Shown here one piece after another: positions 1 through 40,960 of a stretch of DNA of 40,960 nt. The notes below the pieces were generated by a model, which was given only the letters and a program-made list of their open reading frames with translations, was not told the origin of the DNA and did not search any database. A program made the position numbers and the translations under genes. Within the stretch, counting starts at the first letter, position 1. Each line of letters starts with the position of its first letter. The stretch comes from Batkoa obscura (Eukaryota): positions 1-40,960 of the forward strand of contig JASVEC010000148.1 of assembly GCA_030770535.1 (NCBI GenBank), in the 5' to 3' direction.

Positions 1-1672
1 TAAAATAACTCTCAAACTTTAAGGAATTTTATCATTGACTTAAAGGGCTATATTAAAATGATATTGTTTAGATTTTTATATAATTTCAAAGCAAAATTTA
101 ACTTAAAATTTAACTTAGGATGAAGGATATAAATCAAGTTGGTATTTCTTTATTTTTAAATATGTAAAAAATAGTATTATTTTCAATTTTGCTATTTAAT
201 TTTAACTAAATCAGTCAAAAAAATTTCATCACAATTTTGTTTTTTTATATTATTTTAAGTTGTATAATCTCTAAGCTCCAACTTTAGTTGTTTTTACGTA
301 TCTCAGTCGATTTAAATAATAAACTAATTTGATTGATTGTATTTTTATAGTTTGAGCTCAACCAGATTTATTTTGAGCTTTTATGGGGTTTGTTTTGAAG
401 CTAGTTAAACTAAAATTAGAAATTATTTTATTTTATCTGGTACTTTATTACTAAATTATAGTTTTAATATAATATATTTCTAGTATTATGATATTATATA
501 GACTATTTTTACTAAGTATAAAAGTATTATAGTTGCATTTAGAGCTCTTTATACTCTTTTATAATTTATTTTGAATATTTTAAAATAAGGAATTTAATAC
601 AGATTTAGTATACATAATAAAATGTTGCATTAATATTAAATTTACAGCTTTATTTTATAGTTTATTTTATTCTAATTTTTTTGTCCAAACCATTAATTAT
701 ATCAATGTTTTTTATGCTACTTGTTTTGGAGATCATAAATACTTTTGTTATCTTCTATAGTAGTGATCTTTGTGTTAGTATAATAAAATTAATAAAGCAC
801 ATTTATTTAGTTTCAAGGCATCAAATATTTTTTTCTGAAATGTACTTTTTTGATTTCTAAAATAGTACTAAAAAGTTATTAATAGCAGCAAGATGCATTA
901 AAGGCACTTTTCTACGGTAGAATATTATCTTTAAATTAATATACTGCCCTTTATATTTAAATATCACTTTAGACTTTAAAACAGTATAAATTCCGGGATG
1001 AATTAGCTTAATTTATTTAATCAAACACCTTAGTTATCTAATTGAATTATAAAACTATACTATAAACAAAATAAATACACTTATCAAATTTAGTATAGTA
1101 GGAGTAATATAGTAGTATTATTAAATGTTTAAATGGCCAAAGTAAAATTGACTATAAATTAATAATTCAAACAAATGATTTATTACAATAGATTCATAAG
1201 TTATAATAGTATAAGTACTAATTTCATAAGGTACTGTAAGAAATTTAATCTATCTAAATTTAGATAAAGTTTTCTTCCTATATGTTGACATTTTAAATTT
1301 CTAAACCTTTAGGGGGTAAGTATCAAGTTGATAACTTTATAATGAGTTTAAAAGTTTTGAAGTATACGAACTAAATCCTATTATCAAAAACGGTAGAGAT
1401 GCCACAAAAAATACTAGAAAAATAGGGGTTATTGTTGTTATATTAAATATGATAGAGATCAGATTAAACAACTTGTGATAATAGTATAAAAGGTCAGTTT
1501 TATATTTAAATAAGTAAAAATATAAAATTTTTATTAGCATACATTCAACTTGGCTTAAAAGAAACTAAAATAGATTGTCAATTCATGATGTTAATAAAAG
1601 TTTAAGAGAAATACATAGAGTGATAAAGTCCTTTTATTAAAATTGAGTGTAAAAAGCTCTTGTTTTTAAATA

Positions 1673-2252
1673 TTAGACCTGTTTCTCTAGTTCATGGGCT
1701 TTCATACATTTCTTTGTTGCTAAATGACGATCAAAAAATATCTTTCCTATAAAATCCTATATTGCAAGGTTTACAGTGGTATTTCTGTTTATTAGTATGT
1801 GATCCACGGTGACGCTTTAGTACATATTTTCGATCAAATATTTTCCCACAAATATCACATTGATAGGACATAGATCGATTTCCTTTATATGATTTTATAC
1901 TCCACTCTCTATCTCTATTATGACATATTATATCATTTATTTTCATAGTTGATAGTAAATATGCAAATGGATCAGGGTTATAATATCCGTGGTAAAAGAA
2001 CTTATAACGTAGGTTTGTTGGAGTAAAATTACTTTTTAATTCCACCATTTCGGATTCATTGAAGCATGTGTTTGAAGGAACTGATAAAGGGGATAAAGTA
2101 TAATTGTCAAATACAGGTTCTACAAGGGTGAATGTAGAATAAGCCTCATTTACATAAGATGTATAATAGGGGTATAAGCTCAGATCAGGAATAAACTCAG
2201 GTGAAGTAAGTTGGCTACTTGTATCATCTGTACTATATAAGATGTTGTACAT
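1673..2252 (-). CDS. Zinc-finger transcription factor, paralog 1, with a +1 frameshift in a T6 run near the 3' end (pseudogene or sequence error)
   Basis: YQCDICGKIFDRKYVLKRHRGSH (C2H2), then YHCKPCNIGFYRKDIF*. Removing one base from the run at 1733-1738 restores DRHLATKKCMKAHELEKQV* (stop 1673-1675, 192 aa), matching the intact paralog at 20642. Confidence 0.85.
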
Positions 2253-2601
2253 TATAAAAGTTTTTTATAACAATTTAATTAACTCATATTTTAATACTAA
2301 ACGACATATTTTATAGTATTTGTAATGTTTCAAAAGAATGTACGCATTATGGTGAGTATACTTTCAATTAAAAAAACTTATTAAAATGCAAATCAAAATA
2401 CTCTATCCACTTTTAAAATAGTGATATTTATTTTTATTAATATAAAATGGCAATTATGCCACCTTTGACCCTATAATTATAGTTATATTGTATACTTCAT
2501 TAGCATAAACAAAGTTTATACTATGTTCAGTGGTACAACTATGCTTATATTATAGTTAGTTAATATCCATTTAACATCTAAAATGGTAATTTTTAACAAA
2601 T

Positions 2602-2699
2602 GGGGATGTTTTTTTTGATTTCATTATTTTTCCATTTTCTAAGCACTATTTGAGTGGAAAGATTGTTAATAGAATTCTTAAACACAAAAAAACATCCCC
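2602..2699 (-). mobile_element. MITE family 1 copy (strand is relative to the family consensus)
   Basis: GGGGATGTTTTTTTT...AAAAAAACATCCCC terminal inverted repeats; flanked by AAAT/AAAT; conserved core CTATTTGAGTGGAAA. Confidence 0.9.
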
Positions 2700-3136
2700 A
2701 AATACTCCCTTAAAAGTTAATATCCAACCACTGAACTCAAATTATTGTTTCATAAATATGAATATTAATAAGAAGTTTAATAGAATTTACAGAAATATTA
2801 CAATTATAAATTAGTGCGTTTTAATGCAAGAATGCGATAATAGTAATATTACTTTTAAACGTATCATCATTTTAATAAGTTAATTATTAAACTTTAATTA
2901 GTATTATACAAATGAGTATTTATCAAAAAATAATACATTTTACTTTAAATTAGGTAATTTATCTTCAGAAAGTTAACTTTAGTTATATTTTTGCCACAAC
3001 GGATAGTATATGATTATCTCAGCATTAATTATTTTCATAAAGCACATAAGGTCAAAGAATAAAATGAAAAATTAAACAAAGTAGCCAATTCTTACAAATC
3101 TCGTAAAGTAAGTGGAATGATATTATATACTAACAT

Positions 3137-3236
3137 GGGGTGGGCGTATTTTTTGTCCAAGAATTTTACTAACAATCTTTCTGCTCAAATAGTGCTTAAA
3201 AAAGAGCAAAAGTGATGAAATCGAAAAAACATCCCC
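3137..3236 (+). mobile_element. MITE family 1 copy
   Basis: Core GAATTTTACTAACAATCTTTCTGCTCAAATAGTGCTTAAA; ends in AAAAAACATCCCC; flanks ACAT/ATAT. Confidence 0.85.
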
Positions 3237-4492
3237 ATATAGTATTTTAAGCGAGATTCAGATATATCAAATTATGTAAAAATATAGAAAATTATAAATT
3301 AAGTTATGTTAAATTCGTATTAATCTTGAAAAGACCTTCTATCTATTAATGTATTTTATATGTTCTACATTTATAGTTCTAGAATAATATCAATAATGGA
3401 ATATGATAGTACTATTTTACTATTCGCCGTGTAAATAAATTTTTAGTAGCTTTTTAACTAGTATCATTTTGATAAAATGCTAACTTGGTGTTTATTCTGA
3501 CATTTTACTATAAATGAGCTTCATTTATTTAAATATATTTGGAATTACTGGTTAAAATTTATTGGAAAAGAATCTATTTCCTTTACAAATTCAAACTATT
3601 AACGCTTTTTAAAACACTGCTTTAAAATGTCAGTTCTTTATTTTAAACCTAAAAGATTAGTATGAGATAATTTTAATATATTTGAGTTTATATAAATGGA
3701 ATTTCTAATATATTTGAAGTGTAGTTTAAATAAGTTAATATTGAAAATCAAAGAAGTTTCAAATCATTAAATCCATATCAGTAACTTTTAGATAAAGTTT
3801 GTATTGTGCCTTGTAATATTTAGTACTGTTTGTATATTTCACTTTTTTACTAACATTATATATGTGCTAAAGACAATGGTTGTTAAATCAACAAAAGGAT
3901 TAAAGCCGTTAGTAGTTGAAATAATCCAAGTCATTGATCAAATTTTAATGAGATTTTTATTTTATATAATATAAATACCTTTTATGACTATATTCGTTCA
4001 ATTAGTTTTTTCTAAACATTAAATGTACTAACTTAAATTTTAAGTTACCATAAATATATCATCTCAAACATAAATCATTCTTATAAAGGGTAATACTAAA
4101 AAGCAATTCAAACCTCCAAGTTCCAGATTGAAGTATATTCTAAAATGTTTCTTACATGTGTTATATCGATTTAAAAACATTAATATTAAGCTAAAGCTAA
4201 AATAGTATATTTTAGCCTTAAAAAAAACTATTAATGGTTTAATTTTAAATTTATCTAAGATAAACTAAATGTTACCTTTTAGTTGGATATCAAGCTAATG
4301 TACAAATTAAAGTACAGTCATAAGAAGTAACTTTAAGATTTGATAAATGTAGAAAGTAAACGAGTTACCTGAATTCAGATTGTATCATACTCAGCTATCA
4401 CTTTTTTCATACACTTGTAGTCAGAGTAAAGATTGGAGTGTTAGAACAAAGAATTAGTTAATATCGATATAACCAAAAATAAATTTTAACAG

Positions 4493-4565
4493 GCCTGATT
4501 AGCTCAGTCGGTAGAGCATGAGACTTTTAATCTCAGGGTCATGGGTTCGAGCCCCATATTAGGCT
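4493..4565 (+). tRNA. tRNA-Lys (anticodon UUU), intronless
   Basis: Cloverleaf: acceptor GCCTGAT/ATTAGGC, D arm GCTC/GAGC, anticodon arm TGAGA-CTTTTAA-TCTCA, T arm ATGGG-TTCGAGC-CCCAT; followed by a T-run (Pol III terminator). Confidence 0.97.
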
Positions 4566-4652
4566 TTTTTGTATTAAAGCTGTCAAAATAAAAAGGAGAA
4601 CATTAAAATTTAAAGTAAACATAAATATTTATTGTTAAATATCAGTGATGAA

Positions 4653-4949
4653 TTAAGAATTCATTTTCTTTTGAGCATCTCCTTTCAATTTATCAGCTTT
4701 ACCTTCAGCTTGCATTTGTTCATTACCAGTCATGGAGCCGAAAGTATCTTTCATACTTCCTTTCATTGAGTCTTTTGATCCTTCAGCATAACCTTGAGCT
4801 TGAGCAGCTTTATGTTCAGCATCACCTTTGGCTTGCTGAGCTTTACCTTCGGCTTGCATTTGCTCATTACCTAAGGCCCAACCGACATTTTCCTTGATGG
4901 AGCCAACGGTACTTTCTTTGGTGGCGTTAATTTTAGATGGTTCTGGCAT
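4653..4949 (-). CDS. CsbD-like small stress protein (98 aa, two CsbD-like repeats)
   Basis: Repeated G.KE.VG..LGNEQMQAEGKA...KG motif; TATATAAA about 55 nt upstream. Confidence 0.85.
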   Translation of the reverse strand: MPEPSKINATKESTVGSIKENVGWALGNEQMQAEGKAQQAKGDAEHKAAQAQGYAEGSKDSMKGSMKDTFGSMTGNEQMQAEGKADKLKGDAQKKMNS

Positions 4950-5063
4950 TTTGATTTAGTTTAATTGATAGTTTTATAATATTTAGGAAAGAATTTGAGT
5001 AGTTTATATACTTTTTATTTTCAACTTACTTTAATTTTCAATTTATCTATCGTATAGTAATCA

Positions 5064-5069
5064 TGACGT
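5064..5069 (-). promoter_or_regulatory. CRE/ATF-like motif ACGTCA upstream of CsbD-like gene 1
   Basis: Same motif, same orientation relative to the gene, upstream of the TATA box in all three CsbD-like genes. Confidence 0.45.
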
Positions 5070-5233
5070 TGAGAAACTAAACTGGCTCAAATGTGTCATT
5101 CCAAACTATGGTTTGAGGGTTTATGCCCCAACTTATTTTAATCAAAATATCAAGTTATTTAATTAGTAGTGTGACTTCAAACGAAAAGAAAGGATTTATG
5201 TCAATAATATATTTGAACCATAAGAATTCATTA

Positions 5234-5378
5234 CACTAGGAGAGATCTCAGGTTAGTACTTCCAAAATTTGATTTATTTAGTAAAATACGAAGGTTTCTT
5301 TATTTTATTTAAAATTTTTTATCATATTTTATTAAATAAATCAAGTCCTCAGAGTAGTAACCTGAAGCCTCTTTAGTG
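5234..5378. mobile_element. 145-bp MITE with CACTA...TAGTG termini and TTA target duplication
   Basis: Imperfect inverted arms of about 55 bp (CACTAGGAGAGATCTCAGGTTAGTACT...TTGATTTATTTA vs TAAATAAATCAA...AGTAGTAACCTGAAGCCTCTTTAGTG); TTA at 5231-5233 and 5379-5381. Confidence 0.7.
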
Positions 5379-5495
5379 TTAACCTGTATTCCTCTTATGG
5401 TTAGTTTATTATTATTCAAGTTAGTTTTAAAGTCATTCTGATTTACACTAATGATATAGGCCAAATCTATCATAAAATAAACTAGTTTGGAACCT

Positions 5496-5501
5496 ACGTC
5501 A
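5496..5501 (+). promoter_or_regulatory. CRE/ATF-like motif ACGTCA upstream of CsbD-like gene 2
   Basis: TACGTCAG about 115 nt upstream of ATG 5611; TATATAAA at about 5560. Confidence 0.45.
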
Positions 5502-5610
5502 GGATGAGAGTAAGGAGATCAAAATGTGAGAATGATGAATTAATGACGAAATCTATAAATATATAAAAAAATTGATTGAAATTTTTAGAAAAATAATTGA
5601 AGAATAGAAA

Positions 5611-5871
5611 ATGAACAATCCACCAAGTAAATTAAATGCAAATGCTAATAAAGCTATGGGGATTGTTAAAGAATCAGTTGGGTGGGCTTTAAGCGACCAT
5701 GAGTTAAAAAATGAAGGAGGAGAATTAAGAACGTTAGCTGACAAAGAGTATAAGCAGGCTCAGCTTCATGCCTTAAATAATGAAAATAACCGTCAAACAA
5801 ACTATAATAGTGTTGAAGATAACGAGGAAGTTCAGTATGAAAGTAAAAAACAAGAAATGAGCAATAAATAG
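5611..5871 (+). CDS. Diverged CsbD-like protein (86 aa, one repeat plus an acidic/Asn-rich tail)
   Basis: PSKLNANANKAMGIVKESVGWALSDHELKNEG aligns with PSKINATKESTVGSIKENVGWALGNEQMQAEG of its neighbours. Confidence 0.75.
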   Translation: MNNPPSKLNANANKAMGIVKESVGWALSDHELKNEGGELRTLADKEYKQAQLHALNNENNRQTNYNSVEDNEEVQYESKKQEMSNK

Positions 5872-6170
5872 TACTTCCTCTTTTTAATCATATTATTTAT
5901 TATTATTAAAGACCAGCTGCAATATAGCCTTTTATTTGAATTACTTGACATTAATTTTTTTTGGGATTTTGAAATATTAATAAATGGGCATAAATTATTA
6001 TAGGGTTTTACATAAAAGGTAACCAAGTATTTATTTATAGAACTTTTGATTTTAAGCAGATAATGTTTGAATTATCCATAACGAGAGATCAACAACATCA
6101 CGCAGAAAAATGAGGAAATAAATGTTAAACAAAGAATGGGAACAATAGAGAAACAAAATACGTAAAAAAT

Positions 6171-6176
6171 ACGTCA
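6171..6176 (+). promoter_or_regulatory. CRE/ATF-like motif ACGTCA upstream of CsbD-like gene 3
   Basis: TACGTCAT about 80 nt upstream of ATG 6250; TATATAAA at 6203-6210. Confidence 0.45.
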
Positions 6177-6249
6177 TAAAAGAAAATTGAAGGAGATAAA
6201 AGTATATAAACGATCAATTATATAATAAATAAATAAAAATCAATTGAAA

Positions 6250-6546
6250 ATGCCAGAACCATCTAAAATTAACGCTACTAAAGATACTACCATTGGTACC
6301 ATCAAGGAAAATGTCGGTTGGGCCTTAGGTAATGAGCAAATGCAAGCCGAAGGTAAAGCTCAACACGCTAAAGGTGATGCTGAATATAAAGCTGCTCAAG
6401 CTCAAGGTTATGCTGAAGGATCAAAAGACTCAATGAAAGGAAGTGTCAAAGACACCGTTGGTTCCGCCATTGGTAACGAACAAATGCAAGCTGAAGGTAA
6501 AGCTGATAAATTGAAAGGTGATGCTCAAAAGAAAGTGAACTCTTAA
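6250..6546 (+). CDS. CsbD-like small stress protein (98 aa), inverted paralog of 4653-4949
   Basis: ATG at 6250 (MPEPSKINATK); near-identical to the minus-strand copy. Confidence 0.85.
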   Translation: MPEPSKINATKDTTIGTIKENVGWALGNEQMQAEGKAQHAKGDAEYKAAQAQGYAEGSKDSMKGSVKDTVGSAIGNEQMQAEGKADKLKGDAQKKVNS

Positions 6547-6705
6547 ATATTTATAATAAAAACACTAGTTATATAACTTTTTATTTACTATTATTAGAAC
6601 TGTGGTTTTAATTTGATGTCAGTTTTATGATTGACATAAATGATGAGGTCATCAAATATAATAATATATAAACAAAAGAAACAAGCAAGTCTTTTATTTT
6701 TAAAA

Positions 6706-8158
6706 ATGAGTCATTTATTAAAGTTGGGAAAAGAAAGATTAATAAAAGGTGTTGGTAGAATGAGTGAACTAGTTATTGATAAGGGAAAAGGATGCTATGT
6801 TCATGATATGATAAGTGGTAAAAACTACTTAGATTTTACTTCAGGTATTGCAGTCACTAGTACAGGCCATTGTCATCCTAAAGTAGTTGCAGCTATTCAA
6901 GAGCAAGCTAGTAATTTGATTCACTCACAAGCTAATATCCATTTACACCCAAAGATTGTTGAGCTCAGTGACAAACTGACTACGGTTATGCCTAATAATG
7001 AGCTGAATAGTTTTTTTATAACCAATTCTGGAGCTGAAGCAGTAGAAAACTCAATTAAACTAGCACGTAATATAACCAAGAAGAAGAATGTGATTGTTTT
7101 TCAAGGATCTTATCATGGCCGTACATTTGGTACTATGGGGTTAACAACTTCTAAAACTATTTATTCGAAATCTTTTGCACCTTTTATGCCGGGTATTTAT
7201 ACTTGTCCTTATCCTTATTCAAGACAAATAGGCATAGATATGGATGAAGACCAATTAAATGAGTATTGTATTAATCAATTGAAATTGCTATTGAAGCAAC
7301 AAAGCGCACCGGAAGATACAGCAGCGATATTAATTGAACCTATATTAGGCGAGGGAGGATATGTACCAGCTAACAAGAGATTTTTACTTGAATTAAAAAA
7401 TATTTGTAAGCAAAATGATATAATGTTTATTGCAGATGAGGTACAATCTGGTTTCGCTAGATCTGGGCATTGGTTTGCTTCAGAGTGGGCTGATCCTCAA
7501 TTACCGGATATTTTAGTTATGGCTAAAGGTATTGCTTCCGGGTTCCCTATCTCTGCAGTAGCTACTAAAAAACATTGGTCAGATCTTCAAGTACCAGGAT
7601 CTATGGTAATATTATAATGGTTTTTTAACAATAGCCTTTGATTATTATTTATTAGGGAGGTACATACGCAGGTAATCCAATCGGGTGCGCTGCAGCTATA
7701 GCTACTATTGATGTATTGAAAGAAGAAAATATATTAAATAACGTTAATCAGAAGTAATTGTCTAGTATTTATATGTGCATCATATTTTATTTAGCTTGAT
7801 AGATCGGAATATATCTTTAATAGATTAAATAAAGAGCTACTTGAAATAGTAAATAAGTTTGGATATTGCATTGATGTTCGTGGTAAAGGCTTGATGATTG
7901 GGATTGAGTTTGTTCATAAAGGTATTTTATAAAAGCGTCTCTATTTTACTGTTTAACATCAATACGTTAGATAAAAAAGAAACCAAATTAGCCTCAGAGA
8001 TATCTCAATATTGTTTAAATCATCTAGATATGTTGTTGATGACTACTTCAGTCTATGATACTTTGAGATTAATGCCAGCACTTATTATTTCTGATAGAGA
8101 AGTAGAAATCGCTGTTGATAACATTTTGATTGCAGCTGAGAAGTGTTTAAATAAATAA
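6706..8158 (+). CDS. Class-III PLP-dependent aminotransferase (4-aminobutyrate/acetylornithine aminotransferase-like), 434 aa, 4 exons
   Basis: Exons 6706-7605, 7656-7753, 7803-7921, 7971-8158 splice in frame at GT-AG. Motifs [42 protein letters not shown] (PLP lysine), [21 protein letters not shown]. Confidence 0.92.
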
Positions 8159-8888
8159 ATGAATGAATCTATCTTTAGTAAACATGTTATATCTGTTAGT
8201 AAATCCGTCATAGATTTAAAATTACACCCTGACGTAAGTTAGAACTAACATGAAATTAATTTAGTCACTTTAGAGAATAGAATATTCTATGAAGTACCCA
8301 GCTGAAATATTTGCATTTAATCAACCACTTTTTCTACTTTTCTTACTTACATAAAATACTTATGCTAAACAAAGACATCTTACAAACACTTAGCCTATAT
8401 TTTATATATAACTTTTCAATAGCTATTTTTATAGGTACACATATTACATGTTTAAATAAACGATCGTTGTATTATCTTTTTAAGTTGATTATAAGAATAG
8501 GATTTTTTTACCAAAATACTATTCACTATTTCAAAATAATTACAATTGGTGCACCCATTATCTAAAAATACAAAAAATTGACAAGTAAAAAATTAATACA
8601 GTCTGCTGCAATTTTCTGACCTAATTAGTTACTCATTTGAGAAAAAAATTCATGTTAAAATCTACCTAACTTAGGGATTAGACTAAAAAAAATTGGTATT
8701 TAAATAATCTAATTATAAAAATTACCACTAAAAAGTCCAAGAGTCCCAGCAGCCATAGTGCAAATATCGCTTGTATAACTCATCGAACAGAAAAGAATAG
8801 CACCCAAATACAGCGATTAAATGACCAAAAAAAGATATATAAATAGTAAAGAGCACTCAACTTTGACTTTACTTTTAAAACTTTTAAA

Positions 8889-10345
8889 ATGTTAAATAAT
8901 GCTATAATAACTGGAGCCAGCGGCCTTTTAGGTCGCAAAGTTTACTCTATTTTTAAGGAGAGTGGATTGTTTGAGCAAGGTAATTCAACTTGGTTTTAAT
9001 TAGAAACAAATTACTATTACCCACAGCTATTAATTGTTTACTATAGTTATTGGACTGGCATTCAGTAGAGCAAAAAATGGATTAATCAAAGTACGTTTTT
9101 TTTGAAATTTTAAACAGGATTATATTGATAGCAATAGGTTGATTTAACTAGTAAAGATGAATTAGTTGACTTGTTTGAAAAATATCAGCCAAAAAGTGAG
9201 TATAATAACTATATACTCTATCATATAATAAACTCTTATCTATATAGTTGTTATTCATTGTGCTGCCGAAAGATTCCCAGATAGAGCTGAAGAAAACGTA
9301 GATGCTACTATTAAAGTAAAGAGCTAATTATATAACCTAATAGTAATACTAACATTGTTAGTTGAATATCAAAGCTAGTGAATATTTGGCTGAATTAAGT
9401 AAACAACATGGTACACGTTTGATTTATATTTCTACCAACTATGTGTTTGACGGTAAAAACCCACCCTATTTACCAAGCGCTCAACCAAACCCTTTGAATT
9501 TTTATGGTAATCATGAACTCTATTTTCATATCAACTATATTAATATTAAACTAGGCAAAAGCAAGTATGAAGGAGAAAAGGCAGTTGTCAAAATAAATCC
9601 TCAGTCTATTGTAGTAAGAGTACCTATCTTGTAAATTTTTATTTAAATTAAAAGATATCCATATTAAACATGTTTAAAATAGATATGGAGAAACTGAGTT
9701 CCCGGGCGAATCAATGGTTATGCTTTTATCCGAATATGTAAAAGTAAGCTATTAATTCTCGTAAGCCATTTAGGCTTTGCTTATCATTTCGTAGAACTCA
9801 GATGAAAAACAAGCTATTAACGCCTATGCTCCTAGGTTCCCTACTTATGGTATATTTTACTGATTTGTTAAAACTATTTTAATTGTTTATTTTTTATAGT
9901 TGGGGATATAGCCAAATTCTGTTTAGGATTAAGTGGTAAAATAGATAAACATTTAAAAATTTTTAAAGCTAACAAGCCAACAAGATTTTGATAAATATCC
10001 AAAAGTAGCTAATATTCTTCACTTTTCTAATCAACGCACTTTGACCGAGTTTGAAATGTGTGGTAAGCGCTAATTATTAATAGTAAGGTTGTTCAAAAAT
10101 TCATCTTATTTAGAAATCTTTTCAAAAATATTAAACAAGCCTATTGACCATTTGGATCCTGATAATGAGATTCCACCAGCAGAAAATGGTAAACTTGAAC
10201 TCTTAACTAGACTAAAAACTAATCGTTTTTACTAGCTAAATACCCAATAAATGTGAAATTAGATATTCAACACTTATATCAGGATAAATTGCTTGATTTT
10301 GAATTTACCAAGTTTGAGGATTTTTTTAATTCTTATTTTAAATAA
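8889..10345 (+). CDS. RmlD/MAT2B-like extended SDR (dTDP-4-dehydrorhamnose reductase family), 298 aa, 12 exons
   Basis: Exons 8889-8979, 9047-9090, 9138-9195, 9248-9315, 9362-9506, 9555-9630, 9683-9743, 9795-9849, 9900-9935, 9985-10062, 10114-10188, 10236-10345 total 897 nt in frame. Motifs ITGASGLLG, IHCAAE, YISTNYVFDG, YGKSK, RVPILYG, RFPTYVGD. Confidence 0.9.
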
Positions 10346-11403
10346 ACGATAGGAAGATAGTTCGCTAATCCTAAATATTGCTAACGTTGATATATTGCTT
10401 ATCAAAATGTGTTATACTTTTTATATTAAGGAAATATCTATTTATTACAAGTTAAAATACTTGTAAAATAAACACTTTAACAAGATATAGACTAAGGTAT
10501 ATGATATCTGGAGTAAATAGAAGTATCTACTTAGTCAAATCAACTGATTTACTTCAGTGTCAATTCAAGATTTTGAAACTATTATTTGTGTATTTTTTTG
10601 TTATAGTAAAATGCTAGATTAATTGTTTTTTTCAAATATTATTGTTAAACATTAAAATAAATACTTGTGATAATTTTGTATATTTAAATGGAAAGTTTAA
10701 ATTACATTTTTGGTTTTGGTTTTTTATCACAGATATTCATACTTAAGATATAGTTTAACTTCTTATAGTCTAACTATATTATAAAAACGATGTAACTGTC
10801 TTAAAGACCATCCAGCATTATCCTTAAATTAACACAAATATATTTTACAATACTTGAAACTTAGGCTAATAGAAGCTGTTTGTTAATAAAATGTACAACC
10901 CTTAAAATAATTTATATTAATAGTTGAAATAAATAATAGTGCAGTATGAAATAACTAAAATTGCAATTTAATAATTTATATTAAAAATATTTTACAATTT
11001 AATAACCAAAATTAATTAATGTTAATATAGAAATAATGGTAGTAAAAAAATATGCATACTAAATTTACTCTAGTTTATTGGCTATAGTAAATTGCTTAGA
11101 CAACTGATGATTAAGCGGTTTGGTTAACAGCGTATTAGAGCCAAAGATAACACTTTTAATTGGAAGGAAGCCAACGAATCAAAAGAAGAGATTAAGAAAG
11201 CATTAAACAGAGAATGGAGTAAATAGTCAAATCAAAAAGTTCAAGTTAAAAAGGAGGTTTGTCTTTTCTTTTATAAACCAAAGTACAAATAAGAAATCGA
11301 AAAGAATTATTATTATTCTATTATCTAAATAATTAAATAAAAATCGAACTCAATCAATCACTCAATTAACCATTAGAACTCTATTTTTTATCTTTTTTTA
11401 AAA

Positions 11404-12759
11404 ATGAGACAAGCTCGTCCAAGCCTTCGATTAAAACCACAGGAAATGAAACTAAATCCTGCTGCCATTAATGGCTCAGATTCCCCTTTTGCTGCTTTTT
11501 CAAAATTTGTGTAAAATTAAACTGTTGATCCTATTTTTTTGTATTAACTCATGTTATTAGTGATCCTTCTGGTAAGCTCAACTTTGGTGGTAAAGCAATA
11601 GTGCATGAGAAGGGGGTGGATTTTTCTAACGGAAATAGTTACAAAATTAACATGAAAGAATTGGAATTAATGGAAGTTCTTGGCAAAGGAATGTATGGTA
11701 CAGTACAAAAAGCTTTTCACAAACCAACAAAAGTTATTATGGCAATGAAAGTATAATTTTATTTCTTTGTGATAAACAGGGTATTTATATTTTTGCTAGG
11801 AAATTCGCTTAGAATTGGACCAAGCTAAATTAAATCAAATTTTGATGGAGTTGGACGTTTTACATAAATCACAAAATCCTTATATTGTAGATTTCTATGG
11901 TGCATTTTTTGTAGAATCCTGTGTTTACTATTGCATGGAATTTATGGATTGCGGGTCGTTAGATTTACTCTGCTGGAAAGGAGTTCCTGAGCCCATTTTA
12001 GCTAGAATAACTGAATCTGTAAGATAATAATATAGCAGTATGATTAATAATTAATTTTTTTAAAGATGATAAAAGGATTGAAGTTCCTTAAAGATGAGCT
12101 ATCTATTATTCATAGAGGTAATACAATTGATTACAACAGTAATTTTTAACTATAAAATTTAGACGTCAAACCTACCAATATTTTGGTCAACTCTAAAGGA
12201 GAGGTTAAACTTTGCGATTTTGGTGTTTCTGGGCAATTGGTTATGTCAATGGCAAAAACACATATAGGATGTCAAAGTTATATGGCACCAGAAAGAATTA
12301 CATCTTCTTCAGCATCAAGCTACACTGTACAATCTGATATATGGTCAGTTGGATTAACAATGTTAGAGGTTGCTACTGGGGATTATCCATATTCTGATAA
12401 GAATTATGATTCAGTATTTGCTCGTTTAAATGCTATTGTTATGACAGAGTCACCTACTCTTCCAGAACCGGAATTTTCCCCAGAAGCAAGGGATTTCGTA
12501 TCACAATGGTAAATCAATAATTAGTTGTATAATATAATTTCATTTATATTTTAAAGTTTAAGAAAAAAACCGGAAGATAGGCCAACTTATTCTGAATTAC
12601 TAGTAAGTTTAAAAATAAGGACAATTTTAAATGATTTAACAAGTTTTCATATAGGGACATCCATTTTTAGTTAAATATCGTGATGTTGAAGTAGATATGG
12701 AAGACTGGGCTAAAACTGCTTTCGAGAATAGGAAACCACCACCAAAAGAAATTGCATAG
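11404..12759 (+). CDS. PBS2: MAP kinase kinase, Pbs2/Wis1-like (HOG pathway), 354 aa, 7 exons
   Basis: Exons 11404-11510, 11561-11750, 11800-12018, 12066-12117, 12163-12508, 12557-12602, 12655-12759. Motifs [60 protein letters not shown]. Confidence 0.92.
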
Positions 12760-13825
12760 GTATAAATTTGATTAAATTGAGGCATTCAATAAATTATAGC
12801 CTTGTCAAGGAAGTTTTATGTAATTCATTGTACCAAACACCGTAATATTAATCATGTTTAACCTGTTTCATCTCACTTATTTAAAGTGATATATAATATT
12901 AACTATTCTATGGCTACCTTTTTTTGTTGAATGTTTGATATTTTTCCTATATTTTGAAGTATTGTTATTAAAAAAATTATTTCATACATTTTTACTTTTA
13001 TGAAAACTTTCCATTTTTATTTTTTATTAATTTATAAGATGATTTAATATATGAGCATTATACAAGGTAGTTAGATAATAAATTGGTGAGTGTATCAATA
13101 TATAATATATTAAAAAATAAAATCAACAGTTCAGTATTTGTGATTTAATTTAATTAATATCAAATTACTATGATTTAATACAATAATTTTTTTAAATTTA
13201 GTTCAAATCAATAATCCCACAAAACCTGTATTCTATGCTAAACACAAACTCAAAAATCTCACAACATGAAACTTTGCGTTATTTTAATTCAAATAAAAAC
13301 AGATCAAAGTTCATTACTAAATAATGAGTACTGATTCAATTTTTTAATTGATTATTGAGATAAATACTAGTTTTTGCTTTGGCCTAAATAATACAATCTA
13401 AGATTATATTAGGTCACCGAAGCTAGTGATAGTTTCCTATCCCACAAATAAAAATAAATAATAAAATCACTATTTTAAAAGGTTTAATTTACTTAACTTA
13501 GCTTTAAGTACCAAGTCAAATTGCCTGCTATAATTCAGTTATTTAAAGGTGCCAATGTGTACTTGAAAACAACTCCTTATTGGTGATGTGTCCCTTTTAG
13601 GTTGATGCTCCCTTTAAATTAGGAATGAAGCTTAATTTTGTTTATTGAACTTATTTCAATTAAACTTTCATTTCTAATTATACATTAAAACAAACTATTT
13701 AATATAGTTAATCTTTATAATAACATGAAAAACTTTTTTATTTTACGTATTAATAGTGAATAAAATATTTAAAATTTCAGATTACTACTAGCTTGATAAA
13801 ATATGGGATCTTTTGAAAAAGATAC

Positions 13826-13920
13826 GGGGATGTATTTTTAAGGATTTTACTAACAAAATTTCCGCTCAAATAGTGCTTAAAAGATAGAAAAAATAATGAA
13901 GCAAAAAAAAAAATGCTCCC
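13826..13920 (+). mobile_element. MITE family 1 copy
   Basis: GGGGATGTATTTTT...TTTCCGCTCAAATAGTGCTTAAAA...AAAAAATGCTCCC. Confidence 0.85.
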
Positions 13921-15401
13921 ACATTTTGTTTTTAATTTTTTAAATAATATATCAGGTATATATTATGTAAAACTGTTTTTTAATATATTTTCAAGCTATT
14001 CAGTATTTTTGAAAAAAATACTAACTTAACTACAGTCTCATTTTAAGTTGTTGAAATATTTACTATCATCATTTTTTTAATTGAATTTTGATAATAATTG
14101 AATAATTGAATAGTTAAATAAATATTATATAATAGTCTTAATTTACTTATTTGAAATATTTAATAGTATAAACTAAGCTAATTTTTGAGACAACAATCAA
14201 ACTATTAAAATGTTAGTTAATTATAAAGAATTATCACAGCTTAAACTTGGTCCATTAGAGTTGAAAACTCTTATGTCTACTATCTGATAGATAATGTATG
14301 TAAATTAAATATAACATTCGAAAGATGTCTTATATAAAACTATATCAGGTATAATTTATATGTCTTTAAAATAGGTTTAGCAATAAATATTTTATTAATA
14401 AATCATTTTTAAACTAAACACCATTTATATTAAAAAATAAAGTACAATCTTAGAGAGTCGCCTAATGATCTTTCAAACTTTGATATTAATTTGGGCTTTG
14501 TCGCGTTTAAGTTTCATAAAAATATTAAAAGTTTGAATAAGTGTTTAAAGCATATTCGTTTTTTCTAATAAAATTTCTTTGTGCTATTAAATGTCTATAA
14601 ACAGCAAACATTGGCATTAAAGATTCTATTAATGAATAAAGGCACTTTATAGAGCAAAACACTAAACTAAATATTACATAAATATGCAAGTAAAACAACA
14701 TGAAGTAGAATTTAGTGTAGTATAAACAATTGGTGAAGCGCCATAAAATAATTTGTACATTTTATTCTCAGATCGTTCTAGAACTCCAATTTCATTTTAG
14801 TAATATAATAATCTTAATCTTAAATTACCATTAATTCATCTATTGTCAACTAAAAAAGATGAATAAGATAAATAAATTGATTTGTTTAAATACTATTGGC
14901 AATTTTGACTTACAGATCTCAAGGAGATTAAAAACAATATCTGTATAAAAATTACATGAAGAGATAGGATAGTAAATGTCCAATAAATTCAATTATTATA
15001 CATGTTTACTTCGGATACCTTGAATTCGGCCCTTGAGTCAAGTCGTTTGGAAAATTTACTTTTAAATTTTCAATTGAGAAGGCTTCAGTTGTTGGTTTGG
15101 CATTGCCAAACTATTTTTTCAAAGTTAGTGAATAGGTAATAAATTACAAAGCCCTTATAAAACCTAGAAATAACTATTAAAATCAAAAAATTGTAAATTT
15201 TGCATTAAGATATATATAATTTAAAACTTAGTATTGTCTTCTAGGATTTTCTAGAATGCTAATGTTTCATGGGATTATAAAAGAATTATAATCGAAAAGG
15301 CTGATTGTTTAGTTTGACATATTTTTATTTGAACTAACATGGTTTACACATCTCCGGTTTCAGATTAACCTTGCATTATCTATTACAATAAGTAAATAAA
15401 T

Positions 15402-15499
15402 GAGAATCTATTTTTTTGTTCAAAAATTTTATTAATAACTTTTCTATTCAAATAGCACTTGAAAAATTGAAAAAGTGATAAAACCAAAAAAAACACCTC
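15402..15499 (+). mobile_element. MITE family 1 copy, degenerate
   Basis: Core TTTCTATTCAAATAGCACTTGAAAA; ends AAAAAAACACCTC; flanks AAAT/AAAT. Confidence 0.75.
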
Positions 15500-16089
15500 A
15501 AATAAAATAGTCCAAGTAGGAAGGTTTTTTGACTTATATAAAGGCTGTTATTTTCTTATAGAAAATGTTATTGGATATCTATATTTGCTCTGCGCTTTAT
15601 AGTCACAAAATTCTTTAAATGCTATTAAACTTTGACATAAACAACCACGTTTACTACTCGGTAGTAATTTAATTTAATGTCAAAGTAATAACTAAATATT
15701 AATTTTTTTTAGAAATTTTTTAGTAAAAAAATAACATATTTAGATATTAGAATGGAAAGATGATAAATAGAATAAAATTACAGCTGTAATGGTGAGGACG
15801 GCATAATTAATGTTTTTAATAAATCAATTTAATACTTTATGAGTTGCATAACATCATAAAGTTTATAATTGAAATAAACTTCAAAAAAATTATGGTAGCA
15901 AATTACTTTTCTATCTTTTTATAGTAACGCGTCGGGTAATTTACTAAAAAAGGCAAATGGGTTAAAATTCTAACAAATTGAGTTAAAAATATACTTCACC
16001 ACATTGGAAACGTTATGTTAGGTCGCTATAAATAATAATTATGTCACTAAATACAAAACTAAACTTTGAAGAATAAAAAAATTATTTCA

Positions 16090-16680
16090 ATGATGTATAA
16101 TGTACCTTATAGTATAAACAGCACAGATAAGCAGCTTAAATCATCTGAATTTAATCCCATTTTGGCTTTACATCCTTATAAGGCACTTTATATGAGAAAA
16201 ATTTACCCAGATTTCACACAATTTGGGCCAGTGTTTGATGACCATGTTTTGACTCCTTTCTTTCCTTTACCTATCACTTCTTCTAATCTATGTACCAATG
16301 GATTAGAAATGATGAATGTAGAAGACAACTTTATTTTAATGAACTCGTCTTTTGATTCGCCTTGTGGTGGATATTATAATATTGATTCTAAAATTTTCGA
16401 TAATTCTATGTCAAACATGAAGTTAAATGATACAGCATATCATAATAAAGGTCATGAATCTAACTTAAAGGCATCTAAAGAAAATTAACTCATAGTTTAC
16501 CAATGTGATATTTGTGGAAAGGTATTTGATCGAAAATATGTACTAAAGCGTCATCATAGATTACATATCAATAAATGAGAATATTACTGTAAACCTTGTG
16601 ATATGGGATTCTACAGGAAAGATATTCATGATCATCATTTAACAACAAAAAAATTCATGAGATCTCATAAAATAATTTAA
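16090..16680 (+). pseudogene. Zinc-finger transcription factor, paralog 2, pseudogene
   Basis: Homology continues in frame past TAA (16486-16488) and TGA (16576-16578) through YQCDICGKVFDRKYVLKRH and YYCKPCDMGFYRKDI to TAA at 16680; the terminal Cys is replaced by Phe. Confidence 0.9.
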
Positions 16681-17552
16681 TATTGCTATCTCAATTTTGT
16701 TTGAGATAAATTTTTTGTACATGTTTGTTGAATTTTAAAATTAAATTGTAAATCTAAAATGAAACTTAGTCTTTTAACTAGTTTCGTGTATTGTAAATTA
16801 TTTAAAGTTTACTTTTATTTTCTTTAGAATAATAATATAAATGTATGTTCCGAAAAAATCAATTTCTTTAAACATATTCAATCATAAATTTAAACCATGT
16901 ATCTTGCTATTGTAAAAATTACCGAAGAACATCACCTGTATATTTATGCCCTTTATGAGAAAGAGGCAATTTAAATGGCTCTAGTTCCCTTTAGTTTCAT
17001 GATCACGACAATAGGATTAAGTATTCGTATTTGAAAACGATAAATGTGGTATAACACTAATAAATTAACACTTATCTATAGGGATCTAAGGATTTTAGAA
17101 AGTTCATAAATTGGAAACAACCAAATTTCAATTTTAGATAAGTAAAAATTCTTTATAGTATCTCCCAGACATAATAAATATACTACTAGTGAATTGTAAT
17201 ATCCCATAATAGGTCATTTATTTTGAACTAAAGTAGCTCATAATCAAGCTAATCTTAGATACTATCATAGTTGTTGGTGATGTGAAAATTTCTTAATCGT
17301 TTAATGTTAAATAATGCCTTTATCTCATTTATAGGGCGATTGGGAAATTTAACTGTATAATTAAGGTGTGTAATCGTGTAAATCGAAATACTACATTTAA
17401 AAAGTTTAAAATCTTGAAAGGAATATTTCAACTACTTAGAGGGGTAGATTAATATAAAAATAATGTCATTTCATTATGTGTTATGCATTTTTAGTACATA
17501 TCACTGTTATTGATGATTTTTTCAATGCTGTTCTAACAACCAAAAAAACCAT

Positions 17553-17651
17553 GAGGATATATTTTTTGGTTTCATTATTTTTCCCATTTTTAAGCGTTAT
17601 CTGAGTGGAAAGATTCTTAGTAAAATTCTTAAACGAAAAAAATATATTCCC
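17553..17651 (-). mobile_element. MITE family 1 copy
   Basis: GAGGATATATTTTTTGGTTTCATTATTTTTCCCA...GAGTGGAAAGATT...AAAAAAATATATTCCC. Confidence 0.8.
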
Positions 17652-19483
17652 ATTTAGCTCTTAAAAAGGCACTTGAATTATTTTTATTTTTCAATTTTTA
17701 CTAGCCTAACTTAAACCAGTAGGAAATGGTTTTCAATATGACATCCTTAACCGCTAGATGTTGAAGCTATTAGATAATCTGAAATGAATTAAAGTGGGAC
17801 TTTTTTACTTAAAATCTCTATTGATAAAGACTAATCAGTCTTAATCTCCAAGTTGTAGTTAATTTAGACAATTAAAATCCCTTATTTTCTCTCTCTAATA
17901 CTCCTCCTAAAGATGTACATTTACCAAAGGCTAGCCGTGAGTCTATCTAAATGTCCTCTGAAGAGAAGGTTCAGATAAAAATCAGTGATAATGTAAATTT
18001 CAAGGAGTTTTTACATAAATAAATGATCCAAAAATATATTTAAAGCTTTTTAAAATAGTGATATAAATATACTCATTCTAAGATATATAGAATGATTATT
18101 TTGAGTTTGTCCCCAAGTTTTACTACCACATATAACAAAAATTTTAAATTCAAAGGGTACAGTAATTGATATGTGACATTACATATTTCTTACCCGAACA
18201 ACTTATTAACGTATAAGCTGTTTATTAATTTTTTTAAATGTTATTTACAGATTATACCTAAATATTGGAGTCTCAGAACGAATACTCTTGTCAAATATGT
18301 GCTCCCAAAAATTATTTCATCCAAATTATAAACATGCATATATACATGATTAAAAAATTTGTCTTTAGTTTAATTTAGATTTATATGACATCAAAGTATA
18401 ATACTCTTTTAAGAGCTTTACAATTAAAATTGGCACCTCTTTATTTTAAAAGGTTTACTTAAAACTCAACGCTTTTTGTATTTAAAATTTGTAAGGACTT
18501 CTTAAGTACTTTTCGTTATTTATTATGCCAAATATATTGATTTAACAAATTATATAATTATTTGTACCCCATACCTCGCTATTTCTTTTATTCATGTGCT
18601 CGATCAGTAGAATGTTTTTAAATGATTTAATATCCTTTGTAATTTCTTTTGCGTCTATATTCTTTATATAGATTTAAGTCATTGTAGCAAAGTTCAAATT
18701 AATTAAATTAAGGATGGCTCAATCGCTTTTAGATAATAAATCTAATTCCCTAATAGTAGCAGCTGTTACGTAAAAAAGTCAATGGCTTTATTTTAAAAGT
18801 GTAGTTGAAATTTATAATGAGATCTCTTTTAAATTGTTTTTTTAAAACCAGAACAATTTTTTAAACTTATTTCTTTATAATGATATATTGTAGTACATTT
18901 CTTCCTATTTACTTTTTTACTAAATAATCTGATTTTTTATATAGTATTTGGGTAGATTTTATTTTGACTATTACTATTACTATTACTATTGTTATTAAAA
19001 AGCATATTTGCTAATTTGAACTAGCATGTCATTTATCTATATATTTTTCTATAACCCTAGTTGAAGCATAGGCCCAGTCTCAGACATTTTAATTCAAGGA
19101 GATTGTAGCTTGAAGCAAAGACTAATGCTTTGATTTAATTGAGTAATATACTGGTTGAATTATATACTAAAAAAACCGAATTTTAAGAGGGTTATAATAT
19201 AGATATTTTTAAATTTATAATAAAATCGGATAGTTTGTCAACTACAAGAATTAAACCGTTAACTGTATCTAAAAAGAACAACCCAGCTAATTTAAAAACT
19301 TCGTATACTTATATAGTAGTAAATAGCAGTAATTTTAAATAAAGTTTATTTATGAGAAAAATTGAAAATTCAAGGGTTTATCTTATTGTTTAATTGAACT
19401 TATGCTGTAAATAGAAAACATGTCAATGTTTAAATTTTATTTTAAACATTCAGTATTCCTTTATAAATTTGTGAACACTATAT

Positions 19484-19577
19484 GGGGAAGTTTTTTTTGA
19501 TTTCATTATTTTTCCCATTTTTTAAGCGCTATTTGAATGGAAAGATTGTTAGTAAAATTCTTAAAAAATACATCCCC
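19484..19577 (-). mobile_element. MITE family 1 copy
   Basis: GGGGAAGTTTTTTTT...AAAAAATACATCCCC; flanks ATAT/ATAT. Confidence 0.9.
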
Positions 19578-20641
19578 ATATTATGAATCATGACTTTTAT
19601 TTTAGATATTTATAAAAAAAAGTAGTGGCTTATTTATATAATAATTAGTCGTTTTTCAATGAACTATTTTGGTGGAAAACACATATTTAAACAAATAGAT
19701 TAAAACTATATATAATTATAAGTGATAGTTTAATGTCAAATCATCAGAAACAAAAATTTAAATAAACTTAATCCAAATATAAATATTACCGTTTGTTATT
19801 AAATCACAAATGATACGTATTTTGAACAGATCATTTAACGTTTTAATTATTACACTTGTTACATTTATTATGTAAGAGAAGTACTATGCTTTGTTAATCT
19901 CAAACAAGTTTATCAATTTGATTATTAAATAGTTGCTGCATACATAGAATAATCATTTCATATTATACTTTATGTTAATCACAGTTTTTAATATTGAAAG
20001 TATAATTTGATAAAGAAATTTTTGATTGGGCTTTATCATCCTTAATTTAAATTAATTATGTTAAATATAACTTGCATATAAACACCGAGGTATTGAAAAT
20101 TAAATTAAATTAAAACCATAAACTTAAAAACTGGCATTTTTATTGTTTCAAATCTTATGGGTTTTTTAACTATTCTTTTAAGGTGATTAAAATTTTTAAA
20201 TAATTGCAGCTTTAGATTTAGTGGCAATTTCAATAATCGCATTACTTCAGCCAATGATAGTCACAATATACAGTCACAAACTCGGACCAATTTTCTATAG
20301 CATCAACTTTTTACTTCACTAGCATTAGTAACCTGGATTAAAGTTGACTAAACTTACGAAAAAGGATGTGGTATTTGTTTTAATTCTTTTTTTGTTTATG
20401 GGCTACAAAAACGTGAAAAAGTGACTTTTTTCTTTATTTGTATGTATCGGAAACTCGTTTTATTTTAGTAATAATTTTTAGAATTAAATTAGCTTTGGCT
20501 TTGTTATTTTAATGCTAAGAGTTTATACTTTAGGATAGTTATACATCACCACAATATATTATATTGGAATAAAATAGTATAAATAGGATGGGAAGCCCGA
20601 TCACTTTCATCAAATTTAATAAATTACGAAATTAGTTTAAC

Positions 20642-21229
20642 ATGAATGAAAGTCTATCTATGAATATGCTCATCAAAGACGGCATTAAGCAGCTTTATTT
20701 TACTCCTAATTTCAATTTATATTATTATAATACCCCTTATGTAAATGAAGTTTATCCTAGTTTTGTACAAACAGAACCGATGCTTGATAATTACATCTTA
20801 CCCCCTTTATCTCCTTTATCGGGTTCCTCTTCTAATGCATATTTTAATGATTTAGAAATGATGGACGTAAAAGATAACTTTACCATGATGAGTCCTCCTT
20901 TTGAGCCTTTTTACGATGGATACTACAATTTTAGTCCTAATACATTTGAGCCTTTATTACCAACTGTGAAATCAAATGATATAATATATAGTAACCCAGG
21001 TAAAAGAAGTAACATGAAAGCATTCAGGGAAAATCGACCTATGATTTATCAATGTGATATCTGTGGAAAGGTATTTGATCGAAAATATGTACTAAAGCGT
21101 CATCGTGGATCACATACAAATAAAAGAGAGTATTACTGTAAACCTTGTGATATGGGATTCTACAGGAAAGATATTTATGATCGTCATTTGTCAACAAAGA
21201 AGTGTATGAAAGCCCACAAACTCACATGA
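20642..21229 (+). CDS. Zinc-finger transcription factor, paralog 3 (intact, 195 aa)
   Basis: C2H2 finger YQCDICGKVFDRKYVLKRHRGSH and a second finger YYCKPCDMGFYRKDIYDRHLSTKKC; Pro/Ser/Tyr/acidic N-terminus; intronless. Confidence 0.9.
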   Translation: MNESLSMNMLIKDGIKQLYFTPNFNLYYYNTPYVNEVYPSFVQTEPMLDNYILPPLSPLSGSSSNAYFNDLEMMDVKDNFTMMSPPFEPFYDGYYNFSPNTFEPLLPTVKSNDIIYSNPGKRSNMKAFRENRPMIYQCDICGKVFDRKYVLKRHRGSHTNKREYYCKPCDMGFYRKDIYDRHLSTKKCMKAHKLT

Positions 21230-22495
21230 TAACTGGTTTTTATATGATAAAAATTTTGTATTTAATTTTAATAAAATAGTTTTATATTTAACTTATGACT
21301 TCTAATTTTGATATTAACTTTTTGTTACAAAAAGTCCAAAGGCTGATGATATATTTTTATACCAAGTTGATTGTTTTCATAATTATTTATTATAAGATAT
21401 GCTAATGACCACATTTTTTTCATTTACTTTCTTCCAACATTCTATTAATTTTGCTAATTTGCGCATCTACAATTAAACTTATTCTTAACCTGGTTCATGC
21501 TAGCTTAGAATAGCTTATGGCTTGAAGAAATGATTGCAATGTATTATTTTATTTGTTTCGTTATTTTCAACTTTAAATGTTAGATATAAATTTACAGCAC
21601 CTTGCGGTTATGTTTTAATTTCTATCTTATAGGTGACCTTTAATTATAGCAATTAATAGTTAAAAAATCTTAGATTCAAACTATAACCAATAATAACACC
21701 ATTAAATAAATACCCTATAATAAATGTATTTTATTAACAGTTTTTAATAAGTTTATTCAATTATTCAAATTTAAAATTACTGTGGTTATATTATACTTGT
21801 TATAAAAAGAGAATGGACTTCAGGTATAAGTCTGTGTTCAATTAAGCTACCAAATTATTATGTATAATAAAACTAGAAACCATGTAAGTATTTTAAAACT
21901 CTATAGCTTAACTTTATATTGGATAAACTTTTATTTTTTAAAGCTTAAATAGTTATTTTTAAGATTTCTAATTTTATTAAATACAAGTAGTTCAAGTAAA
22001 TATTGTACATTCAATAAATAGGGAGGAAATAAGCATTTTTTTGGTTTAATATGAATCTATTCCTAAAACTATAGATAAATTTTTATATTTATAGAAAAAT
22101 CAAGATAGTGTTGTTAAGCTGCATGATATAAATGCATAAGTATTGTCATGGAATTAAAACATTTTCGTATTTCTAAAGTCTATTCTTTTGTTTTTTAAGC
22201 TATTACTAAAGCTATTTTTGATTGTATAGGTGTTTTTTAATCCTTATTATAAACTTTCTATAGTTTGGTTTACTTCATATCATTAAAGCAGCTAAAGTCT
22301 AGAGGTTAATAACCTTATTTTTTTAAATATTTAATCGCTTTTTTTAGATAAAGTAATGTCTTTAAATGTTTATTGAATGTTATTCAATCTGTAGATTTAT
22401 AGCTTCAATTTAGAATTTTAGACTGAGAGGATTCGGGCTATGACCTTAGCTAAGAGCAGATGACAGTTAATATTTTAGGGATTCCTTTTGCACCT

Positions 22496-22594
22496 GTTGG
22501 TGTTTTTTTAGTTCTCCCACTTTTTCCATTTTTCAAGTGCTATTTGAGTGAGAAAGCTATCAGCAAAATTCTTAAACAAAAAAAATACACTTCC
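22496..22594 (-). mobile_element. MITE family 1 copy, degenerate
   Basis: CACTTTTTCCATTTTTCAAGTGCTATTTGAGTGAGAAAG...AAAATTCTTAAACAAAAAAAATACACTTCC. Confidence 0.75.
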
Positions 22595-24460
22595 ATTTAT
22601 TGTTTTCATAGCTAAGTTTCTCTAACTAGTAAAATTGATTTAGGATTTTATAATTATAGGTTGTAATATACATTTAAATGAATAAAGTTATAATATTTAT
22701 AAAAGTACTTGAAAAAAACGTCATAATATGCTAAAAAGATTACTAATTAAAGGTGAGAACATCCAATTTCCTAACACCGACTCCAGATTAAATGCCTTTA
22801 AAATAAACAATAAAGACATGAAAACCTTTATTTACCTTCGTCTTTGTCTCTTTACACTCTTTTAGTATATATGTAAAGCACGTGGGGAATAGGGCTTTCA
22901 AGGATTTTTAAAAAGCTAAACAGTAAATATTATTAAGCTTGTAGTCCTTTTTGCTTCAAATTTATTTTACATTCAGATTAGCAATAAAATGAAGAAAGGT
23001 GGATATTCTAACTTTATTCCACCATTATAAATATGATAAAGGAGAGTTGTAATTCCATAACTGCTTCAAAGCTTCAAAGCTTCAATATACTTTTAGATTG
23101 TGCTCCTGGCCTTTTATAGACAAGAAATATTTTTGGAAATAAATCCTATCTATAGAAAATTCCATATATTCTTTGTAACATATTAAACTAATAACAATTG
23201 AGTAATTTTGTAAAAAATATAATTAATATTTAAACTTTTTAATACATATGTAATAACAAACAGTCTTGAAATTCAATCATATGCTTTGTAAAAACAACTT
23301 TTTTATAACTTTTACATGCAAAATTACTTTTAGACATAGCTTTTACCTCTCTATTTTATGAATAAAAATTTTAAACATGCAAATTCCCACTTGTTTTTGC
23401 TTATGACTTGCTTCTTCAATCCAAGAACAATTGTACTATTAACACATCTTTGGGATTATTTTTACTCAAGCAAAATGCTACTTGTTTATGAGTTTTAATT
23501 GGCACAATATTTGTAAAATTTATATATTGAAGTTATGTACAAATATCCTAATTCCTCAATTATTCACAAGTGTTTTTTACCTATGAATAGCTAAAAGCCT
23601 GTGATATAAGAGCCAACTCTACTTGAGATAAGCTATATTTCTATTGCTTGATTTTGAGAAAAAGGTTATCAGCACTTCGAAAATATGATAATCAGCTTTA
23701 AATCCTCTTGTATTGATAATTATCTAAACATAAACAATACATAAACCATCTATTTTTAGGATCTTTTAACTGTTTGTATACCTAATAGTTTTAATAAATA
23801 TCAAGTATTCAAAAATTAATACTGATATCACATGAAGCTTTTGGCATATATTATTCGATAATGTGAATAGGTGCTAAGATGTTTTTTATTATAAGCATAT
23901 GTGCGACATGTTTATAGATTATTACTAAAGAATTGTTATATACTTACTGAGGTAAGTAATGATATGCTTGGTATCAATAAACTTATATTTGTCTTTAAGC
24001 TAAGTAAGGACTATAACACTTTCAATAAATGGTTACATAATTGATAATAGGTGAAATGAGTTCAATTATTTTGTTGCAATATATTTCATTTGTTATTAGA
24101 AATCGCCTTAAAAGGCATTAAAATTATAATTTTAGAAAGAAATAGGTAGAAAGATATATTGTTATAAAATGATATCACCCACTAAAGTGGTTATTTGTTA
24201 TGAACCTTACCCTGAGTTAATCCAAATAAGAGCAATATTCACGATTTGAGTTTGTAAATAGTAACATCAATTTTTGTTACAATTTTATTAAAATTTGATG
24301 TTTTTGACTAAACTTATCCCAAGCTATTTATAGAAAGATTATACTTTTGGATAATGGAAAAAAATTGACACTACATTTAACCATGATTTAAAAATATATC
24401 GCTTATAAATAAGTACATACATATGGCCTTTTAAAAATAATAACGATAAAAATAACAACG

Positions 24461-25516
24461 ATGAAATTTCTTATTTTTTTATTACTCCTTGGTATTTCAG
24501 TAAGTGAAAAGACTATACCAAAAAAGAAACTAAATAAACAGTTAGAGACTTATGAGAAATTTATGCGAAAAGATGTTTATCAGGGTTTGATAAATCAAAG
24601 AGAAGAAATGAAAAGAATTGTGAAACATAAGAAGGAAAGGTCAATTAAAGACGGATTTAATATACAACATAGTGATCAAGTTCGTTTGCTTTCACAAGCT
24701 ATTAATTTAACTGAAATGGAAGATTTCCTGTTAAAGTATTCCCAATTTCCCACCAAGTTCTTTTTATCTAAATGGAGCCATGATGCTTCTGAATGGTTGT
24801 ATAACTATATTCAACTAAAAGTTAAAGACTCTAATTATACTGGAAAGGCTGAAGTAAGTAGGTTTGAGCATTTATTCGATCAAAATAGTATAATTGTTAG
24901 AATTGACGGAAAAGATGAAGTATTAAAAAAAGAAATTGTCATATTAGGCTCACACTTGGATTCCATTAACGATGATAATCCAATAGATGGGGCTGCGCCT
25001 GGTATGGATGATAATGCTAGCGGCATGGCTTGTAATTTACAAGTGCTAAATATAATATTAAAGAATAATATTCAGTTGAAGCGTAGCTTAGAATTTCACT
25101 TCTATGCCGCAGAAGAAGTGGGATTATTAGGTTCATATAGCGTTGCTTATGATTATTTCAAGAAGGATAAAAAGGTCACTGGTATGATTCAAATGGATAT
25201 GATTGGTCATTTATCAAAAAACAATGCTATTGCTATCATCAATGATTATACAGATAAAGGTTTAAACTTAATTTTAGCTGCTTTAATTCAGCATTATTTG
25301 GATTATAGTTATACAATTATAGAATGTGGATATGAGTGTTCTGATCATGCTGCTTGGGATTTTTTTGGATTCCCATCCTCTTTTCCTACTGAAGATTATG
25401 AGAATCCATTTAAGCACACTAAAGTTGACGATTTAAGTCATATAAACTTAATTCATTTCAAGGAATTCACTAAGTTAGCATTAGCTTTTGCTGTTGAATT
25501 AAGTATCATTCGTTAA
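24461..25516 (+). CDS. Secreted M28-family leucine aminopeptidase (351 aa, intronless)
   Basis: Signal peptide MKFLIFLLLLGISVS; Zn-ligand motifs GSHLDS, PGMDDNASG, YAAEEVGLLGS, QMDMIG, CGYECSDH, NPFKHT. Confidence 0.92.
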   Translation: MKFLIFLLLLGISVSEKTIPKKKLNKQLETYEKFMRKDVYQGLINQREEMKRIVKHKKERSIKDGFNIQHSDQVRLLSQAINLTEMEDFLLKYSQFPTKFFLSKWSHDASEWLYNYIQLKVKDSNYTGKAEVSRFEHLFDQNSIIVRIDGKDEVLKKEIVILGSHLDSINDDNPIDGAAPGMDDNASGMACNLQVLNIILKNNIQLKRSLEFHFYAAEEVGLLGSYSVAYDYFKKDKKVTGMIQMDMIGHLSKNNAIAIINDYTDKGLNLILAALIQHYLDYSYTIIECGYECSDHAAWDFFGFPSSFPTEDYENPFKHTKVDDLSHINLIHFKEFTKLALAFAVELSIIR

Positions 25517-25608
25517 ATAAAAGACTATTTTATTAGTTTATTAGTTTATTTGTATTCTTTATCACTATCATGTTAATTTTTCTATTTATCGAAATAACTA
25601 CTTTATGT

Positions 25609-25705
25609 AAGAGTGTTTTTTAGCTTTATCACTATCTCCATTTTTTAAGGGCTATTTGAGCGGAAAAATCGTTAGTAAAATTCTCAAATATATAAATAGA
25701 TTTCT
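25609..25705 (-). mobile_element. MITE family 1 copy (subtype shared with 36055-36153); marks the end of the duplicated P450 3' flank
   Basis: CTCCATTTTTTAAGGGCTATTTGAGCGGAAAAATCGTTAGTAAAATTCTCAAATATATAAATA is the exact reverse complement of part of the 36055 copy. Confidence 0.85.
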
Positions 25706-26521
25706 ATATAGTGCAAAGCTTTCAATTCGGTATCTTTGGTTTTACCTTTTTAGAGTAAAATCTATCAAGATCATAAATGTCAAGGTTGTGCTATTTGATA
25801 CAAAATATGACTCTAAGATCGACCCACTCTCATTGTTCATAATCATTATATTCAAGTAGTTAATTCGGGATAAAGTTTATTGCTATATTTTGCTTTATGA
25901 AGATGTATATACATAGAATCATTTGTTTTGAGAAACAAAGCTTTTTAATCTTTAAGATGAAATAAACAAAAGCTTTAATAAATAAAAGTACAAATATCAA
26001 TGTTCAAAGCATCTATCCGTTATGCTAAGTTAAAAAGAGTGTTAAATGTTTGATCATAAATGCAATATTCAAGCTAAGAGAAAAGTAAGTTTACAAAGAA
26101 TTGAGCTTGTTTTAAGTATAATAAAGCATAGTCTTAACTAACAATAAATAAATAAATAATAAAAATATTTAATCCAGGGTTCAACTTTTCCCCGGTTTTA
26201 ATTCAATATAAAAGCAGTTAATAAGTGTAAGTAATATGAAAACGATAATTATGTTTTTTCTGTTTAAGTTGACTATAACACTTTTCAAATTTTGATCTTC
26301 TAAAAATAGAATAAAACAAATGAACTTTTTTTTAGTTTGATAATTTATAAACATTTTGTACAAAAATATTTCCCTTTGAATCTTGTAAATTTGATTCTAA
26401 ATTTATTGTAGAAATTATTATTGTCAATCATGTTTTTGAAATCATCCAAATAAACAAACAAAAATAAAAAAATAAGAATTTAGTTTTAAAATTTAATAGT
26501 ACTATAAAGAATCCTAAGTGA

Positions 26522-28024
26522 CTATACTAAAACTCGGAAGTTTAAATTATAATCTTTTGGTAATAACAAGAAACTATCAGCGAGGCTAAGAGGGGCACCT
26601 TTAGATTGAGGAGCATCTTTATCATAAGACACATGATATCTAGAAAGTATAAGGCTTAATACTAGCTTCTGTTCTAAAATCGAAAAATTTAGACCAATAC
26701 ACGATCGAGTTCCTGCACCAAATGGCATCCAAAGGTAAGGATCAATTTTATCATCATTCATAAATCTTTGTGGATTGAAAGTATTAGGATCTTCCCAATT
26801 ATCTGGATCACGATGAATTGAATAGATATCAATGTTGATAGTGGTGTTTGGTGGTACTATAAAACCATTTACTTCAAACTCTTTTTTATTAATACGTTCT
26901 GGCAATCTATTGACTGATGGATACAACCTCATCGTTTCTTTCATAATTGCATAAAGATAATGCATTTCTTTAGTTTGTTCAATAGTTGGAATAACAATAT
27001 CAGATATATCTTTGTTGTTGTATTCATTGATATTCATTACTTTCATTACTTCTTTACGTGCTCTTTCTTGAATATCTGGATTTTGAGCCAAGAAATGTAA
27101 GGCAGCAGACAATGCAAAAGCTGTAGTATCATGACCGGCTAATAAAAATATCATGATGTTGTCACGAATTTCTTTTTCAGTAAATTGAACATCTTCTTCC
27201 ATACTAGCTTTTATCATCAAAGTTAAAATGTCTTCATCAGCTTCACTTTTACATTGATTATTAGCCAAATTAAGTCTCTTTTCTTTCAAAATTGAGTTAA
27301 AGTAACTTTCAAGGATCATTAGTTGATCATAAGCTGGTTTACGAAGCGGATTCCAAGCGTTATCAAAAATGGGAAAAAAGAAGTAGAAAGCTTTAAGCGA
27401 GCCATTTTGAATATAGTTGTAAGCATCGATAAACTCAACATGATCATTTTCAACAGAATTGAAATCTACACCCATAATACCTTTACCCAAGGCATCCATA
27501 GTAATTCTTTGCATATATTTATGAACATCTATATCATTACCATTTACTTTTTCAGCTACTTTAAAAAAGCCTTTAATAGCATCGGTAAATATTTGAGTAG
27601 AGAATTGTTTTTTGAATGGTGGATTTAATACTTTACGATGACGCTTCCATACATTATGATTTGAGAATACCAAATTGATACCCATAAATTTAGAGAACAG
27701 ACTGTTAGGTAATGCTTCAATAGGTATCTCTTTAGGAAAGTTAATAGTATCATTATAAATCATCTTTGCTGCTTTTGGACAAGAAACCAAAACTGTCCAT
27801 AATCCTATATTACTTTCCACTTGTATTTTATGCTTTCTTAATATCTCACCATTGAATGCTTCGATTTTGATGTCGGTTGGTGCTGTATAAAAGATAGCTT
27901 TAATCGAATCTATTAAGCCTCTAGAAGGTAAATGAGCAAGATTACTTGGTTTCTTTAAAAAAAAGAAATAGAAGTAAAGTGCTGGAATCAAAGATATAAC
28001 TAATATAAAAGTTGTTATTGTCAT
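26522..28024 (-). CDS. Cytochrome P450, copy 1 (500 aa, intronless)
   Basis: N-terminal membrane anchor, WKRHR, AGHDTT (I helix), ETMR (ExxR), PQRF, FGAGTRSCIG (heme Cys). Confidence 0.97.
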   Translation of the reverse strand: MTITTFILVISLIPALYFYFFFLKKPSNLAHLPSRGLIDSIKAIFYTAPTDIKIEAFNGEILRKHKIQVESNIGLWTVLVSCPKAAKMIYNDTINFPKEIPIEALPNSLFSKFMGINLVFSNHNVWKRHRKVLNPPFKKQFSTQIFTDAIKGFFKVAEKVNGNDIDVHKYMQRITMDALGKGIMGVDFNSVENDHVEFIDAYNYIQNGSLKAFYFFFPIFDNAWNPLRKPAYDQLMILESYFNSILKEKRLNLANNQCKSEADEDILTLMIKASMEEDVQFTEKEIRDNIMIFLLAGHDTTAFALSAALHFLAQNPDIQERARKEVMKVMNINEYNNKDISDIVIPTIEQTKEMHYLYAIMKETMRLYPSVNRLPERINKKEFEVNGFIVPPNTTINIDIYSIHRDPDNWEDPNTFNPQRFMNDDKIDPYLWMPFGAGTRSCIGLNFSILEQKLVLSLILSRYHVSYDKDAPQSKGAPLSLADSFLLLPKDYNLNFRVLV

Positions 28025-28292
28025 TTTTTTATAATTTGTTTAATCAATCACTGCTTGATTTTATACCTTTTCAGTTAAAATATTTTGTTTTTACTATTTT
28101 CTTCGGCTCCTACTTCTTTCCATCGGACCGTTCCTAATGACCAATTATTAAAAACTATTGAGTTTAGATGATGAATTAAAATTATAACATTTGTTTAGCT
28201 AGCTATGGTTCAAAAATGATAACCCGAGTTACTCTAAAGAATTGTTAAAATTTTAAGCATAGGGTTAAATGTATTTTAATATATCACACCTA

Positions 28293-28445
28293 TTATAACT
28301 CTTTTACGACCTTCTTGACTATCTATTTGCCGCAAAAAATTATGTCAAATTCTGCTAAAATCTAGAAAATAGGCTTTAAAAAAATCTTTATATAAATGGT
28401 TTTACTATAAAATCTATAGCTAAAAGGATCGCAAAAGAGTTGTAA
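28293..28445. mobile_element. MITE family 2 (153 bp), TA-flanked, upstream of P450 copy 1
   Basis: TTATAACTCTTTTACGACC ... GGATCGCAAAAGAGTTGTAA inverted termini; TA at 28291-28292 and 28446-28447; a homologous terminus lies at about 33611-33639. Confidence 0.6.
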
Positions 28446-28648
28446 TAACTCTACTATTGTTGGATGCGTAGATTATCTATTTTCCACTTAAATGTTGAAG
28501 TTTTAAGCATATTGTTCCACACCAAAATCATTAAAGTTTAAGCTGGCCAATTCAAGGGACAATTAATCGGTTTTTGAAACGTTTATACTGAATTTAAAAT
28601 TACCAAATTAGTAAGTTTTATCCAGTAATAAAATTATTTTATACATAT

Positions 28649-28740
28649 GGAAATGTATTTATGTATTTGAGAATTTTACTAACAGTTTTTCCGCTCAAAT
28701 AGCCCTTAAAACATGGAAAAAGTGAAATAAAGAATACCTT
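28649..28740 (+). mobile_element. MITE family 1 copy
   Basis: GGAAATGTATTTATGTATTTGAGAATTTTACTAACAGTTTTTCCGCTCAAATAGCCCTTAAAA; flanks ATAT/ATAT. Confidence 0.85.
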
Positions 28741-29753
28741 ATATGGAATTCAAGAAGTTACAAATTATTTTATTTAATACTACAGCCAATATAGATTATA
28801 CTATCCAAGTTTTAAAGGACTGAAAGATACTTGATTTTCTGAGTTACAAGAATAACGACATTATTCTAAAAATTACAAATGGTACGTTTTTTAAAATTTA
28901 GATTAATTTCCAAGTAAATTCTGAGACCAATTTGGACAATCCCATACAATGTCATTCTAAAACTTAAATTTTTAAATTTGTCTTTAATGTGACAGTTAAA
29001 TCTAAAAAGCTTAAAATTAAATCTCTTTAACTTAAAAAACTTATTTTAATTGTTTCCTTTTCTTGAATAATTGATTTTTCTAACTACATGTTTTATATTA
29101 TTTCTGTCAAATACTTAATGGATATACAATATATAACTGTACAATTATATAAATGTAGTTATCTGACTTTGTTTTGTTGAAATAAAAATAAAAGCAAACT
29201 TTGATAACTAAATTGCGAAATGGGATTTTTGAAAATTTTAATACAATAGGGAGGAGCACACAATATAAACATTGTGATTCGTTTACATCAGTTTTAATAG
29301 CTACTGTGAATTATCGCTTTGTCACCTCCATGATTAATTATAACATAATAAACACTTAAATTGTTGTGGTCTCGAGTTCAGAGACAATCAATCCCATGCT
29401 CTTAGTTTGATTTACTGTGAGAATTTCTAGCTTCATCCCAAAAAAAATTATCTTCTCATTTTGATATTTGTACTTGTCAAAGTATAAAAGAGATTTTGGG
29501 GTATAGTAGCTCGAGGCTTTTTAACTGAGTTATTCCTTGATATCTCACATGTAATAAAGTCGCTAAGTTTTCTTAATGGTATTTTATATTAGTATCGTCT
29601 ACTCTATTTGTCTTATATGGTCCGTAGCCTATTGCGTGGTATTCTCTGTAATTCAAGTCTATCTTAGTCACATAAATTAAGACCTTTTGACTTACAGTAT
29701 AGTCAACTAGGCAATAACTATTTTTGACTCCAACCACTGAGTATTGGATTTCA

Positions 29754-29801
29754 CAGTGCTCAAAAAATAGAGAAAGTAATGAAACCAAAAAAGGCACTCT
29801 C
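29754..29801 (+). mobile_element. MITE family 1, 3' half only
   Basis: CAGTGCTCAAAAAATAGAGAAAGTAATGAAACCAAAAAAGGCACTCTC matches the right half of the consensus. Confidence 0.6.
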
Positions 29802-29987
29802 AAATCTTGATAAAATAGTCAAATTGTTTAATAAATCTTATAGAATAATTTTATTTTGCTCATTTTGTATTTTTTGTACTTTTGATAATAGACTGTAATG
29901 TTAATATTTTATTATTATTACTTATTTTTGAATAATCATATTGATTTTGTATTAAATCTAAAACTTTCACATTCGTTAAAAGAATAT

Positions 29988-30085
29988 GAGGGATGTATTT
30001 TTTTGCTTAAGAATTTCACTAACAATTTTTCCGCTCAAATAGCCCTTAAAAATGGAGAAAGTAATGAAACCGAAAAAATATCTCT
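29988..30085 (+). mobile_element. MITE family 1 copy
   Basis: GAGGGATGTATTTTTTTG...TTTCCGCTCAAATAGCCCTTAAAAATGGAGAAAGTAATGAAACC; flanks ATAT/GTAT. Confidence 0.85.
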
Positions 30086-30242
30086 GTATCTTTATTTAAT
30101 ATAAACTATAGTTTTTACTTAAACACTTTATACTTTATTATATTAAATTTCACATAAACATTTGTATTTTTTATTTTGGAGAGAATTATAAAGGCAATAT
30201 GAGTTGTTAAATATAAATTAAAAGTACTAATAAAGAGAGAAT

Positions 30243-30336
30243 GGGGATGTATTTTTGCATTTCAGAATTTTACTACAACCTTTCCACTCAAATAGTGTTT
30301 AAAAAATAGAAGTAATAAAGCCAAAAAAACATCCCC
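30243..30336 (+). mobile_element. MITE family 1 copy
   Basis: GGGGATGTATTTTT...AAAAAAACATCCCC; flanks GAAT/GAAT. Confidence 0.9.
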
Positions 30337-31117
30337 GAATAATAGTTATAATAAAAGAGCTTTTTTATATTTTGATTATTAGCTAATTTAGCCATAGTTT
30401 AAGAATACTCATTAAGTTATCTAAACTTATATTTGATGAAAATCAAGGATATCGGAACATATTAATGTTTTTAATAAAAAGAAGCTTTATATGTAATTAA
30501 TAATTAAACTACTTTTATTATTAAAACCATAAAGGTATTAAAATGGAAAGCAAAATTAATAAAAAAATTAAAACAATTAAATATTTAAGAAAAACTTTTA
30601 TTTTCATTTAAAATTATTCAATTATTAGATTATCTTATAAATTTTATAAACTAGCAGCTTCTTTATATCATAATTGGAATAAATTATGATTATAAATACT
30701 AGAAAATATAATATAATAGTTTAAACTATTCCATTTCTAATGCTAATAATATTCGATTTTAATTATTATTAAATAAAAAAAATAAAAAAATAAAAAATAA
30801 ATAATAAATAATAAATAAACAAAAGTATGAGTATAATAAAGCTTTATGGTTTTAATAATAAAAGTAGTTTAATTATTAATTACATATAAAGCTTCTTTTT
30901 ATTAAAAACATTAATATGTTCCGATATCCTTGATTTTCATCAAATATAAGTTTAGATAACTTAATGAGTATTCTTAAACTATGGCTAAATTAGCTAATAA
31001 TCAAAATATAAAAAAGCTCTTTTATTATAACTATTATTCGGGGATGTTTTTTTGGCTTTATTACTTCTATTTTTTAAACACTATTTGAGTGGAAAGGTTA
31101 TAGTAAAATTCTGAAAT
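30259..31117. repeat. Inverted duplication: 276-bp arms (30259-30534 and 30842-31117), 307-bp AT-rich spacer
   Basis: Arms are reverse complements (paired coordinates sum to 61376); one mismatch seen (TACAACC vs GGTTATA). Confidence 0.95.
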
Positions 31118-31234
31118 ATATGGGGATGTATTTTTGTTTAAGAATTTTACTACAACCTTTCCACTCAAATAGTGCTTAAAAAAAATGGAAAAATAATGAA
31201 ACCAAAAAAAACAGCCCCATATAAATACATTTCT
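31040..31234 (-). mobile_element. Chimeric MITE family 1 copy containing a nested insertion
   Basis: 31040-31117 is the reverse complement of the 30243 copy; 31219-31234 is the reverse complement of the start of the 36055 copy; the flanks (ATTC, ATAT) come from the two different parents. Confidence 0.8.
31122..31218 (+). mobile_element. MITE family 1 copy nested inside another copy
   Basis: GGGGATGTATTTTTG...AAAAAAAACAGCCCC; ATAT duplicated at 31118-31121 and 31219-31222; the empty site is visible at 36061-36075 and 25685-25698. Confidence 0.92.
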
Positions 31235-31905
31235 ATATAGTGCAAAGCTTTCAATTCGGGTATCTTTGGTTTTACCTTTTTAGAGTAAAATCTATCAAGA
31301 TTATAAATGTCAAGGTTGTGCTATTTGATACAAAATATGACTCTAAGATCGACCCACTCTCATTGTTCATAATCATTATATTCAAGTAGTTAATTCGGGA
31401 TAAAGTTTATTGCTATATTTTGCTTTATGAAGATGTATATACATAGAATCATTTGTTTTGAGAAACAAAGGTTTTTAATCTTTAAGATGAAATAAACAAA
31501 AGCTTTAATAAATAAAAGTACAAATATCAATGTTCAAAGCATCTATCCGTTATGCTAAGTTAAAAAGAGTGTTAAATGTTTGATCATAAATGCAATATTC
31601 AAGCTAAGAGAAAAGTAAGTTTACAAAGAATTGAGCTTGTTTCAAGTATAATAAAGCATAGTCTTAACTAACAATAAATAAATAAATAAAAATAAGAAAT
31701 TTAATCCAGGGTTCAACTTTTCCCCGGTTTTAATTCAATACAAAAGCAGTTAATAAGTGTAAGTAATATGAAAACAATAATTATGTTTTTTCTGTTTAAG
31801 TTGACTATAACACTTCTCAAATTTTGATCTTCTAAAAATAGAATAAAATAAAGAAATAAAATTTTAGTTTTAAAATTTAATAGTACTATAAAGAATCCTA
31901 AGTGA

Positions 31906-33408
31906 CTATGCTAAAACTCGGAAGTTTAACTTATAATCTTTTGGTAAGAATAAGAAATTATCACCAAGGCTAAGAGGGGCACCTTTAGATTGAGGAGCAT
32001 CTTTATCATAAGACACATGATATCTAGAGAGTATAAGGCTTAATACTAGCTTCTGTTCTAAAATCGAAAAATTTAGACCAATACACGATCGAGTTCCTCT
32101 ACCAAATGGCATCCAAAGGTAAGGATCAATTTTATCATCATTCATAAATCTTTCTGGATTGAAAGTATTAGGATCTTCCCAATTATCTGGATCACGATGA
32201 ATTGAATAGATATCAACCACAACCCTAGCGTTTGGTGGTACTATAAAACCATTTACTTCAAACTCTTTTTTATTAATACGTTCTGGTAATACACGGATTG
32301 ATGGATACAACCTCATCGTTTCTTTCATAATTGCATAAAGATAATGCATTTCTTTAGTTTGTTCAATAGTTGGAATAACAATATCAGATATATCTTTGTT
32401 GTTGTATTCATTGATATTCATTACTTTCATTACTTCTTTACGTGCTCTTTCTTGAATATCTGGATTTTGAGCCAAGAAATGTAAGGCAGCAGATAATGCA
32501 AAAGCTGTAGTATCATGACCAGCTGCTAAAAATACCATAATCTCATCATGAATTTCTTTTTCAGTAAATTGAACATCTTCTTCCATACTAGCTTTTATCA
32601 TCAAAGTTAAAATGTCTTCATCAGCTTCACTTTTACATTGATTATTAGCCAAATTAAGTCTCTTTTCTTTCAAAATTGAGTTAAAGTAACTTTCAAGGAT
32701 CATTAGTTGATCATAAGCTGGTTTACGAAGCGGATTCCAAGAGTTATCAAGAAATGGGAAAAAGAAGTAAAAAGGTTTAAATGAACTATTTTGAGCATAA
32801 TTGTAAGCATCAATAAACTCAACATGATCATTTTCAACAGAATTGAAATCTACACCCATAATACCTTTACCCAAGGCATCCATAGTAATTCTTTGCATAT
32901 ATTTATGAACATCTATATCATTGCCATTTACTTTTTCAGCTACTTTAAAAAAGCCTTTAATAGCATCGGTAAATATTTGAGTAGAGAATTGTTTTTTGAA
33001 TGGTGGATTTAATACTTTACGATGACGCTTCCATACATTATGATTTGATAATACTAGATTTGTACCCAAAAATTTGTACATTAAACTATTGGGGAATGCC
33101 TCAACAATCATCTCTTTAGGAAAGTTAATAGTATCATTATAAATCATCTTTGCTGCTTTTGGACAAGAAACTAAAACTGTCCATGATCCTGTATTACTTT
33201 CCACTTGTACTTTATGCTTTTTTAATATCTCACTATTGAATGCTTCGATTTTGATGTCGGTTGGTGTTTTATAAAAGATAGCTTTAATCGAATCTATTAA
33301 GCCTCTAGAAGGTAAATGAGCAAGATTACTTGGTTTCTTTAAAAAAAAGAAATAGAAGTAAAGTGCTGGAATCAAAGGTACAATTAATATAAAAGTTGTT
33401 ATTGTCAT
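31906..33408 (-). CDS. Cytochrome P450, copy 2 (500 aa, intronless)
   Basis: AGHDTT, ETMR, PERF, FGRGTRSCIG. Confidence 0.97.
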   Translation of the reverse strand: MTITTFILIVPLIPALYFYFFFLKKPSNLAHLPSRGLIDSIKAIFYKTPTDIKIEAFNSEILKKHKVQVESNTGSWTVLVSCPKAAKMIYNDTINFPKEMIVEAFPNSLMYKFLGTNLVLSNHNVWKRHRKVLNPPFKKQFSTQIFTDAIKGFFKVAEKVNGNDIDVHKYMQRITMDALGKGIMGVDFNSVENDHVEFIDAYNYAQNSSFKPFYFFFPFLDNSWNPLRKPAYDQLMILESYFNSILKEKRLNLANNQCKSEADEDILTLMIKASMEEDVQFTEKEIHDEIMVFLAAGHDTTAFALSAALHFLAQNPDIQERARKEVMKVMNINEYNNKDISDIVIPTIEQTKEMHYLYAIMKETMRLYPSIRVLPERINKKEFEVNGFIVPPNARVVVDIYSIHRDPDNWEDPNTFNPERFMNDDKIDPYLWMPFGRGTRSCIGLNFSILEQKLVLSLILSRYHVSYDKDAPQSKGAPLSLGDNFLFLPKDYKLNFRVLA

Positions 33409-33880
33409 TTTTTTATAATTTGTTTAATCAATTACTGCTTGATTTTATACTTTTTTTAAAAAAAATTACTATTTTCCTCGGTTTCTATTTCTTTCCATTA
33501 TACTTTCTTAATGACCAATTAAAAACTATACTAAACCAAAATTATGGCACTTGTTTAGCTAGCTATAATTAAAAATAATAACTCAAATACTCTAAAAATT
33601 GCTAAAATTTACCACAAAAAGGTCGCAAAAGAGTTGCAGTAGGTGTGGTATATAAAAATACATCTAACCCTATGCTTAAAATTTTAGCAATTTTTAGAGT
33701 ATTTGAGTTATTATTTTTAATTATAGCTAGCTAAACAAGTGCCATAATTTTGGTTTAGTATAGTTTTTAATTGGTCATTAAGAAAGTATAATGGAAAGAA
33801 ATAGAAACCGAGGAAAATAGTAATTTTTTTTAAAAAAAGTATAAAATCAAGCAGTAATTGATTAAACAAATTATAAAAAA

Positions 33881-35383
33881 ATGACAATAACAACTTTTAT
33901 ATTAATTGTACCTTTGATTCCAGCACTTTACTTCTATTTCTTTTTTTTAAAGAAACCAAGTAATCTTGCTCATTTACCTTCTAGAGGCTTAATAGATTCG
34001 ATTAAAGCTATCTTTTATAAAACACCAACCGACATCAAAATCGAAGCATTCAATAGTGAGATATTAAAAAAGCATAAAGTACAAGTGGAAAGTAATACAG
34101 GATCATGGACAGTTTTAGTTTCTTGTCCAAAAGCAGCAAAGATGATTTATAATGATACTATTAACTTTCCTAAAGAGATGATTGTTGAGGCATTCCCCAA
34201 TAGTTTAATGTACAAATTTTTGGGTACAAATCTAGTATTATCAAATCATAATGTATGGAAGCGTCATCGTAAAGTATTAAATCCACCATTCAAAAAACAA
34301 TTCTCTACTCAAATATTTACCGATGCTATTAAAGGCTTTTTTAAAGTAGCTGAAAAAGTAAATGGCAATGATATAGATGTTCATAAATATATGCAAAGAA
34401 TTACTATGGATGCCTTGGGTAAAGGTATTATGGGTGTAGATTTCAATTCTGTTGAAAATGATCATGTTGAGTTTATTGATGCTTACAATTATGCTCAAAA
34501 TAGTTCATTTAAACCTTTTTACTTCTTTTTCCCATTTCTTGATAACTCTTGGAATCCGCTTCGTAAACCAGCTTATGATCAACTAATGATCCTTGAAAGT
34601 TACTTTAACTCAATTTTGAAAGAAAAGAGACTTAATTTGGCTAATAATCAATGTAAAAGTGAAGCTGATGAAGACATTTTAACTTTGATGATAAAAGCTA
34701 GTATGGAAGAAGATGTTCAATTTACTGAAAAAGAAATTCATGATGACATTATGGTATTTTTAGCAGCTGGTCATGATACTACAGCTTTTGCATTGTCTGC
34801 TGCCTTACATTTCTTGGCTCAAAATCCAGATATTCAAGAAAGAGCACGTAAAGAAGTAATGAAAGTAATGAATATCAATGAATACAACAACAAAGATATA
34901 TCTGATATTGTTATTCCAACTATTGAACAAACTAAAGAAATGCATTATCTTTATGCAATTATGAAAGAAACGATGAGGTTGTATCCATCAATCCGTGTAT
35001 TACCAGAACGTATTAATAAAAAAGAGTTTGAAGTAAATGGTTTTATAGTACCACCAAACGCTAGGGTTGTGGTTGATATCTATTCAATTCATCGTGATCC
35101 AGATAATTGGGAAGATCCTAATACTTTCAATCCACAAAGATTTATGAATGATGATAAAATTGATCCTTACCTTTGGATGCCATTTGGTAGAGGAACTCGA
35201 TCGTGTATTGGTCTAAATTTTTCGATTTTAGAACAGAAGCTAGTATTAAGCCTTATACTCTCTAGATATCATGTGTCTTATGATAAAGATGCTCCTCAAT
35301 CTAAAGGTGCCCCTCTTAGCCTTGGTGATAATTTCTTATTCTTACCAAAAGATTATAAGTTAAACTTCCGAGTTTTAGCATAG
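33881..35383 (+). CDS. Cytochrome P450, copy 3 (500 aa, intronless)
   Basis: AGHDTT, ETMR, PQRF, FGRGTRSCIG; differs from copy 2 at residues 289 and 419. Confidence 0.97.
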   Translation: MTITTFILIVPLIPALYFYFFFLKKPSNLAHLPSRGLIDSIKAIFYKTPTDIKIEAFNSEILKKHKVQVESNTGSWTVLVSCPKAAKMIYNDTINFPKEMIVEAFPNSLMYKFLGTNLVLSNHNVWKRHRKVLNPPFKKQFSTQIFTDAIKGFFKVAEKVNGNDIDVHKYMQRITMDALGKGIMGVDFNSVENDHVEFIDAYNYAQNSSFKPFYFFFPFLDNSWNPLRKPAYDQLMILESYFNSILKEKRLNLANNQCKSEADEDILTLMIKASMEEDVQFTEKEIHDDIMVFLAAGHDTTAFALSAALHFLAQNPDIQERARKEVMKVMNINEYNNKDISDIVIPTIEQTKEMHYLYAIMKETMRLYPSIRVLPERINKKEFEVNGFIVPPNARVVVDIYSIHRDPDNWEDPNTFNPQRFMNDDKIDPYLWMPFGRGTRSCIGLNFSILEQKLVLSLILSRYHVSYDKDAPQSKGAPLSLGDNFLFLPKDYKLNFRVLA

Positions 35384-36054
35384 TCACTTAGGATTCTTTA
35401 TAGTACTATTAAATTTTAAAACTAAAATTTTATTTCTTTATTTTATTCTATTTTTAGAAGATCAAAATTTGAGAAGTGTTATAGTCAACTTAAACAGAAA
35501 AAACATAATTATTGTTTTCATATTACTTACACTTATTAACTGCTTTTGTATTGAATTAAAACCGGGGAAAAGTTGAACCCTGGATTAAATTTCTTATTTT
35601 TATTTATTTATTTATTGTTAGTTAAGACTATGCTTTATTATACTTGAAACAAGCTCAATTCTTTGTAAACTTACTTTTCTCTTAGCTTGAATATTGCATT
35701 TATGATCAAACATTTAACACTCTTTTTAACTTAGCATAACGGATAGATGCTTTGAACATTGATATTTGTACTTTTATTTATTAAAGCTTTTGTTTATTTC
35801 ATCTTAAAGATTAAAAACCTTTGTTTCTCAAAACAAATGATTCTATGTATATACATCTTCATAAAGCAAAATATAGCAATAAACTTTATCCCGAATTAAC
35901 TACTTGAATATAATGATTATGAACAATGAGAGTGGGTCGATCTTAGAGTCATATTTTGTATCAAATAGCACAACCTTGACATTTATAATCTTGATAGATT
36001 TTACTCTAAAAAGGTAAAACCAAAGATACCCGAATTGAAAGCTTTGCACTATAT

Positions 36055-36153
36055 AGAAATGTATTTATATATTTGAGAATTTTACTAACGATTTTTCCGC
36101 TCAAATAGCCCTTAAAAAATGGAGAAAGTGATGAAACCACAAAAAACATTCCT
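36055..36153 (+). mobile_element. MITE family 1 copy at the outer end of the P450 palindrome
   Basis: AGAAATGTATTTATATATTTGAGAATTTTACTAACGATTTTTCCGCTCAAATAGCCCTTAAAAAATGGAGAAAGTGATGAAACC...AAAAAACATTCCT. Confidence 0.85.
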
Positions 36154-36599
36154 AATTAATAAGTAATTCTTTTATACTAATTTTTAATAAACAGATGGAC
36201 TTTAATGATGTTTATAAAGCTGCTAAAAAAACTTAGGCTACAACATATGTTCTAACTTTACTAATATTAGAATAGATCAAAATTATATTATTATAATTTA
36301 TTTCTTAATTTTGTTAATGTTTTATATATTTCTAAAACTTTTAGCTATTAAAAAAAGCAAGCTGCATTTTAGAGATAGTAAAAATTATTAAAGCATTTAT
36401 ATAATAATACTAATTATTAAATTAGAGTAAGTAGGTAAAACAACTTAGAATTGATGTTTTTATTGTTCATAATTTAATGTTAACTTATTTCATATTGAAA
36501 TTAAAAATTTAGAAGAGGATATACTTGAATTTATATTGAAAAAATCGGTTTTAAATTAAAAATACAAATGACATTTAACTACAAGCTGTTCTAACAAAA

Positions 36600-36701
36600 T
36601 AAGCTCCTGTCAGATGGGTCAATTTTGGTTTTACCTAATAAAAAAAAATTTAGAACGCTTGATTGGCCAAAATCAAAATTGGACCATCTGACAAGGGTTT
36701 A
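36600..36701. repeat. Fold-back element of about 100 bp (possible MITE family 3)
   Basis: TGTCAGATGGGTCAATTTTGGTTTT pairs with AAAATCAAAATTGGACCATCTGACA; imperfect arms of about 40 bp. Confidence 0.7.
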
Positions 36702-37047
36702 TTTTATCTGTCTATGCCAACTTAATTGTTTATACAGTTGTATTTGCAAGAGCACCAATTTTCAAATACTTAAACACTCTATTTCCACTAATTATTCTTT
36801 ACTTTTCCAAACCGTTGTTATTTTAAGTGAATTTAAAACTTTAAACTTTATTAAACATGAACTAATGATTTAATTTAATGAAATCAACAAAGATTTGCTT
36901 TAACTATGAAATTATAAATTAATCGAATCAAGGGGTACAAAAAATAGTTTAGAATGAGTATATAAACGACTCAAAAAACATTTCGGAACAATTTATAAAT
37001 AAATAATTAAGTACTCTTTTGTCTCTGTAAACTCAATATTTAAAAAA

Positions 37048-37296
37048 ATGAATTCTAAGACTGAAAATAATGACAGGACTTCCAATCAAAGCTACAATGG
37101 GTTTGAAGATTATATCAATCATCGATTTGGTAGTGAGAATTTATTAGAAACTTTAGAGTCAGATAGAAATCAAAATAATTTTCAATATAATTCAGAAGTT
37201 CAAAGTTTGAAACAACATCAAAGCCTTCAACAAGATATAACTGAATTAAGAGAAATGCATGGAAACGCTGTCTATCATAGATATTGTACTAAATGA
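37048..37296 (+). CDS. Small protein of unknown function, paralog A (82 aa)
   Basis: A-rich start context, upstream TATATAAA (36959); collinear with 38030-38275 and showing synonymous codon differences. Confidence 0.75.
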   Translation: MNSKTENNDRTSNQSYNGFEDYINHRFGSENLLETLESDRNQNNFQYNSEVQSLKQHQSLQQDITELREMHGNAVYHRYCTK

Positions 37297-37445
37297 TTCC
37301 ACTATTCTTTGGATAGAAAGTATAGTTGTGAATTAATTAAAATGGTTCCGATTGAATTATTTAATGAGAATAAAAGATAACTGTTTTTATATATAACTTA
37401 TATTGTTTTTGCAAATACAAATAAATTATTCTTTAAAATAAAAAC

Positions 37446-37538
37446 TATATAGTTTTTTTAGTTTTCTCACTTTTTCCATTTTCGAAGTACTATTTAAGTG
37501 GAAAAGCTGCTAACAAAATCCTTAAAAAATAGATCCCC
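37446..37538 (-). mobile_element. MITE family 1 copy, left end degenerate
   Basis: CACTTTTTCCATTTTCGAAGTACTATTTAAGTGGAAAAG...AAAAAATAGATCCCC. Confidence 0.75.
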
Positions 37539-38029
37539 ATATAAATTAAAGATTTTGAAAGTTGGCAGTATAAGCAAGTTAATTACTAATAGCTAAAAAG
37601 TTTGTTTATAGTATATCTATAAAACTCTGATCATTTTAATCATTCAAAAAGTTGTTAGTATAACTCTTTTAAAGTGGTTTAGTTATTTAAATATAAGTGG
37701 ATGATTTAATTTAATAAGATTAATTGATCTATTCCCATAAACTTGCATATACCCTTGATTTAAACTAAACATAGTTTTTTCTTTTTAATTTGAAGGCATT
37801 ATAACTTAAGCGTAGCTATGAGTATATAGATCCATTAATTACATATTATACTTAAGCCAAGAAAGCATAGAATTGAGGAAAATGTTATGTCTAATTGAAA
37901 TTGTAATAATGAGATAAATTGATTAAGGGTTAAAAGAGGTCCTAAGAATAAAAAACATATGGATGGTCAAAAAGAACAAAAAAATAACTATTCTTATTTC
38001 CTTTTATTAGTTCAATTTTAATAAAAAAA

Positions 38030-38275
38030 ATGGACTTTTATACAACAGATAATAAAGAAACTCCCAATTCAAATTATAATGGATATGAGGATTATATTAA
38101 TCATCGATTCAATTATGAGAACATAGGAGCCTTAGAATCAGAAATAATTCAAGATGATATACAACATAATTCCGAAGCTCAAAATTTAAAACAACATCAA
38201 AACCTTCAACAAGATGTATCAGAATTGAGAGAATTATATGGAGATGCAATTTGTCAAAGGCATAATGCTAACTGA
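38030..38275 (+). CDS. Small protein of unknown function, paralog B (81 aa)
   Basis: Shares YNG(F/Y)EDYINHRF and NSE.Q.LKQHQ.LQQD..ELRE..G.A with paralog A. Confidence 0.75.
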   Translation: MDFYTTDNKETPNSNYNGYEDYINHRFNYENIGALESEIIQDDIQHNSEAQNLKQHQNLQQDVSELRELYGDAICQRHNAN

Positions 38276-39877
38276 TTTGCATTTTTGTCATAAATTGTTG
38301 TCCACAGATTAAAAAATAATTTAGTTAAGCTTTGATAATATATTAATATCTTTTTTGCTTCTAATCGCACTTTTCATTTTATTTCTCTTATCTGTTAAAA
38401 TTTCAAAATGTTTAAATTAATGAAACCAATATATTGATGTGTAACAAAAAAAGTTAATATTATTGCATCTATATTGGAATTTATATTAAAACATCTTGGT
38501 TTTACATTCAATTTATAATACTAGAATTTTCATAAATAAAAATAAATAAAGAGTAAGCTATGTAAATTTTAAAAGACTTGAAAAGTTGAGAATATATGTT
38601 TATTAATAGTTGAAAAAAATCATCAGGTTAATGAGTAATAAATGATAAATATTCTTATATCCTTCTTCATATCAAGTTACCAACACAAATCATTATAACT
38701 GTAAGTTAAGTATATTTAAGAACCAACATAATAACTTGCAGCTGTTAAAGTACAGATGTACAGTGGTTAGCGGTAATCCTTATAATCAATAATTTGTATT
38801 GTTATACTGATTTATGGCATAATGCTTAAATTTTTATATCAAAATGAGCAATTGGTCAATACACATCTATACTTTGATAGTTATGCCATTTGTAAATTTT
38901 ATTTATTCACTATAGCTTTAATTTTAGGGATTAAATTGGACTTTATCAATTATAAAGCATATCTTATCGTATCAATAGTTTGTCTCAAAACCATGCTCCT
39001 TTTCAAAAAAGTAGATATTAAAAAGTATAATATCAATACTTATTCTACTTCAATGGTAAAAAAACACTGTGTTACTTGAGCCTTGATTCTTCAGAGCCAT
39101 TAATCCAACTGCCTACTTCCTGAAGTCTGTGTTATAATTGAACAAGGTTCGATATAAGTTGAATGCATTTTGAAAAGCGATATAAAGAGATCAATATCAG
39201 TTATTACTAACTTTGATAACATCTATATTAAATAGGAACATAAAATGTAATAAATTAGTGCATTTTATCCTTATACAAAGATATAAACAATTAGATCTCT
39301 TCCTCAGGGATCTCTCTTTGTTTTAAGTTTTTTTACTAATTATATGTAATAAATTATTCAAACTTATAAGTTGTGCTAATTTATTCAGCTTAGCCTAAAG
39401 TATATTACTTACCTTACACATGTTTAGGCAGGCTTTAAAACTTCCCACTGTCATTGCAAGTATCAGGCTTAACTTATCTTAAGTCATGTCAACTTATTGA
39501 TTGGCATGCCACTAGGCTTAAGAATTTTGAAGCCCTTGTGACCTATACAATACTATCGCAATTTCACTTTTCAAACCCTTTATAATAACAATCGACTTTT
39601 TTAATTTTATGAGTCAAAAGTTAACCAACGCTTAAATTTTTTCGTTTGTTTACTTTTAAACATTAAAAAAACTTCTTTTAATAAGGGCATCTTGAGCAAT
39701 AACACTTCTCCCTTTCATCCCAACTCTTCTACAAAAAAATCAACTTAGTATTGGAAAAATTGAAAACATCCCATAATGTTTTAATCCAAATCCCTAAAAA
39801 TTGACGCAAAATAAGGCTAAGCTGTCAACTCAGCTAAAATAAAAACATCATCCTAATTTTCCTACAACGAAAAAAAA

Positions 39878-40955
39878 ATGGGCATAACAGGTACAAACAA
39901 TGTCCCTTTAGGTAAGCGTCGAGTTGGTCGGGGAGATTCTGAAAGTAATCGTAGTCCAATTAAAGAAAGTGCTAGGGAAAGTGAAAGAGGTAGAGAAAGA
40001 GGTGGAGAAAGAGGTGGAGAAAGAGGCGGAGAAAGAGAACGTGGAAGAGAGAGGGGTAGGGATTATGAGCGAGATTATGAACGAGGTAGAGACAGAGAGA
40101 GGGAGCGTGGTGGAGAAAGAGAAAGGGGAAGAGAAAGAGAAAGAGACGGGGAAGGTAGAAGAAATAGGTTTGATAGGGAACCAAGTAAGGGTGAAGGTAA
40201 GTAAAGATTTTAAATAAAGATTTTAAATAAAGATTGATAATTAAACCTAATTTTAGGAAAATCAGGTGAAGGTAAGCCAAAAAGGAGAACTACCCGTTGG
40301 GGAGATCCAAATAATAAATTTGTGGTTCCTGGTATGCCAACTACATTACCTTCTAATATGACAGCTGAACAAGTTAAGAATTATTTGGGTAAGAAGTTTT
40401 TAAATTATAGTATATTATTTATATTATAATAATTAACCTTTTATTAGTATTTTTAAGAATGGAAGAAATAGGCGCTAAATTACGTTCAAATGATATTATC
40501 CCACCAGAAGAGCAACGTTCTCCATCACCTGAACCAGTTTATAATAGTTTAGGTCAAAGAGTCAATACTAGGGATGTACGATATAAAAAAAATTAGAAGA
40601 AGAAAGACATCGATTAATAGAGCAAGCAATTAAAGATAATCCCGATTTTAAACCACCAGCCGATTATAGAAGACCATCTAAATTAGCTGAAAAATATTTT
40701 ATACCAGCAAAAGAACATCCAGATATCAATTTCATTGGTTTATTAATTGGCCCTAGAGGTAATACATTAAAGAAGATGGAAACGGAAACAGGGTGTAAGA
40801 TATCGATTAGGGGTAAAGGTAGTGTTAAAGAAGGTAAAAGAACAGATGCTGGTCCTATCCCAGGTATCGATGAAGAGTTACACTGTTTAATTACAGGGGA
40901 TACAGAGGAGAAAGTACAAAAAGCATTAAAAATGGTTAAGGAAATTATAGCAGCG
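39878..40955 (+). CDS. MSL5: Branchpoint-binding protein BBP/SF1, 5' part (continues beyond the window); apparent -1 frameshift at A8 40585-40592
   Basis: Exons 39878-40196, 40257-40388, 40448-40955. [10 protein letters not shown]-terminus, RE/RG-rich tract, [19 protein letters not shown], and KH domain [38 protein letters not shown]; next donor GTAAG at 40956. Confidence 0.93.
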
Positions 40956-40960
40956 GTAAG

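Follow-up and report, generated by a model that had tools for sequence, protein, structure and literature searches.

A stretch of 40,960 nucleotides from the fungus Batkoa obscura (contig JASVEC010000148.1, hereafter the window) carries three cytochrome P450 genes, two of which, copies 1 and 3, share a nearly identical scaffold and diverge in short islands that gather on the predicted substrate pocket. Beside the amino acid replacements that mark these islands, silent sites are strongly diverged as well. We consider it probable that the two copies are old paralogs, whose scaffold has been homogenized by short-tract gene conversion while the pocket has been kept apart by selection.

Three P450 Genes in the Window

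The window is AT-rich (GC 22–32%) and eukaryotic, and the three P450 open reading frames in it are intronless and 500 codons long (Table 1). A Pfam p450 domain was found in copies 1 and 3, the two that were scanned, and the motifs WxxxR, AGxDT, ExxR, and FxxGxRxCxG are present (W126, T300, E363, and C442). The AlphaFold model (pLDDT 91.8) has an N-terminal anchor helix at residues 2–23 and a fold that matches BM3 and CYP3A with a TM of about 0.75. By domain, motifs and predicted fold, the genes are predicted to encode microsomal cytochrome P450s. The two enzyme types, that of copy 1 and that of copies 2 and 3, are 91% identical, and both have intact frames.

Copies 2 and 3 are only two residues and three bases apart, and lie in an inverted repeat with arms of 2392 bp and three mismatches. 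The 68-bp spacer between the arms is ordinary copy 3 upstream sequence, homologous to the region upstream of copy 1, and the outer ends of the repeat lie inside a dispersed repeat of about 100 bp. Judged by its sequence, the repeat is shaped as if copy 3 had been duplicated by a fold-back. Copy 3 is equal to copy 1 at all three sites where copies 2 and 3 differ, for which the chance is 1/8.

TABLE 1. Positions in the window of the P450 genes, their divergence islands and their flanking features.
Feature	Position	Strand	Remarks
P450 copy 1	26522..28024	(-)	intronless, 500 aa; ancestral-type pocket
P450 copy 2	31906..33408	(-)	twin of copy 3 in inverted orientation; differs by 3 bases (codons 289, 305, 419)
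P450 copy 3	33881..35383	(+)	derived-type pocket
Codons 47-79 (A'-A-beta1)	27788..27886	(-)	1 silent change vs. 7 replacements; the ortholog P0057 is mosaic here
Island codons 100-120, B'/B-C loop (SRS1)	27665..27727	(-)	copy 3 at 34178-34240; pS 0.69
Island codons 205-223, end of helix F and F-G loop (SRS2)	27356..27412	(-)	copy 3 at 34493-34549; pS 0.47
Island codons 287-296, N-half of helix I (SRS4)	27137..27166	(-)	copy 3 at 34739-34768; pS 0.53
Island codons 371-374, after ExxR (SRS5)	26903..26914	(-)	copy 3 at 34991-35002
Island codons 394-398, strand beta1-3	26831..26845	(-)	copy 3 at 35060-35074; 10/15 bases differ
Island codons 481-487, beta4 hairpin (SRS6)	26564..26584	(-)	copy 3 at 35321-35341
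Copy 1 3' flank	25614..26521	(-)	1.6% substitutions vs. copy 3 flank 35384-36148; ~143 bp extra; ends in dispersed repeat
Copy 1 5' flank	28025..28317	(-)	13% substitutions and 10 gaps vs. copy 3 flank 33615-33880
Inverted repeat	31219..36070		arms 31219-33610, 33679-36070 (99.9%); 68-bp spacer

Replacements and Silent Changes Are Clumped Together

Copies 1 and 3 differ at 44 of 500 residues and at 81 of 1503 bases, with 20 codons that differ only silently. An earlier note on this DNA had counted the same 44 residues and listed the same positions, and the clumping that it described is clear, since the observed value was reached in 0 of 20,000 codon-level permutations. Residues 121–204, 224–286, and 296–370 are identical in protein, as had been claimed, and the sole silent changes there are at codons 162, 199, 203, and 296, the last being the difference of GCC vs. 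GCT to which the note had drawn attention. The longest identical runs between the two copies are 222 and 192 bases. By contrast, base divergence is 20–32% in the three largest islands; the islands are 4–25 codons wide.

Silent divergence was scored only in codons with an unchanged amino acid. It is about 20-fold higher beside replacements (18 of 50 sites, or 0.36, within two codons of a replacement) than elsewhere (4 of 216 sites, or 0.018), so that dS does not have the uniformity along the gene that had been named beforehand as the refuting outcome. Sixteen of the 20 silent-only codons lie within two codons of a replacement, where 19% would be expected (p about 6e-9), and a uniform recent duplication predicts 0.9 silent changes beside replacements compared with the 18 seen. 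Taken by themselves, the silent-only codons are not significantly clumped (p 0.07). The claim that silent sites differ inside the patches holds beside replacements overall, but hardly in clusters 9–11 and 47–79; with 10 replacements vs. a single silent change, these N-terminal clusters are not old-looking islands and lack their signature. In both of them, as well as in cluster 371–374, dN is at least dS. Transitions account for 57 of the 81 base differences, as in ordinary long-term drift, no GC bias was found at differing sites (43 vs. 40 of 81), and two or three changes have occurred in 16 of the 64 differing codons.

The flanks of the genes differ from each other in the same comparison. The 3′ flank, for which near-identity had been noted, differs at 12 of 760 aligned bases, the exception to the near-identity being about 143 bp present in copy 1 only. 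In the 5′ flank, 35 of 266 bases are different and there are 10 gaps. With 13% divergence and gaps on one side and 1.6% on the other, one duplicated unit shows two ages.

Islands and the Predicted Substrate Pocket

Definitions of the substrate-recognition sites (SRSs) in the available text of PMC3224734 were mapped onto the secondary structure of the AlphaFold model. The resulting windows cover 90 of the 500 residues and contain 21 of the 44 differences (Fisher 2e-6, with the windows drawn after the differences were known), distributed as nine in SRS1, two in SRS2, none in SRS3, four in SRS4, three in SRS5, and three in SRS6. Circular shifts of 15 or more never reached 21 SRS differences (0 of 471). 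An earlier SRS count from offsets (23 of 44) was replaced by these model-based windows. The other 23 differences lie outside the SRS windows; the F-G loop and strand beta1-3 (394–398) have five of them each. In this mapping the patches do match SRS1, SRS2, SRS4, SRS5, and SRS6, as the earlier note had proposed, but the patch at 394–398 is beta1-3, which is not a classical SRS. This strand possibly matches the Met354 pocket of BM3 (PMC11900375).

SRS3 is identical in copies 1 and 3, and residue 119, which aligns to S119 of CYP3A (the F87 position of BM3), is the same in both copies. When an alignment to CYP3A5 is anchored on the conserved Thr and on ExxR, residues 292, 295, 371, and 373 correspond to Ile301, Phe304, Ala370, and Arg372, all of which are among the CYP3A4 binding residues named in the available part of PMC6769491. 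From the model, the differing stretches are predicted to line the substrate pocket, and on these structural grounds one chassis would carry two different active sites. The sites that differ are more variable than the family average. However, only 1 of 75 hypervariable family columns inside the scaffold blocks differs between the copies, and therefore low constraint alone is insufficient as an explanation.

Independent DNA Runs

Contigs of four public DNA runs (X1–X4) were compared with positions 24300–28500 of the window. The comparison draws on 40 of 870 variant rows and on 32 pieces, and contigs drop minor variants, so that a letter which looks fixed may mask a copy with another one. In each run the shared 3′ flank is one contig, with 2.9–3.3, 2.6–2.7, 2.2–2.4, and 2.8–3.5 times single-copy depth, respectively, and copy-1-only flanks are at about single depth; by depth, the four runs carry about 2–3.5 P450 copies. 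Copy-3 islands on the shared scaffold are present in X1 and X2. The 27 listed rows in the P450 unit have the copy 3 letter in 19 cases, the copy 2 letter in one, and the letter of no window copy in seven.

For contigs only, six of these 27 rows have one letter in all three window copies and a different one in the multi-copy contigs of the other runs. Letters that are common to the window copies and absent from other runs are the expected mark of concerted evolution. For example, all four runs differ from the window at silent sites 477.3 and 479.3. X3 has in addition a diverged contig of copy-1 type, and depth sums suggest that it differs at these two sites too, so it is likely that the three window copies share derived letters there. 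Copies 1 and 3 differ again from codon 481, at a distance of 6 bases from the shared 479.3 site; this speaks against polishing at the level of reads. At codon 419, copy 2 and the main contigs of the four runs have the E of the PERF motif, whereas copies 1 and 3 have Q; this suggests either a transfer after the duplication that gave copies 2 and 3, or an error.

In the neighboring single-copy region, strain divergence is 0.8–0.9% in X1 and X2, a value comparable in magnitude to scaffold dS (1.8%) and much lower than the pS of the islands. X3 and X4 each have two versions of the peptidase region, 0.2–1.2% and 8–11% from the window, and a copy-1-only 3′ segment is found on a diverged contig of X3, which suggests that the copy types predate the haplotype split. 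Part of the stretch is also contained in five public runs that were guessed to be RNA.

Relatives and Polarity of the Changes

The best full-length relatives are proteins of Neoconidiobolus thromboides (52 and 46% identity) and of Entomophthora muscae and Massospora (44–46%). Much closer is P0057 (KAI9290508.1), a partial and independently annotated protein of N. thromboides in which 5 of 161 residues are unlike those of copy 1; by this measure the source of the window is N. thromboides or a fungus very near to it. P0057 is a mosaic, being of copy-1 type at 9–48, 73, and 100–120 and of copy-3 type at 59, 63, 67, and 75. It has the SRS1 of copy 1 without any change, followed by an identical stretch at 121–161. 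The combination of this SRS1 with the common scaffold in P0057 makes it unlikely that the pattern was produced by polishing, although P0057 may itself be an assembly chimera.

Polarity was assessed by comparison with seven entomophthoralean relatives. Under the stricter rule, 14 SRS sites are clearly polarized and copy 1 has the ancestral residue at 13 of them, and therefore the pocket of copies 2 and 3 is the derived one. Over all 44 sites under a looser rule, the result is not significant (18 vs. 10, with 16 ties; p 0.18).

Among the best 150 matches of a search of 50%-representative proteins, the closest relative has 51% identity. A metagenome scan had no relative among 589 pattern matches, and an exact look-up of the three P450s and of the neighboring peptidase gave no identical entry. 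P450 matches in Conidiobolus coronatus have 29–32% identity to copy 1. Membership in a P450 family follows a 40% identity rule, and by this sequence measure copy 1 is probably outside the C. coronatus families CYP5854–5864.

Proposed Explanation and Alternatives

Taken together, the silent excess, the SRS enrichment, the letters shared by the window copies and the mosaic P0057 support the first proposal of the earlier note, namely old paralogs with a homogenized scaffold and protected patches. Copy 1 and copies 2/3 would be paralogs from an old duplication, and short gene-conversion tracts would repeatedly overwrite the scaffold and the 3′ flank. We infer that the pocket of copies 2/3 was altered under selection, through which a new substrate or regioselectivity may have been gained. 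Selection likely removes tracts that overwrite pocket residues and so leaves islands, in which silent differences could survive by riding with the selected residues. Conversion may still be active on the timescale of strain divergence, and copy 2 would be a recent fold-back duplication of copy 3, doubling the dose of the derived enzyme.

Alternatively, the duplication could be recent (about 2% old) and the islands imported as short cassettes from distant, possibly frameshifted family members, which we regard as improbable. Each of the four runs does contain further family contigs at about 81–83% identity, some of them with 1- or 4-base deletions (compensating gaps are possibly among 19 further rows); scaffold dS (0.018) equals the divergence of the 3′ flank (0.016), and it is mostly one of the two copy types that has the derived residues. 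However, a distant paralog that spans codons 372–437 in X3 and X4 does not have the copy 3 letter at eight of the ten beta1-3 sites listed, nor at 372.2 and 437.1, and is therefore not the donor over these codons. At the silent sites 394.3 and 396.3 its letters agree with those of copy 3, which means that some changes in copy 1 are derived as well; its codon 437 would be Gly, from which both Ala and Arg can be reached in one step. Protein searches gave no carrier of copy-3 islands among the matches listed, the 5′ flank is old, and five separate imports would have been needed, each hitting one of five SRSs. The exchange of cassettes from family members, which the earlier note had offered as its second proposal, thus gained no positive support from the paralog tested. 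Quite unlikely, too, is templated pocket-shuffling, in which the inverted repeat drives frequent short-tract repair, diverged and partly frameshifted family members donate single SRS cassettes, and strains differ in the patch combinations on one fixed chassis. A few run-specific letters are present at 397.2, 437, and 59–75 in the rows listed and in P0057; a run-to-run difference at codon 75 was left out because it is near contig ends.

The 18 silent changes in unchanged codons beside replacements, where 0.9 are expected, weigh against a model with no conversion, in which the genes duplicated recently, the pocket then came under strong positive selection and multi-base mutations changed the silent neighbors; so do the spectrum rich in transitions and the letters that are common to the window copies and different in other runs. 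Such selection may explain dN of at least dS in clusters 9–11, 47–79, and 371–374, and the codons with two or three changes are in its favor, but we hold it to be very unlikely. We give just as little credence to the idea that recombination brought the islands into one copy from a diverged haplotype or a sister lineage, of which they would be the remnants, as in a hybrid or heterokaryon mosaic. The two peptidase-region versions in X3 and X4 would fit, yet divergence in the three largest islands exceeds the haplotype distance, and the diverged X3 contig with its copy-1-only 3′ segment makes the copy types seem older than the split. The least credible alternative is that assembly or polishing created the identical tracts artificially and that copy 2 is a fold-back chimera. 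Chimeric reads can produce a structure of this kind, with two almost perfect inverted arms around a spacer of 68 bp, and the consensus could be wrong at individual sites, Q419 among them. This alternative is opposed by the depth of the shared 3′ flank across four runs (2.2–3.5 times single-copy), the copy-3 islands on the common scaffold in X1 and X2, the SRS1 of P0057 followed by its identical residues 121–161, and the differences that persist 6 bases from the shared 479.3 site.

Relation to Known Systems

Conversion combined with pocket-protecting selection is already known from primates, according to the available text of the CYP2D study. Gene conversion there extends across the genes but not to the SRSs, and CYP2D6, CYP2D7, and CYP2D8, like the genes described here, are homogenized outside the SRSs and have paralog-specific SRS residues (PMC4419802). 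The present case differs in being fungal and intronless, with islands of 4–25 codons visible in a pairwise comparison and with both types intact. Peaks of divergence are described, in the part of the paper at hand, as the mark of selection under conversion in red/green opsin exon 5 and RHD/RHCE, where homogenized duplicates have a similar local divergence peak around selected sites (PMC3924837). A single peak is described for the opsins; the present genes have five or six small ones, which come together at the same predicted pocket.

Protection of the SRSs is no general rule, since the converted regions in vertebrate CYP1A1/CYP1A2, which are alike in their region-specific conversion between neighboring P450 paralogs, included SRS1 and SRS5 as far as the accessible text goes (PMC3199271), the opposite of the present genes. 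In Helicoverpa, recombination of P450 paralogs yields new selected enzymes such as CYP337B3, which the available text allows to be compared with the mosaic P0057 (PMC6211633); however, CYP337B3 is a chimeric third gene from two loci, rather than many small islands on one scaffold.

The two enzyme types form a natural minimal pair whose differences cluster in five SRSs, in the F-G loop and in beta1-3, and with them the SRS concept is directly testable. The silent-site islands likely mark selected specificity determinants, including beta1-3, which is omitted from the classical SRS map.

We found no fungal case in the published literature, in a search that covered few subscription journals. In C. 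coronatus, which belongs to the same subphylum as the present fungus, P450s have undergone tandem blooms and 79% of them are tandemly placed, according to the main text of the P450 paper, from which the term "gene conversion" is absent (PMC6032100). On the reading of old paralogs with a converted scaffold, percent identity would underestimate the age of tandem P450s in these fungi.

M28 peptidase region: one near-identical and one diverged version

In X3 and X4, two of the four public DNA runs whose contigs were compared with the window, the region of the M28 peptidase gene (24300-25219) is present in two versions per run. One version is near-identical to the window, with 6/485 and 1/453 differences, while the other is diverged, with 52/485 and 36/453 differences, respectively. 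Each run therefore represents a hybrid, a heterokaryon or a mixed culture. The peptidase itself carries a predicted-looking signal peptide.

Further P450 family members and codon 437

Additional P450 family contigs, with about 81-83% identity over 26965-27971, were found in all four runs; some of them have 1- or 4-base deletions and are possibly pseudogenes. Within the window, residue 437 is Ala in copy 1 and Arg in copies 2 and 3 (the P450 genes in the arms of the large inverted repeat), a change of charge, whereas most relatives have Gly. This residue likely lies on the redox-partner face.

Repeats and other genes

A second inverted repeat, with a 307-bp spacer of 12% GC, adjoins the large P450 inverted repeat on its left. 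Each of the three P450 units (a P450 copy with its flanks) has a dispersed repeat at its outer end. A bin with one copy of it had a depth >1000 times single-copy in the contigs of the four runs, and the repeat is therefore very abundant genome-wide.

Among the other genes, the middle one of the three C2H2 zinc-finger genes has in-frame stops, and the products of the short gene pair are presumably similar to stress-response (CsbD/LEA-like) proteins. The early end of the aminotransferase ORF is probably at an intron.

Coordinates of the features discussed
Feature	Position	Strand	Remarks
C2H2 zinc-finger genes (three, related)	1731-2252; about 16300-16680; 20642-21229	-; +; +	
Short gene pair	4653-4952; 6244-6546	-; +	91% identical; repeated GNEQMQAEGKA units
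Class-III aminotransferase	6640-7617	+	ORF stops early
M28 peptidase	24461-25516	+	Intronless; adjoins P450 genes
Codon 437, copy 1	26714-26716		Within heme-binding motif
Second inverted repeat	30259-31117		276-bp arms, 1 mismatch between arms
Dispersed repeat	31114-31225		About 100 bp; 15 further matches in the window, e.g., 2600-2704, 19479-19581, 36050-36148
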